From IMG/VR virus record IMGVR_UViG_2563366964_000003: DNA of 16,306 nucleotides; one strand, given 5' to 3'. The position numbers were made by a program, and so were the translations under genes. Within the stretch, counting starts at the first letter, position 1. Every line of letters starts with the position of its first letter. The notes beneath the pieces were generated by a model. It saw only the letters and a program-made list of their open reading frames with translations. It was not told the origin of the DNA and made no database searches. Source of the DNA: a virus. Taxonomy: Duplodnaviria; Heunggongvirae; Uroviricota; Caudoviricetes. This document shows positions 1 to 16,306 of this stretch, piece after piece.

Positions 1-1284
1 TTACTTCTTCGCCTCTGCAACCACTTTACTACCCACGCCGCGGTTATTGTATTCCCACATGCGGTTGTAGTTAGTGTCATTCAGATTGCGCTGTATTTCG
101 TCGTTATCATCTACGCTGCCGGTATTACCCGCAAACGGACGATTAGAGATCACCGCATCGGCCCACGGTTTAGCCGTGTTAAAACCTTCGTTGATGGCGC
201 TATCACGGATCACCACCTGACCGTTGGTATTGGCATCAACATCCAGCGAGCGGCCCAGTTGCGCCACACCATCACCGAAAGCATTGAAACGGCTGTTTAC
301 GGCGAGGAAACCGTAGTAAATGTTGGACAGCGTAGCCGGTGCAAACACATACGCTTCTTGCTGAGTACGTGAGTTCACCACGCGGAATTCGGTGTTATCG
401 AACACCACTGCGCCGCGACCAGAAACGATATCCACATCCCCTTCAATGTAGCTGTTGGTCACCAGCGTACGCGGCTGACGATTTGTTTCCAGACGGTTCT
501 GCACACCGCTGTTGGTGACAAAGAAGGTGTTCTGACGACCGAGAATGTTAACGTTGTTAATCTGTACCTGGTCACCATCAGTACGCAGTGCCACCGCCGG
601 ATGGTTACCTGCATCTACGCTATCGCCCAGCGTGTTTTCGATGGTCAGATTTTGCAGTTGCAGGCCATTGTTTTGTGACCAGAAGACCGCAGAGCAGAGA
701 ACACCGATACTGTCGCTGCGTTTGCTCTGGCAGCTATCGTACATATACCACGCTGGTTTACCTGGCATATATTTGCCGCGCGGGTTGACGTCGTGACGCC
801 AGTCGGCAGGGCTCATGCCACCATCAAGGGAAAGCCCAATCTTCACATCAATCGGTTTTTCACCTGTACCGTACAGAGTAATTCCACCCGGAGCGGCAGG
901 GACATATACCGTTCCCTGATACTCACCAGGCATCACGGCAATATACTGGCGCTTGTTGGTACGCTTGATAATTGCCGCATCTACCGCCGCCTGAATCGTG
1001 GTATGCGTTACACCTTGAGTGCCCGCCGGGCCGACAACAAAGTCAGGTTGCGCAGGCAGGGTAATCGGGGAAGGATTCCACGCTGCAGCACCTGGTGTCA
1101 GGGATGCAAAATAGTGTTGAGCATCGAAATTCTGCGCTTCTTTTGCCGACAGAATCGGGCGAGAAGAGGTACCAGGCGCGGTTTGATCAGAAGGACGTTG
1201 ATCGGGCGGGGTTGAGCTACAGGCGGTCAGCGTCACGCCAAAAGCCAATGCCAGCGCCAGACGGGAAACTGAAAATGTGTTCAC
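1..1284 (-). CDS. ybhC: YbhC, pectinesterase-family outer-membrane lipoprotein (putative acyl-CoA thioesterase); complete 427 aa with lipobox LTAC
   Basis: Full-length ORF whose translation matches remembered E. coli YbhC; signal peptide plus lipobox; known neighbour of attλ. Confidence 0.9.
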   Translation of the reverse strand: MNTFSVSRLALALAFGVTLTACSSTPPDQRPSDQTAPGTSSRPILSAKEAQNFDAQHYFASLTPGAAAWNPSPITLPAQPDFVVGPAGTQGVTHTTIQAAVDAAIIKRTNKRQYIAVMPGEYQGTVYVPAAPGGITLYGTGEKPIDVKIGLSLDGGMSPADWRHDVNPRGKYMPGKPAWYMYDSCQSKRSDSIGVLCSAVFWSQNNGLQLQNLTIENTLGDSVDAGNHPAVALRTDGDQVQINNVNILGRQNTFFVTNSGVQNRLETNRQPRTLVTNSYIEGDVDIVSGRGAVVFDNTEFRVVNSRTQQEAYVFAPATLSNIYYGFLAVNSRFNAFGDGVAQLGRSLDVDANTNGQVVIRDSAINEGFNTAKPWADAVISNRPFAGNTGSVDDNDEIQRNLNDTNYNRMWEYNNRGVGSKVVAEAKK

Positions 1285-1330
1285 AGGTTGCTCCGGGCTA
1301 TGAAATAGAAAAATGAATCCGTTGAAGCCT

Positions 1331-1415
1331 GCTTTTTTATACTAAGTTGGCATTATAAAAAAGCATTGCTTATCAATTTGTTGCAACGAACAGGTCACTA
1401 TCAGTCAAAATAAAA
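1331..1415. other. attL: Prophage attL (B-O-P'): 15-bp λ att core GCTTTTTTATACTAA at 1331-1345, followed by P' arm with IHF H'-like site (tatcaatttgttg) and Int arm-type sites (aggtcactat, cagtcaaaat)
   Basis: Exact λ core sequence directly between host ybhC and phage int; P' arm motifs read directly from sequence. Confidence 0.85.
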
Positions 1416-1418
1416 TCA

Positions 1419-2489
1419 TTATTTGATTTCAATTTTGTCCCACTCCCTGCCTCTGTCATCACGATACTGTGATGCCATGGTGTCCGACTTATGCCCGAGA
1501 AGATGTTGAGCAAATTTATCGCTTATCTGCTTCTCATAGAGTCTTGCAGACAAACTGCGCAACTCGTGAAAGGTTGGCGGATCCCCTTCGAAGGAGAGAC
1601 CTGATGCTTTTCGTGCGCGCATAAAATACCTTGATACTGTGCCGGATGAAAGCGGTTCACGACGAGTAGATGCAATTATGGTTTCTCCGCCAAGAATCTT
1701 TTTGCATTTATCAAGTGTTTCCTTCATTGATATCCCGAGAGCATCAACATGCAATGTTGTTGGGATGGCAATTTTTACGCCTGTTTTGCTTTGCTCGACA
1801 TAAAGATATCCATCTACGATATCAGACCACTTCATTTCGCATAAATCACCAACTCGCTGCCCGGTAACAACAGCCAGTTCCATTGCAAGTCTAAGCCAAC
1901 ATGGTGATGATTCTGCTGCTTGATAAATTTTCAGGTATTCGTCAGCCGTAAGTCTTGATCTCCTTACCTCTGATTTTGCAGCGCGAGTGGCTGCGACCGG
2001 GTTTGTTGTTATATGGCCTTCAGCCATAGCCTCTCGGAATGCATCGCTCAGTGTTGATCTGATTAACTTGGCTGATGCCGCCTTTCCCTCGTCTATGTAT
2101 CCATTGAGCATTGCCGCAATTTCTTTTGTGGTGATGTCTTCAAGTGGAGCATCAGGCAGACCCCTCCTTATTGCTTTAATTTTGCTCATGTAATTTATGA
2201 GTGTCTTCTGCTTGATTCCTCTGCTGGCCAGGATTTTTTCGTAGCGATCAAGCCATGAATGTAACGTAACGGAATTATCACTGTTGATTCTCGCTGTCAG
2301 AGGCTTGTGTTTGTGTCCTGAAAATAACTCAATGTTGGCCTGTATAGCTTCAGTGATTGCGATTCGCCTGTCTCGGCCTAATCCAAACTCTTTACCCGTC
2401 CTTGGGTCCCTGTAGCAGTAATATCCATTGTTTCTTATATAAAGGTTAGGGGGTAAATCCCGGCGCTCATGACTTCGCCTTCTTCCCAT
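1419..2489 (-). CDS. int: Phage λ-type integrase (tyrosine recombinase), 356 aa
   Basis: Translation MGRRRSHERRDLPPNLYIRNNGYYCYRDPRTGKEF... matches λ Int from memory essentially throughout; adjacent to attL. Confidence 0.97.
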   Translation of the reverse strand: MGRRRSHERRDLPPNLYIRNNGYYCYRDPRTGKEFGLGRDRRIAITEAIQANIELFSGHKHKPLTARINSDNSVTLHSWLDRYEKILASRGIKQKTLINYMSKIKAIRRGLPDAPLEDITTKEIAAMLNGYIDEGKAASAKLIRSTLSDAFREAMAEGHITTNPVAATRAAKSEVRRSRLTADEYLKIYQAAESSPCWLRLAMELAVVTGQRVGDLCEMKWSDIVDGYLYVEQSKTGVKIAIPTTLHVDALGISMKETLDKCKKILGGETIIASTRREPLSSGTVSRYFMRARKASGLSFEGDPPTFHELRSLSARLYEKQISDKFAQHLLGHKSDTMASQYRDDRGREWDKIEIK

Positions 2490-2685
2490 TTCTGATCCTC
2501 TTCAAAAGGCTACCTGTTACTGGTCGATTTAAGTCAACCTTTACCGCTGATTCGTGGAACAGATATTCTCTTCCATCCTTAACCGGAGGAGGGAATATCC
2601 TGCATTCGCGCACCCATCGACGAACTGTTTCAAGGCTTCTTGGGCGTCGCTGGCGAGCGTTCCACTCCTGAAGTGTCAAGTACAT
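2467..2685 (-). CDS. xis: Excisionase Xis, 72 aa
   Basis: Translation MYLTLQEWNARQRRPRSLETVRRWVRECRIF... matches λ Xis; 23-bp overlap with int as in λ. Confidence 0.95.
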   Translation of the reverse strand: MYLTLQEWNARQRRPRSLETVRRWVRECRIFPPPVKDGREYLFHESAVKVDLNRPVTGSLLKRIRNGKKAKS

Positions 2686-2712
2686 CGCAAAGTCTCCGCA
2701 ATTACACGCAAG

Positions 2713-2733
2713 AAAAAACCGCCATCAGGCGGC
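2713..2733 (-). terminator. Putative intrinsic terminator on the minus strand (GC stem ccgcc/ggcgg, loop, then U6 tract), overlapping the stop of the 55-aa ORF
   Basis: Minus-strand RNA reads gccgccugauggcgg followed by uuuuuucu. Confidence 0.4.
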
Positions 2734-2892
2734 TTGGTGTTCTTTCAGTTCTTCAATTCGAATATTGGTTATGTCTGCATGTGCTATCTGCGCCCATATC
2801 ATCCAGTGGTCATAGCAGTCATTGATGTTCTCTGCTTCGATAACTCTGTTGAATGGTTCTCCATTCCATTCACCTGTGACTCGGAAGTGCAT
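2725..2892 (-). CDS. Small hypothetical protein, 55 aa (MHFRVTGEWNGEPFNRVIEAENINDCYDHWMIWAQIAHADITNIRIEELKEHQAA), in the position of a λ orf55-like gene upstream of xis
   Basis: ATG preceded by GGAG Shine-Dalgarno at about 8 nt; not in the ORF track because under 60 aa; stop codon lies in a terminator-like hairpin. Confidence 0.5.
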   Translation of the reverse strand: MHFRVTGEWNGEPFNRVIEAENINDCYDHWMIWAQIAHADITNIRIEELKEHQAA

Positions 2893-2968
2893 TTATCATC
2901 TCCATAAAACAAAACTCGCCGTAGCGAGTTCAGATATAATTTCCACCAAAGGCAGTAGTTGCTGATGC

Positions 2969-2976
2969 TAAGAATT
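2969..2976. repeat. Left copy of the 8-bp target-site duplication TAAGAATT flanking IS1
   Basis: Identical 8-mer immediately outside both IS1 ends. Confidence 0.75.
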
Positions 2977-3031
2977 GGTGATGCTGCCAACTTACTGATT
3001 TAGTGTATGATGGTGTTTTTGAGGTGCTCCA

Positions 3032-3307
3032 GTGGCTTCTGTTTCTATCAGCTGTCCCTCCTGTTCAGCTACTGACGGGGTGGTGCGTAACGGCAAAAGC
3101 ACTGCCGGACATCAGCGCTATCTCTGCTCTCACTGCCGTAAAACATGGCAACTGCAGTTCACTTACACCGCTTCTCAACCCGGTACGCACCAGAAAATCA
3201 TTGATATGGCCATGAATGGCGTTGGATGCCGGGCAACCGCCCGCATTATGGGCGTTGGCCTCAACACGATTTTCCGCCATTTAAAAAACTCAGGCCGCAG
3301 TCGGTAA
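3032..3307 (+). CDS. insA: IS1 InsA (transposition repressor / N-terminal part of the InsAB' transposase), 91 aa
   Basis: Translation [43 protein letters not shown]... is canonical InsA. Confidence 0.92.
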
Positions 3308-3729
3308 CCTCGCGCATACAGCCGGGCAGTGACGTCATCGTCTGCGCGGAAATGGACGAACAGTGGGGATACGTCGGGGCTAAATCGCGCCAGCGCTGGC
3401 TGTTTTACGCGTATGACAGGCTCCGGAAGACGGTTGTTGCGCACGTATTCGGTGAACGCACTATGGCGACGCTGGGGCGTCTTATGAGCCTGCTGTCACC
3501 CTTTGACGTGGTGATATGGATGACGGATGGCTGGCCGCTGTATGAATCCCGCCTGAAGGGAAAGCTGCACGTAATCAGCAAGCGATATACGCAGCGAATT
3601 GAGCGGCATAACCTGAATCTGAGGCAGCACCTGGCACGGCTGGGACGGAAGTCGCTGTCGTTCTCAAAATCGGTGGAGCTGCATGACAAAGTCATCGGGC
3701 ATTATCTGAACATAAAACACTATCAATAA
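3226..3729 (+). CDS. insB: IS1 insB reading frame (expressed as the InsAB' transposase by -1 frameshift at the A6C motif, about 3285-3291)
   Basis: Translation ...[50 protein letters not shown]... is canonical InsB; slippery aaaaaac present in the insA/insB overlap. Confidence 0.88.
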
Positions 3730-3744
3730 GTTGGAGTCATTACC

Positions 3745-3752
3745 TAAGAATT
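3745..3752. repeat. Right copy of the 8-bp target-site duplication TAAGAATT flanking IS1
   Basis: Identical to 2969-2976; overlaps the stop codon of the 142-aa gene. Confidence 0.75.
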
Positions 3753-4179
3753 ATTCAATATCTATTCCTGTAATATCTTTTATCTTTTTCCTTGCAAAGC
3801 CTTTTGCTAGTGATTTTGAAACACTTATTAGTGTACTAATTCCCTCATCCTTAAAGTTTGTTTTTATAGTTTGCCAGACCTCCTTTTGACGCAAGTCAGC
3901 AATAAAATCATGCCCTCTTGCTGTCAACCTCAGTGGTACTTCGATCCAACTATATCCAACACCTTCCCCTAACTCGTTGGACATTATATGACCGAACCCA
4001 GGTTTTCCATCAACCCTGACTATTAATTCGTAGTCGCATAATAATCGCATATGGAAAATAAAATTTTGGTCATATCTATTAAAGCCATTATCCTCTAGTT
4101 CACTAAGCATCGTGTCAGGGCCATGAGTTTTTTCGAATGCGATAAGTAGATCTTTTAGATATTGCTGGTCTAATTTCAT
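3751..4179 (-). CDS. Hypothetical prophage accessory protein, 142 aa, no family recognised with certainty (possibly a DUF2513-like winged-helix phage protein)
   Basis: Clean ORF with strong GGAGG Shine-Dalgarno 6-7 nt upstream of ATG; lies in an AT-rich accessory segment of the leftward operon. Confidence 0.65.
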   Translation of the reverse strand: MKLDQQYLKDLLIAFEKTHGPDTMLSELEDNGFNRYDQNFIFHMRLLCDYELIVRVDGKPGFGHIMSNELGEGVGYSWIEVPLRLTARGHDFIADLRQKEVWQTIKTNFKDEGISTLISVSKSLAKGFARKKIKDITGIDIE

Positions 4180-4207
4180 TGCCGCCTCCGTGACATGTCA
4201 CAGAGAT

Positions 4208-4546
4208 TTATATCATTAATTTTGTTTCGTGCCAGCCTTTGGTCACCCAGCATTGTGAGTCACCATTACACGGGCATGAATTAACAGGAACTCTCTCGCC
4301 GCACTTACCGCAACGTTTTCTGCTGATCGATTTTATACGCCAGCGCACACGTGCATCATCCTGGCGGCTCAGTAACGCGATGTACTCACCAAACTCGTAA
4401 GGCGCATGCCTGAAGCGGCGCGTGGCTCAGTTACGATCCAGCATTTCAATTTCCTGAGCATCAAGTACAAGCTCCAGCTTACGCATACCGGATGATGCTT
4501 GCTTGGCTCTCTGATCGACTTTGCGCTCTGCTGATGATTTAGCCAT
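4208..4546 (-). pseudogene. Opal-interrupted small ORF: 39 codons (MAKSSAERKVDQRAKQASSGMRKLELVLDAQEIEMLDRN), in-frame TGA at 4427-4429, then 72 further in-frame codons ending in a CxxC...CxC zinc-ribbon-like tail; possibly ea8.5-like
   Basis: AGGAAA Shine-Dalgarno before the ATG; open reading continues in the same frame after the TGA to TAA at 4208-4210. Confidence 0.45.
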
Positions 4547-4740
4547 TCTGCTTTTCCTGCATTAGGAGAAAGACAATCATGGCGGCGCGGATACTTCCGG
4601 TATCTTTTTACTCGATATTACCCTTCAATGGCACATACAAGAAGAGAGCCATCAACAGGAGTGAGTGAGGAATCGACAACCAGCAACGCTTAATTATCTA
4701 TAGTGTCGTATTTGCTTCATAAAATATGGCGAATAACACA

Positions 4741-4778
4741 AAGCCCGCAGCAGCTCATTGTGCGGGCTTTTCTTATAC
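4741..4778. terminator. Intrinsic terminator hairpin (aagcccgca ... tgcgggctt) with T-rich tails on both strands; likely terminates the 4840-5454 gene
   Basis: 9-bp perfect stem followed by ttttcttat on plus and by a U-rich run on minus; about 65 nt downstream of the minus-strand stop at 4840. Confidence 0.5.
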
Positions 4779-4839
4779 ATACTTCCTAGAGATAATTCTA
4801 TGGAGGCATTAAATTAATACTGTCATTGGTAATATCATA

Positions 4840-5454
4840 TTATCTAAAAGTCTTTCCACTTTTAACGTCTAGGTATATTCTGTTCGACAACGTCATTCCT
4901 CCGCAATATGTGAAATAGATGTTTTTCCCCTTATTGCTTGATGCCATCCACCCTCCGATTTCCTTAAAGTCGCTTTCCGTGCAGACCCCTTCGTTTATTA
5001 ACTTCCTAGCTGCCGAAGAAAACTCTTTTTTGTATATACGGTAGTCATCAGATCCTTTGATTAAAGTATCATCTCCGCTCGCATTTTCAGCAGGATCTGA
5101 TGGCCTTTCACTGCTAAGATCACTAAGTTTAACCCATTCTGAAAACTTGCCATTGACGATTCCGTTTTTTCTTGTGCAGGATTTATTACCTTCTTTAATA
5201 TATTCGCTTTCCCCTCCCACACATGAGGCTGAATATGGCTCAGTTATACGAACCCATTCACCTTTTTTTTCTAGAAAATCTACGCCTTCCCTGAAAAATA
5301 GTTTCCCAGCCACTCCACATTTACTTGAAGGGCAGGTATGTCTTTCCGTTCGATCAACAACAACCCAAAGTCTTGATTCATTTTTTGCCATTGCCGATGG
5401 TATTTGAGATGAGACAATTAACGTAAGCCCTAAAATTAGTATTGATTTTTTCAT
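4840..5454 (-). CDS. Secreted or periplasmic hypothetical protein, 204 aa, with signal peptide (MKKSILILGLTLIVSSQIPSAMA) and six cysteines
   Basis: Sec-type signal peptide with AMA-K cleavage motif; AAGGAA Shine-Dalgarno; own terminator; AT-rich codon usage unlike flanking λ genes. Confidence 0.7.
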   Translation of the reverse strand: MKKSILILGLTLIVSSQIPSAMAKNESRLWVVVDRTERHTCPSSKCGVAGKLFFREGVDFLEKKGEWVRITEPYSASCVGGESEYIKEGNKSCTRKNGIVNGKFSEWVKLSDLSSERPSDPAENASGDDTLIKGSDDYRIYKKEFSSAARKLINEGVCTESDFKEIGGWMASSNKGKNIYFTYCGGMTLSNRIYLDVKSGKTFR

Positions 5455-5752
5455 TGTAATTTCCTTTTACTTTTTACAAAGCGTTTAATCATGGCTGATT
5501 ATCTTTAAGCGTAGTAACAGCCTTGTGCGAAACATGTTACCAAATCGCCATTTCAGTGTATCCGCAGTTAGGCTGCCACTTCAAGGATTCCTAATTACAT
5601 GGTACGTAAGCGTAAAATCCCGTTGGTTGTCGGGTAATAACTCTGATCAAATCTCCCTTGTCTTTTGCTCTTACGTATGCAGCTCTTGTGTATTCAACCC
5701 AGGCCTCCAGTTCAGCAATACGCTTACTTCCATCCGAGATAACACCTTCTAC

Positions 5753-6004
5753 TCACGCTGCTCGTTGAGTTTTGATTTTTGCTGTCTCCAGCTCAACACG
5801 CAGTTTCCTCACCGTTAGCGCAATATCCTCGTTCTCCTGGTCGCGGCGTTTGATGTACTGCTGGTTTCTTTCCCGTTCATCCAGCAGTGTCAGCACAATC
5901 GATGGTGTTACCAGCTCATGGAAAAGGTCCGCGTCAAATCCCCAGTTGTCATGCATTGCCTGCTCTGCCGCTTCACGCAGTGCCTGAGAGTGAATTACGC
6001 TCAC
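5753..6004 (-). CDS. Hypothetical early-left protein, 83 aa as written, in the position of λ ea22; frame stays open for 50 more codons after the TGA stop (to 5592), so this may be an opal-truncated longer gene
   Basis: GTG start overlapping the upstream stop (GTGA coupling); coiled-coil-like C-terminus; in-frame continuation read by hand. Confidence 0.55.
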   Translation of the reverse strand: MSVIHSQALREAAEQAMHDNWGFDADLFHELVTPSIVLTLLDERERNQQYIKRRDQENEDIALTVRKLRVELETAKIKTQRAA

Positions 6005-6222
6005 TTCGAACCTCTCTGTTTACTGATAAGTTCCAGATCCTCCTGGCAACTTGCACAAGTCCGACAACCCTGAACGGCCAGGCGTCTTCGTTCATCTATC
6101 GGATCGCCACACTCACAACAATGAGTGGCAGATATAGCCTGGTGGTTCAGGCGGCGCATTTTTATTGCTGTGTTGCGCTGTAATTCTTCAATTTCTGATG
6201 CTGAATCAATGATGTCTGCCAT
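6001..6222 (-). CDS. DksA/TraR-family C4 zinc-finger protein, 73 aa (λ Orf73-like)
   Basis: CxxC ... CxxC spacing (CCECGDPI ... CRTCASC) and size typical of TraR; location in the leftward early operon. Confidence 0.8.
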   Translation of the reverse strand: MADIIDSASEIEELQRNTAIKMRRLNHQAISATHCCECGDPIDERRRLAVQGCRTCASCQEDLELISKQRGSK

Positions 6223-6320
6223 CTTTCATTAATCCCTGAATTGTTGGTTAATACGCTTGAGGGTGAATGCGAATAATAAAAAAGGAGCCTGTAGCTCCCT
6301 GATGATTTTGCTTTTCATGT

Positions 6321-6602
6321 TCACCGTTCCTTAAAAACGCCGTTTAACATGCCGATTGCTAGACTTAAATGAGTCGGTGTGAATCCCATCAGCGTTACCG
6401 TTTCGCGGTGCTTCTTCAGTACGCTACGGCAAATGTCATCGACGTTTTTATCCGGAAACTGCTGTCTGGCTTTTTTGATTTCAGAATTAGCCTGACGGGC
6501 AATGCTGCGAAGGGCGTTTTCCTGCTGAGGTGTCACTGAACAAGCCCCATGTCGGCAAGCATAAGCACACAGAATATGAAGCCCGCTGCCAGAAAAATGC
6601 AT
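6321..6602 (-). CDS. Hypothetical small early-left protein (93 aa from the first ATG; true start may be internal)
   Basis: ORF in the same orientation and operon as exo and the TraR-like gene; no recognisable domain; weak Shine-Dalgarno at the first ATG. Confidence 0.4.
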   Translation of the reverse strand: MHFSGSGLHILCAYACRHGACSVTPQQENALRSIARQANSEIKKARQQFPDKNVDDICRSVLKKHRETVTLMGFTPTHLSLAIGMLNGVFKER

Positions 6603-6612
6603 TCAGTGGTTG

Positions 6613-6804
6613 TCATACCTGGTCTCTCTCATCTGCTTCTGCTTTCGCCACCATCATTTCCAGTTTTTGTGAAAGGGATGTGGCTAACGTATGAAATTCT
6701 TCGTCTGTTTCTACTGGTATTGGCACAAACCTGATTCCAATTTGAGCAAGGCTATGTGCCATCTCGATACTCGTTCTTAACTCAACAGGAGATGCTTTGT
6801 GCAT
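6613..6804 (-). CDS. Small early-left protein, 63 aa (position and size of λ orf63)
   Basis: ORF of 63 codons immediately downstream of the orf60a-like ORF in the leftward operon. Confidence 0.5.
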   Translation of the reverse strand: MHKASPVELRTSIEMAHSLAQIGIRFVPIPVETDEEFHTLATSLSQKLEMMVAKAEADERDQV

Positions 6805-6965
6805 ACAGCCCCTCGTTTATTATTTATCTCCTCAGCCAGCCGCTGTGCTTTCAGTGGATTTCGGATAACAGAAAGGCCGGGAAATACCCAGCCTCGCTTT
6901 GTAACGGAGTAGACGAAAGTGATTGCGCCTACCCGGATATTATCGTGAGGATGCGTCATCGCCAT
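6777..6965 (-). CDS. Small early-left protein, 62 aa (position of λ orf60a), start overlapping the exo stop
   Basis: ORF directly following exo in the same orientation; short overlaps typical of the λ operon. Confidence 0.45.
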
Positions 6966-7636
6966 TGCTCCCCAAATACAAAACCAATTTCAGCCAGTGC
7001 CTCGTCCATTTTTTCGATGAACACCGGCACCATCTCGTCAAAACTCGCCATGTACTTTTCATCCCGCTCAACCACGACATAATGCAGTCCTTCACGCTTC
7101 ATACGCGGGTCATAGTTGGCAAAGTACCAGGCATCTTTTCGTGTCACCCACATGCTGTACTGCACCTGGGCCATGTAAGCCGACTTTATGGCCTCGAAAC
7201 CACCGAGCCGGAACTTCATGAAATCCCGGGAGGTAAACGGGCATTTCAGCTCAAGGCCATTGCCGTCACTGCATAAACCATCGGGAGAGCAGGCGGTGCG
7301 CATACTTTCGTCGCGATAGATGATCGGGGATTCAGTAACATTCACGCCGGAAGTGAATTCAAACAGGGTTCTGGCGTCGTTCTCGTACTGTTTTCCCCAT
7401 GCCAGCGCCTTAGCATTAACTTCCGGAGCCACACCGGTGCAAACCTCAGCCAGCAGGGTGTGGAAGTAGGACATTTTCATGTCAGGCCACTTCTTTCCTG
7501 AGCGGGGCTTGGCTATCACGTTGTGAACTTCTGAAGCGGTGATGACGCCGAGCCGTAATTTGTGCCATGCATCATCCCCCTGTTCGACAGCTCTCACGTC
7601 GATCCCGGTACGCTGCAGGATAATGTCCGGTGTCAT
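6956..7636 (-). CDS. exo: λ exonuclease (Redα), 226 aa, intact
   Basis: Translation [50 protein letters not shown]... matches λ Exo over its full length. Confidence 0.97.
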
Positions 7637-8079
7637 GCTGCCACCTTCTGCTCAGTGGCTTTCTGTTTCAGGAATCCAAGAGCTTTCACTGCTTCGGCCT
7701 GTGTCAGTTCTGACGATGCGCGAATGTCGCGGCGAAATATCTGGGAACAGAGCGGCAATAAGTCGTCATCCCATGTTTTGTCCAGGGCAATCAGCAGAGT
7801 GTTAATCTCCTGCATGGTTTCATCGTTAACCGGAGTAATGTCGCGTTCCGGCTGACGTTCTGCGGTGTATGCGGTATTTTCGACAATGCGCTCGGCTTCA
7901 TCCTTGTCATAGATACCAGCAAATCCGAAGGCCAGACGGGCACACTGAATCATGGCTTTATGCCGTAACATCCGTTTGGGATGCGACTGCCACGGCCCCG
8001 TAATTTCTCTGCCTTCGCGGGTTTTGAATGGTTCGCGGCGGCATTCATCCATCCACTCGGTAACGCAGATCGGATGATT
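7633..8079 (-). pseudogene. bet: bet (Redβ) 3' fragment: C-terminal part only (...NHPICVTEWMDECRREPFKTREGREITGPW...KVAA); N-terminal third missing
   Basis: C-terminal translation matches λ Bet; upstream of codon N (8079-8077) the frame hits TAG and homology to Bet is lost. Confidence 0.9.
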
Positions 8080-8201
8080 ACCGGTTCGCTACCAGGGAAG
8101 AACGGGAAGGAAAGGTGAGCACGAATCTGATTTTCAAGGAGTGTCGCCAGAGTGCCGCGATGAAGCGGGTGTTGGCATTTTATCGCGGCAATTTTCAATA
8201 G
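8079..8201 (+). pseudogene. ren: ren 3' remnant (encodes ...YRFATREEREGKVSTNLIFKECRQSAAMKRVLAFYRGNFQ), fused directly to the bet truncation point
   Basis: Plus-strand frame matches my recollection of the λ Ren C-terminus (YRFATREEREGKMSTNLVFKECRQSAAMKRVLA...); recall-based. Confidence 0.6.
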
Positions 8202-8238
8202 ACTATGTACATAAAAATATCATTTTTTTAATACATGT

Positions 8239-8430
8239 CTAATTATTGGACGAAATTGGTTTTTGCTTTGGTTTAGTTAGCCTAGCAATCAAGCCAGAGG
8301 CAATAATGATGATCCAAGCAATTTGATGCAATGCTACTCCAATATAAGAACCTTTATAGATAATAAAGGCATAGATCGCTAGAAACGAAATAAATATCCA
8401 TAACGAAAGTTGATAAATTTTGGCGCGCAT
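8239..8430 (-). CDS. Possible small membrane protein (63 aa from ATG; two hydrophobic segments)
   Basis: ORF in AT-rich cargo DNA, divergent from the lipoprotein operon; weak Shine-Dalgarno; could be a chance ORF in AT-rich sequence. Confidence 0.3.
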   Translation of the reverse strand: MRAKIYQLSLWIFISFLAIYAFIIYKGSYIGVALHQIAWIIIIASGLIARLTKPKQKPISSNN

Positions 8431-8686
8431 ATTTAATCCAATCAATCAGAAAGACGAGTAATCATAGAGGTACTATCACCCGGGTAACTATTGCTATTAT
8501 GAACGGATAGGATAGAGGCTTCAATAACATATGCATCAAGTATGATGGAATATGTAGGTGAAAATGACTTGTGTCAAATTTGTGGAAATGAGTACCATGT
8601 TTCTCTGAAATTGATGTCGTTAATGGCTAGTGATAGTGAACTTTTTTACTTTATAATTCCTTTGGTTATAACAATAAGGTAAATTT

Positions 8687-9247
8687 ATGAAGAAGATAAT
8701 ATTATTAGCCATGATTATTGGTTCTTTAACAGGTTGCGCTAGTGTGCCACCATTGAATTTTTCAACACCTAACGTGGGAGTTAGCCAGAAAAAAATAGAT
8801 GCTGAAATTAAGTCATTAACGGTATCACTTGCTCGTCCAGATGAGCAGAAAGGGGATATCACTGCTGGTATGGAGGCTATAACTCCAATTTGGCGTGAAT
8901 CTTTGCAGGAAGCACTCGACCGAATGACTATTTTTCGTGATAGTTCACCAAATACGGTTAGCTTAAATGTTAAAGTGTTGGCTCTTGACGTTCCTGCTTT
9001 TGGTGTTTCAATGACAACTAAAGCAATTGCAAGGTATGAAATAATCAACCGTGCGAATGGTGATATTATATATACGCAGGATATTGAGTCTACCGGTACT
9101 GTTCCAGCCAGTTACGCATTCTACGGTATTGTTCGAGCACGCGAATCTGTTAATCGCGCGGTGCAAAACAACATAACGCAGTTCTTGCAAGCATTAGAAA
9201 GTGTTGATCTTTCTCGTCCAATGTTTCCTGTTAGGGTAGCTAAATGA
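8687..9247 (+). CDS. Lipoprotein of unknown family, 186 aa (signal peptide plus lipobox LTGC)
   Basis: MKKIILLAMIIGSLTGC lipobox; AAGG Shine-Dalgarno; stop overlaps the start of the next gene (ATGA). Confidence 0.75.
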   Translation: MKKIILLAMIIGSLTGCASVPPLNFSTPNVGVSQKKIDAEIKSLTVSLARPDEQKGDITAGMEAITPIWRESLQEALDRMTIFRDSSPNTVSLNVKVLALDVPAFGVSMTTKAIARYEIINRANGDIIYTQDIESTGTVPASYAFYGIVRARESVNRAVQNNITQFLQALESVDLSRPMFPVRVAK

Positions 9248-9696
9248 AGCGATTATTCGTAATTGCTCCACTCTTAGTGTTGGTTGGATGCGCACAAAAT
9301 ATATCGCCAAATAGTTATTCTGTTGGCTCTGTGGGCATGGTTAATCGAACTATCGCTGGTACAGTTATTAGTGCTAGGGGGGTTGATATCAGTGGGACTT
9401 CCGCGTTAGGCGGGACTGCTGGGGCTGCCGTGGGGGCAACCGCTGGTTCTGCGCTTGGTGGGGGAGTTCGTTCTAATATCGTTGGTGCCGTTGGTGGTGC
9501 AGTCATTGGTGGTATTGCCGGGGCAGCAATCGAATCTTCAGCAACAAAACAAACAGGCATGGAATATGTTGTCGAAACTGAGAATGGGAATTTAATGACC
9601 ATTGTTCAAGGCAAAGATCCGTTATTTACTCAAGGAAGTAAGGTCCTTGTTTTATACGGAAACCCTTCTCGCATAATAACAGACCCGCGTCACTAA
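9244..9696 (+). CDS. SlyB/Pcp-like glycine-zipper outer-membrane lipoprotein, 150 aa (lipobox LVGC)
   Basis: Lipobox; glycine-zipper stretch (IVGAVGGAVIGGIAGAAI); C-terminal KQTGMEYVVETENGNLMTIVQGK resembles the SlyB C-terminal region (KTQGVELEIRKDDGNTIMVVQKQ) as I recall it. Confidence 0.8.
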   Translation: MKRLFVIAPLLVLVGCAQNISPNSYSVGSVGMVNRTIAGTVISARGVDISGTSALGGTAGAAVGATAGSALGGGVRSNIVGAVGGAVIGGIAGAAIESSATKQTGMEYVVETENGNLMTIVQGKDPLFTQGSKVLVLYGNPSRIITDPRH

Positions 9697-9788
9697 CATA
9701 CCTTTTGATTTTGTAAAATCAATTCGTAATAATAAAGTCATCGGAGCTTGAACAACTCCGGTGACTTCTGCGCTAAACGGGGACGTTT

Positions 9789-9890
9789 ATGCGCACATAC
9801 AATCCAAACTCTCTTCTCCCTTCACAGATGCAGAAATGCACCTGCGATTTTTTGCATCCAGCGTCTGACCTCTGCGGAGGTGAAGCGTGA
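9789..9890 (+). CDS. ylcH: Small DLP12-type protein YlcH-like, 33 aa ([33 protein letters not shown])
   Basis: Short ORF whose stop overlaps the ybcN GTG start; resembles remembered YlcH. Confidence 0.55.
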
Positions 9891-10342
9891 ACCTACCACA
9901 AGATGGCATCAAACTGCATCGCGGTAACTTCACCGCTATCGGCCAGCAGATCCAGCCTTATCTGGAGGACGGAAAATGCTTTCGCATGGTGCTTAAACCG
10001 TGGCGTGAGAAACGCAGTCTTTCCCAGAATGCACTCAGCCACATGTGGTACAGCGAAATCAGTGAATACCTCATCAGCAGGGGGAAATCGTTCGCTACCG
10101 CAGCATGGGTAAAAGATGCTCTCAAACACACATACCTCGGTTATGAAACCAAGGACCTGGTTGATGTCGTAACCGGCGAAATCACTACTATCCAGTCGTT
10201 ACGCCATACCTCCGATCTTGATACCGGAGAGATGTATATCTTCCTGTGTAAGGTTGAAGCCTGGGCGGTGAATATTGGCTGCCACCTGACTATTCCGCAG
10301 AGCTGCGAGTTCCAGCAGCTCCGCGACAAACAGGAGGCGTAA
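9887..10342 (+). CDS. ybcN: YbcN, DLP12-type prophage protein (DNA base-flipping protein), 151 aa, GTG start
   Basis: Translation [48 protein letters not shown]... matches YbcN from memory. Confidence 0.9.
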
Positions 10343-10512
10343 TGGCTACACCGCTTATTCGTGTCATGAACGGACACATCTACAGAGTACCAAATCGTCG
10401 TAAGCGTAAACCGGAGCTGAAGCCTTCCGAAATACCAACACTGCTCGGATATACCGCCAGCCTGGTTGATAAAAAATGGTTGCGACTGGCAGCAAGGAGG
10501 AGTCATGGCTGA
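10342..10512 (+). CDS. ninE: NinE, 56 aa
   Basis: [56 protein letters not shown]; TAATG overlap with ybcN; under 60 aa so absent from the ORF track. Confidence 0.85.
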   Translation: MATPLIRVMNGHIYRVPNRRKRKPELKPSEIPTLLGYTASLVDKKWLRLAARRSHG

Positions 10513-10795
10513 TTTGAGAAAAGCAGCGCGTGGTCGGGAATGCCAGGTAAGAATCCCTGGCGTATGTAATGGCAACCCTGAAACGTCTGTACTGGCACAT
10601 ATCCGGCTGACTGGATTGTGCGGCACCGGTACGAAACCGCCAGACCTGATTGCCACCATTGCATGTTCTGCCTGCCACGACGAAATCGACCGCCGCACAC
10701 ATTTTGTCGATGCTGCATATGCAAAAGAATGCGCGCTGGAAGGTATGGCGAGAACACAGGTTATCTGGCTGAAAGAGGGGGTTATTAAGGCGTGA
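10505..10795 (+). CDS. ybcO: YbcO, DLP12-type nuclease-like protein (DUF1364), 96 aa
   Basis: [35 protein letters not shown]... with conserved Cys motifs; ATG at 10505 inside the longer tracked ORF. Confidence 0.9.
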
Positions 10796-11154
10796 ATACC
10801 TACAGCATCACATTACCCTGGCCTCCGAGCAATAATCGCTATTACCGCCATAATCGCGGGCGCACACACATCAGCGCAGAAGGGCAGGCATACCGCGATA
10901 ACGTCACCCGAATCATTAAAAACGCAATGCTGGATATCGGCCTGGCTATGCCAGTGAAAATCCGTATTGAGTGCCACATGCCGGATCGCCGTCGCCGTGA
11001 CCTGGATAATCTGCAAAAAGCCGCTTTTGACGCACTCACCAAAGCAGGTTTCTGGCTGGATGATGCTCAGGTCGTTGATTACCGCGTTGTGAAGATGCCT
11101 GTTACCAAAGGTGGGAGGCTGGAACTGACCATCACCGAAATGGGGAATGAATGA
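10792..11154 (+). CDS. rusA: RusA Holliday-junction resolvase, 120 aa, GTG start overlapping the ybcO stop
   Basis: Translation [38 protein letters not shown]... matches RusA. Confidence 0.95.
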
Positions 11155-11291
11155 TGTTTGAGTTTAATATGGCAGAACTTCTTCGCCACCGCTGGATGCG
11201 CCTGCGCTTATATCGTTTCCCCAGTTCTGTTTTGACCGATTACCGAATACTGAGGAATTACGCCAAAACCCTGACAGGAGCAGGAGTATGA
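11151..11291 (+). CDS. ylcG: YlcG-like small protein, 46 aa ([46 protein letters not shown])
   Basis: Short ORF overlapping the rusA stop; matches remembered DLP12 YlcG. Confidence 0.7.
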
Positions 11292-11376
11292 AGTCAGAGA
11301 TAACAATCAACTAATACTGTTTTATTGATTTTTGCTTGTAATTGGCGTTCTGGTCTGATTTTTGTGGAGTAAGTTG

Positions 11377-11760
11377 ATGCGTGATATTCAGATGGTTCTT
11401 GAGCGTTGGGGAGCGTGGGCGGCTAATAATCATGAAGATGTGACCTGGTCGTCCATTGCCGCCGGTTTTAAGGGATTAATTACTTCAAAAGTAAAATCTC
11501 GCCCGCAATGTTGTGACGATGACGCGATGATCATTTGCGGGTGCATGGCCCGTCTGAAAAAGAACAACAGCGATTTGCACGATTTATTAGTAGATTATTA
11601 TGTAGTCGGTATGACATTCATGTCACTGGCAGGTAAGCATTGCTGCTCTGATGGTTATATCGGGAAAAGGTTACAGAAGGCTGAGGGTATAATTGAAGGG
11701 ATGTTAATGGCATTAGATATCCGGTTAGAGATGGATATCGTTGTTAATAACTCTAATTAA
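11377..11760 (+). CDS. quuD: Late-gene antiterminator Q (QuuD-type), 127 aa
   Basis: [33 protein letters not shown]... with Cys-rich zinc-binding region; matches DLP12 Q. Confidence 0.9.
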
Positions 11761-11775
11761 TATGCCAATTGTTTA

Positions 11776-11811
11776 CTAAAAATTATTAAAAATGGGGCGT
11801 TGAGACGCCCC
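11776..11811 (-). terminator. Hairpin GGGGCGT-tgag-ACGCCCC with a U-rich tail on the minus strand; probable terminator for nmpC
   Basis: Perfect 7-bp GC-rich stem at 11794-11811; minus-strand RNA follows it with auuuuuaauaauuuuu. Confidence 0.5.
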
Positions 11812-11899
11812 CAAAAATAAAGGGTAATATATAACAGAAGGTTTATATAGTTAGAAGCAAGGTTGTGCTCCTAAAGGAAGTGGCTTGAGGGAGCCACTT

Positions 11900-11939
11900 A
11901 TATGTTGGGGAGGCAAAGCCTCCCCAACATATCTTTTAG
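11900..11939 (+). terminator. Strong hairpin (atatgttggggaggc-aaa-gcctccccaacatat) followed by cttttag; probable tR'-type terminator downstream of the Q-dependent late promoter region
   Basis: 15-bp perfect stem with T-run on the plus strand, between Q and the convergent nmpC. Confidence 0.55.
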
Positions 11940-11947
11940 TAATCAAA

Positions 11948-13030
11948 TTAGAACTGGTAAACCATACCTACAGCAACGATATCATCGGTAGCAACGCCAG
12001 ATGCTTTCGTGAAATCGCTCTTATCAATCAGGTTGATTTTGTAATCAACAAAAGTGGACATATTTTTGTTGAAGTAATAGGTTGCACCTACATCAATATA
12101 TTCAACCAGGTCCTGATCACCCCACGCACCCAAGTCTTTTCCTTTAGATTGCAGGTAAGCAACGGACGGACGCAGACCGAAGTCGAACTGATATTGTGCA
12201 ACTACTTCGAAGTTTTGTGCTTTGTTGGCAATATGGTTATTACCAAAAACAGTCATGTTCTGGGTTTCAGAATAGGTGGTAGCCAGATAGATGTTGTTCG
12301 CATCATATTTCAGACCAGCTGCCCATACTTCAGCATTTTGACCAGATGCATTCAGGCTGTTGTTACCGTAGATAACCTGATTATTAGTGCGGTCAGATTT
12401 AGCATAGGTTGCACCTACACCGAATCCTTCATACTCATAAGTAGTGGAGAAACCGAAACCATCACCATTAGCTTCAGTTACGTCAGTGCGGTCATTTTTA
12501 CCCTGATACTGAGCAGCAAAGTTCAGACCATCAACCAGACCAAAGAAGTCATTGTTACGATAAGTTGCAACACCTGTGGTGCGACCAGTCATGAATACAT
12601 CTGTTTGGGTCCAGGTATCGCCACCGAATTCTGGCAGAACGTCGGTCCATGCACCAATATCGTATGCTACACCGTAGTTACGGCCATAATCGATGGAGCC
12701 GTAGTCACCGAATTTCAGGCCAGCGAAGGCAAGACGGGTTTTATCTTTGGAGGAACCTTGAGATTCAGCGCGGTTGCCTTTGAATTCATATTCCCACTGA
12801 CCGAAACCAGTCAGTTGATCGTTGATTTGGGTTTCACCTTTGAAGCCAAGACGGGCATAAGTAGTATCACCATCATCTGCATCATTAGAGGAGAAGTAGT
12901 GCTTAGCATTAACTTTCCCGTACAGATCCAGCTTGTTACTGTCTTTATTATAAATTTCAGCTGCCTGAGCAGACATCGCCATCAGTACTGATGCAGCTAC
13001 AGCAGAAATTGCCACTGTTAATTTTTTCAT
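11948..13030 (-). CDS. nmpC: OmpC/OmpF-family general porin (NmpC/OmpD-like), about 360 aa with signal peptide; apparently intact
   Basis: Signal peptide [23 protein letters not shown]; porin motifs; C-terminal ...VAVGMVYQF; AAGGG Shine-Dalgarno. The tracked ORF starts 20 codons upstream but MKKL is the plausible start. Confidence 0.9.
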
Positions 13031-13456
13031 CGTGAGCCCTTTTTTTGAACTATTATTAAAAAATGATGTCACTGCGCGATAAATATTCATCTAATCAATG
13101 TGATTATTTCAAGATGTAAGTTTTGCTTTCTCATTTGATTTGTGAAGTAGATCTCTATTTTTATCTGAACTTTTTCTATCGAATCCTATTCATGGCTCTT
13201 GGCTGAATAAAAATAAATCTATTAGCCAATTTATATTAATGGCTGTTATTTATAAGTGCTCTATAATTTGAAGATTCAATTTAAACCAGCTAAAAATAAC
13301 GCTGGAAATTATTTGTTGGTTATTTGTTGAGATTTGCTTATGTATTTGTAGTGGTGTTTTCAATACTCGGTAGCATTCTCGCAAATATCATTTAGTGGTT
13401 TACGTACGTAAAAAATTGGTTATGCTGTTAAGAGTGGTTACTTCGTCACACAGCTT

Positions 13457-13489
13457 AAACCCGCCGTCGAGCGGGTTTTTCCATTTTTT
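13457..13489 (+). terminator. Intrinsic terminator (aaacccgc-cgtcga-gcgggttt followed by ttccatttttt) upstream of the lysis cassette
   Basis: 8-bp stem plus T-tract on the plus strand. Confidence 0.55.
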
Positions 13490-13617
13490 GAGTCTCGATA
13501 TTAGCTGATAACCCAATACCTGAGTTATTCACTGACTCCGAGTCTGTTACGTTTCTGCTTTTTTGCGATACGTTGTATTCCCTCAATTTACACCCGCTTT
13601 GTCTGCGAGGTGGGGTT

Positions 13618-13833
13618 ATGAAATCCATGGATAAGTTAACAACGGGTGTCGCCTATGGCACCTCAGCAGGTAGTGCCGGTTACTGGTTTTTACAGCTGCT
13701 CGATAAAGTCACGCCCTCACAGTGGGCAGCAATAGGTGTGCTGGGTAGCCTGGTATTTGGCCTGCTGACGTACCTGACAAACCTTTATTTCAAGATTAAA
13801 GAAGATAAGCGCAAGGCTGCGAGAGGTGAATAA
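13618..13833 (+). CDS. essD: Holin (phage-21 S-type pinholin), 71 aa with dual-start MKSM motif
   Basis: [71 protein letters not shown]. Confidence 0.9.
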
Positions 13834-14330
13834 TGCCTCCATCATTACGAAAAGCCGTTGCTGCTGCTATTGGTGGCGGAGCAATTGCTATAGCATCAGT
13901 GTTAATTACTGGCCCAAGTGGTAACGATGGTCTGGAAGGTGTCAGCTACGTACCATACAAAGATATCGTTGGCGTATGGACTGTATGTCACGGACACACC
14001 GGAAAAGACATCATGCTCGGTAAAACGTATACCAAAGCAGAATGCAAAGCACTCTTGAATAAAGACCTTGCCACTGTCGCCAGACAAATTAACCCGTACA
14101 TCAAAGTCGATATACCGGAAACAACGCGCGGCGCTCTTTACTCATTCGTTTACAACGTGGGTGCTGGCAATTTCAGAACATCGACGCTTCTTCGCAAAAT
14201 AAACCAGGGCGATATCAAAGGCGCATGTGATCAGCTACGTCGCTGGACATATGCTGGCGGTAAGCAATGGAAAGGTCTCATGACTCGTCGTGAGATTGAG
14301 CGTGAAATCTGTTTGTGGGGTCAGCAATGA
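13833..14330 (+). CDS. rrrD: SAR endolysin (lysozyme) with N-terminal signal-anchor-release domain, 165 aa
   Basis: Gly/Ala-rich SAR N-terminus followed by T4-lysozyme-like catalytic region; matches DLP12 and phage-21 R. Confidence 0.93.
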
Positions 14331-14788
14331 ACAGAGTAACCGCGATTATCTCCGCTCTGGTTATCTGCATCATCGTCTACCTGTCATGGGCTGTTAATCA
14401 TTACCGTGATAACGCCATTACCTACAAAGCCCAGCGCGACAAAAATGCCAGAGAACTGAAGCTGGCGAACGCGGCAATTACTGACATGCAGATGCGTCAG
14501 CGTGATGTTGCTGCGCTCGATGCAAAATACACGAAGGAGTTAGCTGATGCGAAAGCTGAAAATGATGCTCTGCGTGATGATGTTGCCGCTGGTCGTCGTC
14601 GGTTGCACATCAAAGCAGTCTGTCAGTCAGTGCGTGAAGCCACCACCGCCTCCGGCGTGGATAATGCAGCCTCCCCCCGACTGGCAGACACCGCTGAACG
14701 GGATTATTTCACCCTCAGAGAGAGGCTGATCACTATGCAAAAACAACTGGAAGGAACCCAGAAGTATATTAATGAGCAGTGCAGATAG
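14327..14788 (+). CDS. rzpD: Rz i-spanin (inner-membrane spanin), 153 aa
   Basis: N-terminal TM segment plus coiled-coil; ATG at 14327 overlapping the rrrD stop. Confidence 0.9.
14547..14729 (+). CDS. rzoD: Rz1 o-spanin lipoprotein, 60 aa, embedded in the +1 frame of Rz; proline-rich
   Basis: [20 protein letters not shown] lipobox and PPPPP tract, wholly inside rzpD. Confidence 0.85.
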
Positions 14789-14819
14789 AGTTGCCCATAT
14801 CGATGGGCAACTCATGCAA

Positions 14820-15113
14820 TTATTGTGAGCAATACACACGCGCTTCCAGCGGAGTATAAATGCCTAAAGTAATAAAACCGAGCAATCCATTTACGAATGT
14901 TTGCTGGGTTTCTGTTTTAACAACATTTTCTGCGCCGCCACAAATTTTGGCTGCATCGACAGTTTTCTTCTGCCCAATTCCAGAAACGAAGAAATGATGG
15001 GTGATGGTTTCCTTTGGTGCTACTGCTGCCGGTTTGTTTTGAACAGTAAACGTCTGTTGAGCACATCCTGTAATAAGCAGGGCCAGCGCAGTAGCGAGTA
15101 GCATTTTTTTCAT
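14820..15113 (-). CDS. borD: Bor lipoprotein (serum-resistance-associated outer-membrane lipoprotein), 97 aa
   Basis: MKKMLLATALALLITGCAQQTFTVQNKPAAVAPKETITHHFFVSGIGQKKTVD... matches Bor. Confidence 0.93.
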   Translation of the reverse strand: MKKMLLATALALLITGCAQQTFTVQNKPAAVAPKETITHHFFVSGIGQKKTVDAAKICGGAENVVKTETQQTFVNGLLGFITLGIYTPLEARVYCSQ

Positions 15114-15403
15114 GGTGTTATTCCCGATGCTTTTTGAAGTTCGCAGAATCGTATGTGTAGAAAATTAAACAAACCCTAAACAATGAGTTGAAATTTCATA
15201 TTGTTAATATTTATTAATGTATGTCAGGTGCGATGAATCGTCATTGTATTCCCGGATTAACTATGTCCACAGCCCTGACGGGGAACTTCTCTGCGGGAGT
15301 GTCCGGGAATAATTAAAAACGATGCACACAGGGTTTAGCGCGTACACGTATTGCATTATGCCAACGCCCCGGTGCTGACACGGAAGAAACCGGACGTTAT
15401 GAT

Positions 15404-15814
15404 TTAGCGTGGAAAGATTTGTGTAGTGTTCTGAATGCTCTCAGTAAATAGTAATGAATTATCAAAGGTATAGTAATATCTTTTATGTTCATGGATATTT
15501 GTAACCCATCGGAAAACTCCTGCTTTAGCAAGATTTTCCCTGTATTGCTGAAATGTGATTTCTCTTGATTTCAACCTATCATAGGACGTTTCTATAAGAT
15601 GCGTGTTTCTTGAGAATTTAACATTTACAACCTTTTTAAGTCCTTTTATTAACACGGTGTTATCGTTTTCTAACACGATGTGAATATTATCTGTGGCTAG
15701 ATAGTAAATATAATGTGAGACGTTGTGACGTTTTAGTTCAGAATAAAACAATTCACAGTTTAAATCTTTTCGCACTTGATCGAATATTTCTTTAAAAATG
15801 GCAACCTGAGCCAT
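15404..15814 (-). CDS. ybcV: YbcV-like DUF1398 protein (136 aa from the ATG with GGAAGG Shine-Dalgarno; the open frame extends upstream to a GTG at 15937)
   Basis: Translation ...[47 protein letters not shown]... matches DLP12 YbcV; start chosen on ribosome-binding-site quality. Confidence 0.8.
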
Positions 15815-16099
15815 TGGTAAAACCTTCCATGTGATACGAGGGCGCGTAGTTTGCATTATCGTTTTTATCGTTTCAATCTGGTCTGACCTCTTTGTGTTTT
15901 GTTGATGATTTATGTCAAATATTAGGAATGTTTTCACTTAATAGTATTGGTTGCGTAACAAAGTGCGGTCCTGCTGGCATTCTGGAGGGAAATACAACCG
16001 ACAGATGTATGTAAGGCCAACGTGCTCAAATCTTCATACAGAAAGATTTGAAGTAATATTTTAACCGCTAGATGAAGAGCAAGCGCATGGAGCGACAAA

Positions 16100-16306
16100 A
16101 TGAATAAAGAACAATCTGCTGATGATCCCTCCGTGGATCTGATTCGTGTAAAAAATATGCTTAATAGCACCATTTCTATGAGTTACCCTGATGTTGTAAT
16201 TGCATGTATAGAACATAAGGTGTCTCTGGAAGCATTCAGAGCAATTGAGGCAGCGTTGGTGAAGCACGATAATAATATGAAGGATTATTCCCTGGTGGTT
16301 GACTGA
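16100..16306 (+). CDS. ybcW: YbcW-like small protein, 68 aa
   Basis: [68 protein letters not shown]; divergent from ybcV. Confidence 0.8.

Follow-up and report, generated by a model that had tools for sequence, protein, structure and literature searches.

A DUF2513 gene in a defective lambda-like prophage: family, predicted fold, operon position and relatives fused to defence-type effectors

The window, by which we mean the whole 16,306-nucleotide stretch of viral DNA analysed here, carries an intact gene of a known and already annotated family, DUF2513/PHROG 585. We describe the gene, its family, its predicted winged-helix fold, its operon position and the fusions found among its relatives. 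The gene is ordinary in location, belongs to a known family and is modestly interesting. The modest new element is the link of the domain to defence-type effectors, which is the only functional clue for DUF2513. We tentatively propose (probability roughly 40%) that the phage copy works in phage–host or phage–phage conflict, as a decoy or as an exclusion sensor, and we infer both this role and its direction. The stand-alone protein would be a winged-helix recognition module that lacks an effector. The features to which we refer are collected in Table 1, including the neighbouring gene p112.

Table 1. Coordinates of the DUF2513 gene and of the elements around it in the window
Feature	Position	Strand	Basis or remark
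Host ybhC	1-1284		adjoins int
int	1419-2489	-	prophage gene
xis	2467-2685	-	prophage gene
55-aa ORF (PHROG 676, unknown)	2725..2892	-	between the DUF2513 gene and xis
Intrinsic-terminator-like hairpin GAACTCGC-TACG-GCGAGTT plus T-run	2912..2931	-
IS1 target duplication, TAAGAATT, 8-9 bp	2969-2976 and 3745-3752		on both sides of IS1
IS1, 768 bp	2977-3744	+	sequence; both terminal inverted repeats
DUF2513/PHROG 585 gene, 142 aa, intact	3751..4179	-	ORF, Pfam, PHROG, homologues, AF2 model, pN/pS
Ribosome-binding site GGAGG	4185-4189	-	read from sequence; 5 nt 5′ of the ATG
Perfect 12-bp palindrome GTGACATGTCAC	4190-4201		after the p112 stop, before the DUF2513 RBS
p112 pseudogene (112 aa, PHROG 536 “transcriptional regulator”)	4208..4546	-	in-frame TGA at 4427-4429
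Deletion joint, truncated RecT/truncated ren	8077..8085		comparison with Chlobot

The gene, its family and its predicted fold

The ORF comprises 142 codons from an ATG start to a TAA stop (3751-3753). The first-pass annotation, made from the letters of the DNA, had recognised a well-formed gene of this length with a strong ribosome-binding site and had noted a resemblance to DUF2513; both observations hold. All 113 of the 113 homologues compared (46-99% identity) begin with MK(I/L)(D/N)Q and are of the same length, and those with names are all from Enterobacterales. Between genera, pN is 0.14-0.25 against a pS of 0.75-0.90, at which synonymous sites are saturated; on sequence comparison, the homologues are under purifying selection. 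An identical protein is present in RefSeq (WP_000762730.1), annotated as “DUF2513 domain-containing protein.” Given the conserved start, the low pN relative to pS and the RefSeq annotation, the ORF is more than a chance reading frame. The gene was found in 183 of 5,426 complete E. coli genomes, in 167 of them with at least 80% of the query covered.

The protein is a typical member of its family. Pfam PF10711 (DUF2513) matches residues 2-115 over the full profile (positions 1-100 of 100) with 42.9 bits, above the gathering cut-off of 29.6 (E 6.8e-11), and the same domain is carried by all 113 close homologues. PHROG 585, which is in the category “unknown function,” matches residues 1-135 on profile positions 1-127 of 128 (E 2.3e-34); Pfam likewise attaches no function to the family. 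When 1.84 billion representatives of clusters at 50% identity were searched with a profile, 1,543 DUF2513 relatives appeared at E<=1e-3. The alignment is marked by two motifs, FxFHMRLLxD and PLRLTxxGHDF, and its invariant residues are F42, H43, L47, D49, R84, L85, T86, G89, H90, F92 and W102, among which H43, D49, R84, T86 and H90 are polar.

An AlphaFold model of the protein (pLDDT 90.8, pTM 0.81) predicts a winged helix-turn-helix with helices at residues 5-16, 25-30 and 38-49 and a long four-stranded hairpin wing at 53-85, followed by three C-terminal helices (87-97, 99-108 and 114-137). Over residues 1-112 the net charge is -6, which makes the winged-helix part acidic; the last helix is basic. 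This acidity is a property of the family, as the first 100 residues have a net charge of -1 to -13 in 29 of 29 aligned homologues. The nominal recognition helix, F-x-F-H-M-R-L-L-x-D, is mostly hydrophobic. We infer that the protein binds by way of this fold and that it is probably dimeric.

The first-pass annotation had suggested PADLOC-type and Foldseek searches. PADLOC-DB v2 gave 0 families at E<=1, with no effector domain, and Foldseek found no significant match to the model in the PDB (best E 0.075). NCBIfam had no match either, nor did PDB sequences at E<=10, and a structure search of BFVD with the model returned only uncharacterised phage proteins. Literature searches with DUF2513/PF10711, phrog_585, the RefSeq accession, YjcQ and the PDC-S names yielded nothing useful. 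The nearest named families are other winged-helix proteins. Several DUF2513 relatives cross-match PF09639 (YjcQ), a prophage-associated winged-helix family of Bacillus with proteins of similar size, at E values down to 5e-6, but the 142-aa protein itself has no match to it at E<=1, and YjcQ is likewise uncharacterised. Judged from the model, the generic winged-helix core is shared with MarR, PadR, HxlR and TubR proteins, whereas identity to them is only 8-21%, there is no HMM membership, the C-terminal three-helix part has no counterpart among them and the DUF2513 domain is acidic.

These comparisons bear on the reading that the protein is an ordinary MarR/PadR-like dimeric transcription factor, which would bind an operator and tune phage or host genes in early lytic growth. 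We regard this as somewhat unlikely. Most small phage winged-helix proteins are DNA binders, which counts in its favour, and the best fold match is indeed to DNA-binding winged-helix regulators. The C-terminal helices of the model might serve for PadR-like dimerisation, and phosphates might be contacted by the conserved His, Arg and Thr residues that lie in helix 3 and in the strand of the wing. However, no MarR, PadR or HxlR profile of Pfam or NCBIfam matches the protein at E<=1, and an acidic winged helix with a hydrophobic “recognition” helix would be unusual for a plain operator-binding repressor. Nor did we find a cognate conserved operator: the sole conserved palindrome nearby, GTGACATGTCAC, tracks p112 and occurs in two to three copies in epsilon15 and phiV10, two phages that lack DUF2513, and the DUF2513 gene shifts between operons without a fixed target gene.

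Phage neighbourhoods and the state of this prophage

The window begins with host ybhC, followed by int, xis, the 55-aa ORF, IS1, the DUF2513 gene and further lambdoid early-left genes. Integration is thus beside ybhC, which we take to be the classical lambda attachment region. The first-pass annotation had assigned the gene to a variable xis-adjacent slot of a lambdoid prophage and had seen IS1 at its 3′ end with the gene undamaged. The gene order agrees with this and IS1 lies 6 nt past the stop codon. The minus strand, the defective prophage with its lost promoter, the pseudogene partner p112 and the separation of the gene from its terminator by IS1 are added here.

The right copy of the IS1 target duplication shares two bases with the TAA stop, so that the DUF2513 coding sequence is untouched. 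IS1-free alleles with 100% identical flanks exist and confirm the insertion junction. In these alleles the terminator-like hairpin is about 45 nt past the DUF2513 stop, and in the window it is parted from the gene by IS1. Of the two properties expected of a moron, an autonomous promoter-gene-terminator unit, a terminator-like hairpin of its own is found in the IS1-free arrangement, and a promoter of its own is not, as no sigma-70-like site is present on the minus strand between 2600 and 5700. The gap to the upstream ORF is only 28 nt. Rfam found no RNA family anywhere in the window. The window is a piece of E. coli chromosome, and its positions 1-6394 are 100% identical to strain NCTC9040; a second IS1 copy that interrupts a ZapA-like gene in that strain (L001 12596-13363) is absent from the window at 6385-6394, which therefore derives from a close relative of NCTC9040.

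A copy with 94% identity is present in Chlobot, a viable lambda-like phage. The Chlobot genes N, ral, kil, gam, bet, exo and, further on, the DksA-like gene, the 204-aa ORF, p112, DUF2513, the 55-aa ORF, xis and int follow one another on one strand. This gene order places the DUF2513 gene of Chlobot in the N-dependent pL operon, just before xis-int. Accessory genes of the lambda “ea”/b-region, between exo and xis, have the same pL-operon position and orientation and likewise vary in content between related phages, but this likeness is positional only. The 204-aa ORF (PHROG 8310, unknown; 4840-5454, minus strand) is conserved in Chlobot; it has an N-terminal signal/lipoprotein-like sequence and a weak SH3_3 match, and we read it as a secreted accessory protein of the same variable region.

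We compared homologue neighbourhoods, as had also been suggested, by assigning 70 distinct DUF2513 sequences with flanks to slots. The xis/int arm and the position directly upstream of the small terminase gene hold 13 of the 70 each, the nin-like region before DUF1367 holds 10, and one is in the early-left arm in Serratia, ahead of an Rv2179c-like exonuclease and integrase. The remaining 33 are at other positions or at contig ends. Temperate enterobacterial phages therefore carry the gene in no fewer than three distinct slots, and in every annotated neighbourhood view it is co-directional with the flanking phage genes. In intact phages it would be an accessory gene transcribed with lytic or early operons. 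An all-against-all comparison of neighbours at 25 loci found no universal partner, and distant homologues outside the enterobacteria lie among unrelated, housekeeping or uncharacterised genes. In the clade at 49-52% identity, another conserved non-coding element, ATTACAGCAGGCATTCACTGAGTGCCTGTGATAATGCTAAATTA, is located about 70 nt upstream of DUF2513. It includes an inverted repeat with an extended -10-like TGTGATAAT behind it and is found in phages with DUF2513 before terS (L003 ~4930-5000, L010, L013, L111 and L114).

The lambda-like prophage in the window is, from its gene content, defective. Relative to Chlobot it lacks about 6.8 kb with gam, kil, ral, sieB, N, cI, cro, cII and O, and the joint is common to only 19 complete E. 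coli genomes. With the N, cI, cro and O region gone, pL and pR are lost too, and the promoter that drives the DUF2513 gene in intact phages is gone with pL. Because this native promoter is deleted and the upstream partner p112 is broken, expression of the gene in the window is probably poor or absent.

These losses raise the possibility that the window copy rides along silently in a decaying prophage and is useless to the cell, a reading that is orthogonal to the others and that we think unlikely. It would fit the deletion of pL, N and the immunity region, the rarity of the joint, the nonsense codon in p112, the IS1 that cuts the gene off from its terminator and the want of a sigma-70-like promoter upstream on the minus strand. 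Against this, the ORF carries no lesion and has the same sequence in several strains, and in two of three comparisons within E. coli the allele differences are mostly synonymous (dN/dS 0.17 and 0.25, with 0.68 against Chlobot; few substitutions in each). Transcription from weak promoters, internal or derived from IS1, is also possible.

The upstream gene p112 and a conserved palindrome

The product of p112 has an RHH-like N-terminal pattern and a cysteine cluster with invariant Cys79, 82, 91, 93 and 99. Searches of Pfam, PADLOC and the PDB gave no match for it, and its predicted structure, with a pLDDT of 50, is too poor to be informative. In the window, the in-frame TGA stands in place of the invariant Cys40. 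Recoding of this codon as selenocysteine was considered and rejected, as there is no downstream hairpin (z +0.6) and no Rfam SECIS match. Of 20 distinct E. coli allele pairs, 12 have a disrupted p112, with at least four lesion patterns between them, and all 20 have an intact DUF2513.

The two genes are adjacent, with a rigid spacer of 25-28 nt, in E. coli, Cronobacter, Yersinia and other loci, and in different phage slots. Identity (p112/DUF2513) is 62%/64% in Cronobacter and 47%/65% in Yersinia. Either gene can occur without the other. p112, with the palindrome, is often found without DUF2513 and is then followed by terS, UmuD-like, NinB-like or small ORFs. In DUF2513 clades at 73-76% identity to the window protein, no more than the final few codons of p112 are left, and those at 49-52% have no p112 upstream. 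A type II toxin-antitoxin pair is ruled out for p112 and DUF2513, as their co-occurrence is not obligate and p112 is broken in 12 of 20 pairs.

Some annotations around p112 deserve mention. In Chlobot, an ORF annotated as “UmuD-like protein” (L002 5494-5811) overlaps p112 in a different frame. In other phages an ORF of 109-113 aa that starts MGFPSPA.DY, which we read as UmuD-like, directly follows p112 and the palindrome. In the window, 4621-4686 (minus strand) corresponds to a fragment of a RefSeq “DNA repair protein.”

The palindrome GTGACATGTCAC is located 11 nt upstream of the DUF2513 ATG. It is conserved to the base across lineages whose proteins are only 47-65% identical and whose intergenic flanks vary. 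Among the IMG/VR matches listed, at least 39 copies are flanked by both p112 and DUF2513, at least 37 by p112 only, at least two by DUF2513 only and at least 67 by neither. Some copies of the last class are probably chance occurrences or arrays of GTGACA half-sites. No paper containing the 12-mer was found.

Epsilon15, in which p112 is gp49 and DUF2513 is missing, has three copies of GTGACATGTCAC, where 0.0024 are expected (L246; positions 2142, 19517 and 39612). One is located after terL, one over the gp18 stop and one over the gp49 stop, the latter two each just before an annotated terminator. Similarly, phiV10 (L248), also without DUF2513, has two copies, at 2262 and 19493, each between a stop codon and a terminator. 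The order of stop codon, palindrome and terminator recurs in 21 of 110 distinct IMG/VR contexts. In the window, the DUF2513 gene lies between the palindrome and the terminator.

The co-occurrence with p112 and the terminator-proximal copies in epsilon15 and phiV10 suggest that GTGACATGTCAC belongs with p112 and with operon ends, and not with DUF2513. It may be a p112 binding site or a terminator-linked control element. That it is an operator of DUF2513 itself is improbable, since the palindrome tracks p112 and is present in both phages without DUF2513. It is also distinct from the annotated operator of the epsilon15 repressor, which is ATTACC-N5-GGTAAT.

We consider it very unlikely that DUF2513 and p112 form a two-gene cassette, translationally coupled by a palindrome/RBS hairpin and acting as a regulator or a toxin-antitoxin-like pair: the adjacency with its rigid spacer in several genera and slots fits such a unit, as does an RNA hairpin predicted in E. 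coli (CUCUGUGA-CAUG-UCACGGAG) that pairs the GGAG of the RBS just past the p112 stop, but the hairpin lacks statistical significance (z -1.2), its extension shows no conservation, p112 with the palindrome is about as frequent without DUF2513, whole clades have DUF2513 with little or nothing of p112, and p112 has repeatedly become a pseudogene beside an intact DUF2513.

Relatives fused to effectors and a possible role in conflict

Among the best 150 of the 1,543 family representatives, 10 (about 7%) are longer than 190 aa. Six of these 10 have a recognisable effector part behind a complete DUF2513 module, in which the winged helix and C-terminal helices make up the N-terminal part. In detail, P0138 carries a CAP12/Pycsar-type TIR domain, P0241 a TIR_2/ThsB-like domain (PDC-S66) and P0210 a PDC-S60/DUF4062-like (NIR-like) domain, and P0217, P0127 and P0202 have AbiTi-like C-termini. 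DUF4062 is reported to be a defence NADase and has been renamed NIR (bioRxiv 10.64898/2026.09.04.749371). All of these fusions come from environmental metagenomes without taxonomy. Their contexts are a two-gene islet, with a 221-aa integrase directly before it, for the TIR fusion gene, an island with a stand-alone DUF2513 gene 2.6 kb away and an HTH/ImmA pair for the NIR-like fusion, and a position beside a RES toxin and a P4 cII-like gene for the AbiTi-like fusion.

Some single-protein candidate defence effectors with an N-terminal sensor (PDC-S35, PDC-S66, PDC-S60, ThsB-like/Pycsar TIR and AbiTi) consist of a DUF2513 module and such an effector. Unlike them, the window protein is devoid of an effector domain and gives no PADLOC match, and the PADLOC models for TIR, PDC-S and AbiTi match the fused relatives only through their C-terminal effector halves.

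A related arrangement was noted in prophages of the Serratia type, where a 305-aa gene (PHROG 3634) is located just upstream of DUF2513 (L038 5064-5981, at a distance of 19 nt; L110 3097-3678). Its product has a weak match to a PADLOC TIR effector (E 1e-4), and neither Pfam, nor BLASTP against the fusions, nor the PDB supports a TIR-like nature. By analogy with the DUF2513-TIR fusions, which they would mirror, the two genes may be a two-gene prophage defence unit.

The first-pass annotation had noted that genes in this slot often serve host interaction or anti-defence; the protein has no PADLOC match, but its domain is fused to defence-type effectors elsewhere. With no catalytic domain, the DUF2513 protein would have to work through binding, whether to a nucleic acid, a nucleotide-like ligand or a protein. 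In the proposed conflict role it might compete with the sensors of DUF2513-effector proteins for their cue or partner, and so serve immune evasion, or it might be the sensing half of an exclusion function. This proposal rests on the effector fusions, on the presence of the gene in lytic operons at several slots, on a “recognition” surface that is acidic and hydrophobic, and on the retention of the gene while p112 decays.

Several points weigh against it. The fusions are a small minority and come from metagenomes without taxonomy, so that a decoy target in Enterobacterales would be hypothetical. The protein has no relative in PADLOC or NCBIfam or among solved structures. The TIR-like call for the Serratia neighbour rests on one weak match. 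Moreover, the invariant residues His43, Arg45, Arg84 and Thr86 would suit a winged helix that binds DNA in the ordinary way just as well.

A more specific version of the conflict role would make DUF2513 an early decoy copy of a TIR, NIR or AbiT sensor and would separately make p112 and GTGACATGTCAC a terminator-adjacent regulatory device; we think this combination improbable. In it, early DUF2513 protein would soak up the activating cue or poison the sensor oligomers and would represent a new class of decoy for immune evasion. The device, hitherto undescribed, would operate at operon ends of epsilon15-like phages, and DUF2513 would have been inserted between the palindrome and its terminator.

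If the protein is a plain regulator, the finding is routine. The link to effectors offers a concrete and cheap hypothesis for a family of about 1,500 cluster representatives at 50% identity, and the gene is open to experiments both in Chlobot, which is viable, and in natural E. coli lysogens. If phage DUF2513 proteins do act as decoys or exclusion sensors, they would be a new module in the arms race between phages and bacteria.

Follow-up and report, generated by a model that had tools for sequence, protein, structure and literature searches.

We propose that the interrupted small gene described here is an ordinary pseudogene, namely a single-origin TGT-to-TGA nonsense allele of a small regulator gene of the ribbon-helix-helix (RHH) plus Cys-rich type that resides in a degraded lambdoid prophage, and we put the probability of this reading at about 0.9. 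The locus itself is already known, being annotated in RefSeq as a pseudogene with an internal stop, and we regard as established the ancestral codon, the single origin of the allele and its spread, the relaxed constraint on it and the absence of recoding signals. In what follows "the window" refers to the whole stretch of 16,306 nt that was analysed.

The interrupted frame and its ancestral codon

Translation of the window from 4546 to 4208 on the minus strand gives MAKSSAERKVDQRAKQASSGMRKLELVLDAQEIEMLDRN, then the TGA, then ATRRFRHAPYEFGEYIALLSRQDDARVRWRIKSISRKRCGKCGERVPVNSCPCNGDSQCWVTKGWHETKLMI and a terminal TAA, such that 39 sense codons are followed by the opal codon and 72 further open codons, and the latter include the Cys cluster CGKCGERVPVNSCPCNG (Table 1). 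The list of open reading frames contains a 39-aa ORF beginning with ATG at 4427–4546. While an open extension of 72 codons would be expected with a chance of about 0.017 from base composition alone, the decisive evidence that it is genuine former coding sequence rather than a chance frame is its gap-free homology to intact genes of 112 codons, with which the full 339-nt frame aligns at 91–97% DNA identity. The arrangement reported in the initial annotation, in which a 39-codon ORF with a ribosome-binding site ends at a TGA and the same frame stays open for 72 more codons with a Cys cluster, is confirmed at the coordinates given there.

Intact homologues of 112 aa carry TGT (Cys) at codon 40, the position at which the window has TGA, and hence the lesion is a third-position T-to-A change and did not arise from either TGG or CGA, the two sense codons that the annotation had put forward as ancestral. 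Its proposal of a nonsense mutation in a once-intact gene is borne out by these TGT-bearing homologues and by the RefSeq/PGAP label. In NZ_CP022959 an "internal stop" pseudogene is called by PGAP at the matching coordinates, and besides ATCC 8739 the same call appears in 13C1065T, in strain 1409 and in the 43-kb circular record of SZQ1.

Table 1. Coordinates of the pseudogene, its parts and its start signal in the window
Feature	Position	Strand	Description	Basis
Whole pseudogene	4208–4546	-	112-codon frame of the phrog_536 family, interrupted at codon 40	Translation, gap-free alignment, PHROG match, PGAP "internal stop"
In-frame opal codon TGA (codon 40)	4427–4429	-	Derived from TGT (Cys) by third-position T>A	
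Codons still translated (39)	4430–4546	-	N-terminal helix, presumed beta-strand segment and the larger part of helix A, as modelled for the intact protein	ORF list
Relic of codons 41–112 plus TAA	4208–4426	-	Formerly RHH helix B and Cys-rich domain; now 3' of the stop	
Shine-Dalgarno-like AGGA	4555–4558	-	8 nt 5' of the ATG	By eye from the sequence
Codon 43 (CGC)	4418–4420	-	Synonymous variant linked to the TGA	Haplotype comparison

The prophage and its neighbouring relics

The window matches a lambda-like prophage that, in the E. coli strain ATCC 8739 and in relatives of this strain, is integrated beside ybhC. The pseudogene belongs to the early leftward operon and is situated within the exo-xis stretch, which is dispensable, and the leftward order of genes is exo, DUF1317, DUF1382, a hypothetical gene, TraR/DksA, an ead/Ea22 fragment, a 204-aa ORF, a UmuD-like fragment, the pseudogene, DUF2513, a small ORF, xis and int. 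The prophage of the window is clearly defective and carries a copy of IS1, an ea22-like pseudogene, a UmuD-like remnant and a cut bet gene. The IS1 element (approximately 2977–3744) is complete and lies between the DUF2513 gene (3751–4179, minus strand) and the small orf55-like ORF beside xis; in the ATCC 8739 record CP022959 an IS1 is found elsewhere, with the ea22 fragment and the 204-aa ORF as its neighbours, and hence the window derives from a strain or isolate that is related but not the same.

The ead/Ea22-like gene (5753–6004, minus strand) ends at a TGA (5753–5755) beyond which the same frame is open for about 50 more codons (about 150 nt, to approximately 5590). It is evidently the second opal-interrupted frame mentioned in the initial annotation, and PGAP treats it as a frameshifted, incomplete pseudogene. 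Directly upstream of the pseudogene there is a short internal fragment of a UmuD or S24-peptidase-like gene (4621–4686, minus strand), labelled partial by PGAP, under the name "DNA repair protein" or "S24 family peptidase", and representing another relic of the same module. The 204-aa ORF (4840–5454, minus strand) is conserved in the module and annotated only as hypothetical; it has an N-terminal signal-peptide-like sequence, MKKSILILGLTLIVSSQIPSAMA, and a GC-rich hairpin with a T-run is situated just past its stop at approximately 4735–4770. The truncated bet gene (7633–8085, minus strand) retains 139 C-terminal codons, and similarity to the ATCC 8739 record ends at about 8085. The region 8086–9700 then carries two lipoprotein-like ORFs on the plus strand (8687–9247 and 9244–9696), followed by nin-region genes (ninB-like at 9887 and rusA-like at 10792), and hence the prophage appears to be without the gam-to-replication functions at this location.

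Two public records that contain the gene also deserve comment. The genome of phage Chlobot (PP925838, 2861–3339) carries the 112-aa gene in its intact form, with TGT, and only the last 46 codons of the gene are annotated, as a "transcriptional regulator", with an out-of-frame "UmuD-like protein" ORF placed over the first part; this is likely a mis-annotation. The 43,337-bp circular "plasmid" of E. coli SZQ1 (NZ_CP174001) is lambdoid prophage-like and contains the same exo-xis module with the TGA allele. A partial host diguanylate cyclase gene adjoins its int gene, and the record resembles a prophage, either excised or mis-assembled, more than it does a plasmid.

The intact protein and its family

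The intact form, represented by an HS4 homologue as the query, matches the PHROGs family phrog_536, labelled "transcriptional regulator", over residues 1–111 (hmmscan E = 3.2e-54). A protein search returned 718 clusters at 90% identity from Escherichia, Salmonella, Citrobacter, Klebsiella, Enterobacter, Raoultella and Edwardsiella, and only 148 clusters were obtained in an exhaustive search of 50% representatives. The best 120 of the 718 clusters are mostly 112 aa in length, are called "hypothetical protein" or "phage protein" by their named sources, and have no Pfam domain except in one extended protein. An alignment of 55 diverse homologues shows that C79 and C82 are invariant and that C99 is at least 90% conserved. 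All three are kept in the downstream frame of the window, and C99 is lost in another subgroup of TGA alleles. Position 40 is R, M, A, T or N in about one third of the distant homologues in the same alignment, and thus Cys40 is not a catalytic residue.

According to the structural model, the intact protein has helices at residues 5–19 and 30–42 and helix B at residues 52–74, and C79, C82, C91, C93 and C99 lie in the Cys-rich domain. A fold search with this model returned ribbon-helix-helix proteins. Pfam gave no RHH match at E values up to 1, and the only NCBIfam match was to YbfE, an RHH protein, at E = 0.07 and 13.5 bits versus a cutoff of 62, with nothing above threshold. The phrog_536 family has no Pfam or NCBIfam model and we found no experimental characterisation of it; an exo-xis modelling paper that was checked for a description of the family treats a different protein, Gp05 of phi24B. 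From the model and its fold matches we infer that the intact 112-aa protein comprises an N-terminal RHH DNA-binding domain and a small Cys-rich domain that probably binds zinc, and its predicted architecture is most likely that of a dimeric transcriptional regulator. The initial wording "RHH-like / zinc-ribbon" is thus backed by both the structural model and the fold search. Known proteins with which it may be compared are those of the RHH (Arc/MetJ/CopG) group, including the Arc repressor, AmrZ, the ParD antitoxins, the N-domain of TraM and YbfE of E. coli. With members of phrog_536 such as WP_016245495, WP_001129736 and the "transcriptional regulator" of phiV10 / TL-2011b, the window frame shares its length, the invariant C79 and C82 and the Cys-rich motif, but unlike them it encodes only 39 residues, codon 40 being TGA in place of TGT. 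The window copy does not have an uninterrupted frame of about 112 codons, and it is a pseudogene derived from a member of phrog_536 rather than a functional member.

The Ea8.5 protein of phage lambda, to which the gene had been likened, has a hybrid homeodomain/zinc-finger fold (PDB 2M7A; PMC8614690). The likeness is one of map position only, in that a small Cys-containing accessory gene lies between ea22 and xis in the lambdoid exo-xis region, and there is no similarity in sequence (BLASTP E = 6.2). A phmmer search against all PDB chains gave 0 matches at E values up to 10, and no Ea8.5 homologue was present among the fold matches listed. Together these searches rule out homology to lambda Ea8.5.

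Spread, probable decay and alternative readings of the TGA allele

Complete genomes were queried with a 55-mer centred on the TGA, for which every 28-nt megablast seed must contain the A. Among 5,426 complete E. coli genomes, 64 match the TGA 55-mer, three of them being separate assemblies of ATCC 8739, and the intact near-clade 55-mer matches 79 genomes at 99% identity or higher, with 276 more of the distant HS4 type, such that the TGA at codon 40 (TGA40) accounts for about 45% of the near-clade copies in complete E. coli genomes. The allele is also present on 19 IMG/VR contigs, and gene calls of exactly the 39-aa product exist on 804 public contigs. In 13C1065T the prophage with the TGA allele occupies the torI/dsdC site instead of ybhC. 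As the allele is found in these 64 genomes, in at least 8 haplotypes with differences of up to about 3%, and at two prophage attachment sites, the mutation cannot be termed recent, as had been suggested, nor is it private to one strain. Codon 43 is CGC in all 8 of the TGA haplotypes (19 sequences) and CGT in all 63 of the TGT haplotypes (99 sequences), and two additional E. coli loci that were fetched separately and lie outside the haplotype count (SZQ1 and L128) also combine TGA with CGC. This complete linkage points to a single origin of the nonsense allele followed by its spread, and by the evidence of the haplotypes it is an old variant that travels widely with the prophage module. Among isolated phages the search yielded one near-clade copy, that of Chlobot with its intact TGT, which is uninformative on the viability of phages that carry the TGA. 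The initial annotation had called for a check on read support, and it is true that only one base differs from the intact alleles, but the probability that this base is a sequencing or assembly error, with a true TGT and an intact gene, is negligible given that the TGA recurs in independently sequenced complete genomes, the three ATCC 8739 assemblies among them, as well as on the IMG/VR and public contigs, and is always linked to a second, synonymous variant.

Segregating nonsynonymous and synonymous changes were compared for each set of haplotypes. The 8 TGA haplotypes have 13 nonsynonymous and 3 synonymous changes (pN/pS approximately 1.2), with 8 and 3, respectively, when only codons 41–112 are considered, which are too few to exclude weak constraint, and the 56 haplotypes of the intact HS4-type (sister) clade have 23 and 41 (pN/pS approximately 0.15). 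The TGA haplotypes differ significantly from the intact clade in this respect (Fisher p = 0.0016), although the counts are small, the segregating sites are non-independent events, and the intact set consists of best tblastn hits, which is a bias against broken copies. Some variants are common to TGA and intact TGT alleles (for example, in L118), indicating recombination, which blurs the counts. The cysteine codons that vary in the intact clade (C82, C91 and C93) change synonymously only, and the near-invariant Cys99 is lost (C99Y) in 4 of the 8 TGA haplotypes, with G80R, G80D or R85K in others. One TGA allele (L103) has an extra 1-nt deletion in addition to the stop. Near-clade copies without TGA40 have independent lesions, including conversion of Cys79 to TGA (L109) and a +1 frameshift (L112), and in four near-clade loci without TGA40 the 3' end is replaced after codon 104. 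Close relatives with other lesions of the gene are the IMG/VR contigs L109, L112, L120, L125, L116, L114 and L103. Within this prophage module the gene has been broken repeatedly, and the overall pattern, as far as sequence comparison can reveal it, fits neutral decay after a nonsense mutation, not programmed readthrough or selenocysteine insertion.

The other option in the initial annotation was a readthrough arrangement, in which leaky or programmed decoding of the UGA by near-cognate tRNA-Trp would provide a small, regulated amount of working full-length Trp40 protein. Of the 20 sequences examined that have the TGA, all but one keep the frame 3' of it open, the allele is frequent (64 genomes and 804 contigs), and as position 40 is not invariant in the family a substitution there might be tolerated. 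We consider such an arrangement quite improbable, however, since the stop is limited to one single-origin allele of one clade and all other members seen have a sense codon, the TGA alleles show the neutral pN/pS value given above in place of the low value of intact genes, and Cys99 is gone in half of the haplotypes. Moreover, the 71-nt segment that surrounds and follows the UGA folds with a minimum free energy of −20.8 kcal/mol versus a shuffle mean of −19.9 (z = −0.31), with 71 of 200 shuffles folding at least as well as the native sequence, no stable hairpin or SECIS stem-loop was seen 3' of the UGA, and an Rfam search at E values up to 10 returned no recoding or SECIS match, only two chance snoRNA matches. 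Of the stop codons, UGA is the leakiest in E. coli, and since substitutions are tolerated at position 40, trace amounts of full-length Trp40 protein may still be made from the TGA allele. The insertion of selenocysteine at the TGA by SelB and tRNA-Sec might be considered because all intact alleles have Cys (TGT) at exactly this position, the classic Cys/Sec pairing, and E. coli has the Sec machinery. Bacterial Sec insertion requires a SECIS hairpin directly 3' of the UGA, and with no SECIS-like fold or Rfam match, a Cys40 that varies among distant homologues and a frame that evolves neutrally, selenocysteine has virtually no likelihood. With genes of programmed opal readthrough, as in the A1 coat extension of Q-beta, and with bacterial selenoprotein genes such as fdhF, the gene shares an in-frame UGA before a long open frame and a Cys in homologues at the UGA position, but it differs from them in that its homologues do not share the stop, neither a SECIS nor any other structure is present, and the extension shows no constraint.

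In a split gene with two working products, these would act separately, namely the N-terminal peptide of 39 aa and/or a Cys-rich one of 46 aa that begins at an in-frame GTG (4348). Both pieces have been called as genes in public records, and a 40-residue PHROGs family (phrog_34005) matches residues 1–40. The shorter piece is predicted to stop within helix A and would be without RHH helix B, no Shine-Dalgarno-like sequence is evident by eye 5' of the GTG, and the Cys-rich part gathers damaging changes (C99Y and G80R/D) in the TGA alleles; an independent 46-aa ORF was rejected on the latter two grounds. Database proteins that match residues 1–40 were considered as a natural short architecture and likewise rejected, as they are heterogeneous truncations and frameshift or recombination tails, not a conserved short form. 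Two working products are thus very unlikely.

According to the pseudogene reading, the ancestral gene encoded a 112-aa protein of a type common in temperate phages of Enterobacteriaceae, and a single T-to-A change converted codon 40 from TGT to TGA. Ribosomes would still initiate at the ATG (4546), and release factor 2 would terminate translation at the TGA and release a 39-residue peptide. Without RHH helix B and the whole Cys-rich domain, this peptide could not build the RHH dimer core and is presumably inactive, while the 72 codons behind the stop would remain untranslated and drift. The mutation arose once and spread with the prophage module by descent and recombination. That the disruption was adaptive and not neutral, such that the lysogen or the prophage benefits from losing the regulator or from down-tuning it through a leaky UGA, might be read from the several independent knockouts (TGA40, the TGA at codon 79, the +1 frameshift and the replaced 3' ends) and from the large near-clade share of TGA40, but we think it unlikely.

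The importance of these results is limited, in that a candidate recoding event is removed and the existing RefSeq pseudogene call is confirmed. As by-products, TGT (Cys) can now be named as the ancestral codon, and the uncharacterised family phrog_536 can be described as an RHH plus Cys-rich, probably zinc-binding, protein, which may aid the annotation of lambdoid exo-xis regions.

Follow-up and report, generated by a model that had tools for sequence, protein, structure and literature searches.

The bet/ren junction described here is very probably the scar of an illegitimate, microhomology-mediated deletion in a lambdoid prophage residing at att-lambda. The window (the whole stretch of DNA that was analysed, 16,306 nucleotides in length) is Escherichia coli chromosome in which a lambdoid prophage lies to the right of ybhC, and the consequence of the deletion is an element with neither a repressor gene nor replication genes. 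Within this element, bet runs directly into ren, a short sequence is shared by the two genes at the join, and no mobile element is present there. The prophage has the attributes of a cryptic lambdoid prophage: it is bounded by att sites, its immunity and replication functions are absent, and its truncated genes are colinear with the corresponding genes of intact relatives. The junction is thus an ordinary deletion scar in a cryptic lambdoid prophage, representing a known and common type of decay that is visible in public annotation. The coordinates of the features are collected in Table 1.

Table 1. Features of the window and the blocks that it shares with phage lambda
Feature	Position	Strand	Basis or content
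ybhC, chromosomal, gal side of att-lambda	1..1284	-	RefSeq annotation of the identical NCTC9040 stretch; ORF list
attL: 15-bp core GCTTTTTTATACTAA (1331-1345) and P' arm	1331..1491	+	exact core match
int, full length, 356 aa	1419..2489	-	351/356 identical to lambda Int; no internal stop
xis, full length, 72 aa	2467..2685	-	71/72 identical to lambda Xis; no internal stop
exo, full length, 226 aa	6956..7636	-	222/226 identical to lambda Exo; no internal stop
bet', 5'-truncated	7633..8081	-	tblastn, translation, Pfam RecT, PGAP
Crossover of the proposed deletion, ATTAC	8077..8081	.	three-way alignments with lambda, Turner and PhiR30_1
'ren, 5'-truncated, last 39 codons and stop	8082..8201	+	tblastn, PHROG 142, PGAP
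AT-rich moron block after ren	8202..9696	.	same order after intact ren in PhiR30_1, TUM1887 and strain 38
Moron ORF, 68 aa	8239-8445	-	
Moron ORF, 186 aa	8687-9247	+	PHROG 12521; called 'acyltransferase' in PhiR30_1
Moron ORF, 150 aa, glycine-zipper lipoprotein-like	9244-9696	+	PHROG 13877
DLP12-like nin/Q arm: ybcN, ninE, ybcO, rusA, ylcG, quuD	9887..11760	+	95-97% to K-12 DLP12
Lambda block 1	1331-2940		lambda 27724-29333; att core, int, xis
Lambda block 2	5706-8085		lambda 30094-32476; ea22 to mid-bet
Lambda block 3	8068-8176		lambda 40440-40548; ren
Lambda block 4	14327-16306		lambda 45966-47944; Rz, bor onward

The crossover was located by ungapped three-way alignments, in which the bet side was compared with lambda and phage Turner and the ren side with lambda and PhiR30_1. 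These alignments map it to a 5-bp microhomology, ATTAC, at 8077-8081; the two copies of this motif lie at lambda 32469-32473 on the bet side and at lambda 40449-40453 on the ren side, and one copy is kept in the window. The initial annotation had placed the junction at about 8079, which is accurate to within this motif, and had proposed an alignment with lambda and DLP12 as the means of finding the exact breakpoint and any microhomology. In addition to ATTAC itself, such alignment reveals an imperfect match of 11/14 positions around it (8068-8081, GATCGGATGATTAC vs GAACGGTGTATTAC). BLAST comparison of the window with lambda yields four colinear blocks, and at the scar lambda position 32473 is now joined to 40454, leaving lambda 32474-40453 (7,980 bp) without a counterpart in the window. 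Assuming equal base frequencies, a microhomology of at least 5 bp would be expected at a random join with a probability of approximately 0.005. No insertion sequence, att-like site or long homology was found at the bet/ren join, the nearest IS1 (2977-3744) being 4.3 kb away, and an IS-mediated deletion was accordingly ruled out. A 5-bp ATTAC set within an 11/14 match and unaccompanied by any of these features is the signature of illegitimate short-homology recombination. Considering that 5 bp is short, the join could also reflect end-joining with fortuitous homology.

Both sides of the junction consist of truncated genes. On the minus strand, positions 8079-7636 encode Bet residues 114-261 with 99.3% identity to lambda Bet (tblastn, E=4e-99), and the translation lacks the first 113 codons. 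The Pfam RecT match is limited to profile positions 125-195 of 198, indicating that the N-terminal part of Bet is missing, and PGAP labels the corresponding gene in the near-identical strain NCTC9040 as 'recombinase RecT, incomplete, missing N-terminus'. On the plus strand, tblastn aligns positions 8067-8198 with residues 54-92 of lambda Ren (85% identity, E=2e-18) and with residues 54-97 of TUM1887 Ren (93%, E=8e-24), and the segment also matches PHROG 142, 'Ren-like exclusion protein' (E=2e-14). The ren remnant is 91% identical to lambda at the DNA level and ends with a stop codon at 8199-8201, approximately 57 codons having gone from its 5' end; its PGAP label in NCTC9040 is 'protein ren, incomplete, missing N-terminus'. 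The junction therefore already appears in the RefSeq annotation (PGAP) as two abutting partial genes. Both halves of the original description, namely minus-strand Bet homology ending at about 8079 and plus-strand homology to the Ren C-terminus beginning at the junction, were reproduced by these searches, and the plus-strand segment is indeed derived from ren. Chance similarity is ruled out by the E-values obtained for Bet (4e-99) and Ren (8e-24).

Since both remnants are truncated at their 5' ends and diverge from the junction, no upstream sequence can drive either of them. A sigma-70 promoter scan detected no site at the junction, which rules out a new promoter created by the join, and the four promoter-like sites in 7500-8800 are no excess over the shuffled expectation of 3.2 +/- 1.8. 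A fusion ORF across the junction was likewise rejected, as the first ATG of the bet frame is at 8052, within bet; an 82-aa ORF at 7950-8198 on the minus strand is in a different frame from bet and found no support. We regard bet' and 'ren as dead pseudogenes without a function of their own. The window contains no functional Red module (exo, bet and gam), with Bet lacking residues 1-113 and gam being absent, and exo, deprived of the annealing domain of Bet and of Gam, would presumably be unable to perform Red recombination.

The proposed course of events starts from an ancestor that would have combined a lambda-type left arm (attL, int, xis, exo, bet) with a right arm of the DLP12/PhiR30_1 type (ren, morons, nin, Q, lysis). 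The ATTAC in bet would have been joined to the ATTAC in ren, through either replication slippage or end-joining, with excision of the intervening DNA. Such an event would have removed the 113 5' codons of bet, gam, kil, the early leftward and rightward promoters with their operators, the repressor gene, cro and the gene for a cII-like activator, together with O and its origin, P and the first approximately 57 codons of ren. Consistent with an internal deletion, both junction flanks are continuous with complete genes in relatives (98-99% identity in TUM1887). An alternative is that the junction is a hybrid joint, that is, a chromosomal rearrangement between a lambda-like prophage at att-lambda and a DLP12-like prophage elsewhere, which would agree with a left arm that is 97-98% lambda-like and a right arm that is 95-97% DLP12-like. 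However, the same combination of arms stands uninterrupted at the same site in TUM1887 and in strain 38, bet and ren have no extended homology to support homologous exchange, and the NCTC9040 element is bounded by attL at ybhC and by attR at ybhB and bioA, the usual surroundings of att-lambda. The hybrid-joint explanation is scarcely credible and already largely refuted.

The number of steps is a separate matter. Of the initial statement that one deletion had fused the middle of bet to the end of ren, the fusion itself stands, but a single event is only the most economical reading and is unprovable from the final junction. The exact pre-deletion ancestor was not found, the best candidates being TUM1887 (98-99%) and PhiR30_1 (99.8%, right side only); since no ancestor with 100%-identical flanks is at hand, the single step is deduced rather than demonstrated. 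The present junction might instead be the last of at least two successive deletions, in which an initial, smaller inactivating lesion was subsequently extended. Stepwise erosion is real in this element, given that a nested 452-bp deletion arose later beside the junction in six of its carriers, that IS1 copies come and go among carriers, and that head and tail genes are also missing in NCTC9040. Nevertheless, a survey of 5,426 complete E. coli genomes turned up no intermediate with a smaller deletion, the ATTAC junction is identical in every carrier, and the bet-to-ren segment is uninterrupted in the intact relatives, which makes a multi-step origin unlikely. An internal microhomology-mediated deletion, most economically in one step, is the reading retained below.

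To define what was lost, 25 proteins from lambda, the TUM1887 prophage and PhiR30_1 were used as tblastn queries against the window and the whole NCTC9040 prophage. The queries comprised gam, kil, cIII, N, cI, cro, cII, O, P, rexA, sieB, bet and ren of lambda; gam, a kil-like protein, the S24 repressor, cro, YdaT, O, P and ren of TUM1887; and cI, cro and two hypothetical proteins from the immunity region of PhiR30_1. The sole matches in both targets were Bet 114-261 and Ren 54-end. In particular, gam, kil, cIII, N, cI, cro, cII, O and P gave no tblastn match in the window or in the NCTC9040 prophage (23.4 kb), and Pfam and PHROG scans of the unnamed ORFs of the window returned no repressor or replication family. 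The view that the prophage has neither repressor nor replication genes is thus upheld by tblastn for the window and the near-identical NCTC9040 prophage, and no immunity genes reside elsewhere in the latter.

The accompanying claim that the genes from gam to P had been eliminated holds as far as their absence by tblastn is concerned, but its list of genes had been drawn by analogy with lambda. Lambda is a poor yardstick for the lost region, because the closest intact relatives (the TUM1887 prophage and PhiR30_1) carry a different immunity region, with an S24-type repressor, cro, a YdaT/cII-like gene, O and P. In TUM1887 the interval bounded by the two ATTAC sites begins with the 5' part of bet and ends with that of ren, and it holds in between gam, a kil-like gene, genes for an S24-peptidase repressor and a cro-like regulator, a cII-like gene with a YdaT domain, O and P. 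The loss expressed in TUM1887 terms amounts to 5,036 bp between these sites, compared to 7,980 bp in lambda terms.

On the left of the scar, lambda homology starts exactly at the attL core, and core plus P' arm are identical to lambda 27724-27884 at 161/161 positions. The integrase differs from that of lambda by I155M, H164P, A245T, I248V and E264K, substitutions that do not fall on the catalytic residues of lambda Int (R212, K235, H308, R311, H333 and Y342). Judging from the full-length ORFs and the 161/161 match, exo, int, xis and attL appear intact, as the initial annotation had stated; its placement of the element at att-lambda with a lambda-type int also proved correct, since the element adjoins ybhC and 351/356 Int residues are identical. 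The IS1 copy at 2977-3744 is inserted between a small lambda orf 3' of xis and a DUF2513 gene and is missing in several otherwise identical carriers. Further pseudogenes in the early-left region are additional signs of decay: at 4208-4546 a hypothetical gene is broken by an internal stop, 4621-4686 holds 66 bp of a 'DNA repair protein' gene, and an ea22-like fragment at 5705-5956 is frameshifted.

On the right of the scar, the moron block has a GC content of 0.32-0.41, compared to approximately 0.53 in the red genes, and its PHROGs are of unknown function. The nin/Q arm that comes after it is now severed from pR. The porin gene at 11948-13030 (minus strand; annotated as ompC and homologous to DLP12 nmpC) is uninterrupted, the K-12 copy being split by IS5. 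An Rfam scan of the window at gathering thresholds detected no structured RNA.

The remainder of the prophage was examined in NCTC9040, which shows 99.98-100% identity to the window apart from one extra IS1 at approximately window 6385-6394, in a 93-aa gene annotated as ZapA that is intact in the window. In this strain the prophage is 23,426 bp long and begins with the integrase, excisionase, IS1, small early-left genes, exonuclease, partial RecT and, on the opposite strand, partial ren; these are followed by two hypothetical genes, ybcN, ninE, ybcO, rusA, ylcG, quuD, porin, essD, rrrD, rzpD, bor, ybcV and ybcW. A cos site identical to that of lambda lies to the right of the window's end (NCTC9040 locus coordinates 29643-29687), and beyond it (locus 29952-36756) come a tail-fibre gene, a tail-fibre assembly gene, an AraC-family regulator gene, IS fragments and attR. 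The direct succession of cos and tail-fibre genes indicates that a second large deletion removed the terminase, head and tail-shaft genes in NCTC9040. A search for attR at the other prophage end had been recommended initially, and in NCTC9040 it is indeed present beside ybhB, beyond the window. Its core matches at 14/15 positions, its B' arm is canonical and its P arm is identical to lambda at 137/165 positions, with most of the P-arm differences falling within approximately 55 nt next to the core.

A search of 5,426 complete E. coli genomes with an 83-bp probe across the scar recovered the complete junction in 24, and a 121-bp probe found it in none of 50,697 phage records. Because the same junction occurs in 24 independently assembled complete genomes, an assembly artefact is ruled out. 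Among the carriers are NCTC reference strains as well as isolates of human, pig, chicken, wild-bird and opossum origin. Those that were inspected have the element at the ybhC site, with essentially 100% identity to the window, a pattern compatible with a single event of fairly recent date that was passed down within a lineage. By the same token, carriers so alike render the intact state of int, xis and exo uninformative on selection since the deletion.

Erosion has continued at this locus. In six of the 24 carriers (NCTC9087, NCTC9100, FDAARGOS_1248, 200112, E423 and RM10410), a nested deletion of 452 bp spans window 7611-8062 with a CGGTA join; it removes bet' almost completely, together with the start of exo, the ATTAC scar being kept, and shows ongoing stepwise erosion of the element. 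Comparable losses are found in sister prophages. MB06021 and MLI110 carry, at the same site, a prophage whose left arm is about 3% diverged and in which bet is cut at the equivalent of window 8063 and joined to mid-ybcN with GGTAA microhomology (bet'/'ybcN; MB06021 locus 9040-9044). Strain 38 (one genome) has a separate bet'/'P deletion with ren intact (locus ~9170). The immunity/replication module is therefore lost repeatedly and independently in sister att-lambda prophages. Three of the deletion endpoints (ATTAC-ren, GGTAA-ybcN and CGGTA-exo) fall within 24 bp of bet, at 8058-8081, raising the idea of a recurrent endpoint hotspot in att-lambda prophages; as a pattern of three events noticed post hoc, it is doubtful. 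If true, it would imply that a local DNA, replication or transcription feature channels inactivating deletions to this position. A hairpin or quasi-palindrome as the cause of the clustering found no support, the DNA fold of 8035-8095 being not significant (z=-1.24).

With regard to function, the loss of operators, repressor, N, O, P and the origin would, by lambda biology, leave the element non-inducible and non-replicating and unable to confer immunity. In addition, pL/N-dependent transcription and the cII activator of pI are lost, and spontaneous excision by int and xis should consequently be rare, except where Int and Xis are provided by a lambda-type helper; int, xis and exo are probably silent. 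The 14/15 core and diverged P arm of attR may impair excision for a second reason. These considerations bear on the notion that the retained attL, int, xis, cos, attR, Q and lysis genes constitute a selected, helper-dependent mobilisable element, with the deletion as streamlining. Intact int, xis and attL, a cos identical to lambda in NCTC9040 and the presence of attR would all be in keeping with it. On the other hand, the carriers are essentially identical, so that intact genes may simply have lacked time to decay; the exo start is already lost in six of them; the element has no replicon; and the carriers inspected all have it at the same ybhC site, with no sign of mobility. The packaging size of lambda is roughly 37-52 kb, and 23.4 kb is well below it. 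Taken with the diverged attR P arm, this makes a selected mobilisable element highly improbable, and a plain deletion scar remains the preferred explanation.

A selective benefit for the host may nonetheless have accompanied the deletion. Kil is a further host-killing function of lambda, and a bet-to-ren deletion would remove kil, P and killing by in situ replication in one event. Induction of a chromosomal lambda fragment extending from cIII to ren kills rapidly via in situ replication, P is toxic in trans, and survivors of induction carry lesions in O or P (PMC3640518). The disappearance of host-killing functions offers a plausible selective reason for the retention of the deletion, as well as for its recurrence in sister prophages and in DLP12. 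The remnant would be expected to keep eroding while staying a source of homology for incoming lambdoid phages.

The scar is a clean marker of lineage (present in 24 of the 5,426 complete genomes) and documents the disarming of an att-lambda prophage to the base. Together with the nested and independent deletions, it provides a tidy case from nature of a prophage decaying step by step through deletions at short homologies, involving no new biology, and the deletions in sister prophages illustrate repeated loss of the host-killing module. In practical terms, att-lambda is occupied in the carrier strains, which also contain intact lambda int and xis and long stretches of lambda homology, and tools for lambda-based integration or recombineering could be affected as a result. 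The element may also provide recombination sequence to incoming lambdoid phages (PMC3945230).

Cryptic or 'grounded' prophages are known to lose modules by deletion and to act as recombination reservoirs for incoming phages (PMC6379469; PMC3945230), and the element can be compared with several such systems. The initial annotation had drawn a parallel with the exoD/renD pseudogenes of K-12 DLP12, which is valid in kind: like the window element, DLP12 is a defective lambdoid prophage whose immunity and replication functions were lost by internal deletion, leaving two divergent, 5'-truncated genes that abut. It fails in detail, since the DLP12 junction is exoD'/peaD', connecting a 264-bp exo remnant (corresponding to approximately window 7235) with a 312-bp P remnant, and renD is full length but split by IS3C; the window element has a complete exo, a bet'/'ren junction and no P remnant. 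Moreover, DLP12 resides at argU with an intD-type integrase, whereas the present element is at att-lambda with a lambda-type int; its xisD is a pseudogene; and it carries emrE, ybcK, ybcL and ybcM where the window has the morons of 8202-9696. The nin, Q, porin, essD, rrrD, rzpD, bor and ybcV/W arm of DLP12 shows 95-97% DNA identity to window 9703-16306. With respect to membership of DLP12, the element hence possesses the ybcN-ybcW arm and lacks the argU/intD location, the exoD'/peaD' junction and the IS3-split renD.

Lambda itself (NC_001416) agrees with the window in gene order, in an identical attL and in int, xis, exo and the bet remnant (97-99%), and differs in that the nin/Q/lysis arm of the window is of the DLP12 type up to Rz-bor. 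The TUM1887 prophage occupies the same ybhC site, with a left arm 98% and a right arm 98.8% identical to the window and the same morons after ren. PhiR30_1, a viable phage, is 99.8% identical to window 8068-9800, with a complete ren preceded by P, O, cII, cro and cI; its integrase is of the DLP12 type, unlike the lambda-type enzyme of the window. In contrast to the window element, TUM1887 and PhiR30_1 keep complete bet, gam, kil, repressor, cro, cII-like, O, P and ren genes. PhiR30_1 (PV340558.1) also has the full DLP12-like arm of nin, Q, porin, lysis, bor and ybcV/W genes, with an omptin gene at its right end, and looks like a functional relative of the cryptic prophage DLP12 of K-12. Finally, deletion survivors of laboratory lambda lysogens, resistant to replicative killing or defective in kil and P, resemble the window element in having lost O, P and ori (PMC3640518) as well as the killing functions of the pL operon, which renders the prophage harmless; those survivors were selected from cI857 lysogens, whereas the event in the window is a natural one, on which selection may have acted, and int, xis and the att sites have been retained.

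Follow-up and report, generated by a model that had tools for sequence, protein, structure and literature searches.

SlyB-type nanodomain scaffolds have only lately been recognised as a major defence against outer-membrane stress. The Escherichia coli prototype SlyB (b1641; PDB 7OJF/7OJG), also named Pcp, is induced by PhoPQ and, according to two preprints that relay the work of Janssens et al. 2024 (bioRxiv 10.64898/2025.12.22.696046 and 10.64898/2026.06.08.730324), forms stress-induced oligomeric rings round nanodomains of lipid and outer-membrane proteins (OMPs). All members of this type described so far work singly, and PhoPQ controls them. The 2TM glycine-zipper lipoproteins of E. coli also include YfgH, OsmB and YiaD, and YfgH is proposed, in the first of these preprints (bioRxiv 10.64898/2025.12.22.696046), to make SlyB-like rings and to stabilise the outer membrane. 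A lipoprotein ring carried by mobile elements is represented by TraT, the surface-exclusion and serum-resistance lipoprotein of F-like plasmids (decameric; PDB 9FS5/9E2V), described as a chromosomal gene that plasmids have co-opted several times (PMC11733297). TraT is one polypeptide whose function is bound to conjugation. Temperate or virulent coliphages also encode small outer-membrane lipoproteins, among them Bor, Cor and Llp. Cor and Llp are single proteins, each acting on one receptor.

The locus described here, in a 16,306-nucleotide stretch of prophage DNA (the window), holds a divergent branch of SlyB that is nearly always paired with a lipoprotein of the LptE/PqiC/PelC fold and that is horizontally mobile. 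Positions 8687..9696 constitute a self-contained module of two translationally coupled lipoprotein genes, which a lambdoid phage has acquired as a moron.

A distant relative of SlyB

The second gene of the module (9244..9696, + strand, ATG to TAA) encodes a protein of 150 residues, collinear with the 155-residue SlyB and 33% identical to it (BLASTP, E=7e-13). The E. coli SlyB chain of PDB entry 7ojf_A was matched by phmmer at E=1.3e-14 (residues 2-149 against 3-155), and in a Foldseek search of the PDB the same chain, from the SlyB13-BamA complex, was the sole significant match (E=1.9e-8, prob 1.0, 139 columns). The profile and structure comparison that the preliminary description had proposed thus bears out its assignment of a SlyB/Pcp-like glycine-zipper lipoprotein with an LVGC lipobox; the SlyB homology extends from end to end. 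The gene is not a fragment of a chromosomal gene. Judged by its sequence, the product is a full-length, distant homologue of the SlyB family.

Both proteins share the lipobox, a beta-hairpin, a two-helix glycine zipper, an arginine in the turn and a beta domain ending in P-R. The signal peptide and lipobox occupy 9244..9291 and end in L13-V14-G15-C16 (Cys codon 9289..9291), followed by Ala-Gln; there is no Asp at position +2, in keeping with outer-membrane sorting in the SlyB/Pcp family. A Cys-containing lipobox was found in 55 of 55 resolved orthologues and Cys16 is invariant in the family alignment. The AlphaFold2 (AF2) model contains strands at residues 33-49 and 103-146 and helices at 55-71 and 75-101, the same order of elements as in SlyB; it is moderately confident (pLDDT 70.6), with TM values of 0.52-0.56 to 7ojf. 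On the DNA, the secondary structure of this model places the N-terminal beta-hairpin at about 9340..9390 and the C-terminal beta domain at 9547..9693. The two-helix glycine-zipper hairpin, located by the model and the alignment at about 9394..9546, carries Arg76 in its inter-helix turn. This residue is invariant across 49 sequences and aligns with Arg84 of SlyB in a conserved GGGxR turn. In residues 51-96 Gly and Ala make up ~59% of the sequence and GxxxG is repeated.

The match to Pfam families PF05433 (Rick_17kDa_Anti; 21.1 bits, cut-off 24.2) and PF13488 (Gly-zipper_Omp; 16.9 bits, cut-off 25) falls just short of the gathering scores, and searches of Pfam, NCBIfam and PADLOC with both proteins and two small ORFs returned nothing beyond these sub-threshold glycine-zipper matches. 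Many homologues that are 65-73% identical have precomputed matches to PF13488 or PF05433. A total of 581 homologues was retrieved at E<=1e-3, many of them 65-77% identical; dN ranges from 0.15 to 0.28, dS is about 2 or saturated, and dN/dS is about 0.1 where calculable. The number of homologues and this ratio show that the gene is real and not a chance ORF.

The differences from SlyB are equally clear. The protein is much more divergent than the slyB paralogues of Yersinia, which are 62-67% identical to SlyB (bioRxiv 10.64898/2026.06.08.730324). Canonical slyB is recognised by its synteny with slyA/anmK and by a PhoP box, whereas the gene studied here has neither and sits in prophage cargo, away from the genomic site of canonical slyB. 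This makes it a paralogue or xenologue and not an orthologue. No same-strand gene precedes slyB, in contrast to the SlyB-like gene, which is translationally coupled behind its partner and, unlike slyB, is mobile in prophages and islands. YfgH shows a weak local match to the SlyB-like protein (E=0.009, 83 residues). TraT shows no significant likeness to it in sequence or whole-chain structure (Foldseek E=0.19-0.48) and is an analogue, not a homologue.

The partner lipoprotein

The first gene (8687..9247, + strand) encodes a lipoprotein of 186 residues with an L-T-G-C lipobox (Cys17, codon 8735..8737) and Ala at position +2, without the Asp that confers Lol avoidance. Two motifs are highly conserved, an N-terminal tether PPLNFSxPNVG and a C-terminal tail (K/R)PMFP. 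Its best structural matches, DUF330/PqiC (PqiC/YmbA type; XCC0632, PDB 2IQI), PelC, LptE and the N-domain of CsgG, are all lipoproteins of outer-membrane transport machines, and the fold is that of an LptE/PqiC/PelC/CsgG-N-type alpha/beta lipoprotein. This likeness is one of fold: identity to the structural matches is 7-14%, none of their Pfam families is reached by the partner sequence, and in sequence profiles the partner falls outside PqiC/DUF330, LptE and PelC. Unlike PqiC, LptE, PelC and CsgG, it has its own two motifs and no linked transporter genes.

Newer RefSeq annotations name the partner YajG. YajG of E. coli (b0434) is a lipoprotein of similar size (192 residues) and, like SlyB, co-purifies with LptDE (PMC12065857). 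An hhalign comparison between the two gave a probability of 70.6% over 120 columns, in the N-terminal two thirds and partly from the signal peptide; the YajG Pfam family (PF03923) was matched neither by the partner in the window nor by 49 other family members at the thresholds used, and none of the curated NCBIfam models matches the partner. The yajG gene is linked to ampG and not to any SlyB-like gene. A relationship to YfgI, encoded downstream of yfgH, was considered and rejected (hhalign probability 1.6%). The PHROG families of the SlyB-like protein (phrog_13877) and of the partner (12521) are both of 'unknown function'.

Coupling and co-divergence of the two genes

The partner and SlyB-like genes overlap by 4 nt in an ATGA stop/start arrangement (9244..9247, + strand) that indicates translational coupling and confirms the two-gene operon anticipated from the first inspection of the DNA. 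Among 55 resolvable loci in other species, 37 have the 4-nt overlap and five a 1-nt overlap, the remainder being 0-26 nt apart. When loci were found via the partner, a SlyB-like gene lay directly downstream in 69 of 76 genome loci and downstream in 34 of 40 viral loci; when they were found via the SlyB-like gene in metagenomes, the partner was upstream in 79 of 80 (72/72, directly upstream, where there was room for it). The partner, which the preliminary description had passed over as incidental, is a near-obligate companion of the SlyB-like gene, and probably the key to the difference from canonical SlyB.

The distance matrices of both proteins correlate (r=0.81; Mantel 0/2000), and both genes are under strong purifying selection (dN 0.11-0.29, dS saturated or about 2). 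All-against-all ORF clustering of 75 loci yielded no third conserved gene, just shadow ORFs and lineage-specific neighbours, and no Pfam family was enriched in the surroundings (146 flanking genes of 42 dereplicated loci fall into 103 families, with a maximum of 4/146). A fusion of partner and SlyB-like protein (Rosetta stone) was absent among the 150 best representatives of the partner, whose extensions are unrelated. One genome holds an additional, unpartnered SlyB-like copy of the same clade, and partner-only variants occur in a few phages and in Photorhabdus/Budvicia; either protein can therefore persist alone. Linkage, coupling and co-divergence suggest a physical interaction between the two proteins, and would also fit sequential action.

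Prophage setting and expression signals

The prophage in the window is lambda-like. It is defective, since its ren is a ~100-nt remnant joined to a truncated recT/bet; the deletion spans recT/bet to the end of ren, and an IS1 insertion is also present. BLASTN of the window against the K-12 prophage DLP12 showed that homology stops at 8174 and restarts at 9703, 86 nt ahead of ylcH. The intervening cargo (8175..9702), flanked by the ren remnant on one side and the ylcH-ybcN backbone on the other, is unique with respect to DLP12, which has emrE-ylcJ-ybcK-ybcL-ybcM there. This confirms that cargo replaces the usual genes between ren and ylcH, as the preliminary description had it, with the correction that the neighbouring ren is merely a remnant. 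The cargo is 39.8% GC, against 46.0% in the remainder of the window, and its earlier characterisation as AT-rich holds for the spacer ahead of the operon (32% GC) and for the first gene, that of the partner (40.5%), but not for the SlyB-like ORF (47%). The same prophage carries bor and a porin gene. A role of the pair as lysis or spanin genes was discarded, because a separate essD-rrrD-rzpD/rzoD cassette, of which the pair is no part, is present in this prophage 4 kb further downstream.

A sigma-70-like promoter candidate (GTGATA-16-TATAAT, 8630..8657, + strand; 10/12 in a consensus scan) is placed ~30 nt ahead of the partner start codon; it is no better than chance, with 6 promoter-like sites in the region against 4.7±2.2 in shuffled sequence. 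It is followed by an AAGG Shine-Dalgarno sequence (8675..8678, + strand). No PhoP box with up to 2 mismatches was found in 8446-8686, and matches across the window are at chance level. A scan for intrinsic terminators after the operon gave nothing convincing. A 12-bp hairpin ~40 nt past the stop codon (9735..9767, + strand; RNA fold of 9690..9790, -27.2 kcal/mol, z=-4.06) was not called; it lacks a T-run and is therefore at best an atypical terminator, and it belongs to the shared DLP12 backbone past the end of the cargo at 9702. The AT-rich cargo could be silenced by H-NS. In the plaque-forming phage PhiR30_1, which carries the cassette with both ORFs intact, the operon is co-oriented with pR. 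In the standard lambda transcription map genes with this orientation are transcribed during lytic growth, and the operon is therefore expected to be transcribed at least then.

Distribution of the cassette

The hosts of the pair include Alpha-, Beta- and Gammaproteobacteria as well as Chthoniobacteraceae, and it resides in chromosomes, islands and unrelated prophages. A survey of 5,426 complete E. coli genomes, as had been suggested, located the cassette with both junctions in exactly 280 (~5%), always between ren and ylcH. These copies represent a single allele (at least 99% identical), and 279 of the 280 have two intact reading frames. Separate captures have taken place in the lambdoid nin regions of E. 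coli and Salmonella, where the Salmonella copies sit among toxin-antitoxin (TA) modules, and in a non-lambdoid prophage, adjoining the large terminase and Ant, a context unique to this contig (L124) among all loci compared. The pair is also present in IS66- and TA-rich islands and at plain chromosomal sites; one Xanthomonas locus adjoins pgaABCD and the Edaphovirga locus a lipid A acyltransferase. The majority of occurrences lie outside recognisable phage contexts, with heterogeneous neighbours. No tblastn match was obtained in PLSDB, and the cassette is therefore not plasmid-borne in that collection. On these comparative data the cassette is an ancient two-gene module that is not phage-specific. 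The pattern is the one described for TraT, a chromosomal gene repeatedly co-opted.

The pair was taken to be undescribed, and no publication was found for its accessions or PHROG identifiers. Literature searches with these, with the phage name and for glycine-zipper lipoproteins in superinfection exclusion returned nothing relevant; a paper on an EHEC phage that cites the SlyB paper discusses no phage SlyB.

Possible function of the module

Because the module is spread outside phages across Proteobacteria, a general role in the envelope, co-opted by phages, is the favoured reading. Within this framework, we would give roughly an even chance to the pair being a two-component outer-membrane ring complex that acts as a lysogenic-conversion, envelope-hardening module. 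Both proteins would be made in equimolar amounts and would assemble a hetero-oligomeric outer-membrane complex, in which the SlyB-like subunit, by analogy with SlyB round lipid/OMP nanodomains, would form a ring or palisade of membrane hairpins. The partner may dock beneath or inside this ring via its conserved N- and C-terminal tails, and its docking could bring a function absent from canonical SlyB, such as specificity, nucleation or a plug. In a lysogen the module would alter the robustness or permeability of the outer membrane under envelope stress (detergent or bile, chelators, cationic peptides, complement), as an analogue of two other products of the same prophage, the porin and the lipoprotein Bor. 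A more speculative extension, which we put forward tentatively, is that LptE/PqiC-fold and SlyB-like lipoproteins may represent an unrecognised class of two-component SlyB-type outer-membrane scaffolds, a hetero-oligomeric ring, transferable across bacterial classes and taken up repeatedly by temperate phages, that would shield lysogens from envelope attack (superinfecting phages, colicins, complement) by sealing chosen OMP/LPS patches.

The capture of the cassette by unrelated prophages independently, its place in a lambdoid moron hotspot and the TA modules around it in Salmonella, or the TA- or IS-rich islands elsewhere, would also suit superinfection exclusion or receptor masking, a reading we consider unlikely. 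Here, the partner would direct the SlyB-like ring to enclose or immobilise receptors such as LamB, OmpC, FhuA and BamA, and injection would then fail for phages arriving at the cell, or for progeny that adsorb to debris, as in the case of T5 Llp; SlyB does encircle OMPs such as BamA (PDB 7ojf title). However, neither protein has a PADLOC match at E<=1, no homology of the pair to annotated PHROG exclusion families was detected, and both proteins belong to PHROG families of 'unknown function'. The prevalence of non-phage contexts with heterogeneous neighbours and the deep co-divergence across proteobacterial classes fit a housekeeping-type envelope function and not an arms-race gene, and the 280 near-identical E. 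coli copies give no sign of diversification. In the 7OJF architecture, rings of the SlyB type are seated within and beneath the membrane, and the surface loops of a receptor would stay exposed. Unlike Cor and Llp, nothing in the pair indicates a particular receptor.

It is less probable still that the module is an accessory of outer-membrane lipid, LPS or polysaccharide trafficking, with the partner docking on or plugging a host machine and the SlyB-like subunit merely anchoring or insulating it. The transport machines served by all top structural matches of the partner, the pgaABCD and lipid A acyltransferase neighbours in Xanthomonas and Edaphovirga, and the co-purification of SlyB and YajG with LptDE (PMC12065857) point in this direction; yet the low identity to those matches, whose Pfam families are not reached, and the lack of a consistently linked transporter gene (no family above 4/146 among the 103, no third conserved gene) argue against it, and a cassette working after transfer between bacterial classes is unlikely to need a specific host machine. 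The least probable explanation, for which we see very little chance, is that in E. coli the pair is a functionless, recently hitch-hiked and transcriptionally silent passenger of a decaying prophage. The deletion and the IS1 insertion, the AT-rich cargo with its weak promoter evidence and the single, almost uniform allele found in 5% of the genomes would agree with it, but PhiR30_1 and 279 of 280 genomes keep the two ORFs intact, purifying selection is strong family-wide, the coupling architecture is conserved and the co-orientation with pR implies transcription at least in lytic growth.

About one in twenty sequenced E. coli (5%) has the cassette on a lambda-like phage. If the two-component complex forms, it would show how SlyB rings could gain specificity or regulation, and would represent a new envelope-acting lysogenic-conversion factor with possible effects on susceptibility to bile, antimicrobial peptides, serum and phages; a function would thereby be given to two PHROG families and to a family, widely mis-annotated, that bears the name 'UDP-N-acetylglucosamine acyltransferase'. 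The system is tractable: there are two small genes, the intact phage PhiR30_1 can be plated on E. coli C, and the phenotypes are simple.

A divergent small ORF upstream of the module

The 32% GC spacer contains a 68-residue ORF with two hydrophobic segments (8239..8445, - strand), divergent from the operon and unmatched in Pfam, NCBIfam, PADLOC and PHROG. The homology of the cassette to other species begins exactly at the partner ATG, and this ORF is probably outside the conserved module; it is limited to the E. coli and PhiR30_1 copies, and in PhiR30_1 it is annotated as hypothetical.

The SlyB-like gene

The open reading frame at 9244..9696 (+) was found as given in the preliminary description, coding for 150 residues with an N-terminal signal peptide of the lipoprotein type that ends in L-V-G-C (Cys16), a glycine-zipper segment (Gly + Ala approximately 59% in residues 51–96, with repeated GxxxG) and a β-rich segment at the C-terminal end. 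This is a real gene, as seen from its 581 homologues at E ≤ 1e-3 (many 65–77% identical), its full-length match to phrog_13877 (E = 1.4e-98) and its dN of 0.15–0.28, with synonymous divergence either saturated or near 2.

The proposed likeness to SlyB was borne out by both sequence and structure. A phmmer search against all PDB chains retrieved E. coli SlyB (7ojf, E = 1.3e-14), with residues 2–149 of 150 aligned to 3–155 of 155, the second-best match being at E = 0.11. BLASTP against the chromosomal SlyB of MG1655 gave an end-to-end alignment with 33% identity, and YfgH matched weakly. The AF2 model, obtained with 49 homologues as input (pLDDT 70.6), shows the same order of elements as SlyB, namely a β-hairpin, two long helices and C-terminal strands, and structure comparison, suggested as a check in the preliminary description, returned SlyB13-BamA as the sole significant match among 350,000 PDB chains (E = 1.9e-8, probability 1.0). 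Both proteins share the inter-helix turn motif GGGxR, the arginine of which (Arg76) is invariant within the clade. Against two glycine-zipper families of Pfam the protein scores slightly under the gathering thresholds, and many close homologues score over them. The slyB paralogues of Yersinia are 62–67% identical to SlyB (bioRxiv 10.64898/2026.06.08.730324), whereas the protein described here is far more divergent. Since the gene does not adjoin slyA and no PhoP box is present at the cassette, it is not a canonical slyB orthologue; its product belongs to a known family, as a new and divergent member.

A near-obligate partner gene

Directly upstream lies a second lipoprotein gene at 8687..9247 (+), coding for 186 residues with the lipobox L-T-G-C (Cys17), and the ATGA at its end provides the start of the SlyB-like gene. 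This partner has 512 homologues (60–87% identity), no Pfam family and a PHROG of unknown function. Scanning with the partner, one genome per species, gave 76 loci in Gamma-, Beta- and Alphaproteobacteria, Chthoniobacteraceae and Desulfobulbaceae; the SlyB-like gene is directly downstream on the same strand in 69 of them, and the partner copies lacking it mostly carry truncations, frameshifts or an altered C-terminus. When metagenome loci were found through the SlyB-like protein, the partner was directly upstream in 79/80, and in 72/72 of those with contig room for it. Of the 34 viral-contig matches of the SlyB-like protein, all but one, which is at a contig end, fall on contigs that the partner scan had also given.

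The stop and start codons overlap by 4 nt in 37 of the 55 resolvable loci and by 1 nt in 5 more, the rest being 0–26 nt apart, and the pairwise distances of both proteins over 68 pairs are correlated (r = 0.81, Mantel 0/2000). The nearest relative of the E. coli cassette, from Klebsiella oxytoca (71% nucleotide identity), is homologous from the partner ATG to about 20 nt short of the SlyB-like stop codon. No third conserved gene was found beside the pair, nor any enriched Pfam family among 146 flanking genes of 42 dereplicated loci (103 families, each in at most 4 neighbours). From this linkage, overlap, co-divergence, extent of homology and lack of a third gene it follows that the unit consists of exactly these two genes. 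The upstream gene is thus a near-obligate partner, and the two genes are coupled in translation, stay linked in nearly all loci examined, co-diverge and are subject to purifying selection.

Some loci depart from this architecture. A 'Ca. Porisulfidus' metagenome-assembled genome (L073, 6555..6884) encodes a 109-residue SlyB-like protein without any glycine-zipper hairpin, and partner-only variants, in which the C-terminus is altered and the PMFP tail is missing, are found in Photorhabdus and Budvicia and on six viral contigs of about 10–53 kb (loci L057, L060, L062 (6001..6555) and the viral L132–L137).

Structure of the partner

The AF2 model of the partner (pLDDT 84) shows an α/β sandwich of two helices and four strands behind a long conserved tether. 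The structural matches were XCC0632/DUF330 of the PqiC/YmbA type (score 13.3), an HpaA-like protein (10.4), PelC (10.4), LptE (10.1), PqiC (9.4), CsgG (9.3), TraT (7.1) and LpoB (6.1); because identities are 7–14%, the partner shares their fold and is not a member of these families. Both products of the pair are lipoproteins with predicted outer-membrane sorting, one SlyB-like and the other of the LptE/PqiC/PelC fold. The most conserved stretches of the partner lie outside the fold, PPLNFSxPNVG immediately behind the lipid anchor and (K/R)PMFP close to the C-terminal end, as would be expected of docking peptides. Among 1.84 billion representative proteins, a profile search gave 955 clusters at E ≤ 1e-3, of which 97 are at E ≤ 1e-30, and no fusion of the partner to a SlyB-like protein among its 150 best representatives.

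RefSeq has a newer name, 'YajG family lipoprotein', and hhalign relates YajG to the partner with a probability of 70.6%; no Pfam or NCBIfam match supports the name. The label 'UDP-N-acetylglucosamine acyltransferase' is widespread for the family in GenBank/UniRef and in phage PhiR30_1 (homologues P0121, P0123, P0141, P0161, P0177, P0195 and P0234). Neither the sequence nor the predicted fold supports it, and it seems to be a mis-annotation that has been propagated.

Prophage, cargo and genomic contexts

The window holds a DLP12/lambda-type prophage inserted beside ybhC, in the order int, xis, an inserted IS1 element, exo, a truncated recT/bet to which the final ~100 nt of ren are fused, the cargo, ylcH-ybcN-ninE-ybcO-rusA-ylcG-quuD, a gene for a porin, the lysis cassette, and bor, ybcV and ybcW. 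As previously proposed, the cargo (8175..9702) is unique with respect to the K-12 prophage DLP12, replacing emrE-ylcJ-ybcK-ybcL-ybcM. Its description as AT-rich holds for the segment as a whole (39.8% GC vs 46% in the rest of the window), for the spacer (32%) and for the partner gene (40.5%), but not for the SlyB-like gene itself (47%). In the intact, plaque-forming phage PhiR30_1 of E. coli C the same cargo is flanked by a complete ren and by ninB and has the orientation of the pR operon. Relative to this phage the prophage has lost gam through P and is defective. A genome survey, also put forward in the preliminary description, located both genes in 280/5,426 complete E. coli genomes, all copies being chromosomal and at least 99% identical, and always at ren|ylcH, since the two cargo/backbone junctions each give exactly that genome count.

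Elsewhere the surroundings are diverse. In E. coli and Salmonella the pair occupies lambdoid nin regions, in the latter among ParE, MazF, YoeB and HigB modules, and on viral contig L124 it lies in a non-lambdoid prophage between the large terminase and an Ant anti-repressor. It is also found at an IS66-flanked site in Pusillimonas, in a TA-rich island in Bordetella, in an island with umuDC and SRAP in K. oxytoca, adjoining pgaABCD in Xanthomonas, and between a TonB-dependent receptor and ispH-lspA-ileS in Stenotrophomonas; in a metagenome-assembled genome (L140) a second SlyB-like copy of the same clade, without a partner, stands convergent to it. This is an ancient, self-sufficient module that moves horizontally and has been captured by phages on more than one occasion, the same evolutionary pattern as that of TraT, a chromosomal gene repeatedly co-opted by plasmids (PMC11733297).

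The unpartnered copy of L140 (8078..8530, −) is 53–56% identical to paired proteins and 35% to E. coli SlyB. In Edaphovirga cremea (L002/L015; L002 ~5444..6453) the pair adjoins a TumE/HVO_A0114 module and has an lpxP-like lipid A acyltransferase gene on one side and fis-dusB on the other, the chromosomal hotspot given for Yersinia slyB 'paralog 2' in a recent preprint; its partner is split into 60- and 125-residue frames in the L002 gene call and intact in another Edaphovirga record (P0136, L015). In the Salmonella enterica prophage (L009/L010), at the nin-region equivalent, PaaA2/ParE, MazEF, YefM/YoeB, HigBA and YdaS/YdaT surround the pair, and one record has the partner as 107 residues instead of 201.

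Possible role of the pair

Two preprints describe SlyB rings, for which both cite Janssens et al. 2024, in which glycine-zipper hairpins wall off lipid/OMP nanodomains upon outer-leaflet damage, and report a similar role proposed for YfgH with cardiolipin (bioRxiv 10.64898/2025.12.22.696046, 10.64898/2026.06.08.730324). By analogy, the two lipoproteins may form a hetero-oligomeric outer-membrane complex in which the SlyB-like subunit would supply a membrane palisade and the partner would contribute specificity, nucleation or a plug function, altering the envelope robustness of the lysogen; we give this proposal an even chance. The superinfection exclusion suggested in the preliminary description would fit the location in a moron, the TA modules nearby and the ability of SlyB to enclose OMPs, but it is unlikely given that no known defence model matches, the distribution is mostly non-phage, the pair co-diverges deeply and the allele is invariant in E. 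coli. The finding itself is genuine, but it does not yet amount to evidence for exclusion.

A role as accessory of a machine for transport of lipid, LPS or polysaccharide, to which the partner fold and the co-purification of both SlyB and YajG with LptDE (PMC12065857) could point, is contradicted by the lack of a linked transporter gene, and we consider it quite improbable. That the cassette is a silent passenger seems more improbable still. As to signals for expression in the lysogen, the promoter-like site at 8630..8657 does not exceed chance expectation, the cassette has no PhoP box, and the only strong hairpin downstream of the operon has no T-run and is part of the backbone. No paper on the two-gene cassette was found, and the database entries of both proteins are hypothetical, without a function or misnamed. 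A near-obligate second lipoprotein, together with mobility, is new relative to the known SlyB theme, and the pair is worth modest experimental follow-up.

Other features of the prophage

The truncated recT/bet (7633..8052, −) abuts the ren remnant at ~8077 (region ~7633..8201), and the segment absent with respect to PhiR30_1 amounts to ~6.4 kb (gam, kil, cI, cro, cII, O, P). The IS1 element at 2977..3743, in the early-left region, has terminal inverted repeats of 23 nt and a 9-bp target duplication, CTAAGAATT, at 2968..2976 and 3744..3752; it is absent from the otherwise identical prophages of JNQH498 and PEC1009. The 32% GC spacer contains a 68-residue frame at 8239..8445 (−) that diverges from the operon and has two hydrophobic segments and no family match. 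Two promoter-like sites, 8577..8549 and 8524..8496, are directed towards it. Among the cargo copies, only those of E. coli and PhiR30_1 have this frame, and it is annotated in PhiR30_1, not in RefSeq genomes. Downstream of quuD, the nmpC/ompC-like porin frame (11948..13090, −) is intact; related records name it OmpC or OmpD, and it is a pseudogene with an internal stop in JNQH498 and disrupted by IS5 in K-12 DLP12. borD is a reported PhoP-regulated gene and, unlike the SlyB-like cassette, bor (~14820..15113, −) has a perfect PhoP box, TGTTTAGGGTTTGTTTA, at 15166..15182 (−), ~55 nt upstream of its start codon, which is the sole zero-mismatch match within the window.

Follow-up and report, generated by a model that had tools for sequence, protein, structure and literature searches.

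A putatively mobile gene pair combining a SlyB paralog with a lipoprotein of predicted LptE/PelC/PqiC-like fold in a lambdoid prophage

Analysis of the window, i.e. the whole 16,306-nucleotide stretch of DNA studied here, identified two adjacent lipoprotein genes on the plus strand that form a conserved pair. The first of these, gene A (8687..9247), encodes a 186-aa lipoprotein of an unnamed family, and the second, gene B (9244..9696), a 150-aa lipoprotein that is a paralog of SlyB. The pairing pattern holds across phyla, and the gene order and divergence of the copies suggest that the two genes make up a self-contained, horizontally mobile cassette. The pair thus consists of a SlyB paralog and a putatively co-translated partner with a predicted LptE/PelC/PqiC-like fold, at about 60% identity across phyla. 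The new element is the obligate A–B pairing, B being a newly added member of the SlyB family.

Pairing of A and B in genomes and viral contigs

A degenerate-pattern scan for A, covering one genome per species in 185,579 species, found 62 loci. These were distributed among Gamma-, Beta- and Alphaproteobacteria, together with a few Chthoniobacteraceae and Solibacter, and their products were 46–84% identical to A. In 57 of the 62 species loci, tblastn placed a homologue of B directly downstream of A, a count that overstates the number of independent events because many of the loci come from related Stenotrophomonas and other Xanthomonadaceae (Xanthomonadales). The five loci without B were found in two Photorhabdus, in Budvicia, in Massilia horti and, as a decaying copy, in Brachymonas.

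In the window, the stop codon of A (TGA, 9245–9247) and the start codon of B (ATG, 9244–9246) share the overlap ATGA (9244..9247, plus strand), an arrangement indicating translational coupling. The start of B could be assigned in 52 of the loci, and the distance from the stop of A to this start was −4 nt in 39 of them, the overlap then being ATGA, GTGA or TTGA. In the remaining loci the distance was −1 nt (three loci), +1 to +4 nt (nine loci) or +26 nt (one locus), so that 51 of the 52 resolved loci lay within −4 to +4 nt. The pairwise identity matrices of the mature A and mature B proteins, constructed from 57 pairs, were strongly correlated (r = 0.92; Mantel test, 0/2000 permutations), with mean pairwise identities of 63% for mature A and 60% for mature B. 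Judged from this comparison of genomes, A and B apparently form one unit of inheritance, transfer and translation.

No third conserved gene was detected in the all-against-all clustering of the ORFs of the 62 loci, the only other large clusters being shadow ORFs antisense to A or B. Neither was any recurrent neighbour family found with Pfam and PADLOC among the 145 proteins encoded beside the pair in 38 non-redundant loci. These proteins represented 100 different Pfam families, none of which occurred more than four times, and the commonest were S24 peptidases/repressors, HTH proteins, SRAP, integrases, antitoxins and single defence genes. The surroundings of the pair varied from one taxon to another. 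In Bordetella they include toxin–antitoxin (ParE, PIN) and transposase genes, in Luteimonas IS200, NERD and T6SS genes, and in Klebsiella oxytoca umuDC, SRAP and CsbD. The Edaphovirga copy is part of an integrase island, and that of an Alcaligenaceae genome is in a recombinase and HigBA-like region (Gp49/HTH). In a metagenome contig the pair adjoins a putative AbiC gene, and in Stenotrophomonas it lies between a TonB-dependent receptor gene and ispH-lspA-ileS.

Also phages carry the pair, at no fewer than four different sites in their genomes. In IMG/VR, 37 viral contigs contained A, with B next to it in 33. Among the versions that are not of the E. coli type, that of a 35-kb enterobacterial contig (L101) has the tape-measure gene on one side and a minor tail gene on the other. 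In two contigs of high GC content (L104 and L111) the pair is two genes away from a CI-like repressor, and in a fourth contig (L105) it lies downstream of the large terminase gene, separated from it by one small ORF. Independent capture at several positions would be expected for a moron that benefits lysogens, and the pair can be regarded as a candidate lysogenic-conversion module that unrelated temperate phages have captured repeatedly. The module is nevertheless not phage-specific, since most copies are present in chromosomal variable regions; the plasmid search gave only one weak, partial match.

The occurrence of A without B in a few genomes, in three viral contigs and in two of three sampled remote relatives of A (about 30% identity), which have no SlyB-like neighbour, means that A can exist alone. 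The preliminary description of this DNA had read the ATGA overlap in the sequence and had taken the coupling to imply a possible two-component module. The overlap was confirmed and is the prevailing arrangement among the resolved loci, and the module is strongly supported by the comparative genomics, namely by the gene order in bacterial loci and viral contigs and by the correlated divergence of the two proteins.

Identity and predicted structure of the two lipoproteins

Gene A begins with an ATG codon, preceded at a distance of 6–7 nt by a Shine–Dalgarno-like TAAGGT (8675–8680). The first codons (8687..8737, plus strand) encode a signal peptide II and the lipobox LTGC, with the codon of the lipidated Cys17 (TGC) at 8735–8737. 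In the N-terminus, MKKIILLAMIIGSLTGC, a basic n-region and a hydrophobic core precede the lipobox L-T-G-C; the signal peptide, MKKIILLAMIIGSLTG followed directly by the lipobox C, fits the pattern [LVI][ASTVI][GAS]C of Lgt/LspA/Lnt substrates. Cys17 was invariant both in the 31 close homologues and in the 42 distant ones (31/31 and 42/42; alignments A1 and A2), which bears out the 186-aa ORF with an LTGC lipobox given in the preliminary description. In E. coli, the Lol avoidance rule states that a lipoprotein without Asp at position +2 is released to the outer membrane. In A the cysteine is followed by Ala and Ser (C-A-S), so that with Ala and not Asp at +2 the protein would, by the E. coli rule, not be retained in the inner membrane, and an outer-membrane location is predicted.

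Relatives of A (WP_000720581.1) formed 512 clusters in the 90% identity collection (E ≤ 1e-3), and 936 representatives were found in the 50% identity library. A also belongs to PHROG 12521, the function of which is unknown (E 1.7e-124). Because of these many homologues and the PHROG membership, A is no chance ORF. Searches against Pfam, NCBIfam and PADLOC found nothing in A beyond the lipid-attachment motif, and a sequence search of the PDB with the A profile gave no match. This agrees with the earlier reading that A matches no recognised family, and the remote-homology and structure comparisons suggested at that stage gave a predicted LptE/PelC/PqiC-like fold and no named family.

The AlphaFold2 model of A, constructed from an alignment of 31 sequences, had a pLDDT of 83.7 and a pTM of 0.77. 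Its predicted topology is beta-alpha-beta-beta-beta-alpha, and the part following the lipid anchor is a two-layer alpha/beta sandwich with four to five antiparallel strands and two packing helices. The highest-scoring structural neighbour was XCC0632/DUF330 (2iqi; score 13.4), followed by an H. pylori HpaA-type lipoprotein and PelC (both 10.3), a flagellar basal-body ring protein (10.0), LptE (9.8), PqiC (9.4), CsgG (9.1), TraT (7.1) and LpoB (6.0); with sequence identities of 8–15% to these proteins, A is placed among them at the level of the fold only. Nearly all of them are lipoproteins of the outer membrane's inner leaflet, which form rings or dock onto or into beta-barrels. The fold predicted for A is thus typical of ring-forming or barrel-associated outer-membrane lipoproteins, and A appears from the model to represent an uncharacterised family with a known fold. 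A search of the BFVD viral folds with A produced only low-TM, uninformative matches.

The most conserved linear motifs of A are PPLNFSVPNVG, which immediately follows the lipid anchor, and KPMFP, close to the C-terminus. Both are within low-confidence parts of the model, a pattern that would be typical of segments becoming ordered only within a complex.

The second gene of the pair, B (WP_000825400.1; PHROG 13877, function unknown), is a full-length SlyB homologue and an extra, horizontally acquired paralog. Its lipobox is L-V-G-C (MKRLFVIAPLLVLVG followed directly by C), with the codon of Cys16 at 9289–9291. Also here the residue at +2 is Ala (C-A-Q), in line with the Lol avoidance rule and a predicted outer-membrane location. 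With phmmer, residues 2–149 of B aligned with residues 3–155 of the SlyB structures in the PDB (7ojf/7ojg; E 1.3e-14). The AlphaFold2 monomer model of B was of low confidence (pLDDT 64.5). In the Foldseek search of the PDB with this model, the sole significant match was 7ojf_A (E 2.2e-8, probability 1.00), with TM-scores of 0.58/0.62, all 138 of the 138 target residues aligned and an identity of ~27% in the structural alignment. The SlyB-like nature of the downstream gene, which the preliminary description had proposed, was therefore recovered by both the sequence and the structure comparison.

In the model, the order of the elements of B is that of SlyB: a beta strand, a two-helix hairpin (residues 56–70 and 75–100) and further beta strands. 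The predicted glycine-zipper two-helix membrane hairpin comprises approximately residues 54–100 (9403..9543, plus strand). The Pfam models of the Rick_17kDa_Anti/Gly-zipper 2TM type remained below their cut-offs for B itself (residues 55–97, 21.1 bits against a cut-off of 24.2 bits; another model 16.9 against 25), while the precomputed annotation of many B homologues includes PF13488 or PF05433.

A possible complex of A and B and the alternative readings

SlyB forms rings of ~10–13 subunits in which the glycine-zipper hairpins wall off a lipid/protein nanodomain, and its paralog YfgH has been proposed to form rings in the same way (bioRxiv 10.64898/2025.12.22.696046). Such SlyB-type rings, shown only recently, corral lipids and outer-membrane proteins under stress. 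B resembles SlyB (7ojf/7ojg) in its lipobox, its predicted glycine-zipper helical hairpin and the beta strands on either side, but while canonical slyB has no dedicated partner, B is translationally coupled to an apparently dedicated lipoprotein. It is considered moderately probable that A is the dedicated partner of B, in a complex consisting of a ring of B and docked A. In such a complex, the two proteins would be produced in equimolar amounts from one transcript by coupled translation. B would oligomerise into a SlyB-type ring with its glycine-zipper hairpins spanning the outer membrane, and A would dock onto or inside this ring from the periplasmic side, either forming or completing a periplasmic layer, with its PPLNFSVPNVG and KPMFP segments possibly supplying the contacts to B. 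The benefit to the host would likely be a lysogenic conversion of the envelope, which might mean that the outer membrane is stabilised under stress, in the manner of SlyB and YfgH, or that a surface component is occluded, in the manner of TraT, Cor or Llp. The pair would offer a compact and tractable system for ring assembly and function, and for the question of cargo and specificity.

TraT, the surface-exclusion and serum-resistance lipoprotein of the F plasmid (PDB 9e2v/9fs5), is a single polypeptide including a core, two helices and a beta-hairpin, whereas here the elements are split over A and B. The long beta-hairpin of TraT is absent from A, the TraT family model PF05818 matched neither A nor B, and the similarity of the B model to TraT was not significant in Foldseek (E 0.1); the resemblance of the pair to TraT is at the level of the fold only. 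With its LptE-like core and two transmembrane helices, TraT forms a decameric, lipid-plugged ring functioning in surface exclusion (PMC12658005). The composite of A and B would then represent the building blocks of TraT, i.e. an LptE-like core and a two-helix hairpin with a lipid plug, divided between two polypeptides. The more specific form of this idea, a hetero-oligomeric 'split TraT' ring in which a SlyB-type glycine-zipper palisade is capped by a ring of the LptE-fold lipoprotein, and which would be a portable, host-independent device that temperate phages and genomic islands exchange between phyla, for excluding phages or plasmids or for armouring the outer membrane, is suggested tentatively, as possible rather than probable. 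If true, this would make B the first nanodomain protein of the SlyB type to have a dedicated partner that co-evolves with it.

It appears unlikely that the pair is specifically a device of superinfection exclusion, anti-phage defence or anti-conjugation, in which the A/B complex would cover or plug a receptor of the outer membrane or a DNA-entry route like Cor, Llp and TraT. This reading is compatible with the ring of B and docked A, and takes exclusion as the function under selection. Such a role would be consistent with building blocks like those of TraT and with the repeated independent capture by temperate phages at different sites, including sites beside CI-like repressors, the usual place of exclusion genes expressed in lysogeny. 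Some of the chromosomal copies also adjoin genes for AbiC (putative), ParE and PIN, Gp49/HTH, BstA, type IIG restriction–modification or Pycsar-cyclase-like proteins. However, these defence neighbours are single occurrences among the 145 flanking proteins, with no recurring family, and many copies of the pair are situated among ordinary chromosomal genes, such as those around it in Stenotrophomonas. Furthermore, the models of PADLOC-DB v2 matched neither A, B nor the small ORFs of the cassette (E ≤ 0.1). There is little likelihood, too, that A is an auxiliary lipoprotein of lipid or LPS transport, comparable to PqiC/DUF330 with MCE proteins or to LptE with LptD, and that B merely aids its anchoring. 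The predicted fold places A near LptE, PelC, PqiC, DUF330 (XCC0632) and the N-domain of CsgG, but with no membership at the HMM level: among 42 relatives of A searched against Pfam, none belonged to PF03886 or PF04390, the single LptE match having an E-value of 0.018. The partner of A is a SlyB paralog in place of the partners of that group, and no lptD, LptD-like, pelB, pqiAB, csgEF, MCE or ABC-transporter gene was conserved near the pair in the 62 loci. As a mobile two-gene cassette it would also need to work with very different host machineries.

The remaining readings of A derive from its names in the databases, both of which are corrected here as misleading. In most records A is called a 'UDP-N-acetylglucosamine acyltransferase', and the probability that it is one is negligible, this propagated name being all that speaks for it. 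Pfam and NCBIfam detected no hexapeptide-repeat or acyltransferase domain, the predicted beta-alpha-beta-beta-beta-alpha fold is an alpha/beta sandwich and not a left-handed beta-helix, and the structural neighbours are outer-membrane lipoproteins. Recent PGAP annotation, seen in some RefSeq records of WP_000720581.1, uses the name 'YajG family lipoprotein'. YajG (PF03923, Lipoprotein_16; b0434 of E. coli, downstream of ampG) is, like A, a small outer-membrane lipoprotein of ~190 aa with a similar order of secondary-structure elements, and hhalign of the A profile against YajG with signal peptides gave probabilities of 75–91%. The aligned part, however, was limited to the signal peptide and the first strand (columns 1–54), and with both alignments trimmed to the mature proteins, from the lipobox Cys, the value dropped to less than 1%. 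PF03923 was found in none of the 42 members of the A family at E ≤ 1, while YajG itself scored 176.8 bits, and PRK11627 (NF008637) of NCBIfam reached 11.4 bits against a cut-off of 242 bits, within residues 1–62 only. The two also differ in their genomic context and inheritance, A having no ampG context and being sporadic and mobile, whereas YajG is vertically inherited in Enterobacterales. It is thus highly improbable that A is a housekeeping-type paralog of the YajG family with a meaningless place beside B, all the more so as the A–B synteny, the start/stop overlap and the co-divergence rule out chance adjacency. The YajG profile is shallow, its members being at least 85% identical, so a very remote relationship between A and YajG may exist, with membership unsupported. 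A clear match to a well-characterised housekeeping lipoprotein family had been named in the preliminary description as one result that would speak against it, and the tests of YajG gave no such match.

For the partner complex of A and B, another two-gene layout offers a superficial likeness: YfgH is a SlyB-like glycine-zipper lipoprotein with a small envelope gene, YfgI, adjacent to it. YfgI belongs to DUF5384 and is unrelated to A, the gene order is reversed, and the likeness of YfgH to B is weak (BLASTP E 0.009); YfgH/YfgI was consequently rejected as an analogous pair. In the literature, no publication was found on the A–B pair or on a SlyB paralog with a dedicated partner, nor any paper linking YajG-like lipoproteins with SlyB, and a paper on orf6/orf10 of phiv142-3 proved to be unrelated to the pair.

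The prophage locus and its AT-rich cassette

The window is a segment of an E. coli chromosome, identical to that of strain NCTC9040, with a DLP12-like defective lambdoid prophage adjoining ybhC. The prophage is cryptic, as its immunity and replication region is absent. The genes follow each other from left to right in the order exo, bet/recT, ren remnant, AT-rich stretch, ylcH, ninB/ybcN, ninE, ybcO, rusA, ylcG and quuD. To the left of the cassette, exo (6956–7636) is intact and bet/recT (7633–8052) truncated, both on the minus strand.

The pair is situated in an AT-rich accessory cassette, or moron, of no assigned strand (8202..9788), flanked in the lambdoid backbone by the ren remnant and ylcH/ninB. 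In windows of 300 nt, the GC content was 33–41% over positions 8150–9200 and 50–55% in the flanks (a value of ~52% was also obtained for the flanks). In the DLP12 of K-12, the slot from renD to ylcH-ybcN contains emrE-ylcJ-ybcK-ybcL-ybcM in place of the cassette, and because of this other cargo the ren–ninB slot can be regarded as a cargo hot-spot. The whole cassette was present in 280 of the 5426 complete E. coli genomes (about 5%).

Two further ORFs precede the pair within the cassette. The divergent one (8239–8445, minus strand) encodes a small hydrophobic protein of 63–68 aa, whose cluster includes E. coli hypothetical proteins only; it had no family match in Pfam, NCBIfam, PHROGs or PADLOC, and its tblastn matches were confined to loci of E. 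coli and viral contigs of the E. coli type. The other, an ORF of 46 aa (8542–8682), was likewise found only in the E. coli version of the cassette, and for this reason both are outside the conserved module. The AT-rich accessory cassette of the preliminary description accordingly stands with respect to its composition and its place in the ren–ninB slot of a prophage, while the divergent small ORF, which had been counted in it, belongs to the E. coli version alone.

A sigma-70-like promoter candidate (GTGATA, 16-nt spacer, TATAAT; 8630..8657, plus strand) is present 30 nt upstream of A and agrees with the consensus in 10 of 12 positions. As promoter-like sites in the region were no more frequent than in shuffled sequences (6 found, 4.8 expected), the evidence for this promoter is weak. 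Similarly, a terminator-like hairpin with a T-run (9829..9856, plus strand), which lies within the backbone gene ylcH, 133 nt downstream of B, was indistinguishable from chance, the consensus scan having found two terminator-like sites with 1.4 expected. SlyB of E. coli and Salmonella is an outer-membrane lipoprotein regulated by PhoPQ, the PhoP dependence being a trait of the enterobacterial slyB and not of the fold. No PhoP box, (T/G)GTTTA-N5-(T/G)GTTTA with at most two mismatches, was found upstream of A at 8446–8686, which suggests a regulation unlike that of slyB.

A single deposited phage, PhiR30_1, includes the cassette; its host is E. coli C, and its genome of 47 kb is an otherwise complete lambdoid one, with the cassette between ren and ninB. 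Inserted between conserved backbone genes, distinct from them in composition and found in only part of the related phages, the cassette has the character of a phage moron. It resembles the lambdoid morons of the Bor, Cor and Lom type in being an AT-rich, self-contained insert with outer-membrane products that is found in only some related prophages. It differs from Bor and Cor in being a two-protein module, unrelated to them in sequence, with most of its copies outside phages. Bor is also encoded in the same prophage as the A/B cassette.

Limits of the cassette and state of the prophage

The SlyB-like cassette, which carries gene A (the 186-aa lipoprotein gene) and gene B (the SlyB-paralog lipoprotein gene), is followed by a 33-aa ORF (window 9789-9890, plus strand) that overlaps the start of ninB and matches K-12 ylcH and WP_072142085.1. 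This ylcH counterpart belongs to the phage backbone and sets the right-hand boundary of the cassette. On the left side, bet/recT is cut down to 139 aa, with the ren remnant directly adjoining it (window 7633-8201). In comparison to PhiR30_1, a complete lambdoid phage with the same cassette between ren and ninB, the window prophage lacks the gam-kil-cIII-N-cI-cro-cII-O-P block entirely and is therefore cryptic; with this block absent, the cassette cannot rely on transcription from pR.

In related prophages, the position of the window's intact 380-aa ORF (11948-13090, minus strand) is occupied by an nmpC/ompC-like porin gene, which is a pseudogene both in K-12 (disrupted by IS5) and in strain JNQH498 (internal stop).

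The antisense ORF and the PhoP-box-like repeat of bor

Clustering of the ORFs of the 62 A-bearing loci recovered a 142-aa ORF antisense to A (window 8620-9048, minus strand) in 58 of them. This ORF showed no sign of being a real gene; its recurrence merely shadows the strong conservation of the coding sequence of A on the opposite strand.

The bor gene (window 14820-15113, minus strand), whose K-12 counterpart borD is activated by PhoP, is preceded by an exact PhoP-box-like direct repeat, TGTTTAGGGTTTGTTTA (window 15166-15182, minus strand), located 53-69 nt upstream of the start codon. Unlike bor of the same prophage, the cassette has no box of this kind upstream of A (8446-8686) when up to two mismatches are allowed.

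Other genomic contexts of A and B

The viral contig L101 (IMG/VR 3300045988_121267, enterobacterial; region 1665-6394) includes the A-B cassette as an insertion flanked by the tail tape-measure gene and a lambda-M-like minor tail gene, and this site within a tail operon is an unusual place for a moron.

The Photorhabdus loci L048 and L052 include A alone, without B, and directly downstream (ca. 5270-6050 and 4960-5320, respectively) the translations contain the periodic repeats VHCRTGSLE / FLSCLYGSE. The pattern appears typical of a CRISPR array translated through in frame, and the putative CRISPR repeat presumably resembles a type I-F-like repeat.

In the Stenotrophomonas maltophilia group, the A-B pair (region 7001-9815 of L073, from Stenotrophomonas sp. 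MYb238) is flanked by a FecIR/TonB-dependent receptor cluster and by ispH-lspA-ileS-ribF-murJ. The lipoprotein signal peptidase gene is thus only two genes away, a closeness that is probably coincidental.
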